Assembly (NCBI RefSeq): GCF_009914755.1 | Contig: NC_060932.1 | Length of the DNA: 64,000 nt | Source: the human T2T-CHM13v2.0 reference genome, Homo sapiens | Direction: 5' to 3' (one strand) | Shown: positions 1-64,000 of the stretch, one piece after another | Layout of the letters: the number at the start of each line of letters is the position of its first letter | Position numbering within the stretch: position 1 is the stretch's first letter | Translations under genes and position numbers: made by a program | The notes under the pieces: model-generated | The model's input: the letters and a program-made list of their open reading frames with translations, nothing else | Databases searched by the model: none | What the model was told of the DNA's origin: nothing

Positions 1-1394
1 CACTGGCAGAATTGCATGATCCACCAGGAGTTAGTGACAGACAAGGGGTGGTCCTGAAGCAGGGTGCATGGTGGGGGTGGATTAGAGCAGTCAGGGTCTA
101 GAAGGAGGTAACATAAATCGAGATGACTAGACAATAAACTTCTGGGCAAGACCAAGCAGAGCCTTACAGCAGGCGTAGGGTAGGGGCTATGATTGGATGC
201 ATGTTGTGAAATGAGGTTCCCCAGAGAGGGTTGTGGGGCAAACACAACTTGGAGGATAGAACATGTGCAGACTTCATGGGTCCAGAATGCTCAGGACTCC
301 AGTTAGACCCAGGACCTCATGCAGACCAGCAGGTCCCGAGCAGCGGTTCAGGGACGCTGAGCTCCCACAGGGATGTGGTGCATACACTCAACTCTGTTTC
401 TTTGAGAGCTTTTAGGATACCTCTGTTTATAAGTAACAGAAATCCCAAATCAAACCGGCTTAGACAATAAAGGAGGTGGGGTTTGGAGCTGGTTTAATAG
501 ACCTGTCTCTGCAATTCCCTTTATTCTGCCCCTCCCTCATGTCTGCTGCCTTTTTTTCCCCTCACAGTGGGGAAACCACAGCAGTAGTTCAAGTTCCAAG
601 CCTTGTATCTGCAGCCACAAATAGAGAGGAAGAGGGGTCTGTTTTTTAGGATTCTCTGCAAAATCCTGAGTTCATAAACCACCCACTGTGGCAAGGGAAA
701 TGTCAGGCATCTAGAGGCCGAGGTGAACCACAGAAAGGATGGAATTAATCTTTCAGTCTTAAACACCTCTGTAGCTTAGGGCGGGTTGCAAACAAGCCCC
801 AAATCTCCTAGAACACACAGATCTTCTCCAGAATAGTGGCATCTGATCTTGACCACCCAGGAGAGAAGGTTCATTTCCTGTGGATGGTGAGTGATCCTTC
901 ACTGGAGATGGTCAAGCCAAGGCCAAATGACCACCAGGCAGAGCTGTTGGGGACTAGCAAATTATCAGAAGGAAGTTGGACCCAATTGCCTCCTTGTTAC
1001 TTTGAATCTATCACGACAGTGTTACTTAATTATTCCCCTTATTTTGCTGAAGATGCCCTCACTGAGATCAGCATTTCTCATTACATTAATTGTTTCAATA
1101 TTGTCTGCTGGGAAAAGGACTTGGCTGGGTTTCAGAGCTCAGGAGCGGTCAGGAGAGGTCAAAGCAAGTAATTTCCCCACAATATGTCGGGCTTTTTACT
1201 AACAGTCACAGAATGCAAAAGCCCAAGGACTTCTTTGAGGTGTGGCTGCTGAGGCACAGAGAGGCATAGGGTCTTAACTATGAAGACAAAGGGAGTTGGT
1301 GGAAAAAGCAAGTGGGAAGCCCAGCTGTCACGACCCCCTGGGCCATGGTTCTTCCTCCTCACCATGACATCTTCTTGTGGCTAAGTGAGGAGGG

Positions 1395-1830
1395 CTGTCC
1401 CAGGCTGGGCTGCATCCTGCCCTGTGCATTCACCTGTCACAGGCTGCGCTGCATCCTGTCCCATGCATCCGCCTGTCGCATGCTGTGCTGCATCCTGTCC
1501 TGTGCATCCAACTGTCGCAGTTGGGCTGTGCCATACCCTGTGCATTCACCTGTTGCAGGCTGGGCTGCATCCTGCCCTGTGTATCCCTTCACCTGTCAGA
1601 GGCTTGGCTGCATCCTGCCCTGTGCATACACCTGTCACAGACTGGGCTGCATCCTACCCTGTGCATTCACCTGTCACAGTCTGGGCTGCATCCTGCCCTG
1701 TGCATTTACTTGTCACAGGCTGGGCTGCATCGTGCCCTGTCCCTTTACTTGTCACAGACTGGGCTGCATCCTGCCCTGTGCATTTACTTGTCACAGGCTG
1801 GGCTGCATCCTGCCCTGTGCATACACCTGT
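1395..1830. repeat. 39-bp minisatellite (VNTR), about 11 copies
   Basis: Unit ctgtcacaggctgggctgcatcctgccctgtgcattcac repeated in tandem; copies 2-5 are more degenerate. Confidence 0.95.
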
Positions 1831-4542
1831 TGGCCTCTCTGGACATGTCCTGTCCTCTGCCAGCTGACCGCTAACCCTCATCTTTCAGAATTCCTCCTGA
1901 GCATCAGAGATGCTGAATGCTTCCTTGATCCCCAAGCTCCTGAAACTTGATCTTTCCTCTGATGGAATTCGAGATCAAGTTTTAGGAGACTGGGGATCAG
2001 GGACGCATTCAGCGTAGAAGAGTTTCTTTTGTACTCTGTGCAAACTTCCCTCCCACTCTCAAAGAATTGAATGGTCCTTGGTCATGTACAGTTGATCTCC
2101 TTTCTCCAGACTACGCCTCTTAAGGACAGGACCCTTAACTTGTTCATATTTCTCTGAATGCCTAGCATGGTAGGCATTGTAGAGGTTCAAACAATGCTCA
2201 ATGGCTGAATAATTGAATGAGGAAGTGAATAATACCTTAAGCGAACAAATTGAAATTACACAAATGCGATCACCATTTCAATTAACATTCCTGTTCAAAG
2301 AGGAGATAATAAGAAATCATGCAACATTGTTGAAAAGAACTGTGTGCACTCTCAATAAGCCAACAAGTGAAACTGTTTCACATTTTAACTGAAAGATGTG
2401 TCAGAGTATATGGAAAAAACCTTCTGAAACAATAAGGGATATTTTCAGTAAAAAATGTCTATGTATGAATGAATGTATGCTGTCTATTTTAGTTAGGTAT
2501 GCATTATAAATGTGTGTCTATATTTAACTATATTTTAAATTAGGAATTCATCTGTGAAAGCTTTGCCTAAAGCCTTCCAATCACTTTGCACTGCACTTGG
2601 AAAATACTGAAGCCCACTGACAGAGGCTGCAGGCTGTGGCATTTGCCTTCCTCTCCCTGGCATGTCCTGCCACCCTCCTGCTGTCCACACTCGAGACACT
2701 CTTGCTGGGGGCTGCATGCACTGACTTGATCCTTTTCAGGGTCTTTGCATTTTTCTCACCATCTCACTCTTACCTCATATTTTAAAATATCTGATTCTTA
2801 CGTATGATTTGGACCTTTGTTACTGAGAGAGATGCGTTTTCTGGAGTAGTTATTTTCCCGGTCACCCTGTCGCCTCTTCTTGTGGGATGTCGTTGTTGAC
2901 TCATTCGTTTGCCTCTTGTCTGCCTCCTTCATTCGAAGGTGAAGTCTGTCAGAGGCCTTGTCTGTCTTGTTCTTGCCATACTCTGATATCCAGCAGGGTA
3001 TTCTAGCACAGGGAAGTAATATATATTGAAGGGACACAAACATAAAATGAACATAAGCCCATAAAAATTGTAAGAAATAAATAGTAAACTCTTTACGGTG
3101 GTCATCTCTGGCAGTGAAGTAACTGTGAGAGTATAGTCTTCCTACTATACTTGGCAATACCTTAAGAATATCTTACATGAACATGTTTGGATTTTTTTTT
3201 CAAAATACATTTCTTAAAAATTTATGTCATCTTGGCTTTGAATTATTTTTAACAAAAAGCTCTTGTTGTTTTTCCCCCGGGAATTGTCATCTATACATGC
3301 TGTGGCAAACCTTTAAGCATAAATAGAAAAGCTCCTCTGATGATGTCACATGGATGGTGTCCTTGACATCCTTGAAAGATTAAGCAGACACAAGGAAAGG
3401 AAAAAATAGACTCATGAGGCTGAATGGAGCCATCCATTTATCTAATCCATCTTGCTTATTTTATTAATGATAGAACTGAAGCTCTAAGAGTCAGGTGCTA
3501 CAAAAGTGGAAAGATGCAAGAGTGGGGAGTAAGAGTTCTGACCACTTGTTGCTGGGTGACCCTGGCTAGTCCTCTGCACCCTCTATGCACCAGCTTTTTG
3601 TACTATAAAACATGAGGGGCGTTGTCTTGCCGGCTTCTGAGGTCTGTTCAGTTCTGCCAACCCACACTGCTCTTTGTGACTCAACAAGTCCTACATGAGA
3701 AATTCTGACTACCGTGAAAGTATAACCATGATTAATTTTTTGAGTTATTGATTAGAGAAAGAGCCACACTACTTCAGAGTTTAAGGGAAGTACAGAGAGT
3801 AAGATGAGGATATGGCCATGCTGAGCACATCTTCTTCCAGCTATGATGTTGAAAGTCTCAAGCGACTGTCCTCAGCATCTTAAAAACCAAGGACAAGCTG
3901 AATAAATACAACAATCATAATTTTAAAAAATCAGAAATCTGCACATGCAGAAACAAAGCCAGAATTAAATTCCCAGAAGGAGTGAAGTCTTCCTAGTCTT
4001 CCTAGGAGAGGAGTCCACATATGTTTTCATCCCCAGGGTCATGACAGAAGAAGTGAATCTGTTATAGGAGAACCAAGAAGAAACCAGCTCACATTTTTAC
4101 CATGTTTCATGGCCACATGTGAGGTGATAGGATGGAGTGGAATTGCTAGGTGCCTGCATCACAAAGCTGGTTGCAATCACTTGCCAGCATTTTCCTTGGG
4201 GCCCTTGCCAAGTGTGTATGATATGTTAGAGGTTGGAGGAAGGCAGGAGAGCTAAAAGAGAACTTCCAAGTTGGATGGAGCCTTTCCTGCTGCATGTGAA
4301 TGCTTGTTTTTGGGTGGAGTCAGGGCAGAAAATATAGAAAAGCTCCTAGAGTGGCCTGCCAGGAATGGAAGGTAGCAATCTTCCAAAGTCTGGAGGTAGA
4401 TCGGAGAGATGAGAGAGATTGGCTTCACTAAGTATAAGGTGGCCGCTAGCTGAAGGCTGGGACAAGGAAGAAGGAAGGAAATGGATTGCCACAAAAGAAA
4501 AAGGCTAGAAGTGGGACAAAAGAGACTCAAAAACCTGATGAT

Positions 4543-4829
<287 letters not shown>

Positions 4830-5541
4830 GCCTGGTGACTAGGCTTTAAATCAGACAGAGATAGTTTTTGATTCAGAAAATTGCCAGATGGGTAGTAAAG
4901 CATAAAGAAGTTTTTAGAGTTTAACCAGTAGTCAGATCCTGAGAACTTTCTAAGCATAATTATTATGTTCTTTGGATCTACTGTATCCTTGCATATAATG
5001 CATACATATAATTTTAAAAAGGTTTAAAGATATGTGTAGCAGCAAACCAACCAAAATGCAGCCAAAATTAAGTGACACAACATTAACCAGAAACAGATCC
5101 AGAGGTAGCCCAGAGTTTGAAATGAGGAGATGAGGACTTTAACATAACTATGAAAAATATGTGAGTAAATCTACTGGAAATGATAAGGAGCTTAGATACC
5201 TGATGGGAGCTTGGAACTATGAGAAAAACAAAAGAACATCAGATTTATAAATATGTACATAAGTATATTTAAAAACCTTATTTATTATCATGTACACTTT
5301 AACATATTGACTGTATAAAGCAAAAATAACACAGTATTGTGGGGTTTGTAAAATCTATAAGTACAGAGCACAAAGGGCAGAAAGGAAGTAAATGGAATTA
5401 TATTTTTGTGAGATTCTCACATTTTTTTCTAACGTGTATGATTGTTTGAAGGTAGACTGTGATATTAATTATGTCTGTAATAATCTTTAGAGCACAACTC
5501 AAACATATCATAAATACATTGAATTTATAAGTACATAAAAG

Positions 5542-6310
<769 letters not shown>

Positions 6311-6555
6311 GTTATAATGTGGTATCAAGAAATAGTCAAAAATGTAAAAGAAGGAACAGAGTAACAACAGATGAGACTAGTAGAAAATAAATACCCAAGT
6401 GAAACCCTAAACTTAAAAATAGTGATTATGACACTTACTGCAAATGGATAAGTTCACCACATGAAATGTCCAGATTATAAAGTTGTATAAAGGAAAGACA
6501 AGATCCAAGTAGATCTTGATTAAAACAACATAACTTAAACCTAAAGACATAAACA

Positions 6556-6862
6556 GGCCAGGCACGGTGGCTCACACCTGTAATCCCAGCACTTTGAGAG
6601 GCCGAGGTGGGAAGATCACCTTAGTAAGGCCAGGAGTTCGAGACCAGCCTGGCCAACATGGTGAAACCCCATCTCTACTAAAAAAAATATATATAAAAAT
6701 TAACTGGGCGTGGTGGTGGGAGCCTGTAATTCCAGCTACTCAGGAGGCTGAGGCAGGAGAATAACTTGAACCTGGGGGCGGAGGCTGCAGTAAGCAGAGA
6801 TTGCACCACTGCACTCCAGCCTGGGAGACAAAACGAGGCTCCAATTAAAAAGAAAAAAAAAA
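6556..6862 (+). mobile_element. AluS
   Basis: ggccaggcacggtggctcac start, dimer, A tail. Confidence 0.95.
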
Positions 6863-7199
6863 TACTTAAACTGTTTAAACATGAAAGGATGTGAAGGGAT
6901 ATCTTTGCAATCACTAAACATAAGAAAGCAGAAGGAGTTCTATTAATATGAAAAAGGAGACGTCAAGATAAGGACTATTACCAGAGATAAAGAATATTTA
7001 ATAATGAGCAAAGCCCAATTCATCATAATGCCATAACAATCTTAAATTATATGCACCTAGCAACAGCTTCAACTGCTGTGAAGACAACAGAACTACAGGG
7101 ACAAATAGATAAATCCATCTTTGTGATTGGAGAATTAACATGCTTTTCTCAGTAGCCGAGTAATTGATTTAGGAATCAGAAGAAATGAGTTAGAATGTA

Positions 7200-7699
7200 T
7201 GTGGCCAACTGCCACAATTACTACCTAAGACTGTCACTTTCCGCGGTTACTACTGTTACTACTTGAGACCGTCATTACAGGACTGAATGAAAGGGGAGGA
7301 ACGCAGGAATGAAAACTTAAAACGAAAGAATCTGTTTTAAGGAAGGGGCCAGGGGAAGAAGAAGAGAGCTCCTTGCTTCTAGTGAGCAAAGGCAGCACCC
7401 CTGATCTTCTACAGCCCTTCGCATTTATTGGGTAGAAACAGCAGGGAGCACGAGGTAACGACTGGTCAACTGCTTAATTGATCACAGGTTCACATTATTG
7501 CTAACAGGCTTCAGATGTGCCTAATCACAAGCAACACTGCACTTAGGGTGTGACTGCCCCCAGCATTCCTTCTGGGTGGCAGACGCAGTTGGTCAGTTTG
7601 CCAACATTCTGCATTTATGAGAACAGTTTGCTGTTTACTCATGTGGCCTCCAGTGGTATACTGAGTTGATCACAACCCTTACTCTTTCGGCCTGCAACA
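7200..7699 (-). mobile_element. ERVK solo LTR, LTR3-like (HERV-K HML-6)
   Basis: 500 bp with TG...CA ends; minus strand starts tgttgcaggccgaaagagtaagggttgtgatcaactcagtataccactggagg; 6-bp TSD aatgta (7194-7199) / aatata (7700-7705); family name from recall. Confidence 0.75.
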
Positions 7700-8364
7700 A
7701 ATATAGACTGAGCAACACTACCATTAATTTGGCTTAATTAATATTATAAAAACATGTACCCAACAAATGCAGAAAAAAACTTTCTTTCAAGTTCACCTGG
7801 AACATTTGCCAAAATAGACCAAATGTCGGGCCACAAAAAGATTCAATGAAAGCCACACAATTGAGAGTCATACAGAGTATATTTGCTGACTACATTAAAT
7901 AAAATTTTAAATCAATACAATAACATATCTAAGAAGCTCCAACTATTTGGAAATTATTCAATAAACTTTGAAATAACCCGTGGGTCAAAGAATAAATCTA
8001 AAAAAATTGGAAAACACTTTCATATAAATGATAACAAAATATCAATATTTCACAATGCTGGGATGCAGCTAGAGCAATACTTAAAAGGAAATACCTAGCA
8101 CCAAATGCCAATATTACAAAAGAAATAAGATTTAAAATAAATTGACTAAGCTTCCACCTTGGGAACATGAAAAATTTATAAAAAAATAAATTCAATGTGA
8201 GTAGAAGGAGAATAATACAAATAAAATCAGAAATCAATGATATATAACAAAGGAAGACAATAACGTCAACTTAATCAAGATTTGGTTATTTGAAAAAGTT
8301 AACAAAATAAAATTAATAACTCCATTGCAAGATTTACTAAGAACAAAAAAGAACAGGTAAGAAA

Positions 8365-10070
<1,706 letters not shown>

Positions 10071-10334
10071 AGAAATAGGACAGAGAGAATAGTGCAGGAT
10101 TTTTATACTCTCTTCTTAAAAACACAACAACTAATAGCTAAGATATGTCTATGAAGACACACAATACACAGCAGACTTTTAATATGCATTAGTTTCTCTC
10201 TCAAAAATATAATCAGGCAAAACATTTAAACAGTGTATTGTATGTATTTCATATTAATGAAGCCTTAATCATAGTAAAAATGTAGAAACAACCTAAACAT
10301 TCAACATTAAAGACTCGGCTTAAAAAATTAGAGA

Positions 10335-10560
10335 ATAGGCAAATCCATAGAGAGAGAAGATATCCAGACATTATATCTGGGTAGTTGCCGGGGGAGATGG
10401 AGGAGAAATGAGGAGTGGCGGCTAATGGGTGCAGGGTTTCTTTTGGGGATGATGAAAATGTTCTAAAATTAAACTGTGGTGGTACTTGCACAGTTCTGTG
10501 TATATACTTAAACCACTGCATTGTACATGTTGAATGAATGCATTTTATCTTAAATAAAGC
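10335..10560 (+). mobile_element. L1MB 3'UTR fragment
   Basis: ggcaaatccatagag...gggtttctttttggggatgatgaaaatgttctaaaatt. Confidence 0.75.
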
Positions 10561-10711
10561 AAAATAGATTTATGAAAGAATGTTTACAAATGGTTTAGTA
10601 AGGAGAAAACATGAATTCTAATAGCAGGAAAAAAGGTATATTACTACATATTCAACAGACACAAAAATGATAATGAGGCATTTTTAAAAACTTTAAGCCA
10701 AAAAATTTGAC

Positions 10712-10989
10712 TTTTTTTTTTTTTTTTTGAGATGGAGTCTTGCTCTATCACCCAGGCTGGGCTCACCACAACCTCCAACTCCCGGGTTCAAGAGATTCTC
10801 GTGCCTCAGCCTCCAGAGTAGCTGGGATTACAGGTGTGCGCCACTATGCCCAGCTAATTTTTTGTATTTTTAGTAGAGACGGGGTTTCACCATGTTGGCC
10901 AGGCCTGTCTTGAACTCCTGACCTTAGGCGATCTGCCTGCCTTGGCCTCCCAGTGCTAGGATTACAGGCATGAGCCACCACACCCGACC
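10712..10989 (-). mobile_element. AluS with small internal deletion
   Basis: Antisense Alu; TSD aaatttgac at 10703-10711 and 10990-10998. Confidence 0.93.
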
Positions 10990-11938
10990 AAATTTGACAA
11001 TTTTTTTTTTCTCAAAAAACACAACTTTCTAAGACAAATAAAACGAGATGGGATATCTGCATAGCTCATATTAAAAAATGAAATTTTTAATTTAAAAACT
11101 TCCTCCAAAAGAAAACCTCAGACTCAGCTTCAATGGAGAATTATATCAAACATACAAGAAATAATACCAATCTTGCAAACATAACTTTCAAAACAGAGGA
11201 GGAGGGAATGCTTCTTAATTAACTTACTCTTTGAAGTTGGCATAAGCCTGAAAATGACAACATAGGAGGATATTAAAAGTAAAGAAAACTACTAGAGACC
11301 AACATTTCTCATAGATAGATATGCAAACATTCATAATAAGATATTACTAAAATGAATCTAGAAATACATAGAATGTGACGAGGTAAGGCATATCTCAGTA
11401 AGGTAAGGGTGGCTTTGCATGTGAGAATCATTGCATTCACCCAATTAAGATGACAAACCATAGGACCACTTTAGTAGAAGAATAAAAATTACTTGTTATA
11501 ATCTAATAACTGTTCAGGATAAAAATCTACACCAAACAGAAACAGAAGGCAATGCGCTGAATTTGATGGGAAGGGTCCTCGGAAAACTACAGCCCTCCTC
11601 ATACTTAATTGTGAAGCACTGAGTGCTTTCCTGCCGTCACTGGGTACTGGGCATGCATGACCACTTGCACGACTCACATGCAATGGCACTGAAAGTCTTA
11701 GACCGCAGACCGACAGGCATGCAGAAGCAGGGAGGGCATCAATATCACAAAGGAAGAACTCAAGCTTTCTGCATTCTCAGGTCCCATGATTGTATATGTA
11801 GAAATATCTAAGGAAGCTACAAAAGAAAGCTAGAACGCTAGAACTGTTCAATAAATTTAGCAAGGTTAACTTGCCCAACAACTGGATAACCATATTTTTA
11901 AAATCTCCATCCCTATTTCAATCATCTAGACAGTAATT

Positions 11939-12363
<425 letters not shown>

Positions 12364-13581
12364 TAGACAGTAATTCATTTAATGTAAATTTGAAATGAAT
12401 CATAGACTTAATTTTAAAAACTAGAACCATGAAACTTACAGAAGAATATATATTTTCTCAAATACACACTCTTCGTGTAGACAAAAGTTTCTTAGGGCAC
12501 AAAAGTACTAACCCTAAAAGAAAGTAAAAAGAAATAATGGGTGTCAGCAAATTGTTTTTTAAATGTGATCATCAAATGACACCTTTAAGTGAATTCATAC
12601 GTAAGCAGAAGACTGGGAGAAAATATTTGCAATGTGTATCTAACAAATAATTTATATTATGATATAAAAAATACTAAAAAATCAATAGCAAAAAGACAAC
12701 CGACACCTCCTGACTGCACTTTTGTACGGATGCTGAGTGAATTCTCATGGCTTCAGAGAAGGCCTTAAGGCAGATAACAAAAAACAGCAAGTGCATGAAG
12801 TGTGTTGCTATCTGCAAGTCTCTTTCATCTGTAGCTGTGGCTGAAACCACAGTGGGGGAGGAGATGCCTGGTGGAGCACCCACGGCATCTTTTATTGATA
12901 GGTTCACTCCCATAGCCACTTCCTTGATGGTCAGGGAATTAAGATGAATAAAGAGGCCGCCAACATATCGCCCGAGTCTAAATCTTTCTTAGGAATTCGA
13001 GGACATCGTAAGGAACGCAGCGTGGAAAAGCCCAGCAGAAGAGGCAGGAGATGGCCCTAGCTCCATAGCTGCACCTGCGCCATCCACAACACCGCAGGGC
13101 AGGTATTCTGGGGCTATGAAGGGAACCTGGCCAGGGGCTGGACATTAGGAGCCTGGGGAAGGAGCCAGGACCCTGTTTCTCCGGTATATTTAGGTGGAAA
13201 TCCTTGGGGACTGCAGAGTGGGAAGGATTTGCAGAAACAACTGTATCCTACTACTTACTAGTCATGCGACCTTACACGTTTTACTTCCTTTCTTAGAGCT
13301 TCCACACCCTTCTTTGTAAACTGGGAATAATAACAGTTTATTTATGATAAAGATCATAAATTTTCCTCCCAGGGTTATGAGAAGGATCAAATGAGAGAAA
13401 ATGTAACTGTAATCTGAAAAGTATTATTATTAAGACAAACAACATTGAAAATGGACACAGTGTACAATGCCTTACATATGTCTTAACAAGCAGAAAATAA
13501 CCAACAGGAGGATGAATATATTTCTGTTGACTTTTTAGAAGAGCAAAACACAAGTACTGTAAACTTACGTAGAATGAGCTA

Positions 13582-13934
13582 TGTATTAGTCTGTTTTCAT
13601 GCTGCTGATAAAGACATACAGAGACTGGGAAGAAAAAGAGGTTTAATTGGACTTACAGTTTCATATGGCTGGGGAGGCCTCAGAATCATGGCAGGAGGTG
13701 AAAGGCACTTCTTACATAGCGGTGGCAAGAGAAAATTAGAAATAAACAAAAGTGGAAACCCCTGATAAACCCATTAGATCTCAGGAGACTTAGTCACTAT
13801 TACGAGAATAGCACTGGAAAGACCTGCCCCCATGATTCAATTACCTCCATCTGGGTCCCTCCCACAACACATGGGAATTCTGGGAGATACAATTCAGGTT
13901 GAGATTTGTGCGGGGACACAGCTAAACCATATCA
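13582..13934 (-). mobile_element. THE1A-like MaLR solo LTR
   Basis: tgtattagtc...aaaccatatca, 353 bp; perfect 5-bp TSD agcta (13577-13581 / 13935-13939). Confidence 0.9.
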
Positions 13935-14411
13935 AGCTACACCACATCAGAATGATCTACTTTTTATTGAAGGAAACTTCTCATTGAAATATTTTTTTTT
14001 TTTAAAAAAAAAGAAAATCTAATCACTAAAGCTAACAGAGAGTGCCAACAAAATCAATAATATAAGCCAAAATACTGCCCATTTCAGTTAAATTATCTGT
14101 ATGGAACAGTACAAAATTAATTGTGAGTTAGAATATTTAAGTTACTGTATATTTTATTTTAGGTTTAAAAGTAAAGATAAATTAAAAATAAAATGATGGG
14201 GAAGGACGTTCAGTGAAGTTAACATGTACAAATGTTCTTAGCAGAGTAGAAACTGATAGAAATATTTAATAATAACTGAAATTAAATTAAATATAGAGAT
14301 TTGTTTTTAAATAAAGATATTAATAAAAGAATAGACACACCATAGGTTCCAACTGGCAGAGAATAAGGAAATCACAGGCTATTTTGTCTCTCAAGAAAAG
14401 AGAAAAATAAA

Positions 14412-14859
14412 CATTTGCTCAGAGTTTCTGAGGGTCAGGAATCTGGGGGCAGCTTAGCTGTGGGGTCCTGGTTCAGAGTCTCTCGTGAGGCACCCCTCGA
14501 ACCCATGGCTCAGTCACCTAGAGGCACGATGGGTTCCCTTCCACATCACCCACTCCCAGGGCTGTGGGCAGCTCCTCCCTGGCTGTGGCATGGGAACTTC
14601 TCCCTGGACATCCTCAGGGTCTGCAGGACACGGCACCTGACTCTCCCCAGCATGAGTCCTCAGAGAGAGGGGGTGCGAGTCTCCCACCTGGAAGCTGCAG
14701 TCTTTTTATAACTGAAACTCAGAAGTGCCCTCCTTTCTGCTGCACTGTATTCATTAGAGCTGAGTCCTGAGGTCCACCCTACACTCAAGATGAGGCTGAC
14801 ACAAGGAGGTGAGAAGCAGGAGGAGGGAATTGTTGGGGGCCACCTCCAGGTTACCTATC

Positions 14860-14860
<1 letters not shown>
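14412..14860 (-). mobile_element. Old MLT1-type LTR fragment
   Basis: tttctgagggtcaggaatctgggggcagcttagctg...cctttctgctgcactgtattcattag. Confidence 0.6.

Positions 14861-14862
<2 letters not shown>

Positions 14863-14899
<37 letters not shown>
14863..14899. repeat. (TG)n microsatellite
   Basis: About 18 uninterrupted GT units. Confidence 0.97.
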
Positions 14900-14900
<1 letters not shown>

Positions 14901-16354
14901 TGGTGGTGTCAAATATAAAGCAATTCAACACTTAGGAAAGGAGACATGACTCCCAAGGATAATTGCCAAGGGAGAGAAGGACCATGGTATCTGCCAGTCT
15001 CTCAGAAGAGTTTATCTTTTAAAGTACAGAGTGAAAGAGTCTAGAAAGAAACAGGTGTGTGTGGGAGTTTTGTCCTCAGGCAGCCTGTTCCCTGGAGGGC
15101 CTTTGGGAGCACTCAGGCTGGGGTCTGGGGTCTGCAGGGAAAGAGCAACAAGCAGAGTTTGGTTAAAATGTTGTTGTTGTTTTTAAATTAATCAGTGAGG
15201 ACAAGAAGTTCTGCTAATTGTTTAGGGGGCAAATAATGGGAATGTGGAGGTCTGTGCCTGGTCTTGCCATAGGTAAACAGGGGGCATCTATGCGCCTTAT
15301 TTGGGGAGGGGGGCTTCTTGCTATAAGTGGTTTCCTGGCGCACACAGTTTGGGATGGGGAGGTTCTTTAGCTGTGACCATCTTCCAGCATCACGGCTGGG
15401 GTAAAAGCCAGGATTGCCAGTGGACAGCGCTGTGGCGTGGACCTTCACAGATAGTTAGAATTTCAGTAGCTATAGAAGGTGCAAGGTTTATATGATTTGG
15501 GATGTGCTCAGCTGCTAGTAACAGAATATCCAATTACAGGGCTTAAGGAGAAAGCCTGGTTATCCCTCCTAACAAGAGGCACTGGGTCTGGCAATGCCAG
15601 GCTTGCTCCAGCAGCTTGGCCATCCTGGGGTTCCAGGCTTTTCCCTCGATGTTGCATGAAGCCACTGCTGGTCCAGCACCCTGTCCTCATGCAGAAGCTG
15701 CTCGGGAAGGAAAGAAGTGGGCCAGGCAGAAAAGGAGGCTTTGCTTTTGCTGAGGAGAAAAAGCTGTCACAGAAGAGATGTGGCAGGCTTCCCAGCCACC
15801 CCCAGCCAGAGCCCTGGCAACTGGTTACCCTTAGTTTGAGTCTCAAGGCAAGTGGGGAAGAGGCATCGGGGAAGGGAGAATGGGAGGCCAGAACTGGTCT
15901 CAGCTCAGGGGAGCTCAAATCAAGGTCACCACCGCCTGAGAGACACCAGGGTTTTGTTAGCAGGGATGAAGGGGTGAGGGATGGGTGACTAATGGCTGGG
16001 TAAAAATCAATGTCTGTGCCAGGGTGCTTTGGACAGAGCACCTCTGTGCAGCTCAGGTTCATCCAGACGTCTCGTTAGAGAAGGACTGCAGGGTACCACG
16101 CGCTGAAGGACGGTGGCCCTGGCCTGGAATCTCAGCCTTCACTTCTGCAGTGTTCCCGGGAGATGTTGATGTCGCTGACCGAGGAACACAACCTTGAGGA
16201 TCACTGGTATAGGCCAAGGTTCGGGGCATGAAAATCTGTTTGAAGTTTGGAGACTCTGCAGTAATCAGAGGGTAAACAGGTGGACTCACCCCACACAATG
16301 GTGCGTCTAGGTGGCTAGCTGGGACGTTTAGCCTCGACACTCGCTGTGGTCTAG

Positions 16355-16645
16355 ACCACCTTGTCTAATAGTAGAAATAGAATGTGAGCCACAGAGTGAT
16401 TTTCAATTTTTTTATATTCATATTAAAAAGTAAAAAGAAGCAGGTGAAATGAATTTTAATAATATATTTTATTGATCCTAAATGTATCATGAATATAAAA
16501 TTTTTAATGAGATAGTTCATGTTTTTTTTAATTGTCTTTAAAATCTAGCATGGATTTCCCAGGACATCTCAATTCCTGCCAGCCCCATTTCAAGTGTTTG
16601 GTAGTCACACGTAGCCAGTAGCTACCACATTAAGCAATGCATTTA
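16355..16645. mobile_element. MER33/MER3-like hAT-Charlie non-autonomous DNA transposon
   Basis: gtctaatag...aatgtgagccaca...catttcaagtgtttggtagtcacacgtagccagtagctaccacatt. Confidence 0.75.
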
Positions 16646-16871
16646 GAGCTTTCCTCGGCTGCCTGGCTGGAGGTTGCCATCATTCCAACCCTAGGCAGTA
16701 GATAAGGAAAGGTCAGTAAGAACATTTGCAGTGGTTTTGGTCAGACAGGCTGAAGTCCTGGGTGTGCAGGAGACAGCTGGCTTCATTAGGTGAACTACCA
16801 TTTCTGTTATCATAGCCCTCATGTTAGCCCCTGACTTAGTTTGGCCCTGATAAAAGTATTCCTTATCTCAA

Positions 16872-17270
16872 ATGTGTAGAAATAAACAAAGATCACCCAA
16901 ATGAGAACAAACAGAGGCTATTTCTTCAGAATTTGCAGTAGCAAAAAGTTCAGCCCTTGCATTTGGCAGAGACTCAAAGGCAAGAAGAGCTTTACAGAGG
17001 AACACAGAGAGGCAGGGGTATGTGCTGACTGGGGAAGGTGCTGGCTGGAGCATCCGATGTCATTGGCTTAGGGAGCATATTTAGCTTTATCTGAGTGGTC
17101 CTGAGTTGAAAGTGGAGCAGAATAAGGGAAACTGGCAGTTGTTGACCAAGTCCTGATCATTCTGGGCCAATGTCTTCCGAGGCTGTGGTCCGGCTTCCTA
17201 GCTGGTTGCTACAGGAGTTGTGGGTCAGAGTTCTGTTGTCATCTGTGGACATGGTCTATGTGTATATTCT
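16872..17270. mobile_element. Old ERV LTR-like relic, family uncertain
   Basis: Resembles an antisense ERV1-class LTR (gagaacaaacagaggctattt...ggcagagactcaaaggca); recall only. Confidence 0.4.
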
Positions 17271-17444
17271 GTCTCTCTCCTGGAAAACCACAGCTCAATT
17301 CTATTTCAGCTTACTGGGGCTAAAATGTGAAAATCCAATTGCCAAGAGTTCTTTCTAGAAGCGTTGTGATTCCAAGGTTTTCTACTTCCTTTTGTTTTCT
17401 TAAGCCAACACCTGCAGTGTAACGATGTAATAAGAGGGCCCTGC

Positions 17445-17540
17445 ATACTAGCCCCAGCTCTGCTATACATGATTTGTGGACTTCAGGGAAGTCAGTTCCC
17501 CTCAAGGCCTCAATTTCTCCATCTGTAAAATGAGATCAAT
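17445..17540 (+). mobile_element. MIR fragment
   Basis: Core motif cctcaatttctccatctgtaaaatgag. Confidence 0.75.
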
Positions 17541-17694
17541 AAATTACAAAACCTTGCGTTCTCCCAAATGAGGTAACCTTCTTGTCTATAGGGCTGGATA
17601 TTTTCTGTTATTGCAGCAGACATAAAGGTAAATAAAACATGGACCTACTTTCAAAACATTACGAATCTAAGAAGTCAACTAGCCCTGGGCCTGT

Positions 17695-17975
17695 AGATGA
17701 TGACGGTGGTGATGTTGACGGTGATGATGATGATGTTGGGGATGGGGATGATGACACAGGTTGATGGTGTTGATCGTGATGATGAGGGTGATGGGAGCTG
17801 GATGATGCGATAGTAAGGATGATGATGGTGTTGATGGCGATGATGAAGGTGATGGGAGCTGGATGATGCGATGGTGAGAATGACGATGGTGATGTTGATG
17901 AGGATGCTGGGGCTGCTACTTCTGATGGGGATGACGGTATCTTGACCATGGGGACACCGGTGATGTGGATGAGAG
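17695..17975. repeat. Degenerate (GAT/GGT)n low-complexity tract
   Basis: Triplet-periodic gatgatggt; internal duplicate ggtgatgggagctggatgatgcgat. Confidence 0.9.
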
Positions 17976-17999
17976 TGGATAGGAATCGAGCAGAGCCTC

Positions 18000-18210
18000 T
18001 TTGCCAGGCACTATGCTTAGATATTTAAACACTTTGAAATACTCTTCACAACTCTTTGAGAAGCTCCTGTGATTATGTGCATATCTATGAAGAGGAAACT
18101 GAGGTTTAGCAAGAGTAAGTAAATGGTTCAATGTCCCACTGCTAGCAAGTTGTGAAATCTAGATTTTAATGTTAGTACTTTTGTTCCAGAGTGGGTTCTA
18201 TTAACCACTT
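18000..18210 (-). mobile_element. MIR
   Basis: tgccaggcactatgcttag...gaggaaactgaggtttag. Confidence 0.75.
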
Positions 18211-19748
18211 TGCTCACCTGCCTCCTCCGTTCTGTGCTGTTTTCTAAAATAGGATGTGCTGTTCCAGAAGTGTGTGCAAAAATGCAGGAACAAAAGGAAG
18301 CATGCAGTTCTGCAACGCGGGATGAGCCTGAAAAAATACTCACAGATGTGAATTTAATTATCATTTGAATAACCAGGAGAAACAGAGATGGGGTCGGTTA
18401 TTCTCAGCAGAACCAGTAGGAAATTTGCTACAATGAGGGGTCATGGTCCTAATTGGGACAATGTGGAACATATTATGGCAGAGGTGGGGAATGAAGCTGC
18501 AAGATTGTTTGCATCCATGTAGTTATGAGAAATGAATTCTATATTAGGGAATGTAGAGTCAATTGCACCTGTAATTTGTTGGGTTAGGGTTGAGGGTAGA
18601 GTTTGTGGATAATTGAAAATTAAAAATGCCTTTGATCTGTGACCTTAGACATCTGCTGACCTGCTGATCTGGCACTCAGCCAGAAGCAACAGTACTCAGC
18701 ACTGTGTTTTTCCTCTCCTACTTTCACCTTCAGCATGAGGGAACTCTCAAGTGTGCTGGCTTTTCCTGGAGCCCTCAGGATCTCATCTCACCTTTGCTTT
18801 TAGGAGAAGTCACACAACTCCGTAAGAACAAGAAGTAAGTGAAGTGCTACGTCCAACTCCACGCGGAGAAAAGTGACATATCTCCAATAGAAGCAACAAA
18901 GTCTGTAAAGATTCCTATTCCACAGCCAATTAATTCCCATAACTAAGCAGAACACATATTTTCTCATTCTGTCTCACAGAACTTGTTCAGGTTACTTTGC
19001 TGAATGAAATTTTTTTCCTCAAGACATGGGGATAAGAACTTCTTCATGTGTGCATTATCATATAGGGCATCTCCTGGCATAATATTTAGTCTTCCCTAAA
19101 AAATGGTAAATTTGGTCTACTCTTAGGGTATAGAAATAATTTACATCTTTTTTCAGGATAATTTCCTGTCTTAAAAATATTAGAATCCAGTTCAAACCCA
19201 CAGCCCACCACCGTCACAGCAGCCTGCCTGGGTCAAGCATTCTCGTATATTATGCAGATCCTCAGCGCTCATGCCCCTGAGGCAGGGGTGGAAGCTGGTC
19301 CCCTGCTGGGGCTGACCACCTGCTTCTTTCTCTCTGGGTTATTTTCCTTCATGCTCCTTTGACTTCAGGAGATGAGACGGTTCTTGAATGAGGGATGAGG
19401 TCTCGTTTACTCACGTGTCCTTGTCCTGTATCTGGCACCATGGTTGGTATTCTATAAAAGGAGACAGAAAAGAAAGGGCAGAAAGGAGACAAAAGATGAC
19501 AGGGAGAAGAGCAAAAGGAGAAAAAAGAAAGAATGGAAATAAGTGCAAGAAGGAAGAGAAGGTGGTGAGTGGAGGAGGCATGGGCTGGGCCCCCGGAGGT
19601 TGTCTTGGGGACCTCCCAATGTCCCATTTCATAGGTTGCCAGACCCTTTCACACGCTTATTCCTTTCTATAATTTAAGAGTCAAATCTCCCACCATCTTT
19701 TAAGCATCAGCGTCCTGTGGACCCAAGAGTGTCAGAGAAGAAGAAGAA

Positions 19749-19826
19749 TGAACCATCCAATGTACATGAACCATCCAATGTACGTGAACCGTCCAATGTA
19801 CATGAACCATCCAATGTACGTGAACC
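19749..19826. repeat. 18-bp tandem repeat, about 4.3 copies
   Basis: tgaaccatccaatgtac(a/g) units. Confidence 0.92.
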
Positions 19827-21233
19827 AATGCGTGTGCAAGACTCTACTTTTCAAAGCATGTTTTTCCCATTGAGTCACGGGCCACCTTAACTTCCCACCA
19901 AAGTTCTCACCAAATAAAAATATTCATAGCAACCTTCAGGTACAAATATTACTACTATCTTTTTGAATTTTTAGGGAAGCAACCTGATGATCAGAGAGAT
20001 TTGCTTAGAGTCACTGAGCTTGTAAGGGCAGACCTGGGACCTTCACAGCAGATTCTTCTGATTATAAATCCTGAGACTCCACCTGTGGGGTGACTGCAGA
20101 AGGACCCCCATATTCCATCGCCTACCCAGCAGCCTGCCAGAGTCAAGTGTTCTTGTGTGTTATGGAGTTCCCCACCATTCATGCACCAGGGCTACTGGAA
20201 TTTGAACCATGTTGGGAGGGGACTGGTCTTATCCAAGTAGACTGTGGTGATCAATGTGTGCAGAATAAAACTGTGCTAAGCAAGGACTGCCAGACAACTT
20301 GGCCCCAAGGGAACAGATATTAAAAAAAAATCAGAGGCAACCCACTAGCAGCACCATGACCCCCTAGAGGCAGTGCGAGAGAGCCTTTGTCCACCCTCCC
20401 ATTCTAGCGATGAGGAAAGAGGGGAAGTGGCTGCTGTCAGAGCCAAGTCCAGAAGTAGGAACTTGTGGTGGAAGCCCACAAGGCTCACACATGTCTCTCC
20501 AGAATACTCGTTACAAATCTGCTCAACAATTGTCATTTATCTCTGCCTCCATCTCTGCGTGGTGCCTGATTCTCAGGAGGCCACTGATTTGGCCCCAGTA
20601 GACATTTAGCTGGGAAAGTCTCCCTGTTCCTCAGATCTCTAGCCTCCACTGGGTATTGCTGCCCTTTGATGTAGGAAGATGGCAGGATGCACCTGAGATC
20701 ATCACAAGTCACAGGCTAGAGGAGTTTTCAGCTGTTTGTGCCTGTGTGTGTTTCATAACTAATTTTTTTCTTTATCATATGTAAAATAGGGTTAATGATT
20801 TCTATCATCAGGGTTGTTTCAATAATAAACACTATAATAAAAAGCACTTATAAGCCAGATGTGCATATATAATAGAGATAGAAATAGAGATGTGTGAATA
20901 TAATAGAGATGGAAATAAATTATTTATTAAATGCTGATCGAAAAATTTTGGGGGAGTTATAACAGCATTCATTATGCAGATGAGGTAGCTATACAGTTCT
21001 TTGAGAAAATAACAATAATAGAGATAACAATAACCAAATAACAACAATAACCAAAATTACAAACACATTCACTGATGTCCTTGGATAAGACTCCATTAGG
21101 GTCACTTGGCAATAAATGGTAATAAAACCGGAACTAAACATCTCACACCCACTGGCCTTTCTTTGCGATTCAGGTGGCTCTAAATGTTGGAGGCAGAGAT
21201 TGGGCTGGGTTGAGGCTGGGCAAGTTGACTGCA

Positions 21234-21289
21234 GAAGGGGCCACGGTGTGGAAGGGGCCACAGTGCAGAAGGGGCCACAGTGTGGAAGG
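21234..21289. repeat. 17-bp tandem repeat, about 3.3 copies
   Basis: gaaggggccac(g/a)gtg(tg/ca). Confidence 0.85.
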
Positions 21290-22753
21290 CGCTCTGGACT
21301 CTGCATTCCATGACACCAGGTGGTGGGGTCTGTGAGAAGTGGGGCACTGCATGGTGAAGGTTTAGAGACCCACGAGTAAGTGGTGAAGGGAGGGAATGAG
21401 GATCCTATGCCAGTGTCCAGCCCACAGCCCCAGGGCCAGGAGAGGGAGAGGGGCTGGAACACAGCTCAGAAATGTCCCCACATCTCCTGGGAGGTGACTG
21501 CAGTGACCCGGGCCTGAAAAGGCACAGAACCTGCCTCTCTGGGGAAGGAAGGAGTCGCACCATGCATCCTTGTCCTACTGCAAGGGGGAGCAGGAGAGCC
21601 AGGGCGGAGAGCAGAGGGAAGGAGCCGGGGGCTGGTCCCCCTCTGCAGGAGCCTCTGGGCTCAGCTCCTCTGCCCTGGGAGAGAACCCATGATGTGGGTG
21701 TCAGCGAGGTGCAGAGAAGCAATCTCAATGCTGAAAATGAGAGCCTGGTGTTCTGCGGCACCGAGCAGCAGGGGGCCACTGGTATCATCTGCTTGCCAAT
21801 TTTATTCTCATTTCAAGGTGCTGATGGCATCACTGGAGGTGAAGTCATTTTCTCAGAATTTAATCCAGGCCGTTGGGACAGACCTTGTCAGCATGGAGGG
21901 AAGGGAAGAAGGAGTCGTAGAAGGAGCTCCAGGAGATCACAGCCAGGTGCCTGGGGGTCAGAAGGACGATGTGATAGCAGGTGGGAGAGCCCTGTTCAGG
22001 GACCTCACCTCGGTGCCATCAGCTCCTTCTCAGACTTTTCATCCTTTGGGATTGTGTCCTCTTTTTCCCTTGCAGGGATCCTGCATCCTTGGATGTCAAC
22101 CCTCCCACCAAGCAGCCCAGGAAGACTCTGAATGAAGCATCAGAGCTTTGCTGTAAAGGACTCTTAGGAAAGGAGAGTGTTTCTTGGGTAACAGTTGAGG
22201 CATTTCTGTAGCTGTGTGCCTGTTAACAAAGGAGGAAGAAAACGTCTCAGATCCAAGATAGGAATTTTAGCAGTCTGAGCTACTACCAAGAATGGCCAAG
22301 AGATTTATGATTTTTCTTTTTTAATTGTGCTGTGGTTTCTGGATTATGCTTAGTATTTGTTCTTTCTTTCCACATGTAAAAACGGAAAGGAACCAGAGTT
22401 AATTGCCCAACATGATCTTAAATGCCACAGAAACCTCCCAAATTAAGTATTAATTAATCACATCTTGCAAATGAAGAGAATGCTCAGAGAAATGAAAGAC
22501 TGACCAGCGGGCAGAGGCAGAGTTGAGATTGGAACCCATCTGCCCGAGCCCCAGAGGACTCTTTTTCTATTTTACAGGCTCTCTTTCCCACCTCTGGGAA
22601 TGCTGATTTTGAAAATGTTACACTAAACTAAACTGCATCAGGAGAGTCCTGTGCAAAATAAAAATCCATGGAAACCACTGGTCGACATCCCAAGGATCCA
22701 TACAGAGCTGTGTTTGTGGGTTTTCTCCCACGAGCCTCTCTAATAGTTTTAGA

Positions 22754-22772
22754 CGACCAGTAGGTGGCAGCA
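22754..22772 (+). promoter_or_regulatory. Predicted CTCF binding site
   Basis: cgaccagtaggtggcagca matches the CTCF core CC[AG][CG][CT]AG[AG][GT]GGC[AG]; lies in unique sequence. Confidence 0.65.
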
Positions 22773-23064
22773 AAGAGCTTTCCACGTGCTGTACTCATCC
22801 CTGCAGCGAGTCCGTGAAGGCATCACCTGGGGAAGAATTTCTGGGCATTAAAATGGGGCATCAGTGGCAGGATCTGAGGCTGGGTCAGGTAGGCAGGATG
22901 TAGATGATGAAGGATAATCCATATACCTTGCTGGAGAACGCCTGTTGACTACAGACGACAGCTTAACTAGGGAAGCAGAGCTCTCATTTGACTTAGGAAG
23001 CTCATTTCGGCAGCTGCAATGCAGATGCCGATAACGGACATGGAGATGAGACATTTATTAGTAA

Positions 23065-23250
23065 GGGCCTTCACTTATTACACTAGCCAAGCAGCTTAAC
23101 CTCTGCACATTCACCTCTGCAGCTCAATGTGTAAAATGGGAGGAATAATAGCATCCACTTCGTAAGATTGTTACTAAATGAATCACCACACGTCAAGTGC
23201 GTACTATGATGCCTGCCAAATACTTAACTATTGATTAAGTGTTAACTCTT
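23065..23250 (+). mobile_element. MIR
   Basis: cttaacctctgc...tgtaaaatgggaggaataatagc. Confidence 0.65.
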
Positions 23251-24675
23251 AGTAATATCTTTATTGTAATTACAGAGATCTTTGTGGCATAATTAACAGG
23301 ATGTGGTATAATTTGTGATATAACTCACAGGTGATAGGCTGGATAAACGCTGAGGAGCATGGTGGGGCCATTCATGGCAATCAGGCACAGATGCAGACAG
23401 CAGGTTTGCAGGGAAAGAAGGGGAGAGCCCAGGAAGCAGACAAGCCTGCGCCCCCACCCTGGTGAGGAGGGACACGTGGAGGGTCTGAAAGTCATCAGTG
23501 AACAGCAGGGAACTGTGGCCAGAGAGGTCTCCCAGAGAGAGGCAAGCAAACCATTCCACAGTGGGTTGGAATAAACTTAGAGAAGAGGTAAGAAGTGAGA
23601 AAGGACTCAGAGAGCTCTGGCATTTAAGGGTGTTAAGACCAGGGAGAGCAGCCAGGCAAGTCTGAATAGGACAGGTGAGGAGAGCCACCAGGAGTCAGGA
23701 GAAGCAGGTTTTCCAGAAGGAAAAATAGGCTGGCAAAGTCCAGTGCAGCCCAGATGTCAGGCTGGATTGACTCAGGAGGGGAAGCGATGGGCAGCTTTCC
23801 CATGAGCCACCCTGGTGCAGGTGGAGGCCCCTGCAGTGAGACCAGGAGCTCATGCAGGGAAAGGCAGTGGATAGTCAAGGGGGACACACACTTATATGGG
23901 GGGCAGTCAGTGAGGCCATGTTTTGAGAGGCCCTGGATGCCAATCTATGGTTTGTCTATAAGTAGACATCAGGAACTAACAAATAATCATAATAATAGCA
24001 GCAAACTCACATTGCACACTAAACCATCAGTCACTGTTATTAGCACTTTCCTGCCTGATTTTCTTTCATCCTTGCAGCAAACCTATCAAGTAAGAAATGG
24101 AGTAAGTCACCTTATGCGACCCTTTAAGGTTTCACAGCTGGAAAGGGGTCAAACCCAGGTCTCCTGACTCCAATCCTTGCCTTCTGAAATGCTTGGGCAG
24201 GGAGCCTGGCAGGGTTGTGGAGGGCAGACAAGAAGAGAGGAGAGACCAGGTAGAAGCCTGCTGCCAGGGAGGGGAGGCCCTCGATTGCTCAAGAGAGGAG
24301 CTCATCCTTCCTTGCTAAGCATTGCTTGAATATTGAAATGCATGAGGTTCAATGACTAATGAAGAAAAAAAAATGAGGTGAAGAACTGTTCACATTGTAT
24401 GACTCCATTTAGTAAAACGCTTACCTATGCAGAGATCATCTCTGCAAAGTTCTACAAACAGGGAGGAAGATGGGGATGGGGATGGGGATGGGGACACTGG
24501 AGGTTAGAGGGGGAAGAAAACTCATTTTGTACTGTATACTCTTATGTGCTGTTTAGACATTTTCTTTAACCTGGATGTGTGTTACTGCTTTTTCAGAATT
24601 TCAAACATATAGAATATTACTAAAAATAATATAATGGATTCAGTAACAACTTTTATCACGTTAATATTTGGACAT

Positions 24676-25053
24676 TGACATAGTTTGGATCTGTGTCCCC
24701 ACCCAAATCTCATCTTGAATTGTAATTCCCATAATCCCCGTTTCTTGAGGGAGGGACCTGGTGGGAGGTGATTGGATCATGGGGCCGGTGTCCCCCATGC
24801 TATTCTCATGACGGTGATTGAGTTCTCATGAGATCTGATGGTTTTATAAGGGGCTCTTTTCCCTTTGCTTTTCTTCTCTTCCCTGCTGCCTTGTAAAGAA
24901 GGTACTTGCTTCTCCTTTGTCTTCCACCATGATTGTTAAGTTTCCTGAGGCTTCCCCAGCCCTGGGGAACTGTGATTCAATTAAACCTCTTTTTTTAATA
25001 AATTACCCAGTCTCAGGCAGTTCTTTATAGTAGTGTGAGAACGGACTAATACA
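24676..25053 (+). mobile_element. THE1C/D-like MaLR solo LTR
   Basis: tgacatagtttggatctgtgtccccacccaaatctc...gagaacggactaataca. Confidence 0.9.
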
Positions 25054-26398
25054 TTTTTGCTTCAAATTTCTTTTTTAAAAATATATACACACGCAGAGTG
25101 GCCCTGCAGATAGATGGTGACCTCTCTCCACGCCCTTCTTCAATGTCCTTCTCATCCCTCCCACCTTAAAGGAACCACTATCCTGAATTGCTTAGCATTC
25201 ACAAGGACATTCTTATTCCATTTTTAGAGATTTAAATGTTTTTAAAGTCTATAAATGTGGCCTAGTAAATTATTGCTGTGTATCTCATATGATTTTTACT
25301 CAAACTAGTTAAGAAATTTATTTTTATTCCTATTTTGGAGAGAATTGTTGCTCATGAATAAATTTGTTACTGATGCTTAAATTTGTTCAATTCTTTCCTT
25401 TTCCAGTAAGATGCTCACTCTTTTTTACTCCTTTAGTATATAAATGTGTCAAATTTCATTACCAGATTTCCTGATATTGAGCCATCTTTGCATTTTTGCA
25501 GAAATATGTTAGCCTTTCCTATCATTTTGAAAAGCCAAGGACCTTAACATACTCTAATGGAGACTCATCGTACAGTCTGCCAACAGAAGTATTTTGTAGG
25601 AGTTGACAAGTATCTTTAGGGTAAAATATCACTTCCAATTATTGAATTGTCCCATTTATAATTCTTCAGTGGCTCTCTTTTGCTCTCTGAATTTCAAGCA
25701 ACTGAGTGTATGCAGAGCTCTTTACACTTTATGATCTTATCTTTGAATTCATTGCTTGTCTCTGGCTTCTTCTGTAAGCCTCATATCCAACCAAACACAA
25801 AAACTTGACAATTGTCATATTTAAATGTCTCTTTAATGCAACCCCTATTTTCCATATTTAGGAGCCTTGCTTTGGTTCAAGTTTCCATGTGTTTTATCTC
25901 AGCACCACTCTAAATGAGCTCAAGAATACCTGTTATAAGATATAGATGGGCTATTTCACATTGTCATTCAAAATGCCGAGCTGGATCCCCTACCCCACAA
26001 GACAAAGACCAAACTCCTAAATACCACACATCTATGACCATGTTTCTGTCTGCTGGACTCATTCTCCTAACAAGATGGTCTGTAACAATTTGCAGTATAC
26101 ACTTGTGGCTGCATTTTGAAGTTCCTTCTCAAAGGAACTGGCTTCCCACTCTGAAGGGGTGTCTAAGCTGGCTCATTTCTGGGAATTGGGTAAAGGGCCA
26201 CACATCCCTACTACAGTGACTCAAAAACAACTGAGTGTCTGCCAGATCTGGAATGTTTCCAGGTATCTATTTCAGGGAGCACCATAAGAGGCTGCACAAT
26301 TAAGTCCCAGTAACTCCATGATTTAAGTCACCATTATCACACAGTCCTGCCTCTCAAAACAGTTATCTTCTTCCTTGTGGCTTGTTGTGGTAATTGTA

Positions 26399-27174
26399 CC
26401 TACTGACAGGAGACAGGGAAATACTGGGTAGAAGAGGGCAGTTCCCCAGCAAAGACCCCACCCTCAAGCCTGAAGACCTGTGTCCCTAAGTGAGAACAGG
26501 AATTTGTTTTCACGCCCCAAAAGTTGCCTTTTGGCCCTCCACACCCCTATCCTGTGCCCGTATAAACCCAAGACCTTGGTGGGCACAGACACAAGTGGCT
26601 GAACATTGATAGGAGCAGAGGAACACAGCAGCGGAGAGTGGTGGAGATCGGCAGAGTGGCATGGCAGAGAAGGAGGGAAGAGGCGTCTGAACATCAGCCA
26701 AGAACAGCTGGACTCCAGGGGAAGACCACCTTCCCACTCCATCCCCCGCTTCCGGCTCCCCATCCATCTTGCTGAGAGCCACCTCTACCACTCAAAATAA
26801 CCTTCCACTCATCCTTTGAGTCCACGTGTGATCTGATTTTTCTGGTGCACTGGGCAAGACCTCGGGATACAGAAAGCTGTCACACTGGCCCACTGCCCTT
26901 GTGATAAGGCAGAGGGTCTATTGAGTTGATTCACACAAGCTGTCTGCAGACCACAAAGCTGAAAGAGCACACTGTAACACATACCCACTCAGGCTTCAGG
27001 AGTCACAGACACCCACCTCTGGATGCTTCCCTGGGGCCAGAGCCCAAAAGCGCTCCCCACAGCCTCTGCACCTGCCCATTTGCAAGCTCCCCCGAGGGGT
27101 TTGAGCAGTAGGGTGACCGAAGGAGCCAGCCACTGTATGTCTTGCGAGGGGAATAAGGGAACTCTCTGGTTTCA
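26399..27174 (+). mobile_element. ERV1 solo LTR, LTR1 family
   Basis: gacaggagacagggaaatactgggtagaagagggcagttcccc...gggaactctctggtttca. Confidence 0.75.
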
Positions 27175-28052
27175 CGACCTTATCTTTGGTAATTATGGCC
27201 TGCCACATGGCCTCTAATATTTCTGTTTCCATCATCCCTTTCAAACCAGGGAGCTCAATTTCAAGGGTGCCATCATCTTTGGCACCACAGAGCTGTTCAA
27301 GAACCCTGGTGCCCCTCACCCACGGGTGTGTCTGAAGGTCTCCATAGTCCTGGGGCATGTAGCTAGAAGATAGCTAAGCGAGTTGCACATTGTAGATTCA
27401 TTAAAATCCCGTCTAACTAAGCCTACTAAGTGCCTCCTTTTACATTGTATCTGGGCTAGTCCTGCATGTTGGCTTCTCTGAATTGAGTGTTCACCATTGT
27501 GTGAAGCATTTGGTCTGCTAACCAAGCAGAGGGTTAGTACCTCATCCAACTAACTAAGTAGTGAGTCCTGGTACCTCTCCCACATCAATAATGTAGGCAC
27601 AGTCCAGTGTTAAATTTTATCCCCCCGGTCTAACAATCTTGGAACACGTTCCCACTCAAGTTTCTCGGGCTTCTGTCAATAAAGAATTAAAAGATTCCAT
27701 AACTCAGTTGGTGGATAGAGGCACATTTCCTACAGCAAAGCCTCCATTCCCTTCCTGCCATTGCTGGAATAAAGCTCTTGTTCTCAGCTCAGAGGCAAGG
27801 GGCATTAGGGGCCATCCCTCTATGCATGAGCCACCCTTTGTGAGGTCATTCAAAAGTTTTAATAGATATTTCTAAATTATTTTATTTTTTAATTGACAAC
27901 AAATGCATATATTTATCATACACAACGTAGTCTTTTGATATGTACCCATTGCAGAGTGGCACAGACTGATCTTTTTTGTAGTGATAACTTAAAATGTTCT
28001 CTCGGCTATTTTCGAGAATACAATATAACGAGAGTTACTATAGTCTATATTT

Positions 28053-28354
<302 letters not shown>

Positions 28355-29399
28355 ACTATAGTCTATATTTTAATTTAAATATTTTTTAATTTTTTAAATG
28401 CAGGGAGAAGCTGATTCCTTCATATATGAGAAAGTGCTACTTTTGTGGTAAGGGGTGTTCAGAGGGATTGCAGAGTTCAGCAGTTCTCAGCCTTGTCTTT
28501 ACCCAAATGGTCCATGCTTTGAGGTCTCTCTTCCCCTCTGTTCCCTGGACTTGGCATGAGAGACTTGCAGAATCATCTATCTAATTGTCACTGTAATTCC
28601 GTGACCCTTACAAACAGCCTCTGGACATAATTACATTCATAGACTTGTAACTACAGGGGGAAAGGGATACCTTTGGAATTGCCATGGAGATTTTTTTAAT
28701 TTTCTACCTGTAACCTGTGTTGAGAATTCAAGGCTTTAAGTCTGTCATTTTATCTAAATATGCTCTCCAGGCAGGTCAGGAGCTGCCAACTATGTAGCAA
28801 CCTCAGCTACTAAGTGGTGTGGCCAATTACTAAATCAACATCTTGCCTTCTACCTGCACGTATCACATAGCTGCAGAGGCAATCCAAGTGTCCGTGATTT
28901 TGCAGCACACGGCAAGTCATCCCTGTCTCATTTTTCCTTGGTGAAGAGATGAGATGTTCATGTGTTCAATGTGTAATCCATTAAATTTCAGAATCCAATT
29001 CCAGAGTGGGTCTGTTTCCTAGGGTCACTTCTGGGAGAAATACCTATATTGCTCAAGGTATTGGCAGAAAAGAGTTTATATATTAGCGGGGAGCATGAAG
29101 GATGTTAGAAAGGGACTACTTTCAAAATTTTTTCAACTAAAAATAACCCCATACTTAACAAGATTCTCTCACATTACTATTAAATGTAAGGTCCTTGAGT
29201 AAAGACACTTCTGTTGGTTTCTTTTACTGATGTCTCCCTAGAGTGTAAACCAGGCCTGTGCACAGAGCAGGAGGTCAGTAGATAGTTGATGACTGAATAA
29301 AGAAATGACGGCGAAACATGGTTTATGGAGCTTAAACAGCAGAGGCCTCCCAAAATTGGAATTGCCATGAAATAGTTTATGATCACACATTTCATAACT

Positions 29400-30780
29400 A
29401 AAGAACATTTTAAACGTAAACTTTCTTTTAGTTGAGCATAAAATCAAATCCCAAAGTGCCCAAATAAGAAATGTACAGCTGGGTGAATTTTCACAAAGGA
29501 AATATTGCTTGTGTAACCATCACCCAGGTCAAGGGAAAAGCAGAAGCCATAACAGCACCCCAAAGGCTCCTTCAAAGTCCTTTTCAGGGGTTGTGCACTC
29601 ACACTGAGACCCTGATTTCTATCACCTAAGGTGAATTTTTTCCTGCACGTGAAACACGTGTGCACACACACACTCAGAGATGGAACAATACCATATCTCA
29701 CTGCATCTGATTTTCTTCACTCGGCATTATCTTTTGAAGATTTATCTTTGCCATTCGGTATGACAATATTGAGCTCTTTTTCACTGCTTTGTATTACATT
29801 ATGTGAATAGACTATGTTTGTTTATACATTTTACTAAGTATGAATGTTGGCTTGTTTCCAGTTTTGTTACAAATGGTGCTACTGTGAAAATTCTTATACA
29901 TAGCTTTGGTAAGCAAACGCTCTATCGTTCTCAGTTATTACCTAGGAGTGGAATTTCTGGGCAATAAAGTATCCATTTGTTCAGTTTTTATAGATATTGC
30001 CAACCAGTTTTACAAAATGGTTGTAACAACTTACACTCCTACCAGTATAGTATGAGCATTAAGGTAGCAAATCCTCACAGCACTTTGTATTGTCAGTAAT
30101 TTGCATTTTAGCCTTTGGGGCTGTGGGGGAATTCACTGGGATCTCACTGTGGTTTATATTTGCATTTGAATAAAGAGGTTGAACACTTTTTCAAATACAT
30201 ACAAGCCTTTTAGATATAATCTTTTGCAAAGTGCTTGTTCAATCTCTTACTCATTTTTCTATTGAATTATCTTTCTTTTCTTATCAATTTAAAAGATTAA
30301 CTTATTCTGGATGTAAGTCCTTTGTCAGAAAATCATCTTCTCCCACCTGTGGCTTGCACAATTACCCTATTGATGGTGTGTTTTGATGAATAGAAGTTCT
30401 TAATTATATTCTACATGCACTGATCTTTTAAAAAATATTTTATGGTTAGTACATGTATTTTCTTTTTAAATACCTTTGCCTACAACATGGCATTAAGCCA
30501 TTGTCCAATGTTACTTTTTAGAATTTATAGCACTATTCCTTTTTCACTTAGATATAAAAACTATCTGGAGTAAATTTTATGTATGCATTGAAGAAGGAAT
30601 CAATATTAATATTCTCAAAAGATGAATATACAAATTATATAGAACCAATCATTTATGTATTGCATTGATAATTAGCTTATGCGTGTTAGTGGAAATTTTA
30701 TTCTATTACAGTCCTCTATTTGCCTATTTTTGCACCAATTGCCATGCTGTCTTAATTGTGAAACTTTATATGAAACTTGA
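29400..30780 (-). mobile_element. Old L1 (L1MC/MD-like) 3' region
   Basis: tgtaaccatcacccaggtcaag; cctaggagtggaatttctggg; aatttacactcc-like motifs; boundaries approximate. Confidence 0.75.
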
Positions 30781-31554
30781 TGAGATGGGAGAGTTTCCTG
30801 ACCCCCTTATGGCACTTGTGAGTAGGGGTGGGCTGGAGCGGTGGTGGCTCATTTTGCTCAAACCCCTTGCAGGAGTGGGAGCATGCAGATGAGTGGGTGT
30901 AGGAGCCAGGGCGAGTGCCTTTAAGCACGGGCAGGAACGAATGTTGTACCGGCCCTCAGCAACATCTAGCCGTTGCCTGCAACCTCTGGAGTCCCAGAGG
31001 GTGTGTGTTACAAACAATGCCATTTAGCAGTTGCCTTCCATGGATGGCTAAGTGTTAACCAGCTCAGTGGAGAGTCAGAGTAACATACTCTGCCCTCTTG
31101 GTACCCAGATTCTTGTCCGGCATCCAGGAAGAATCAGGTCACATGGACTTGAAAGATAGTGAATGCAGAAGTTTTATTGACTGATGGAAGTGGCTCTTAG
31201 TGGGATGGGGAGCTGGAAAGGGGAAGGAGTGGGAAGATAATCTTCTCCTGGAGTTTGGCTGTCCGTGGCTGAACTCCTCTTTGTCCAGGTGCCTCTTTGA
31301 TGTTCAGATGCTTCTTCTCTTCTGTCCTTCTCTGCTGTGCCACTCTGCTCCTCTGCCAGTGGAGTTTGGGATTTTTATAGGTACAGGATGGGAGGTGTGG
31401 TGGGCCAGGGTGGTTTTGGGAAAATCAGCATTTGGGTGGGAAAATGGGGATAACTGTTCTCATTTAAGGCTGTGGTTTCCAGGCTTGAGGGTGAGACCTT
31501 TGCCTGGGAACCACCATCTTCTACCCAGTATTTCCCTGCCTTCTGTCCGTATCA
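30781..31554 (-). mobile_element. ERV1 solo LTR, MER52/LTR27/LTR28 group
   Basis: Minus strand begins tgatacggacagaaggcagggaaatactgggtag; TG...CA ends; possible 4-bp TSD ttga/ttta. Confidence 0.75.
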
Positions 31555-32796
31555 TTTATATCTGATTGTAGAAACCCTCCATGTTTGTTCTACTTCAAGA
31601 CTGTCTTGGCTATTATTGGTCATTTGCATTGACATAAAAAATGAAAATAAAATCAGCAGCACTCAATCCAGTTTGGGGTTCACCTCATTTTTTTCTTTTC
31701 TCTAAGATTTTTGTCCCCAAATTTAAATTTTCTTGGTAGATTGTCTATGTACATACTCACACACACACACAAACACCCCCTGTATCCATTCATACACAGC
31801 CAACAAACTGTGCTTCCTGGCCCATGTGACTTTTGTAATCTCCTTACACATTGACTCTTGACCATGTGACTAATGCAGGCTCAGGCAGCATCAGCCAGCA
31901 ATGTCCACTCTGAGGCTTGGTCTCCAGGAATACTCACCTTTGGGATGCTTCCTCTCAGAACCCAGATGCCAGGCTGTGAGATGGTTACCATAGCCCCTGG
32001 AGAGGCTCTGTGGCAGACCTGACTGCCAGCTCTGGCTGAGGTCCCACCCAACAGCCAGCACTGACTTGCCAGGTACATGAGGAAGCCATCCTGAAAACAG
32101 ACCCCTCAGCCACCTTGAAGATCCCTCAGCTCTAGCCTTGTGGAGGGAGATGACCCACCCCTTCCTAGCCTTGCCTAAATTGCAGAATCATAAGAAAATG
32201 ATTATCTTTTTTCTGGGCCATTGATATTTGGGGTAGTTGGTTATGCAGTCAGGTATAGTTAAAATAGAAGTGGGTATCAGAAATGAGTTGCTGACATTAC
32301 AAAAATCAAAATCTTGGCAGCTTTAGGACTAGGTGGTGGGGGCTCAAAATAAAATAAAGAAATTGCAATAGGAGGTTGGACAAAAGGGTATCTAATCCAT
32401 GTGCTAGCATAGAACATAATGAAACTGTCATATATGTAATATGGACGAAAGAACATTATCGCCTAATCTTTTAGCTCTCACCTGGAGATTTTCAGGCAGA
32501 ATATGGAAAATGCCAAATGACTTTGTAAAATCTGCCTATGATAAAGTACAGGAAGAGTGAGGTGATAGAAAGAAGGAAATGATCAATATTCAAGCAGAAT
32601 TTGAAGAATGTACAGGAGCCAGAAATTGCTTGGTTTAAAAATAAAATTGTTTCTCCTAGTTTCTCCTAGTAAAAGATTTGCAATGTAAGAAACAGCCTCT
32701 AGGTGAACATCCACTCCAAGGAGCTGTCAATAAAGCATAGCTTCAAGGTTAAGATCAGTTCCAGTGTAGAACCATTAGACCTTTTGTTATGACCAC

Positions 32797-32910
32797 AAAA
32801 ACTTAGGGTGGAGCCTTTTCAACTTAGCTAGGCAAACAGACCCTAAGAATCTTAAAAACTTAGTGTGGAGCCTTTTAAACTTGGCTAGGCAAACAGACCC
32901 TAAGAATCAT
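32797..32910. repeat. 57-bp tandem duplication
   Basis: aaaaacttag(g/t)gtggagcctttt(c/a)aactt(a/g)gctaggcaaacagaccctaagaatc x2. Confidence 0.92.
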
Positions 32911-34068
32911 AAGAATACAGCTCATAAAACTTCTCAACTAGATGGAAGTGCTTCTAAGACTCTTTATGACATTTTCCCATAGACTGTAGGCTGAGTACAA
33001 GGCAGGGAGAGAAATGAAGGCATTCTTTAGGAGGAGGCTTTTGTCTAATGAAGTAAACCCCAATTAGAGTCATAGAAAACCCACAGAGATTTTAAGAAAT
33101 TTGTATTGATGGAAAAGGAAAAAGAAACAGAGAAATTTAAAATATGAAAGGATACCTCAGAGCCTTCAATATTTTACATGCAAGAAGCAGGTTGAGAAAG
33201 CTACTCAGCTATAAACATGAAACATTACTTATGCAAAGGCTATAAGGACTCAGAGGATAGAGTCAAGAGCCCAGAGCCATGGAGAACCACTTTCAAGCAC
33301 AGAACTTGGCTCCAAGCAAGGATCTAGTGTCTCTAGAGAGCTGCTGTTGATGAAAGACCACCATGTGCCTTTCATTTTCCGATTTGATTGTTTTCCTCTC
33401 CTTGCTTCACTTTGATAGTGGATGTGTTGGGGAAGCTGCAGATAACTTTTGTCTTTGGTTTGCAGGACTTCTGAATGAGAGCAGGTGTACCTCAGGAAAC
33501 TTACGAGCATCTGAACCTGATTGACATGATGATATCCTGGACTTCAAGCCTGAACAGGATGCCATTATGAGATGAGATTTTTGAGGGTTTCTGGGCTAAA
33601 AGTGATTGTTATCTTTGTAAGTGGGAAAGGGCTGAATCATTGGGAACTAGAAGGGGGACTGTGGCCAACTGTTATTTTGGTTGCAATGTGCCACACCTTC
33701 TGGTATTCATATCCTTGTGTGGTCTCCTCCAACATTGAGGGCAAACGTGACCATTTGACTAGATATGGCCAATGTGACATTTGTCTTGCGAGTGGAGGTT
33801 TCATAAGGACATATTCTTTGGGGTATGTTCTGTTGAAATGATTGTTTTTGGAACACTCCCTTTGAGAACCCAGGCATGGTATTGTGGAAAGCCCAACAGC
33901 CACATGGAAAGGTATTATCAAACACAGACAATGTCCTGAAAGACAACCCCAGCTAAGCTCCCAGCTAGAAGTCAATAGCAATTTGCCATCCATGAGACAA
34001 AGCCATCTTGAAGTGTGTCTTCCAGCCCTAGTTGATTCACCCCAGCAGATGCCATGGAGCAGGGACCA

Positions 34069-34532
34069 TGTATTACTCTCCTTTTGCTGCTATAACGAAT
34101 TGCCACACATCGAGCAAATTAAAACCCATTTATTATCTCACAGTTTGCCTGGGTCAGAAATTGAGGTACAGCATGGCTCAGCTAGATTTCTGCCTAGAAT
34201 CTCAAAAGGTTAAAAAACAAGAATTGATTGTGTTTCTTGCTGAGGGCTCTGAGAAAGATCCACTTGCCCGGACATGTAGACATACCATTGGCAGAATTCA
34301 GTTCCCTCTCCCATGGCCTGCTCCATCTTTAAGCTAGCAAAAAGATGGGCTTTGAACTTTTCACACCACCCCTTCTGCTGTTAAGAGCTCATGTACCTAC
34401 ACTGGGCCCACTCAAATCTCCCTAGCCTGATGTCATATTTCATAACAGAATCACTGAACTTATATTGCACCAAATGCTCAGGTTCTGGGATCAGAAGGGG
34501 GCATTTTGGTGGTCATTATTCTGCCTACCACA
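34069..34532 (-). mobile_element. MLT1E-like LTR nested in the 3' LTR above
   Basis: tgtatt...ttgctgctataacgaattgccac...ttattctgcctaccaca. Confidence 0.7.
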
Positions 34533-36124
34533 GGTGAATTTTCCCCCTTCGGCTCTGCCCCAATTTCAGAATCTCAAGAAAATAAATTATTTTGGTTAGA
34601 TTAAACCTCGAAATGTTGGGGTGGTTCATTATACAGTCATAGAATGTGTCTATAAATGTGTGTCTGTATGCATGTGTGTGTATAAAATGCATATATTGGG
34701 GTAGTTTATGACATGTCCATAGAATTATAATGCATAATGAAATGTTACATACGTATATATATTTCATAGATCATATATAATTGGTAGATAATTTAACTAG
34801 CTCTTATAGTGATTCCTGGAAGAAGCGTTTACCTAATAGTTTTTTTGGTTCTGTCATAATCAGAGGTTAAAATGTAATTGAAGAGCAATTTCCCATAGTG
34901 AAAGTCATAGATGAACAACGTGGTTGAGGCATTGTGAGTAATTGGACTCCATGCCCCACTAATCTAGTCCATTGAGTGTAGGCAGGTTTGGCTAAATCAT
35001 TCAGCACCACATTACTGTGATCATGCTTTTGCTGATAAAACAAGGATTGCAATTGTTCTCAGGTGCTTATGTGGCTGATGGATAAAAATCCTTGAATTCA
35101 TTAAATTGAAAATTGTGTAAATGTATGTTATATACCTTGTTTCTTATTTCCTATAATGGAAGGTGTGCCTAAGAGAATATATGCAGATGATATTACACAT
35201 AAATCGTATTTTTTAGATCATTGTACTCTTTTCAGATTGACATATTTACTTTCTAGAAGTATTGTCAGGAACAAAGCAGTTCATATATGTTCCAGTTAAA
35301 TGATCTTTTCTGCACCCTCTGTAATGTTCCCAGTACAACATAGTGAGGATTCTTTGATGTACCTCAAATTATTTAGAAATGTGTCACAAGTAATTTAAGA
35401 CTAATACTTGCTAAAATGCTGATGTTTGCAAACGAGATACTTTATAAATAGAGTAATTCAAGGTTATCTCTATAAAATTCTTCTTGATTGCATTTTGATA
35501 TCTTCTCAAGATTGTATGCTGAAAACTTTCTATCTCTGCTCCAAACTCATGCACTCTCTGCCTTTTCCACCATGCCCTAAACTCATGGGTGCTGATCAGA
35601 ATAGGTCGTTTCAATAGACTGCATGCCCTCTGCTTCCGGGATAGATTTAGCTATTAGGGAGTGCTAGCAAGAGATGAGAGGGAGGGCAGGTGGTCAAATC
35701 AGGGTGCTCACTCTTTTCACTCTCCCTGAAGGATCTCTGCAAGTTGGCTGTGTTCCTTGACTAACGATCACAACTACCCTCCTCTGTGTTGCAATAACTG
35801 CACCTCCACCAGCCCTGTGCGGCTTGGGTTGCCACGACTCACCATTGCCAGTAGCTCCAGGATATGGACTTTCCCTCGTGGACTCTTGACATCCTGCCCA
35901 CAGGGTGAAGTAGTTTCTTTTATAAAGTGTTCTGATGTAAAATCTTCATAAATACATGTATGTCATCTCTTTCCATCCTCTTTAATTCATAAAAGATAGG
36001 ATTGTTTATCTTCCGGCATATTTTGTTTAAAAATCTGAGTTAACTCATGGGATTGGAGTCTAAACTTGACTTCATTTGTCATGTGCTTTGTAAGAGGGAA
36101 AAATATTGCCAAACAGTGGTCTAA

Positions 36125-36349
<225 letters not shown>

Positions 36350-36879
36350 GTTCAAACTCTGAATTAAGTCCTATAAGTCCCTTCAGAAGTAATAAGAACT
36401 TATAATAATGCCATTAATCCATGATAAGAGATAGTGAATCCTAGAATTCCTGAGTGTCTACACTGGAAGGAGACTTTGAGTTCATCTGATTTCACCCCTT
36501 CTTTTTTTATGTGGAAAACGAAAGATCCAGAAAGTGGAAATCATGTCCCAATATTATAGTGTGAGGAGTGGGCCCGGGTGCTACCAGTGGGAGGTTACGC
36601 GTCGAGGGGAGACAATTGTGAACTGAGAATCTGGAGTTTTGGTTCCTACCAACAAGTGAACCCCAAACACGGAATATATGCCAGGACCTGTTCTAGAAGT
36701 GAACAGGGCAAACATCGCCCCTGCCCTCACGCAACTTCCATTCTTATGGAGAAATAGTTAAAAGCTAGCTAAATAATTATAATTTTTCATTATTCCTATG
36801 ACTGAGACAAATAATAGGGAAATCTACCTTAGGAAGCATCCAGGGAAGTCCTTTCTGCAGCAGTGATACTTAAGTATGT

Positions 36880-37460
36880 ACTTAGGTGACCCATTAATTT
36901 AACCCCCCAAATGTACTCATCAAGTACTTACTGTGTACCAAGTACTTTTCTGGGATTTAATGATGAGTAAAACCTGGCATTGTATTTTAGTAGAAGAAAG
37001 AGACAATCAGTTTTAAAAATTGAAGACTAAAATGATAAGGGTTACGATGGTGATGGTCAAGGTTCATTGGAAATCTATGAAAGGTGTTTAGTGCAATTAG
37101 ATCAGGGAAGATTTCCCCCAAAAAGTGATGCTCACAGCTGGGTATCAATCAATCGAAAGACATTTCCATTGACATTGAAAGGGGTAGAAATAACATTGAT
37201 TGAATTCATATCATTGATTTAAGTGAAATCATAGCGTTTCAATTGAAAGGGATAGAAATAGCATTCATTTCCGATCCCCCAAGTAAACAAAGCCAAAAGT
37301 GCATAGGCGAGCCAAGGCCCCGCAGGGGGCAGCAGAGAGCACTGGGAGGGTCCAGGATCTAAAGGCCAAGGTGTGAGGAAAAGCCTGGTGTGTGAAGGGA
37401 GTCTGGAGAGGGCTAGGGAGCCAGACCGCAGGGCTCTCCAGGTCTTGGTAAGAATTCTAG
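36880..37460 (+). mobile_element. L2 fragments (L2 consensus antisense; shown as read)
   Basis: caagtacttactgtgtaccaagtac; gatcagggaagatttccc; strand assignment uncertain. Confidence 0.5.
37316..37334 (+). promoter_or_regulatory. Predicted CTCF binding site
   Basis: ggccccgcagggggcagca; one deviation from the core consensus. Confidence 0.5.
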
Positions 37461-37466
37461 CCGTTA

Positions 37467-37777
37467 GGCCAGGCGCGGTGGCTCACGCCTATAATCCCAG
37501 CACTTTGGGATTATAGGCATGATGCCAGCTTAGGTGGGCGGGTCGCTTGAGCTCAGGAATTCAAGACCAGCCTCCGTAACATGGTGAAACCCTGCCTCTG
37601 CAAAAAGTACTAAAATTAGCCAGGCATGGTTGTGCACACCTGAAATCTCAGCTACTCGGGAGGCTGAGATGGGAGGATCCCTTGAGCCCAGGAGGTAGAG
37701 GCCACAGTGAGCCAAGATTGCACCACTGTACTCCAGCCTGGGCAACAGAGCGAGACCCTGTCTCAAGAGAAAAAAGA
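37467..37777 (+). mobile_element. AluJ with internal fold-back insertion
   Basis: gggaggatcccttgagcccaggagg and gagaccctgtctc J-type features. Confidence 0.9.
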
Positions 37778-37781
37778 AGGA

Positions 37782-38149
37782 TTCCATTCTCAGGCTGCTA
37801 ATAAGAACATACACAAGAATGGGTGGTTTATAAAGGAAAGAGGTTTAATTGGCTCACAGTTCCACATAGCTAGGGAGGCCTCAGGAAACTTATAATCATA
37901 GCAGAAAGAGAAGGGGAAGGAAGGCAACTTCTTCACAAGGCAGCAGGATGGAGAAGTGCCAATAAAAGTGGAGGAAAGCCTCTTATAAAACCATCAGATC
38001 TTGTAAGAACTCACTATCATGAGAACAGCACGGGGGAACTGCTCCCATGATTAAATTACCTCCCACTGGGTTCCTCTAATGACACGTGGGGATTACGGGA
38101 GCTACAATTCAAGATGAGATTTGGGTAGGGACAGAGCCAAACCAGATCA
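37782..38149 (-). mobile_element. THE1C/D-like MaLR LTR
   Basis: gaggtttaattggctcacagttccac...gagatttgggtagggacagagccaaaccagatca. Confidence 0.88.
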
Positions 38150-38190
38150 CTGTTATCTATGAGCACTGGGAGGCCACTGAAGAACCTTAA

Positions 38191-38470
38191 GTGTGTGTGT
38201 GTGTTTTTGTATATATGTGTGTGTATTCACATGCATTTTTATACATGTGTGTATATTTGCATGTATTTGTATATGTGTGCATTTGTATGCATGAGTGTAT
38301 TTGTATGTTGTGTACTTGTGTGCGTGTTTGAGTGTGTATGTATGGGTGTATTTGTATATATGTGTGTATTTTATGTGTTTGTATATATGTGTATATCTGT
38401 ATGTGTGCATTTACATATGTGTATATATACATGTGTGTATTTATTTGTGTATGTATTTATATGTGTGTGT
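38191..38470. repeat. Degenerate (TG/TA)n low-complexity tract
   Basis: Alternating purine-pyrimidine tgtgtatat pattern over about 280 bp. Confidence 0.92.
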
Positions 38471-38769
38471 GCGGCCAGACACAAAGATTCCTCTGCTTAT
38501 AGCATGGGTGAAAAGAAGAAAATCATGTAAGGAGTTAGGAAAAAGCTGAGTACATGGTCAGAATGTCATGTGCAAAGGCTCTGATATCAGCAGAGCTTTA
38601 CACTTTTCTTTGAGCATCTGAAAGAAGACCAATGTTTTGGAGCATCATGATTGAGGTAAAGAGTTGCGAAATGAGGTTAGGATTAGGCACGGACCAGACC
38701 ATGCTGACATCAAGGGCCATGAGAAGAAGCCCTTCCGTTTATCTCCTGGGTGTGGGTGTCCTGGGAGGC

Positions 38770-38960
38770 ACTGATGCCTTCTCATGTTCATCACTTACTA
38801 GCTGTGTGACCATGGACAAGTCCCTGGTCCTCTCAGAGCCTCAGTATCCTTATCTGTCAAATTGAGCAAATACAGTCACCATTGCAGGACTGCCCAGGAA
38901 GAGTAAGTGAGGTGCAACACACATAACTTGCTTGGTGCCACTATCATGATTTGATATGAG
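38770..38960 (+). mobile_element. MIR
   Basis: cacttactagctgtgtgaccatggacaagt...ctcagagcctcagt. Confidence 0.8.
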
Positions 38961-39019
38961 GCAAATAAATGTCCATACTTCAGTTTTCCCATCAATAAAA
39001 TGTTGATGTTGACCTGGGT

Positions 39020-39200
39020 CAGTGACTATGGAACTGTGCATGTATCAGAATTACCCAGGAGCATGATATAAATACAGACCCCCATCTCCCACCTCCAGGT
39101 CAAAGCTAAGTCCGCTGACCTGGAATTCACAGGGGCAGAGCCTGGGAGCTTCCATTTTCAAAAAGCACACCGAAATGACTGATGTTTGGAAGCTATTGTA
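39020..39200. mobile_element. MER5A/B-like DNA transposon relic
   Basis: atcagaattacccagga...gggcagagcctgggagcttccattttcaaaaagc. Confidence 0.6.
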
Positions 39201-41560
39201 CCAGACACCCTCAAAAGGCCCCATAGACACCAAACATTCCGTGAGTTAATGCTCCTAACTCTGGCTCTATAGCTTGCTTTGTGTGTGACCCTCTGGAGGT
39301 CACCTCTGCTGCCAATTTATCCACTCCAGGCCTCCAGCAGAGCCTCTGCAGATAACATTGGGTGACTTCTCTCCCTGTCTCCGTTTCATAATCCAATTAT
39401 CACAGCAACCAGATGTGACAGGCTCCCTCTCAAACCCATTTAAACATCTCCAAGGGCACCATTCAGGACCCAAGCCTTTTATCATTTGCCAGGCCCCAGC
39501 CCTAGAAGCCTGGAAGAACTCCTTATGCTAATTAGCAATGAAATGTCCTTCTGCCAGGAGAATCTGATTATCGGGTCCCGAGGCAGCTGTGGACTGTCAC
39601 GGTCCCATCCACCTGGGGAGAGCATATCATGGGGTTCAGCCTCCTGGAACAGGATGCCCACTTTCTACAAAAGCCCCATTTCCAGGCATTTTGTGTGTCT
39701 GTACTTCTCTCTGTATTTTTGGATATGTGATGGATGTAAGCTCATCTTTCCACAGGAAAATAAATGCACATTTGCAAATGGATTTACCCCAGCGTCCAGA
39801 GCTCACAAGCTACTTCAAGTGTGTTGGTGCATCCCAGTCCCACGGTGCGTCTTCTGGGGCACATGATTCTGTCCACACCCAGTCACACACCATGCACAGC
39901 TTACTGTGTTTCCTTCCAGATCTATTCCTACAGTGTGCTTTTCTCTCTAGATACATGAGAAGATACCATGCATGTTGTTCCTCATTTGAACAAATGGATA
40001 AATACAGAAACAGAGCCCAGAGTTTGAGATGGAAAATCTGAGCTCGTATTCTAGCTCTACTTACTATGGAGACTTGGAAATTGGAAATATTACTCACTGA
40101 GATTACGTACCCTCATGGATAACCTGGGAGAATTTGACAATATACCAGAGAGTGCCTTCCCTTAAAAGTAAGCTTAATGTATGGGAAAGCTCTGTGTCCT
40201 CGTGCAACATATAGTAACTGCTGTAATGATGCTGGTGGGATAACGGCAGCTGACATTTGCTGAGTACATACTATATCCCCAACATTGCGCCACTGGCTGG
40301 AAATGCATTAATGTCATTGCAAAATAACTCTAGAAGGTAGGTAAAAACTCGTTTTGTTGGAAAACCTGACCAGAAATAGTATGACACTATTTACAGTTTT
40401 CATTTACTTTGTTCTTATGAATATTCATGCATCCCTGCAAAAACAGTAATGATTTTAATTACAGAGTACTGCCCATAACCCTTTTAGGGCATTTCACAAT
40501 ATTAGAAACAGGCATTGTATTATATTAAACTTCTAGAATTTGAAAATATTCCAAATTCTGAAACATTTCTGGGCATATGGTTTTGGATAAGGGATTTTGG
40601 TCTGCATATATTATACTTCTTTTAAAGATGATAAACCTGAGACTAAGAATGGTTTAAGTATTTTCCCAAGATCAGTAGTTAAGTATGTGGGCTGGGATTT
40701 GAACCAAAACTTTCTGATACCATAGACCATTCTGTTTCTACCAGAATATGCATGCTAAAACTGACCTTAAAAGATGAAGGAAAACTTGGACAAAGTGACC
40801 CCTAAATGTTCTTTAAGTGACCCCTAAATGTTCAGCATTAAGGCTGAGGTCTATGGATCTCAAGCTAAAACAGCCCCTATTTATAATATATTTTTCTAAT
40901 GCAGTCATGCTTCATATTTTATTAAACAAACTTATCACTCTATTTGGAATCCAGGAACAAGTAATCTTTATATTTTTATAATATACTGTGAGTGAGGTAT
41001 CTGTCAGGGCCAGCATTGTATCCAGGAAACAGAATTACATTTAGATGGTTCATCTGAAAAGTCTACAAGAAAGGAAATACAGAGGTAAGGGAAGAGACAC
41101 AGGAACTTGCAATCCTGTGATGTAGGTTCCGCCCCAGCTGTGAAGGGGCAGGGGGAGAACATAGAGTAATCGGATCCAAGAAAGAGCTGGAGCTGCACAG
41201 GAGAGGCCCCCAGGAAGGAGCTATAGGGGACAGTGATAGCCTCTGCCCAGCTGTGCCACCAAAGTAGGGAATAAACAGCCCAAAACACCGCATCTGTCTT
41301 TGATCCTGTCTTCTGATCTCCCGCCAGTGCTGTCCAATGCCAAATCCAAACAAAAGTGAGACGCTAAAGAACCCAGAAGATTTTGTTCATTAGAGCTTAG
41401 CCTCACCGAGCATACAGCATGATAGCAAAAAGTCGACTGTGGAGCTGCAGGCACAGTAGATAGATAATAGCCAGTTCAAGTGAGGCCAAGCTCGCTCCTG
41501 AGCTGTGAGAGGGTATTGAATGTTGGTTGGGTTTGGGAGCTCTGTCCCTAGGATGCCTCA

Positions 41561-41936
41561 TGTATGTCAGCTCAGACTGCCATAACAGAATAGCATATAC
41601 TGGGTGGCTTAAATAACAGAAATTTCTTCTGTCACATTTCTGGAGGCTGCAAGTCCAAGATCAAGATGCCAGCATAGTCAGGTTCTGTTGAGGGCCATCT
41701 TTCTGACTATCAGGGACCTGCCTTCTTACTCTGTCCTCACGTAGCAGAGGGAGAGAGAGTTCTGGTCTCTCTTTCCCTTCTTATAAAGACACTAATCTCA
41801 TCATGAAGGTCCCAACTGCATGACCTCATCTAAACCTAATTACCTTCCAAAGGCCCTACTTCCAAATGCCATCACATTAAAAGTTGTTAGGACTTCATGA
41901 TATAAATTTGGTGGGTACACAATTCAGTCCATAGCA
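41561..41936 (-). mobile_element. MLT1A0-like solo LTR
   Basis: ctgccataacagaatagcatatactgggtggctt...cacaattcagtccatagca. Confidence 0.85.
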
Positions 41937-42147
41937 CCTTGATTGAACTTGAAATTTCCTATGGCATTCACCAATTCAGTCATTTATTTGGAAACAATTT
42001 TGGGGCATTTGCAATTGCTTTAATCCTCCTTTTTTATCTCTTGCTCCTACATTTACAATGGATGCCACATATTTAACATAATTCAATCATAAATCATTTT
42101 ATAAATGATGCAACCAAGGCATATAACACTTATTGACTAAAGTTTTG

Positions 42148-42457
42148 GGCCAGATGTGATGGTTCATGCCTGTAATCCCAGCACTTTGTGAGGCAGAGGC
42201 AGGTGGATCACCTGAGGTTAGGAGTTCGAGACCAGCCTGGCCAACATGATGAGACCCCATCTCTACTAAAAATACAAAAATTAGCCAGGGGTAGTGGTGT
42301 GCACCTGTAGCCCCAGCTACTCAGGAGCTGAGGCAGGAGAATTGCTTGAAGCTGAGAGGTGGAGGCTGCGGTGAGCTGAGATTGCACCACTGCACTCCAG
42401 CCCAAGCAACAGTGCAGTGGCGAGTCTCTGTCTCAAAAATAAATAAATATATAAAAG
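42148..42457 (+). mobile_element. AluSx-like
   Basis: Full dimer. Confidence 0.93.
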
Positions 42458-45400
42458 ATTGGGAAAATTTCATTGGCCAGTACCGTTCTTGTGAAAGTAT
42501 ATTTTACTTATTCAAGAGAAATATTTATGAGCTTTCTGAGGGAGAAGTCAAACCACAAAAAAAGATTCCTAATTTAAGCCTTCCAAAGAAAGAACCCTCT
42601 GTAAGTCCCAGAACCCCTAGATTGAAGAGCGCCTGATGGGTCTGAGACCCTAAGTTGGAGAGCTATGCTGAAACAGAGTTGCAACCTTCTGCATAATGGT
42701 AGATTTGAAGATGGGAGTGGGGCTAGAACCTGGAAAGAAAGGGGAGCTCATAAGATTAGTGTCCGTGGGTAGCAGGTGGAATGGGAAACAAGGGGACAAT
42801 AAAGACAACAAATCAGTCCATGCAAACGCCTGGGTGAGAAGGAAGCCTGGGGAAGTTTGCCTTTTTTTTTTTGTAATTGTTTGCTATCTGCGGGAGTGAA
42901 ATGATGTGAACCCTCTTCCACCAAGAACACGGCTTCAGTACAGATGAATTATTTCAGGGAACCCTAAGAGAATGAGTTCTGCTTCCAAGTTAGCAGGGAG
43001 TAAAAACTAGTTTAGCACATGTCAAAAAGAGAGCAAAATGACACCTGCGTAGCCTCAATGTTATGGAAGAATAAGTGTATGTTGTCTAAGGCTACATTAC
43101 TTGACAGATAGAGCTTAAATTTGAATTCATATTTGTCTGACTTCAATGATGGAATTATTAACACTCTTCCGTAATGTTTCTAAGGTGATTGACATTGTGA
43201 TCATTGCTCTAAAGGGTAAAATAGGTATGTTACAAACAAATGCCTTTCTCAAAGACTCATATGGTAGCTGTCCCTTTTCTAATTGAACACCAAAGGTGAC
43301 AGAAAGCTCGCTGCCTCCCAAGGGACCAGTTAAAATTTTGATATCCCTTGGGATAGAACTTTATTCTATGAAATAAAAAGAAATATCACTTTTAATGCTA
43401 GAATCTCTTCATCTAAATTCAAAGTTTTGAGATAGCATCCAAGAAGTATTTCCCCCACATTATCTAAATGTCTTTTCAATTCTGAGTGGGAGAAGTCACA
43501 GCTATAATGACCCTTTTCTCCTCAAGGCTAAGCACCCACAATGTTGTGAATGAATATTTATATGACAACCCATGATTCTAGCTTCCTTCTTCAAAGGTTG
43601 CCTAGTCCAGTTAAAGACCAGCTCTAAAGAATGGATAAGCATATTTGAAATGAGTAGAACTTTTTTTAACCAACTTATAGGCACAGGATATTAATCAGCA
43701 ACAATTTGCATTCTACTGAGCCAAGGACATGTTGGGAGAGGCCTGAGAAAGAATTTGAGATGGCAGCTTATAGAGCAATGGAGTGAAAACCACCATCTGG
43801 TAAGCAGAAAAGATTGCACCTGAGAGGAGCCTGGAGAAAGCACTCTATCTGCACAGAGGAGCAAAAGGTTTGGTTCCCAATCAAGAGGGAAGACAAATTA
43901 GGTAGGAAAGTCTGTCTCTAGTAAGGATACCAGGTACCCTGTGGAAAAATGGCAGCACCCAGCACAGGGCTGGGATGTCCTGGGGACATTGTGGACATTG
44001 GTTGGCATGTCAGGCTGGGGGAGAATGACAACAGGCATCATCACCATCTTTCTCATTTCCTGGCTGTGGTCCCTCCACTGCCAAGGTCCAAGTCATCCTG
44101 AATCACTGTCAAAGCCTTGTCAGGTCCCCTGCCAAGGAACATAAGGAAAGTCTATGGTCAACAACTAAGTGGCAGACAGAAGAGAAACCAGTGACAGCAG
44201 TGGCTGTGGAAAATCCAGTGACAAATTTTTATGGGATTCAGTAGAAGAGCCAGCAGTTGCAACCTGGGGCTCTGGGACCGACTGCAAATGGGTCAATGCT
44301 CTACACAGGGAAGAAGCAGCTTGGGGTAATTGAAATGTCAGCTGTTAAGGACAGTGGGGCTGAGGGTGGCGATTCAATTACAGAAGGGAGTGAAAGTTCT
44401 AGATTTTTAAATATTCTTAGAAATGTGCATGTTTATTAATTTCGACTGTGAACACAGAAAACAAACTACACTAATGAAGGTGGGCACACTGTAGATAAAA
44501 CCTCAGGCAGTGATTTGAATGAACTTGGCCATATTGATTAATGTCTGCTTCTAATGTGTCTCAACTCTTCTTTGATATCATTAAAATTTTTTCTATCATA
44601 TAAGCAACGACAGAAATATAAAAAACCACAGTGTTATCTTTGAAAATGCACTATTTGAAAACAAATAAAAATGTAAAAGTGAACGGAAACAAAAAATATA
44701 AAATAAATTTATTTTTATTTATAAAAATAAATATTCTATCTCCCTGGAGAGGCTCAGTCACTTTTGTGAAAGTTTTTATTTTTCCCAAATTAATTTATAA
44801 CTTAAACACAGCTTTAACTCAATCTTAATGCGATGTTGTATTATGTGGCAAAGTGGCTGTAAAGGATATCCAAAAAAAATAAACATAGGAAAATATCCAA
44901 GACAGTTTCCTTTAAAAAGACCACAGGTGAAAGGCTTATTCTGTCTTATGGCACATTTACTGTAAACCTCAAACAATTTCAATCCCGTAGTGTCAATATA
45001 GGAGATAGAAAATGTGGTAGAAAAATGACAATCAATTATTTAAACTTTAATATATGGACGAGGAGTGGTTCACATTTCAAATTAAAATGATTATTTGTTA
45101 AATCATATTTTGAAATTTAGTTTAGTGAAAAATGAGATAAACACTCATCTAACATGGCATGAAAATTAATTGCAGAGAAAATAAAGCTTTGACTGTGAAG
45201 GGTATAGTAGTAGTAAAAAATATAGACCTATATAAAAGAGGGTTGAGTAAAATGTATAAGAATAAAATTGATGTCTAAAAATTACAAATAAAAAGATAGA
45301 CAGATTTAGTAAATAAAATATTGTTCATAAATATGTGTGTGCCCTAAGTGGTAATAAATAATCGCAGAGGTAGAACATTCGTCAGAAAAGTTTTAAACAA

Positions 45401-45814
45401 GAAAATGTCTCTGTTTTATATGCATAGTAATGGATGATGATGTATTAAGATAATGAATGATATTGAAGGACTGATAGAAAAATGGTCCTTCTGGTGTCTT
45501 AATTGATAGGTCAGGAAATAGACACATGGTAGATAAAATGTGCATTTCAATTGCATGTTTTGATTCTCCATTGTGTTTCATTATGAGAAGCTGATCTTAA
45601 AAAAAAATCTTCAATTAGTCAAACCAGAGATCAAAAGAGAATCACATAGTTACATGATGAAATACCTACCCCTAAGTCTAAAAGTTTAAAAAAGCACAAT
45701 TAATTTTTTAATTGTTCTTATCACCTGGAAAATCTAAGTCATAAAATATGTTTATTTTATATAATCAAATTTCACATTTTTGTAACTATGGTTTGACTAC
45801 TTTGTCAACAGTCT

Positions 45815-45965
45815 TGACATTCTATATGAAAATGTGTGTGTGTATGTGCAAATTTATTAGAATGATTATGAAAAATATGTAAGCATTCTGACATTCTATA
45901 TGAAAATGTGTGTATGTATGTTCAAATTTATTAGAATGATTATGAAAAAATATGTAAGCATTCTG
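45815..45965. repeat. 74-bp tandem duplication
   Basis: tgacattctatatgaaaatgtgtg...tatgtaagcattc x2, with 2 substitutions and a 1-nt indel. Confidence 0.95.
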
Positions 45966-46304
45966 GATCACTTTATATTCATGAATAGTCATGCATTATT
46001 AACCAAAGATAGAGGTTTGTGTTTATGAATCTACTGGCATAAAATACCCAGCATATTAATTTAATTCTTTCAGGTTAAAGAGAAAATAAAAAAGAAAGAC
46101 AATATGTAAGTGGTGTGTTTATGTCTGATCAAGTAAAACAAAACTGATATCATGGTGAGTTGTAACATCAACGTGTATGTGATTCTTTTTTAAATATTAG
46201 GAGTTAGAAAAGTAGTGAGGAAATAAAACCATGTGACAAAAAGAAGTAAAATGTCAAAATATAAACAACCTCCCAATTAGAGGTCTTTGCCATGTTTATG
46301 TAAT

Positions 46305-46392
46305 CTTCCTTTTTCTTTCCTTTCTTTCTTTCCTTTCTTTCTTCCTTTTCCTTCCTTCCTTCCTTCCTTCCTTCCTTCCTTCCTTCCTTCCT

Positions 46393-46432
<40 letters not shown>

Positions 46433-46514
46433 TCCTTCCTGCCTTCCTGCCTTCCTGCCTGCCTTCCTGCCTGCCTTCCTGCCTGTCTTCCTGCCTTCCT
46501 GCCTTCCTTCCTCT
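46305..46514. repeat. Compound (TTTC)/(CTTC)n/(CCTG)n microsatellite in an Alu tail
   Basis: Directly abuts the 3' end of the antisense AluJ. Confidence 0.95.
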
Positions 46515-46816
46515 TTTTGGAGACAGGGTCTCCCTCTGTCACTCAGGTTAGAGCGCCTCATGGTGTGATCACTGTTCACTGCAGCCTTGACCTCCTGGGC
46601 TCAGGTGATCCTCCCACCTCAGCCTCCAGGGTAGCTGGAACTACAGGTACAGGTATACACCACCACATCCAGCTAATTTTTTGTTATTTTCTTTTTTGTA
46701 GAGATGAGGTTCGCCATGTCGTCCAGGTTGGTCTTGAACTCCTGGGTTCGAGCAATCTGCCTGCCTTGGTCTCCTGAAGTGCTGGGATTACAGGCATAAG
46801 CCACCATGCCCAGCCC
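46515..46816 (-). mobile_element. AluJ
   Basis: gagacagggtctc...cactgcagccttgacctcctgggctcag; degenerate TSD atgtaat(g)cttc. Confidence 0.9.
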
Positions 46817-47819
46817 ATGTAATGCTTCAACCAGGCATTTATTTTTTATTTCAGCAAAACAATTTTATGAATCTCATTAATGTTTAAATTTTATTGGCTT
46901 TATGGTCTATTTCTATTATAAATTTTGTTTGATTTTATAATTGACTCAATAATTTATGCTTAATTTTCTTTACAAATGATAATACAGCTTAGAGCTTTCA
47001 ACTTTTCTTCACCCTTTGAATACAACCCTTTGGAATCAACTATGGGTTATACCACAAGATACTTCAGGATAACACTTTGTGAACAAGGGTTAGTTTCTTA
47101 ACTATTTTGTGTTCCAATTTCTTTATGTGTAAAAATGAGGATGCTTATGTGAACAATACAGGCTGTGTAAAGAGTCCATGAGGTCATGAAAGCATCATAC
47201 TTGCCAAGCTGAAAAGTGAGGCAGAATTCAGTGGAAAACATGAGAAGTGAAATTCTAGGTGTCCAATAAACACAATTTGAATCCAAATGCCTGATATAAG
47301 TCAATGAATGAACAAATAAACCTTAATTCAACCAGACTAGACTGTACCTTGGTTATAAGATTTGTTTATTCATTTCTATATATTAATAATGTATTGAATG
47401 TCTCTTATGCGCCAGGACTACCCTAGACATGGGGGATATATAGATAAGTGAGACAGAGTTTGCCACCTCAAAGTGCTCTAAGACAAGTGAACAAATGGTT
47501 ATAACATAGGGTAGTAATTACAATAAGAGGATAGAAGAGACAGTTGTGTGAACAAAAGGAGGGTGTTGCATACGTGGAATGTGAGGATGACCAGGAAGAA
47601 TTCAGGGAGAGAATAGTACTCGAGTTTGGTCTTGAAGGAGAAGTAGGAAGTATTCATTTCAGGAAAGAGATGTCCTAGGCAGATGGAACAGCCAGTGTGG
47701 AGACATAGGGTGGGTGTAAGAGTATAGTGTCTTCCGGAAGACCCATGTAGTTCAGGATGGCTGGAGCACAGGATATAAGAGGAGGAGAAGGAAGAGATGA
47801 AGCTCAAGACGTGGGCAGG

Positions 47820-48286
47820 TGTGGCAGGCAGGTTAATGCCTCCTTCCCCAAAATAGATGTCCACATCCTCACATCCTTATCTCCAGAACCTGTAATTATG
47901 TTTCTACATATGGCACAAGAGATTTTGTAAACATGGTTAAATTAAGGAGCATATGGCTGGGCCCAAAGTAACTACAAAGATTCTTATAAGTAAAAGAAGG
48001 AGGTAGATGAGATAGACAGGCAGAGAGAGAAACAGAGAAAGAGAGAGAGACTATACTGTGGATCAAGGGATGTTGGTAGCCTCTAGAAGCTGAACAAACT
48101 TCAAGCCCACTAATTCTTCTCTAGAGCCTCCAGAAGGAAAGCAGCCCTGCGGATACCTTGATTTGAGTCAAGTAGGGCTTATGCCAAACTTCTAATCTCC
48201 AGAATTGCAAGATTTGAAACATTGTTTGGTTTTAAGCCGCTACTGTGTGGTTATTTCTTACAACAGCAACAGGAAACTACTTAACA
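47820..48286 (+). mobile_element. MLT1D-like solo LTR
   Basis: tgtggcaggcagg...aggaaactacttaaca; perfect 5-bp TSD gcagg (47815-47819 / 48287-48291). Confidence 0.85.
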
Positions 48287-48360
48287 GCAGGCGACAGGGT
48301 ACACGTAAAGCCCTATTTTCTTTCTAAGGAACAGAAATTTTCTTTCCATGCAGTAGGAAG

Positions 48361-49354
48361 TGAAGGCAGCCAGCACCTCCACACCTGTGGGTATTTCTTG
48401 TCAGGTGGCACGAGAGACTGAGAAAAGAAATAAGACACAGAGAAAAAGTACAGAGAAAGAACAGTGGGCCCACGGGATCGGCGCTCAGCATACGGAGGAC
48501 CCGCACCAGCACTGGTCTCTGAATTCCCTCAGTATTTATTGATTACTATTTTCACTATCTCAGCAAGGGGAATGCGGCAGGAGAACAGGGTGATAGTGGG
48601 GAGAAGGTCAGCAGGAAAACATGAGCAAAGGAATCTGTGACACAAATAAGTTTAAGGGAAGGTACTATGTCAGGATGTGCACATAGGCCAGATTTATGCT
48701 TCTCTCTACCCAAACATCTTAGTGTATAGTAAAGAGTAACAGAGTAGCATTGCCACAGTATATCTCGCCTCCAGCCACAGGGCGGTTTTCTCCTATCTCA
48801 GAATAGAACTAATGTACGATTGGGTTTTACAATGAGACATTCCGTTCCCAGGGGCACATAGGAGACGGAGGCCTTCCTCTTATCTCAACTGCAAGAAGCC
48901 TTTCTCTTTTACTAATCCTCCTCAGCACAGATCCTTTACTGGTGTTGGGCTGTGGGACCGTCAGGTCTTTCCCTTCCCACAAGGCCATATCTCAGGCTGT
49001 CTCAGTGGGCAGAAACCTTGGTCAATACCCAGGCTTTCTTGGGCAGAGGTCCCTGCGGCTTTCTGCAGTGCGTTTTGCCCCTGGTTAGTAGAGAATGGAG
49101 AATGGTGATGACTTTTACCAGGCATACTGCCTGCAAACATATTATTAACAAGGCATAACTTGCACAGCCCTAGATCCCTTAAACCTTGATTCAATACAGC
49201 ACATGTTTCTGTGAGCACAGGGTTGGGGCTTAAGTTACAGATTAACAGCATCTCAAAGCAGAACAATTTTTTTTAGTACAGATCAAAATGGAGTTTCTTA
49301 TGTCTTCCTTTTCTACATAGACACAATAACGGTCTGAGCTTTCTTTTCCCTACA
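48361..49354 (-). mobile_element. HERV-K(HML-2) LTR5 (older LTR5B/5A type), complete
   Basis: Minus strand reads tgtagggaaaagaaag...gtgtggaggtgctggctgccttca, 994 bp; polyA signal at 48535-48540. Confidence 0.95.
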
Positions 49355-49366
49355 TGGGAAAATAAG

Positions 49367-49566
49367 TTTCAGCAAAACAATTTTATGAATCTCATTAATG
49401 TTTAAATTTTATTGGCTTTATGGTCTATTTCTATTATAAATTTTATTTGATTTTATAATTGACTCAATAATTTATGCTTAATTTTCTTTACAAATGATAA
49501 TACAGCTTAGAGCTTTCAACTTTTCTTCACCTTTTGAATACAACCCATTGGAATCAACTATGGGTT
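49367..49566 (+). repeat. 200-bp dispersed duplicate of 46849-47048
   Basis: Direct copy; 3 substitutions and no indels counted by eye. Confidence 0.97.
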
Positions 49567-49567
49567 G

Positions 49568-49645
49568 ATGGCAGTTTTGTCAAAAAGAAAAGGGGGATGT
49601 GTGGGGAAAAGAAAGAGAGATCAGACTGTTACTGTGTCTATGTAG
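49568..49645 (+). pseudogene. env: HML-2 env C-terminal remnant including the polypurine tract
   Basis: Translates [25 protein letters not shown], matching the recalled HML-2 Env tail [25 protein letters not shown]; PPT aaaaagaaaagggggatg. Confidence 0.9.
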
Positions 49646-50598
49646 AAAAGGAAGACATAAGAAACTCCATTTTGATCTCTACCCTGAACAACTGTTTTGC
49701 CTTTAGATGCTGTTAATCTGTAACTTTAGCCCCAACCCTGTACTCACAGAAACATGTGTTGTATAGAATCAAGGTTTAAGGGATCTAGGGCTGTGCAGGA
49801 TATGCCTTGTTAATAATATGTTTACAGGCAGTATGCTTGGTAAAAGTCATCACCATTCTCCATTCTCGATTAACCAGGGGCAAAATGCACTGCAGAAAGC
49901 TGCAGGGACTTCTGCCCAAGAAAGCCTGGGTATTGTCCAAGGTTTCTCCCCTCTGAGACAGCCTGAGATGTGGCCTCGTGGGAAGGGAAAGACCTGATCG
50001 TCCCCCAGCCCGACACCTGTAAAGGGTCTGTGCTGAGAAGGATTAGTAAAAAAGAAAGGCCTCTTGCAGTTGAGATAAGAGAAAGGCCTCCATCTCCTAC
50101 ATGTCCCTGGGAACAGAACGTCTCCTTGTAAAACCCGATCATACATTCGTTCTATTCTGAGATAGGAGAAAAACCACCCTGTGGCTGGAGGTGAGATATG
50201 CTGGCGGCAATGCTGCTCTGTTACTTTTTGCTACACTAAGACGTTTGGGTGGAGAGAAGCATAAATCTGGCCTACGTGCACATCCAGACATAGCACCTTC
50301 CCTTAAACTTATTTATGACAGATTCCTTTGCTCACATGTTTTCTTGCTGACCTTCTCCCCACTATTACCCTGTTCTCCTGCCGCATTCCCCTTGCTGAGA
50401 TAGTAAAAGTAGTAATCAATAAATACTGAGGGAATTCAGAGACCGGTGCCGGTGCGGGTAGTCCCTATGTTGAGCGCCGGTCCCCTGGGCCCACTGTGCT
50501 TTCTCTATACTTTTTTCTCTGTGTCTTATTTATTCTCTCAGTCTCTCATTCCACCTGAAAAGAAATACCCACCTGTGTGGAGGGGCTGGCCCCCTTCA
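49600..50598 (+). mobile_element. HERV-K(HML-2) LTR5 (older LTR5B/5A type), complete 3' LTR
   Basis: tgtggggaaaagaaagagagatcag...ggggctggcccccttca, 999 bp; aataaa at 50418-50423. Confidence 0.95.
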
Positions 50599-50964
50599 AG
50601 GAAGAGACTGCGGGATTTTGAGACAGAAGGTGATTTTTATTTTTTAAGTGCTTATTCTGACTGACGTGAAGAAGATGGAATGGAAGGAGCGGAGGCAAGG
50701 AGAGCAACTCCAAGGCCATGTTAATAATTTAGGAGGGGTATTGTGCAGGCATAGCTTGCCTTATTGTGCATCTCTTTACGGCATTTCACAGATATTACAT
50801 ATTTTACTAATGGAAGGTTCGTAGCAATCCTGAGGCAAGCAAATCTATTTGCACCATTTTTCCAAAAGCACATACTCACTTCATGTCCCTATCACATTTT
50901 TTTTAATTCTTGCAATATTTCAAACTTTATTATTATATCTGTTATGGTGATCTGTGATCAGTGA

Positions 50965-51280
<316 letters not shown>

Positions 51281-51504
51281 GATCAGTGATCTTTGATGTT
51301 TCTATTGTAATCACAGTACAATAGAACATGGTTTTTGTGGCACCACAAACCATGTTCACATAAGATAGCAAACTTAATCAGTAAGTGTTGGGTGTTCTGA
51401 CTATTCCACCAACTGTACTTTCCCCCATCTCTCTCCATCTCCTTGGGCCTCCCTATTCTCTGAGACACAACGATATTAAAATTAGGCCAATTAAGAAACT
51501 TACA

Positions 51505-52838
51505 ATGACCTCTAACTTTTCAAGTGAAAGGAAGAGTTCCATCTCTCTCACTTTCAATCAAAGGCTAGACATGATTAAGCTTACTGAGGAAGGCATGCCC
51601 AAAGCCAGGATCAGCCAAAAACTGGGATTCTTGTTCCAAAGAGTTGGCCAAGTTGTGAATGCAAAATAAAATTCTTGAAGGAAATTAAAAGTGCTAGTCG
51701 AGTGAACATATGAACCATAAGAAAATGAAACAGGCTTCTTGCTGATATGGAGAAAGTTTTAGTGATTTGGATGGAAGATCAAACCAGCTACAAGGCCTAA
51801 TCCAGAGCAAATCCTTAAATCTCTTAAATTCTCTGAAAGCTGAGAGAGAAAATGAAACTTCAGAAGAAACGTCTAAATCTAATAGAGGTTGGTTCATGAC
51901 GTTTAAAGGAAAGAAGTTGACTCTATTTAACACAAAAGTGCAAGGTGAAGTAGCAAGTGCTGATGGAGAGGCTGCAGCAAGTCATCCAGAAGACCTAGCT
52001 AAGATCATCGATGAAAGTAGCTACTCTAAACAACACATTTTCAATGCAGATGAAACACCCTTCTGTTGGAAGAAGATGCTATCTAGGACTTTCATAGTTA
52101 GAGGGGAGAAGTCAATGCCGGGCTTCAAATAATCAAAGGACAGGATGACCCTCTTGTTAGGGGCTAATGCTGCTGAAACCAACACTCATTTCCCATTCTG
52201 AAAATCTTAGGGCCCTTAAGAATGTTGTTAAATCTACTCTCCCTGTGCTCTATAAATAGAAGACCAATGCCTGGATGAAAGCATATCTGTTTACAGCACT
52301 GTTTACTGAATATTTGAGGCCCACTGTTGAGACCTACTGCTAAGAAAAAGATTTCTTTCAAAATATTACTGCTCTTGGACAATGAACCTGGTCATCCAAG
52401 AGCTCTGATGGGGACATACAAGGAGATAGATGTTGTTTCCATGCCTGCTATCACGGCATCCATTCTGCAGTCCATGGATCAAGGAGTCATTTTGACTTGC
52501 AAGTCTTATTATTTAAGAAATACATTTTGTAAAGCTGTAGCTGCCATAGATGGTGATTCCTCTGATGGATCTGGGTGAAGTAAATTGGAACCTTTTGTAA
52601 AGGATTTACCATTCTAGATGCTATTAAGGAAATCCATGATGCATAGGAGGAAGTCAAAATATCCACATTAATAGGAATTTGTAGGAAGTTGATTCCAGCT
52701 CTCGAGGATGACTATAAGGAGTTCAAGACTTCAGTGGAGGAGGTAACTGCAGATATGATAGAAATAGCAGGAAAACTAAAATTGGAAGTGAAGCCTGAAG
52801 ATGTGACTGAATTCCTGCAATCTCATGATCAAACTTGA
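51505..52838 (+). pseudogene. Decayed Tigger1 (pogo-family) transposase
   Basis: Fragments MTSNFSSERKS..., [41 protein letters not shown]; multiple stops and frameshifts. Confidence 0.93.
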
Positions 52839-53290
52839 ATAGATGAGGAGCGCTTCTTATGGATGAGCAAAGAAAGTGGTTTCTTGAGATGGAATCTACT
52901 CATCATGAAGATGTGTGAACATTGTTGAGATGACAGCAAAGAATTTAGAATATTACATCAACATAGTTGATAAAGCAGTGGCAACATTTTGAGGAGATGA
53001 ACTTCAATTTTAAAAGAAGTTCGACTGTGGGCAAAATGCCATCAAACAGCATCATATGCTACAGAGAAATCTTTCATGAAAGAGTTAGTCAATGTAGAAA
53101 ACTTCACTGTTCTTTTATTTTAAAAAATTGCCAAAGCCATCCCAGCCTTCGGCAACCACCAACCCCATCAGTCAGCAGCCATCAGCATCCAGGCAAAGCC
53201 CTCAACCAGCAAAAAGACTCCAACTTGCTGAAGGTTCAGATCATCCTTAGAAATTTTTAGCAATCAAGTATTTTTTATATGCACATTATT

Positions 53291-53746
53291 GTTATTATTA
53301 TTTTTATTATACTTTAAGTTCTAGGGTACTTGTGCACAACATGCATGTTTGTTACATATGTATATATGTGCCATGTTGGTGTGCTGCACCTATTAACTCA
53401 TTTTCATTAGGTATTTCTCCTAATGGTATCCCTCTCCCCAGCCCATGACAGGCCCCGGTGTGTAATGCTCCCCACCCTGTGTCCAAGTGATCTCATTGTT
53501 CAATTCCCCCCATGAGTGAGAACATGTGGTGTTTGGTTTTCTGTCCTTGCAATAGTTTGCTCAGAATGATGGTTTCCAGCTTCATCTATGTCTCTACAAA
53601 GGACACGAACTCATCTTTTTCTATGGCTGCATAGTATTCCATGGTGTATATGTGCCACATTTTCTTAATCCAGTCTATCATTTATGGACATTTGGGTTGG
53701 TTCCAAGTCTTTGCTACTGTGAATAGTGCCACAATAAACATACATG
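53291..53746 (-). mobile_element. L1PA (PA5-like) 3' fragment inserted in Tigger1
   Basis: ttatactttaagttctagggtac...; perfect 15-bp TSD tatatgcacattatt (53276-53290 / 53747-53761). Confidence 0.93.
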
Positions 53747-54609
53747 TATATGCACATTATTTTTTAGACATAATATTATTGCATAGTAAATAGACTACAG
53801 TATCGTGTAAACATAACTTTTATATGCACTGGGAAACCAAAATTTCATGTGACTGACTACTGCATTGATCTAGAACCAAAACCACAATATCTCCAAAGTA
53901 TGCCAAAGTATTGCTTGCAGAAATTAACAATACATATACTTTATTAAATAATAAATACCTGTACATCAAGTAAATACTTTAAATTTAAGTGAAATTAAAT
54001 AGCTAGCTTACATAGAAAAGTTTTCAGATTTTCCTTTTAGGAGGACTGTGGTTCATGGCCGTCCAAACTCAAAAGTCCTTACATTTCCAACAATAAGATG
54101 TGGGCTAAATAACACTATTAAAACATTCATTAAAAATCACAACTATATATACATATAGACATGTAAAGATAAGTTTTTTCTTGGTTATAACACAGTTTTA
54201 ACTTAGAAGAGGGTAATAAATACTATATATAATCATCATATTTAGAATACATTTATAGAATAATTATATGCATTTGTATATATACATAGCTAAAAAGTCT
54301 CAAGGGAAATACGTAAGTATGTTAATGTTGGACATCTCTGGAGATAAGCATTAGAGTAGATAAGCATCTTTCTACTCAATGACTTACCATATGTATGATT
54401 TACCTGGGGAGTGGAGGGATCCTGACCTTTTTTCATAACAAGAATTTATGCTTATTTAGAGGAACAAAAGCCCCTCAGAAAGTCTTTGTCTTTATCTTTA
54501 TCTTACTTCATATTCTATAGTGCTTGAGAGTTTACAATGACTTAATTTTTTACTCCACTGAAGCCCAAAAGGTGAGGACAAATTATTTAAAGATCCACAA
54601 CATGTTTGA

Positions 54610-54948
<339 letters not shown>

Positions 54949-55631
54949 ACTATTTTCAACAGGATAAGTATAAAGATAATGCTGATGACCAGTAGTAACA
55001 CTATTTCTCAGTAATCACAATTGCACTCAGGATTATAACAAGAATAAGAGCTTCTGTAATCATTTATATTTATGATGGTTACTTGGTTGGTACCTTTTAG
55101 TCTGATACTGCCTTTCTTTTTTCTGGTTAGGGACAATCAACCAAAATAGAGAGGGAATCATAGAAGGAAGAGTGAAAGAGTAAGAAGACCAAGAGATGCA
55201 CATTGCTGTGGCCCTGTCTGTGAGCTGTCAGGACTTGGTTCCTGTTGGACATCTTGGAAAATGTGCAGAACAGCTCCTAGAATTGTTCACCTGAAATGAT
55301 GACTGGAGTATGTACCCACAGGCTTGGCAGCTATCATTTGAGGGTTTCCTCATGAATGAATTGGTGCAGAGGACTGAGCTGGGCTTTCAGGTGGACCAAG
55401 AGAACTTCTATAGATTTAGCAATGGTCCAGAGGCAGAACTGAGGAAGATAGATGTTCAGGTCACTTTTCAGGTGAGAAGCTCAGGATGAATCTTCACACA
55501 GATCTGTGTGCAGCTGTACCTAGAGCAAATGTCAGTGAAGGCGTGGGATATTCTCTAGAGGTGTTATGTAGTAGCAGGTGGTGCTCTGCCCAATTCTTAG
55601 ACCTTCCCATTTCTGTGCACAGAAGCCCACA

Positions 55632-55769
55632 AGCTGCATTCTGTTTGTTTGTTTGTTTGATTGGGTCCAGCTGCATTAGGGCTAGGGGCCAGCTGCATTC
55701 TGTTTGTTTGTTTGATTGGGTCCAGCTGCATTAGGGCTAGGGGCCAGCTGCATTCTGTTTGTTTGTTTG
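55632..55769. repeat. 55-59-bp tandem repeat, about 2.4 copies
   Basis: agctgcattc(tgtt)n tgattgggtccagctgcattagggctaggggcc. Confidence 0.92.
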
Positions 55770-56154
55770 TGGTGGTGTTTTCATTGTAGGTCTGAGGGGT
55801 TTTCACACCACTCTGCTGATGTGAAAAACAAGCTAGGAATGCCTAGAAATTAATGCCACCAAATCCCCAGGAGTGCCCCTCTCCACCAATGACTGATGGA
55901 AGTTGACCTATAAAGGCACCAGGTTTTTTCTTTTTTTCTATTTTGGAGGGTAAGAGTGAAGTTTGTGGTCTACATTGGAACTCAAAGTTGCACACTGGGA
56001 TGAAGCTCGGTGTTGCCCATAGCAATGCCTTGGCGGAAAACTCACACTTGATTGACTGCTTTCTCTTTTCTTTCTCATTTCCCCATCCCTCTACTTGGGT
56101 TGCATGAAATCATCTTCCAAATACATTATTTTTATTTGAAAATTTTTTTAAAAT

Positions 56155-56254
56155 TTAATTTTATTATTATTATACTTTAAGTTTTAGGGTACATGTGCAC
56201 AATGTGCAGGTTAGTTACATATGTATACATGTGCCATGCTGGTGTGCTGCACCC
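56155..56254 (-). mobile_element. Very short young L1PA (PA2/3-like) 3' end
   Basis: ttatactttaagttttagggtacatgtgcacaatgtgcaggttagttacat. Confidence 0.88.
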
Positions 56255-56269
56255 GTTATTTTTTAATTA

Positions 56270-56510
56270 AATTTTTTTATTTCAATAGCTTTTGGGGTAC
56301 AAATGGTTTTTGGTTACATGGATGAATTATATAGTGGTGAATTCTGAGATTTTAGTGTACCTATCACCCAAGCAGTATAAGTTGTATCCAAACTGTAGGT
56401 TTTTTATCCCACACTCCCCTTCCAGCCTCTCCCTTCTGAGTCTCTCAAGTCCATTATATCACTCTGTATGCTTTTGAGTACTCAGCTTAGCTCCCAATTA
56501 TAAGTGAGAA
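56270..56510 (-). mobile_element. L1PB 3' end
   Basis: tttcaatagcttttggggtacaaatggtttttggttacatggatgaatt. Confidence 0.85.
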
Positions 56511-56862
56511 TTTTTCTTTGAATTCTTATCCCAATTCTTAAGTCAAGATATATTCACCACACATTTTGAGTGGAATTATTTCTAATGTAAAGATTAATTT
56601 GGGTGCTCTTGGTTGGCATCTTTAAAATAATCTTCCAATCTGTGTTTCTTGGGATCACCTCTCAATCAATGCTTTCATTTGAATTATTATGCCAGAATCA
56701 AAACATATTTGCTATGTATTTTGATTGGAATTATATGAACCTGTAAATTCATATTTGAGTGTTCTTGGAAACTTTAAACTATAGATTTTCAATTCTGTAA
56801 ATAGGATGTATTGTTTCATTTATGTAAATAGCCTTCTGGTATTTATTTATTTATAGGTATGG

Positions 56863-57264
56863 TGTTTGGTGGGCAGCCTCCAAGAAGATCCCCTGTGATC
56901 CCCATTTTCTGTTATACGCACCCTGGTGTAGTCACCCCCTCTCCCTCATTTTACCAAAGTAGTTCTCATCCCTTGCTCTGAGCAGAGTCAGCTGTCACGT
57001 GTGAACACACTCAGACAGGCTATAGAGAGGCCCACTTGCCGACAGACTGAAGGCATCCAGTCATCCCCTGCCTGAGCCTTAGGTGCCTGCAGGCCGGGCC
57101 TATGTTTTGGCTGAGACATCATGAGAGACCCTGAGTCAGAACCACCCAGCTAAGCCATGCTTGGGTTCCTGACCCACAGAAACTATGAAGGTCATTTAAA
57201 CATTTGTAGTTTTAAGCTTCTAAGTTTTGTAGTAATTTGTTATACCATAATAGATAACAAATGC
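56863..57264 (+). mobile_element. MLT1E/F-like LTR
   Basis: ggtgggcagcctccaag...tgagtcagaaccacccagctaagcc...taatagataac. Confidence 0.75.
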
Positions 57265-57948
57265 ATGGTCAGATAACATTTTGTATGATTTCAATCTGTT
57301 TTAAATTTGGTTAAACTAAATAAAAAAGTAAAGAAAGACAGAAAGATAAATTTGGTTAAACTTACAAAATGTGTTTAGCGGGGGCCAGATAACTTTTGAT
57401 TTTGGTGACTATCCCATATGTGCCAGGGAGGAGCTTGTATTTTGCTGCTGTCATGATGTTCATTTGATCAAGGTGGTTCTCAGTGTAGTTCGAGTCTTCT
57501 ATACCCTTACCGATTTTATTGCCTACTTGTTCGATCATTCACAGACAGTACTGATGTGTCTAACTACAATTGTGGATCTGTCTATTTATCCTTTTGGCTT
57601 TATTAGTTTTTACTGTATGTATTTTGAAGCTATATTAATTAATAAAACACACTTAATATTGTTATGTATTCTTGATGTAATTATTTTTTTTTAACTCTGG
57701 GAATATTTCTTGTTCTGAAGCCTACTTTAAAAATATTAATATAGCACCCTCTCCCCCCAGCTTTCTTATGACTTGTGTTTGCTTGGCGTTAAATTTTCCA
57801 TTCTTTTACTTTTAATCATTTGTGTCTTTATACATCCAGCACATAGGTGGGTCTTACTTTTCACAAAATGTGACAATCTCTACTTTTTAATTGAGGTACT
57901 TAGACTGCTTACACGAAATAAGAGTTTTAATAGAATTATTAGCAGTAG

Positions 57949-58545
<597 letters not shown>

Positions 58546-59783
58546 TAATATTTCTTTCTGCTTTGCCTCCAATACTTTCTCTTAATCTTTGTTATTTAGC
58601 AGCTTGATTGTGGTGTGTTTAAGTGTGTCCTGCTGTGTTTCTCTGAGAATTCGGATCTGTTTGCTGTCTTTCATTACTTTTAGGAGATTCATGTCCATTT
58701 TCACTTAAAATATTTATTCTGCCCTGTTTTATTTATTTTTCTTTCTTCTCTCTCTGGTACACAAATTACACATATGGTAGATTGTTTGACATAGTTTCAC
58801 AGCTAAATTTTTGTTATGTTATTATTATCTTCTTACTCTTTTTCTATTTGTGTTTGTTTGGAAATGTCTATTGCTATATCTTCAAGTTCACTGATTATAT
58901 CTGCTCTGTCTAGTTTGATTATTAAAGCTTTTTGGAAAAGTCATTCATGTCTGATATGATGTTTTTCATTGCTAGCACTTTCATATGACTATTAAATTCT
59001 CATGTCTTTATTTTCCCATTATGTTCATGCATATTGTTTATCTTTACCACTAGTCCCTAAAACATTATAATTGTAATTATTTTAAGGTTACTGTTTGAGA
59101 GTTCCAACAGCTGGGCCATCTCTGGGTCTGCTTTTGTTGTTTACTTTATCTCTTAACAGAAGTTTCTCAGCAACCCCTTTCAACATATATGTATTTCTTG
59201 TCATTTTAGATTGTCTGTCATTTGTTATGTGTAAAAGAACAGTATAAGACTGAAATAAATAATATTTGTGTTCAGAAATGGGTACACCTCTCCTTCAGTT
59301 AGGTGTTTACATTAGTAGGTTGAATTAATTCTGTTAGTAGTTAAGCTAGGTTTGAGTTTTAATGTTGTTATAGTTATATCCAGCGTGTCACAGACTCCAA
59401 ATTCCTTTCAAGGTGAAATGATGCGAGTTCTATTGTTTTAGGGGTGAGGCTAAGTGTCCTAGAAGACTATTATTAGTATGCCTGACTCACCCTCAGCTGG
59501 CAGAAGGCCCTTCATGCCACACCATGTGGAGGGAGGTGTTTCCTCTTGCCCTGTCTCTCCTCATGTGTTCACTGATACTGTCTGTTACCCAGCTTAAGGG
59601 TCCCCCTGGGATGTAGTTGTTTCTTGATTCTCCTGATCCAGTATCAGTCTTAGGCAGGGCCTCTGTGTCTCAGCCTCAGGGCTTGACTTTCTGTACTATA
59701 TGGGATGAGCAAGTGTTCTTTCTCCCTCTTAGAACCAGTAGGCCTCTGCTTTGTATCCTTGTAGGATCCTGGACATGATCAGG

Positions 59784-60249
59784 TGTATTTGTTTATGATG
59801 GCTGCTATAACAAATTACACAAACTTTGTGGCTCAAAACAACAGAAAGTTATTCTCTTACAGTTCTGGAGGCAAGAATTTTGAGATTAAGGTGTTGGTAG
59901 GGCCATGCTTCCTCTAGAGGCTCCAGGGGAAAATCTATTCCATGCCTCTTCCAGAGTCTGGGGTCTGCGTGCAATCCTTGGCTTTTGGCCACATCCCTCC
60001 AATCTCTGCTTCCACAGTCACATTGCCTGCCTGCTCCTCTTATGTGTGTGTAGTCAAATTTCCCTCTACCTCCATCTTATGTGGTTGCATTTAGGGCCTA
60101 CATGGATAATCCTGGATAAGCTCCCAATTATGTTAAGGTTCTTAACTTAATCACATCTTCAAAGACCTTCTTTCCAAATAAGGTAACATGTGAAGGTTCT
60201 AGGGATAAAGACTTGATGTATCTAGGGGTGTTACTCAGCCCATTACTGC
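59784..60249 (-). mobile_element. MLT1C-like solo LTR
   Basis: ggctgctataacaaattacac...cagttctggaggc...ggtgttggtagggccatgc. Confidence 0.82.
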
Positions 60250-61551
60250 ATGTTTCTTTTCCCTTCCTTAGTGCCAGAGGGGGTTTGCCTTGTATCAGTG
60301 ATGAGTGGGGGACAGGTTTCTATTCCTCCCTTCTATTCTCCTGAAAGTGGCCTTGATTTTTGGAACAGAAGAGCCTCCTACCCCTCTTTTTGTAGCGAAC
60401 AGCCTTGTCTCTACCCCTGCCCTGGCATCTGCTAAGCTTTGTAATTGGGGCTGCAGGATGTGGGAGGGTTTTGGGTAATCAGTGGCAGCTGATTAGAACT
60501 GTATAAGTTGTGTCAGCAAAGGAAACCAAGTCTTGCTCTGACCCTCAAAATTTCCCTGCACACCCATTAGAGTTTCAAGGAAAGGAGTTGGTGAGAGGGT
60601 GTATAATCCCTTTACATCTGGAACTCCCAGCACTTTTTACTGTCATACTAATACACACTCAGCCATCAAGAATCCATTAAAATTTAGTTATTTTCTTTCT
60701 GAAAATAGCTTTATATACCTACCACATCTGTTTAAGGAAAAAACAGTTAGTGTGGCCTGTCTCTCTCTAGAAGAGTTAGACATCCTATGGAATTGTTTAC
60801 CTGGTAGCTTTGCAACTTCTGCTTTTTGACAAATTTAAAAATTAATAACTTTGTAGATTATCTGTTTCTTTTCTCATTATTAGGCTGGGAGCGAGGCTAT
60901 GTTGTGGCTTTCTGTATCCTAAGAGGAGGGAAACTTATTTTCCTTCTATTTAGTAGTTCATTTTTTATTTTGATAATCTTTTGTAGATTTTATGTAGAGG
61001 GTTCCACTATATTCATTCATTCATGACCATATATTTGATATTTTGGTGCTGTTTTAGGAAACTCATTTTTAAAGTTCAGTTTTCTAGTATAGTATGCTTA
61101 TATATAAAATTCAGCAGATTTTTATATTCATACCTATTAATCTTAATCATTCCTTTGTAGGTAATTTTGAATGTTCTATTTATACAATCATATTGTTTAT
61201 AAATAATGGCTATTTTATTTATTCCTATTTTAATCTTAATTATGTATTTTTCATGACTTTTGGGTATGAAAAATTGAATGTAAGAGGGGATATTAAACAT
61301 TCCTATCTCATTTCCCATCTCAGTCATAAAGCTTTTAAAATGTTGCTGTTAGGTATGATGTTGTATATGATTTTGAATATCATTGATAAAGTCAAACACA
61401 TTTCATTCTATTACTAATTTTCTATTTTAAAAAATTATAAGTAGGTGTTATATTTTATCAATTGATTCTCCACCCTAATGGAATTTTTATATATTTTTCT
61501 TCTTTATTATATTAGTGTTGCAAAATGCATTAAACCCCCTAGCAGTGGGGT

Positions 61552-62190
61552 AGTACCACTGTGGAAAATAGTATGGAAGTTCCTCAAAAAAGTAAAAATA
61601 CAACTACAATATTACCCAGAATCCCATTTCTGGGTACATAACCAAAAGAATTGACATAGGGTCTTAAAGAGAGACCTGAACTCCCATGCACATTGCATTA
61701 TTCACAAAAGCCAAGATATGAAAATAACTCAAATCTCTATTGACAAACACTAATGGATAAATAAAGTGTTATATGTGTATGTTAATATGTATGTGTGTGT
61801 GTGTGTGAATATTATTTAGCCTTTAAATAGAAGGAAATCTTACCATTTAAGGATAAAGGAAGATCTTACCATTTGTGACAGGGTGGATAGACCTGAAAGA
61901 CATTATGCTAAGTGAAATAAGTCAGTCACAGAAAAACAAATACTGCGTGATTTCTATTATATAAGGTATCTAAAATAGTCAAACTTATAGAAGCAGAAAA
62001 TAGACTGGTGGTTGACAGGGGTTGGGGGGAAGGATAAATGGGGAGTGTATAAAGTTACAGTTATATAAGACGAATATATTCTAGGTATCAGTTTTACAAC
62101 CTAATGCCTATAGTTAACAGCATGGTGCTGTGCCCTTACAATTTTGTTAAGAGGGTAGATCTCATGTTAAGTGCTCTTACTACAAAGAAA
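61552..62190 (+). mobile_element. L1MA(8/9)-like 3' end
   Basis: ccactgtggaaaatagtatggaagttcctc...gagggtagatctcatgttaagtgctctta. Confidence 0.85.
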
Positions 62191-62629
62191 GCAAAGAGAC
62201 ACCAGGGAAAATTCTGGAGATAATGGATATATTTATTACCTTGATTGTAGTGATGGTATCTTGGGCATATGCTTATGTCCAAACTCATCAGATTGTATAC
62301 ATTAAATATGTACAGTTTTCTTGTATATCAATTACATCCCAATAAAGATGTAAAAATAAAGAAAAAGATGATTCAAATAAAATAAAATGTGATTAATTCA
62401 TAAAAAATAACAACTGAATGTTAAGGTATTTAAAAAAGGCCTATTTTTCAAGTATTATGTTGAAATTTTGGTGAATATTTTGATGTAGGCATTGTCTAAA
62501 TTAATTTTCAACTATTTTTAGGAATGGTACTATTTTTTGAGCCAGGTATTTCTCTTCTTGCATCACCTCAAAATGCTTACTGAAAAGAAAAAATCTGTGG
62601 TACTACAGAAAAGAATGGGGAATGAGCCT

Positions 62630-62780
62630 GAATTATTTTCCAAGGGAACATGTTCTACCTGATGAATCTAATCTTCCATGACAGGGTGATTCTGTTTAAA
62701 GATGGGAAGATAGTGACAGGTGTAATATATCTTGACTTGAGCAAAGTTTGGATTCTCTACTGCATGACACATGGGTTTCA
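62630..62780 (+). mobile_element. CR1/L3 LINE reverse-transcriptase relic
   Basis: Translates ...HDRVILFKDGKIVTGVIYLDLSKV, resembling the CR1 RT motif IYLDFSKAFD. Confidence 0.6.
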
Positions 62781-63339
62781 TATTAAAAATATATTGTAAG
62801 TTACAAATGCTAGGTACATACCTAGTCATGTTTTTTCTTGGATAATATTTTGTGTTTGAAAGTTGTTTTCTAAAATGATGGACTGAAATGTTGGAATGTT
62901 AGAAACCAGAAGTCATCTTCAGCTCCTCCTTCACTTTGGCTTACCTTACCTTTTGGCCCTCAAATTCAGTGAATTCTACTATGAAGGATGCTAGCTGAAT
63001 TTCATAGTGTGTAAACACTGCATGACACCACGATTTTGAGCCTTGGTTATGAGGTTAGAGGTTAGATATGAGGTATCTAAAATAGTCAAACTTACAGAAG
63101 CAGAAAATAGACTGCTGGTTGACAGGGGTTGGGAGGAAGGATATATACTATCCTAAGAGAAAAACCTAAATCCTCATTTTTTACATAAAGCTTTCTCTCT
63201 GTCAGTTAGAAAAACGTCTTCTATTGGAATTTTAAAAAACCATTCTTTCTTATGACAGTCTTAAACCATTGGAAGTAGTTTGGTTTTTATGCAGAACACT
63301 GGAGAATTTGAACATGTTAATAATATTGTTTTTTTATTT

Positions 63340-64000
63340 TTTATCAGGATCACTCTGGTAACTCATGAGAATAAAAAATAAGATGCAAGGACAAAAGAAA
63401 AAGGAGTAGACAGGATCCCATTGTAGTGACATAGGGAGGAGATGGTGGGGCCTGTAGCAGGTGAGCAGCAGTAGAGTAAGACGTGGTCAGATTCTGGATG
63501 TATTCTCAAGGCAGCACTAACAGAATTTGCTGCTTTATGGGACATGGTGTATGATGAAAATAACATAATTTAGAATGATCCCAATGTTATTGGTCTGAAT
63601 AACTAGAAAATTGGAGTTGGTGTTAACTGAGATAGGGTAAACCTGGAAAGCTAATATTTAGCGTAGAGATGGGGAGTTCAGATTTAGACTTGTGACACAT
63701 GAGTAACCCAGATGTGCAACTGGAAATTTTGAGTGAGTCATTATATACAGAAGGCTGACAGTAAGGAGAGAGGTCTGGTCTGGAAATAAAATGGTTTGGA
63801 AATAAAATTTGGGATTTGCCAGTGTTATATACTATGTGAAGCCTTGTGACAGGTTAAGATAACACAGGGAGTGGGTGTAGAGAAAGGAAGAGACCATAAG
63901 ACTGATATCTGATGTACTCTGGTGTTCAGAAGTTGCAGAATGAGAATAATATAGAAAAGGGGGCTGAGAAATAGTTAAGAGAAAGGCAATGATGTGTGCT
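63340..64000. mobile_element. L2 fragment
   Basis: ggatcactctgg...gtggtcagattctggatgtattctcaagg...ggagagaggtctgg. Confidence 0.8.

What the first reader, a model, noticed from the sequence alone, without database searches (positions are those of the whole stretch)
49367..49566. 200 bp of neighbouring host DNA captured between the inverted LTRs
Seen: 49367-49566 is a same-orientation copy of 46849-47048 (offset 2518 bp) with only 3 substitutions, no poly(A) and no TSD. It replaces almost all proviral internal sequence. Known: locally templated insertions are signatures of break repair by template switching or polymerase-theta end joining. Inference: this is the repair patch joining the two viral halves. 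Copy divergence (3/200) is well below LTR-LTR divergence (about 24 differences in about 325 nt, counted by eye). Either the patch is younger and a larger palindromic provirus collapsed later, or the LTRs already differed at insertion. The AT-rich, CpG-poor copy also mutates more slowly, which weakens this comparison.
Basis: partly seen in the sequence, partly recalled or inferred. Interest (0 to 1): 0.8.

Follow-up and report, generated by a model that had tools for sequence, protein, structure and literature searches.

The report
Host DNA patch between inverted LTRs
A 200-base copy of nearby human DNA sits between two back-to-back ends of an ancient HERV-K retrovirus on chromosome 8, and it looks like a scar of DNA break repair inside a virus copy that inserted in an abnormal, mirror-image form.

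Summary
49367-49566 is an ungapped direct copy of 46849-47048, 197 of 200 identical. The T2T genome holds only these two full copies.

The copy lies between two complete HML-2 LTR5B LTRs that face each other. One is at 48361-49354 (minus strand), the other at 49600-50598 (plus strand). Their U3 ends point inward and their U5 ends outward.

Three results are new:
- The whole pair is flanked by a direct 6-bp AGGAAG repeat (48355-48360 and 50599-50604). Everything between the repeats therefore entered as one integration unit, and copy B is the derived copy.
- The two LTRs are sister sequences. They share 10 exclusive changes, as many as a true 5'/3' LTR pair, while unrelated pairs share at most 4.
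- The patch diverges by 1.5%. The LTRs diverge by 9.0% overall and 7.0% at non-CpG sites (P = 0.0004). The patch therefore looks several-fold younger than the integration.

Best reading: an abnormal integration through two U5 ends, followed by a later break in the centre. That break was repaired with a 12-nt filler plus a 200-nt copy templated from DNA 2.3 kb away.

A published catalogue lists the two LTRs as unrelated solo LTRs. The locus is a neat single case of known repair processes. The integration form is the more unusual part.

The parts
46849..47048 (+). Copy A: source (template) of the 200-nt patch, in ordinary host DNA 33 nt downstream of an Alu
   Evidence: It lies outside the target-site duplication, so it is the original.
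47049..48354 (.). Host DNA between the source copy and the integration site (1306 nt); contains an old interspersed repeat at about 48113-48279
48355..48360 (+). Left copy of the 6-bp target-site duplication AGGAAG
   Evidence: The chance of such a 6-mer identity at this spacing is 29 of 61700 positions in the window.
48361..49354 (-). Left LTR (HML-2 LTR5B, 994 nt), complete from TGTAGGG to CCTTCA. Its U5 end abuts host DNA and its U3 end faces inward. There is no PBS and no PPT beside it.
   Evidence: Listed as HML2.LTR456 in the supplement of PMC3228705.
49355..49366 (+). 12-nt filler TGGGAAAATAAG of unresolved origin. It matches the mirrored LTR start at 9 of 10 positions.
   Evidence: Unique in the window. 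The similarity test is only suggestive: 778/20000 shuffles and 111/20000 random 12-mers reach the score.
49367..49566 (+). Copy B: the 200-nt templated patch, 197/200 identical to copy A
49567..49599 (+). 33 nt of proviral internal sequence ending in the polypurine tract, the only internal sequence left
   Evidence: Aligns with the sequence upstream of the 3' LTRs in L005, L012, L026, L028 and L032.
49600..50598 (+). Right LTR (HML-2 LTR5B, 999 nt), a 3' LTR preceded by the PPT; its U5 end abuts host DNA
   Evidence: Listed as HML2.LTR457.
50599..50604 (+). Right copy of the 6-bp target-site duplication AGGAAG

Best explanation
**Step 1 (shown indirectly).** Roughly 20-40 million years ago one aberrant HML-2 (LTR5B) DNA integrated at a single AGGAAG target. 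It joined the host through two U5 ends, which left two LTRs facing each other with U3 inward.

**Step 2 (inferred).** Later, the DNA between the arms broke or stalled a replication fork. Whatever lay there was lost, except 33 nt next to the right LTR.

**Step 3 (anatomy shown, mechanism inferred).** The gap was closed by error-prone, synthesis-dependent joining. The joint consists of a 12-nt filler and a 200-nt tract copied in direct orientation from host DNA 2.3-2.5 kb to the left on the same or the sister chromatid. The joints have at most 1 nt of microhomology.

The 200-mer is therefore a repair scar. It is neither a captured gene fragment nor a retrotransposed copy, and it has no evident function.
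For: **The copy is real and unique.** 197/200 identical and ungapped. Only two full copies exist in the genome.

**Polarity.**
- A direct AGGAAG sits at both outer LTR/host junctions.
- The chance of such a 6-mer identity is 29/61700 in this window.
- Family solo LTRs show perfect 5- or 6-bp duplications. By my reading of the boundaries these are L006, L007, L014 and L030 (6 bp) and L009, L027 and L031 (5 bp).
- Neither LTR has a duplication of its own: the left LTR's flanks are AGGAAG and TGGGAA.
- As a control, the neighbouring inverted pair HML2.LTR206/207 on chr3 shows the opposite pattern. Each LTR has its own 6-bp duplication (GGTAGT, AGAAGA) and the pair has no shared outer one.

**One source for both arms.**
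- The arms are sisters in trees of 29 and 33 LTRs, with support 93/97 and 83/97 and a stem of 0.019.
- They share 10 exclusive states, equal to the 6p21.1 5'/3' LTR pair. Among 528 pairs the median is 0 and unrelated pairs reach at most 4.
- Private exclusive changes are 30 and 29.

**Relative age.**
- Arms: 89/990 overall and 65/935 at non-CpG sites. Patch: 3/200.
- Binomial P(<=3) is 3.7e-4 at the non-CpG rate. Fisher p is 0.0015.

**Not retrotransposition.** No poly(A) and no duplication around copy B.

**Present in GRCh37.** The same 245-nt spacing is recorded there.
Against: - No outgroup genome could be examined, so neither the empty site nor a pre-patch state has been seen.
- The age contrast rests on only 3 differences (95% interval 0.3-4.3%). 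Gene conversion between the two direct 200-mers would erase it.
- The left breakpoint falls exactly at the U3 terminus of the left LTR. A random later break does not explain this. A join made at the time of integration would.
- 200 nt copied from 2.3 kb away is far larger and more distant than typical polymerase-theta inserts. Those are mostly under 25 bp, with about 85% primed within 10 bp (PMC5068794 passages). It is also more distant than the yeast MMBIR inserts, whose templates lie within 100 bp (PMC8421209 passages).
- Microhomology at the joints is 0-1 nt, which is uninformative.
- The site lies in unique DNA, so no paralogous empty site exists to confirm the duplication.
Confidence: 0.6

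Rival explanations
1. The patch was made at the moment of integration. Two short viral DNAs, each little more than one LTR, each gave a U5 end to one concerted integration. Host end joining then closed their free inner ends, copying 200 nt from DNA 1.3 kb from the site. The two 200-mers stayed alike by gene conversion or by chance.
For: - It explains why the left LTR ends exactly at its U3 terminus, which is a natural viral DNA end.
- It explains why the template is so close to the integration site.
- LTR pairs of this family are known to under-report age. 6p21.1 is dated 9.8-17.8 My by LTR divergence, yet its oldest common ancestor is listed as rhesus (table passage of PMC3228705).
Against: - 3/200 against an expected ~14 at the arms' non-CpG rate, P = 3.7e-4.
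- Even if every AT<->GC difference in the arms is assigned to G:C sites, my hand calculation from the counts expects about 9 differences.
- 200 bp is short for sustained gene conversion.
- The inverted arms themselves show no homogenisation; they are 9% diverged.
Confidence: 0.2
2. The patch was templated from RNA. The left LTR points leftward, so a transcript starting in it would read through 47049-48360 into copy A. A cDNA of that transcript was then used to fill a break between the arms.
For: Geometry only. Copy A lies 1.3 kb downstream of the left LTR in that LTR's own transcriptional direction. The absence of introns or poly(A) is compatible with a fragment of a nascent transcript.
Against: There is no evidence of transcription here, no poly(A), and no other sign of reverse transcription. 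DNA-templated synthesis explains the same facts with fewer steps.
Confidence: 0.08
3. Two independent LTR insertions happened to land either side of host DNA that already contained a local 200-bp duplication. On this view the AGGAAG match is a coincidence.
For: A published catalogue treats the two as separate solo LTRs with slightly different ages, 20.3 and 18.6 My. The real chr3 pair LTR206/207 shows that independent inverted neighbours do occur.
Against: - Neither LTR has its own duplication.
- The outer 6-mers match (chance about 5e-4).
- The LTRs are sisters with 10 exclusive shared changes.
- The right LTR still carries its PPT, so it is not a solo LTR.
- Only 245 nt separate them.
Confidence: 0.03
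4. Assembly artefact: the duplicate was created by mis-assembly of T2T-CHM13.
For: None beyond the general possibility. Raw reads were not available.
Against: The hg19 catalogue coordinates give the same 245-nt gap between the LTRs. The two copies differ at 3 positions, and copy B has unique junctions on both sides.
Confidence: 0.01

Closest known systems
Templated insertions of polymerase-theta-mediated end joining (delins with flank-derived inserts; PMC5068794 and PMC4912351; passages read for the first, search listing and abstract for the second)
   Same: The insert is copied from DNA flanking the break, in direct orientation. It is accompanied by loss of sequence, has minimal (0-1 nt) priming homology, and sits beside a short extra filler that may be a snap-back product.
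   Different: Typical inserts are under 25 bp, and about 85% are primed within 10 bp of the break. Here 200 nt were copied from 2.3-2.5 kb away with at most 3 errors, a much longer and more accurate tract.
Microhomology-mediated break-induced replication / template-switch insertions (PMC8421209, passages read)
   Same: A polymerase switches to a nearby template, copies a stretch and returns. The result is an insertion with a nearby donor and no mobile-element hallmarks.
   Different: The yeast-defined signature uses templates within 100 bp, flanked by microhomology. Here the donor is kilobases away and microhomology is not demonstrable.
HERV-K(HML-2) LTR5B solo LTRs HML2.LTR456 and HML2.LTR457 (Subramanian et al. 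2011, PMC3228705, Additional file 2, read in full)
   Same: These are the same two LTRs, with the same subgroup call (LTR5B) and ages of about 19-20 My.
   Different: The catalogue lists them as two separate solo LTRs. The word 'inverted' does not occur in the main text. The shared outer duplication, the sister relationship, the PPT remnant and the host-DNA patch are not noted there.
Concerted integration of two separate U5 donor ends, as in in-vitro integrase assays (recalled, not read here)
   Same: Two U5 termini join to the two target strands a fixed number of base pairs apart, giving a normal-length target duplication.
   Different: Known to me only as a test-tube reaction. Here it would be a germ-line event fixed in a primate genome.
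Centre-break revision of DNA palindromes in mammalian cells (recalled, not read here)
   Same: Long inverted repeats are broken near their centre of symmetry and stabilised by asymmetric central deletions or insertions.
   Different: The pre-event palindrome is hypothetical here. The apparent delay of many million years before the patch is not what fast palindrome revision would predict.

Membership tests
Locally templated insertion at a break-repair junction | Insert matches a nearby genomic template and nothing else | tested here: met
   197/200 identical to 46849-47048. Only two full copies exist in 3.1 Gb.
Locally templated insertion at a break-repair junction | No hallmarks of retrotransposition (poly(A), own target duplication) | tested here: met
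   The flanks of copy B are TGGGAAAATAAG and GATGGCAG. There is no A-run and no repeat.
Locally templated insertion at a break-repair junction | Microhomology (at least 1 nt) at the template-switch points | tested here: inconclusive
   Right joint: a T is possible if the provirus read ...T|GATGG, as in L026, L028 and L032 but not in L005 or L012. Left joint: hidden behind the 12-nt filler.
Canonical polymerase-theta templated insert | Short insert (mostly under 25 bp) templated within tens of bp of the break | tested here: not met
   200 nt copied from 2.3-2.5 kb away, against the sizes quoted in PMC5068794.
HERV-K(HML-2) LTR5B element | LTR sequence similarity and TG...CA termini | tested here: met
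   87-91% identity to the listed genomic copies (86-91% over all full-length rows), including catalogued 4p16.3a, 6p21.1 and 1q43. Both LTRs are listed as LTR5B.
HERV-K(HML-2) LTR5B element | Normal provirus or solo LTR: LTRs in direct orientation, each element flanked by its own 5-6-bp duplication | tested here: not met
   The LTRs are inverted. Neither has its own duplication. The pair shares one outer AGGAAG.
HERV-K(HML-2) LTR5B element | PPT upstream of the 3' LTR and PBS downstream of the 5' LTR | tested here: inconclusive
   The PPT is present before the right LTR. There is no PBS next to either LTR.
L1-mediated insertion or transduction | Poly(A) tail and 7-20-bp target duplication | tested here: not met
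   Neither is present around 49367-49566.
Tandem or segmental duplication | The second copy continues with the sequence that follows the first | tested here: not met
   Identity ends after 200 nt. Copy A continues ATACCAC and copy B continues GATGGCA.
Palindrome centre-break revision | Pre-existing long palindrome whose centre was replaced | not testable with these tools
   The arms are 91% complementary with a 245-nt spacer. The earlier state would need other primate genomes.

The most novel reading that the evidence does not exclude
The locus is a fossil of a germ-line retroviral integration made through two U5 ends, from a head-to-head dimer, a fold-back copy or two partial reverse transcripts. 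My four literature searches found no description of this class of provirus for endogenous retroviruses. On this reading its kilobase-long inverted arms later provoked a centre break in the hominid lineage. That break was healed by an unusually long (200-nt), accurate, kilobase-distant templated insertion. The locus would then be a dated, natural example of both an aberrant integrase product and of palindrome-centre repair in human ancestry.
Probability: 0.45. Interest if true: 0.6.

Novelty: new member of a known kind. Interest (0 to 1): 0.45.

Why it matters
**For the patch itself.** It is a clean germ-line example of a long, locally templated insertion with both donor and acceptor intact. 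Such a case helps calibrate how far and how accurately repair synthesis can copy.

**For retrovirology.** The more interesting point is the setting. Two LTRs catalogued as unrelated solo LTRs are in fact one integration unit with both U5 ends outward. This implies that integrase can fix a mirror-image product in the germ line.

**For catalogues and dating.**
- LTR-based dating and solo-LTR counts treat such pairs wrongly.
- A 1-kb inverted repeat with a 245-nt spacer is a potential hairpin former.
- The two direct 200-mers could mediate a 2.5-kb deletion polymorphism.

None of this suggests a function for the sequence.

Tried and rejected

2. **Origin of the 12-nt filler.** It occurs once in the window at up to 1 mismatch. 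Its best similarity is to the mirrored LTR start, which could mean snap-back synthesis or a remnant of a second LTR.
   - The match was not significant against 8 nearby targets (938/5000 shuffles).
   - It was only suggestive against the mirrored start alone (778/20000 shuffles, 111/20000 random 12-mers).
   - The origin is left unresolved.

3. **Paralogous empty site.** The left flank matches an old repeat only at query positions 14-180 of 261. The right flank matches one only at 140-292 of 292. The integration site itself is therefore unique DNA and no paralogue can show the pre-insertion state.

4. **Genome-wide search for other head-to-head LTR pairs.**
   - A gapped pattern with a 0-3000 gap was rejected as a bad gap.
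   - With a 0-30 gap there were 0 matches. Wider spacers could not be scanned this way.
   - I read all 947 rows of the published solo-LTR table by eye and found 10 opposite-strand neighbour pairs within 8 kb. One is this locus, and I checked 2 of the other 9.
   - LTR162/163 is a nested insertion.
   - LTR206/207 is two independent solo LTRs, each with its own duplication.
   - A by-eye scan can miss rows.

5. **APOBEC signature in the 10 shared changes.** There are 5 G>A changes, in GA (3) and GC (2) contexts and none in GG. This is too few to interpret.

6. **Literature.** Searches for inverted LTRs with target duplications, head-to-head proviruses and U5-U5 products found nothing relevant. 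The library lacks most subscription journals.

7. **Scripted duplication survey.** The survey mis-set some LTR ends (for example L014). The survey I cite is my reading of the boundaries printed.

Full report
**Observation**

The repeat finder reports a single two-copy direct repeat of 200 nt at 46849-47048 and 49367-49566, 2518 nt apart. A base-by-base comparison gives 197 of 200 identical positions without gaps. The differences are at 46927/49445 (G/A), 47014/49532 (C/T) and 47029/49547 (T/A). Identity ends sharply on both sides.

A search of the whole 3.1-Gb assembly with the 200-mer found these two places. It found only one other match, 50 nt at 84% on another chromosome. Copy B has no poly(A) and no flanking duplication.

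**Anatomy**

Copy B sits between two inverted LTRs.

| Part | Coordinates | Notes |
|---|---|---|
| Left LTR | 48361-49354, minus strand | complete, TGTAGGG... to ...CCTTCA |
| Filler | 49355-49366 | TGGGAAAATAAG, 12 nt |
| Copy B | 49367-49566 | 200 nt |
| Internal remnant | 49567-49599 | 33 nt ending in the polypurine tract |
| Right LTR | 49600-50598, plus strand | complete, TGTGGGG... to ...CCTTCA |

- The U3 ends point inward and the U5 ends point outward.
- The 33-nt remnant aligns with the sequence upstream of the 3' LTRs of five other proviral copies: L005, L012, L026, L028 and L032. The right LTR is therefore a 3' LTR.
- The left LTR has neither a polypurine tract nor a primer-binding site beside it.

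**Family**

The closest genomic copies are 86-91% identical. They include loci whose position, strand and length match catalogued HML-2 proviruses 4p16.3a, 6p21.1 and 1q43 (table passages of PMC3228705). A 27-nt LTR-start motif matches 1397 places at up to 3 mismatches and 0 in the reversed control.

The supplement of that paper lists both arms as separate solo LTRs of subgroup LTR5B:
- HML2.LTR456: chr8 (-) 140061132-140062122, 20.3 My.
- HML2.LTR457: chr8 (+) 140062367-140063366, 18.6 My.

The 245-nt gap in hg19 equals the 12+200+33 nt here. The same spacer length is therefore present in an independent reference assembly. The main text of the paper does not contain the word 'inverted'.

**New point 1: one target-site duplication around the pair**

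The six bases left of the left LTR (48355-48360) and the six bases right of the right LTR (50599-50604) are both AGGAAG, in direct orientation.

- *Chance.* Across the window, a 6-mer identity at that spacing occurs at 29 of 61700 positions. The 5-mer version occurs at 89 of 61700.
- *Family habit.* Solo LTRs of this family carry 5- or 6-bp duplications. On the boundaries printed, I read perfect 6-bp repeats in L006, L007, L014 and L030. I read perfect 5-bp repeats in L009, L027 and L031.
- *No individual duplications.* Neither arm has a duplication of its own. The left arm's flanks are AGGAAG and TGGGAA.
- *Control.* I examined another inverted neighbour pair from the catalogue, HML2.LTR206/207 on chr3, which has a 5.4-kb spacer and 96.8% identical LTRs. 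There each LTR has its own 6-bp duplication (GGTAGT and AGAAGA), and the outer flanks do not match. A third pair, LTR162/163, is a simple nested insertion.

The chr8 pair therefore behaves as one integration unit whose two ends are both U5 ends. This also fixes polarity. Everything between the two AGGAAG copies is inserted material, so copy B is derived and copy A is the template.

**New point 2: the arms come from one source**

- In maximum-likelihood trees of 29 and 33 LTRs the two arms are sisters. Support is 93/97 and 83/97, with a shared stem of 0.019.
- Their end branches are 0.055-0.058 and 0.068-0.070, against a family median of 0.047-0.05.
- They share 10 states found in at most one other row. 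This is the same number as the 5' and 3' LTRs of the 6p21.1 provirus. Among all 528 pairs the median is 0, and unrelated pairs reach at most 4.
- Strictly private changes are 30 and 29.
- 19 of the 89 arm-to-arm mismatches are CpG transitions, the usual mark of decay inside a methylated genome.

The 9% divergence is thus what two copies that were identical at integration would accumulate.

With the clock used in PMC3228705 (0.24-0.45% per My between LTRs; passage read), 9.0% gives about 20-37 My. This agrees with the catalogue's 19-20 My per LTR.

**Relative age of the patch**

- The arms differ at 89 of 990 aligned sites, and at 65 of 935 non-CpG sites (7.0%).
- The patch differs at 3 of 200 sites (1.5%; 95% interval 0.3-4.3%) and contains no CpG.
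- At the non-CpG rate about 14 differences are expected. P(<=3) is 3.7e-4 and Fisher p is 0.0015.
- Even in the extreme case where every AT<->GC difference in the arms is assigned to G:C sites, my hand calculation from the counts expects about 9 differences in the 75% A+T patch.

Scaling by the non-CpG ratio (0.22) puts the patch at roughly 4-9 My, with an upper bound near 13-25 My. The patch therefore looks several-fold younger than the integration, unless gene conversion kept the two 200-mers alike. That cannot be excluded with three differences.

**Mechanism**

The geometry is that of a deletion-insertion scar. One side is the left LTR plus a 12-nt filler. The other side is the last 33 nt of the provirus. 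Between them is a direct-orientation copy of DNA from the left flank.

Flank-templated inserts in direct orientation, single-nucleotide priming and short error-prone fillers are the described signature of polymerase-theta end joining (passages of PMC5068794). Template switching to nearby DNA is the signature of MMBIR (passages of PMC8421209).

However, the sizes quoted there are an order of magnitude or more smaller than 200 nt copied from 2.3-2.5 kb:
- Polymerase-theta inserts are mostly under 25 bp, with about 85% primed within 10 bp.
- MMBIR templates lie within 100 bp.

I therefore assign the patch to synthesis-dependent, template-switching break repair in general. I do not assign it to canonical polymerase-theta joining.

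Microhomology at the right joint is at most one T. The left joint is masked by the filler. The filler matches the mirrored LTR start at 9 of 10 positions. That would fit either snap-back synthesis or a remnant of a second, plus-oriented LTR abutting the first. The match is only suggestive, however.

**What remains open**

- The left breakpoint coincides with the exact U3 terminus of the left LTR. A random later break does not predict this. It would be predicted by a join of a natural viral DNA end at integration (rival 1), or by an original U3-to-U3 junction at the centre of a head-to-head dimer.
- The integration site lies in unique DNA between two old repeats, so no paralogous empty site exists.
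- No primate outgroup, pangenome or raw reads were available.
- Of the 10 opposite-strand neighbour pairs within 8 kb that I found by eye among the 947 catalogue rows, one is this locus.
- My four literature searches for such proviral forms found nothing relevant. The library lacks most subscription journals.

**Verdict**

The patch itself is a new member of a known kind: a templated repair insertion, unusually long and distant. The more unusual feature is its host, an HML-2 LTR pair that integrated through two U5 ends and has been catalogued as two unrelated solo LTRs. Comparison with ape and monkey orthologues would settle both the timing and the original structure.

Noticed in passing
48355-50604: The two inverted LTR5B LTRs share one outer 6-bp AGGAAG duplication and are sister sequences. 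A published catalogue lists them as separate solo LTRs (HML2.LTR456 and HML2.LTR457).
   Followed up: yes
contig 14: 89960838-89961683 of the window's genome (rows; no locus fetched): An LTR5-type copy on the minus strand (query 1-780) lies directly beside a 64-nt plus-strand piece that matches query 776-840. This is a small local inversion or fold-back inside an LTR.
   Followed up: no
L058:7149-9144 (contig 3: 38140149-38142144): A plus-strand LTR5B is split at about position 779 by a full minus-strand LTR (HML2.LTR162/163 in the catalogue). This is a nested insertion, not an inverted integration product.
   Followed up: partly
L061+L062 (contig 3: 189704649-189711957): Two LTR5_Hs solo LTRs lie head to head, 5.4 kb apart and 96.8% identical. 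Each has its own 6-bp duplication (GGTAGT, AGAAGA). They served as a control here.
   Followed up: yes
46316-46536: A long (CCTT/CCTG)n-type microsatellite runs into the 5' end of an Alu that ends about 33 nt before copy A.
   Followed up: no
45815-45949: There is a 61-nt direct repeat, 97% identical, with 74-nt spacing.
   Followed up: no
L012 / L022 (contig 6: 42722386-42732345, the 6p21.1 provirus): The 5' and 3' LTRs differ by only about 0.055 in tree distance, although the catalogue lists rhesus as the oldest common ancestor. This is an example of LTR divergence under-reporting age.
   Followed up: partly
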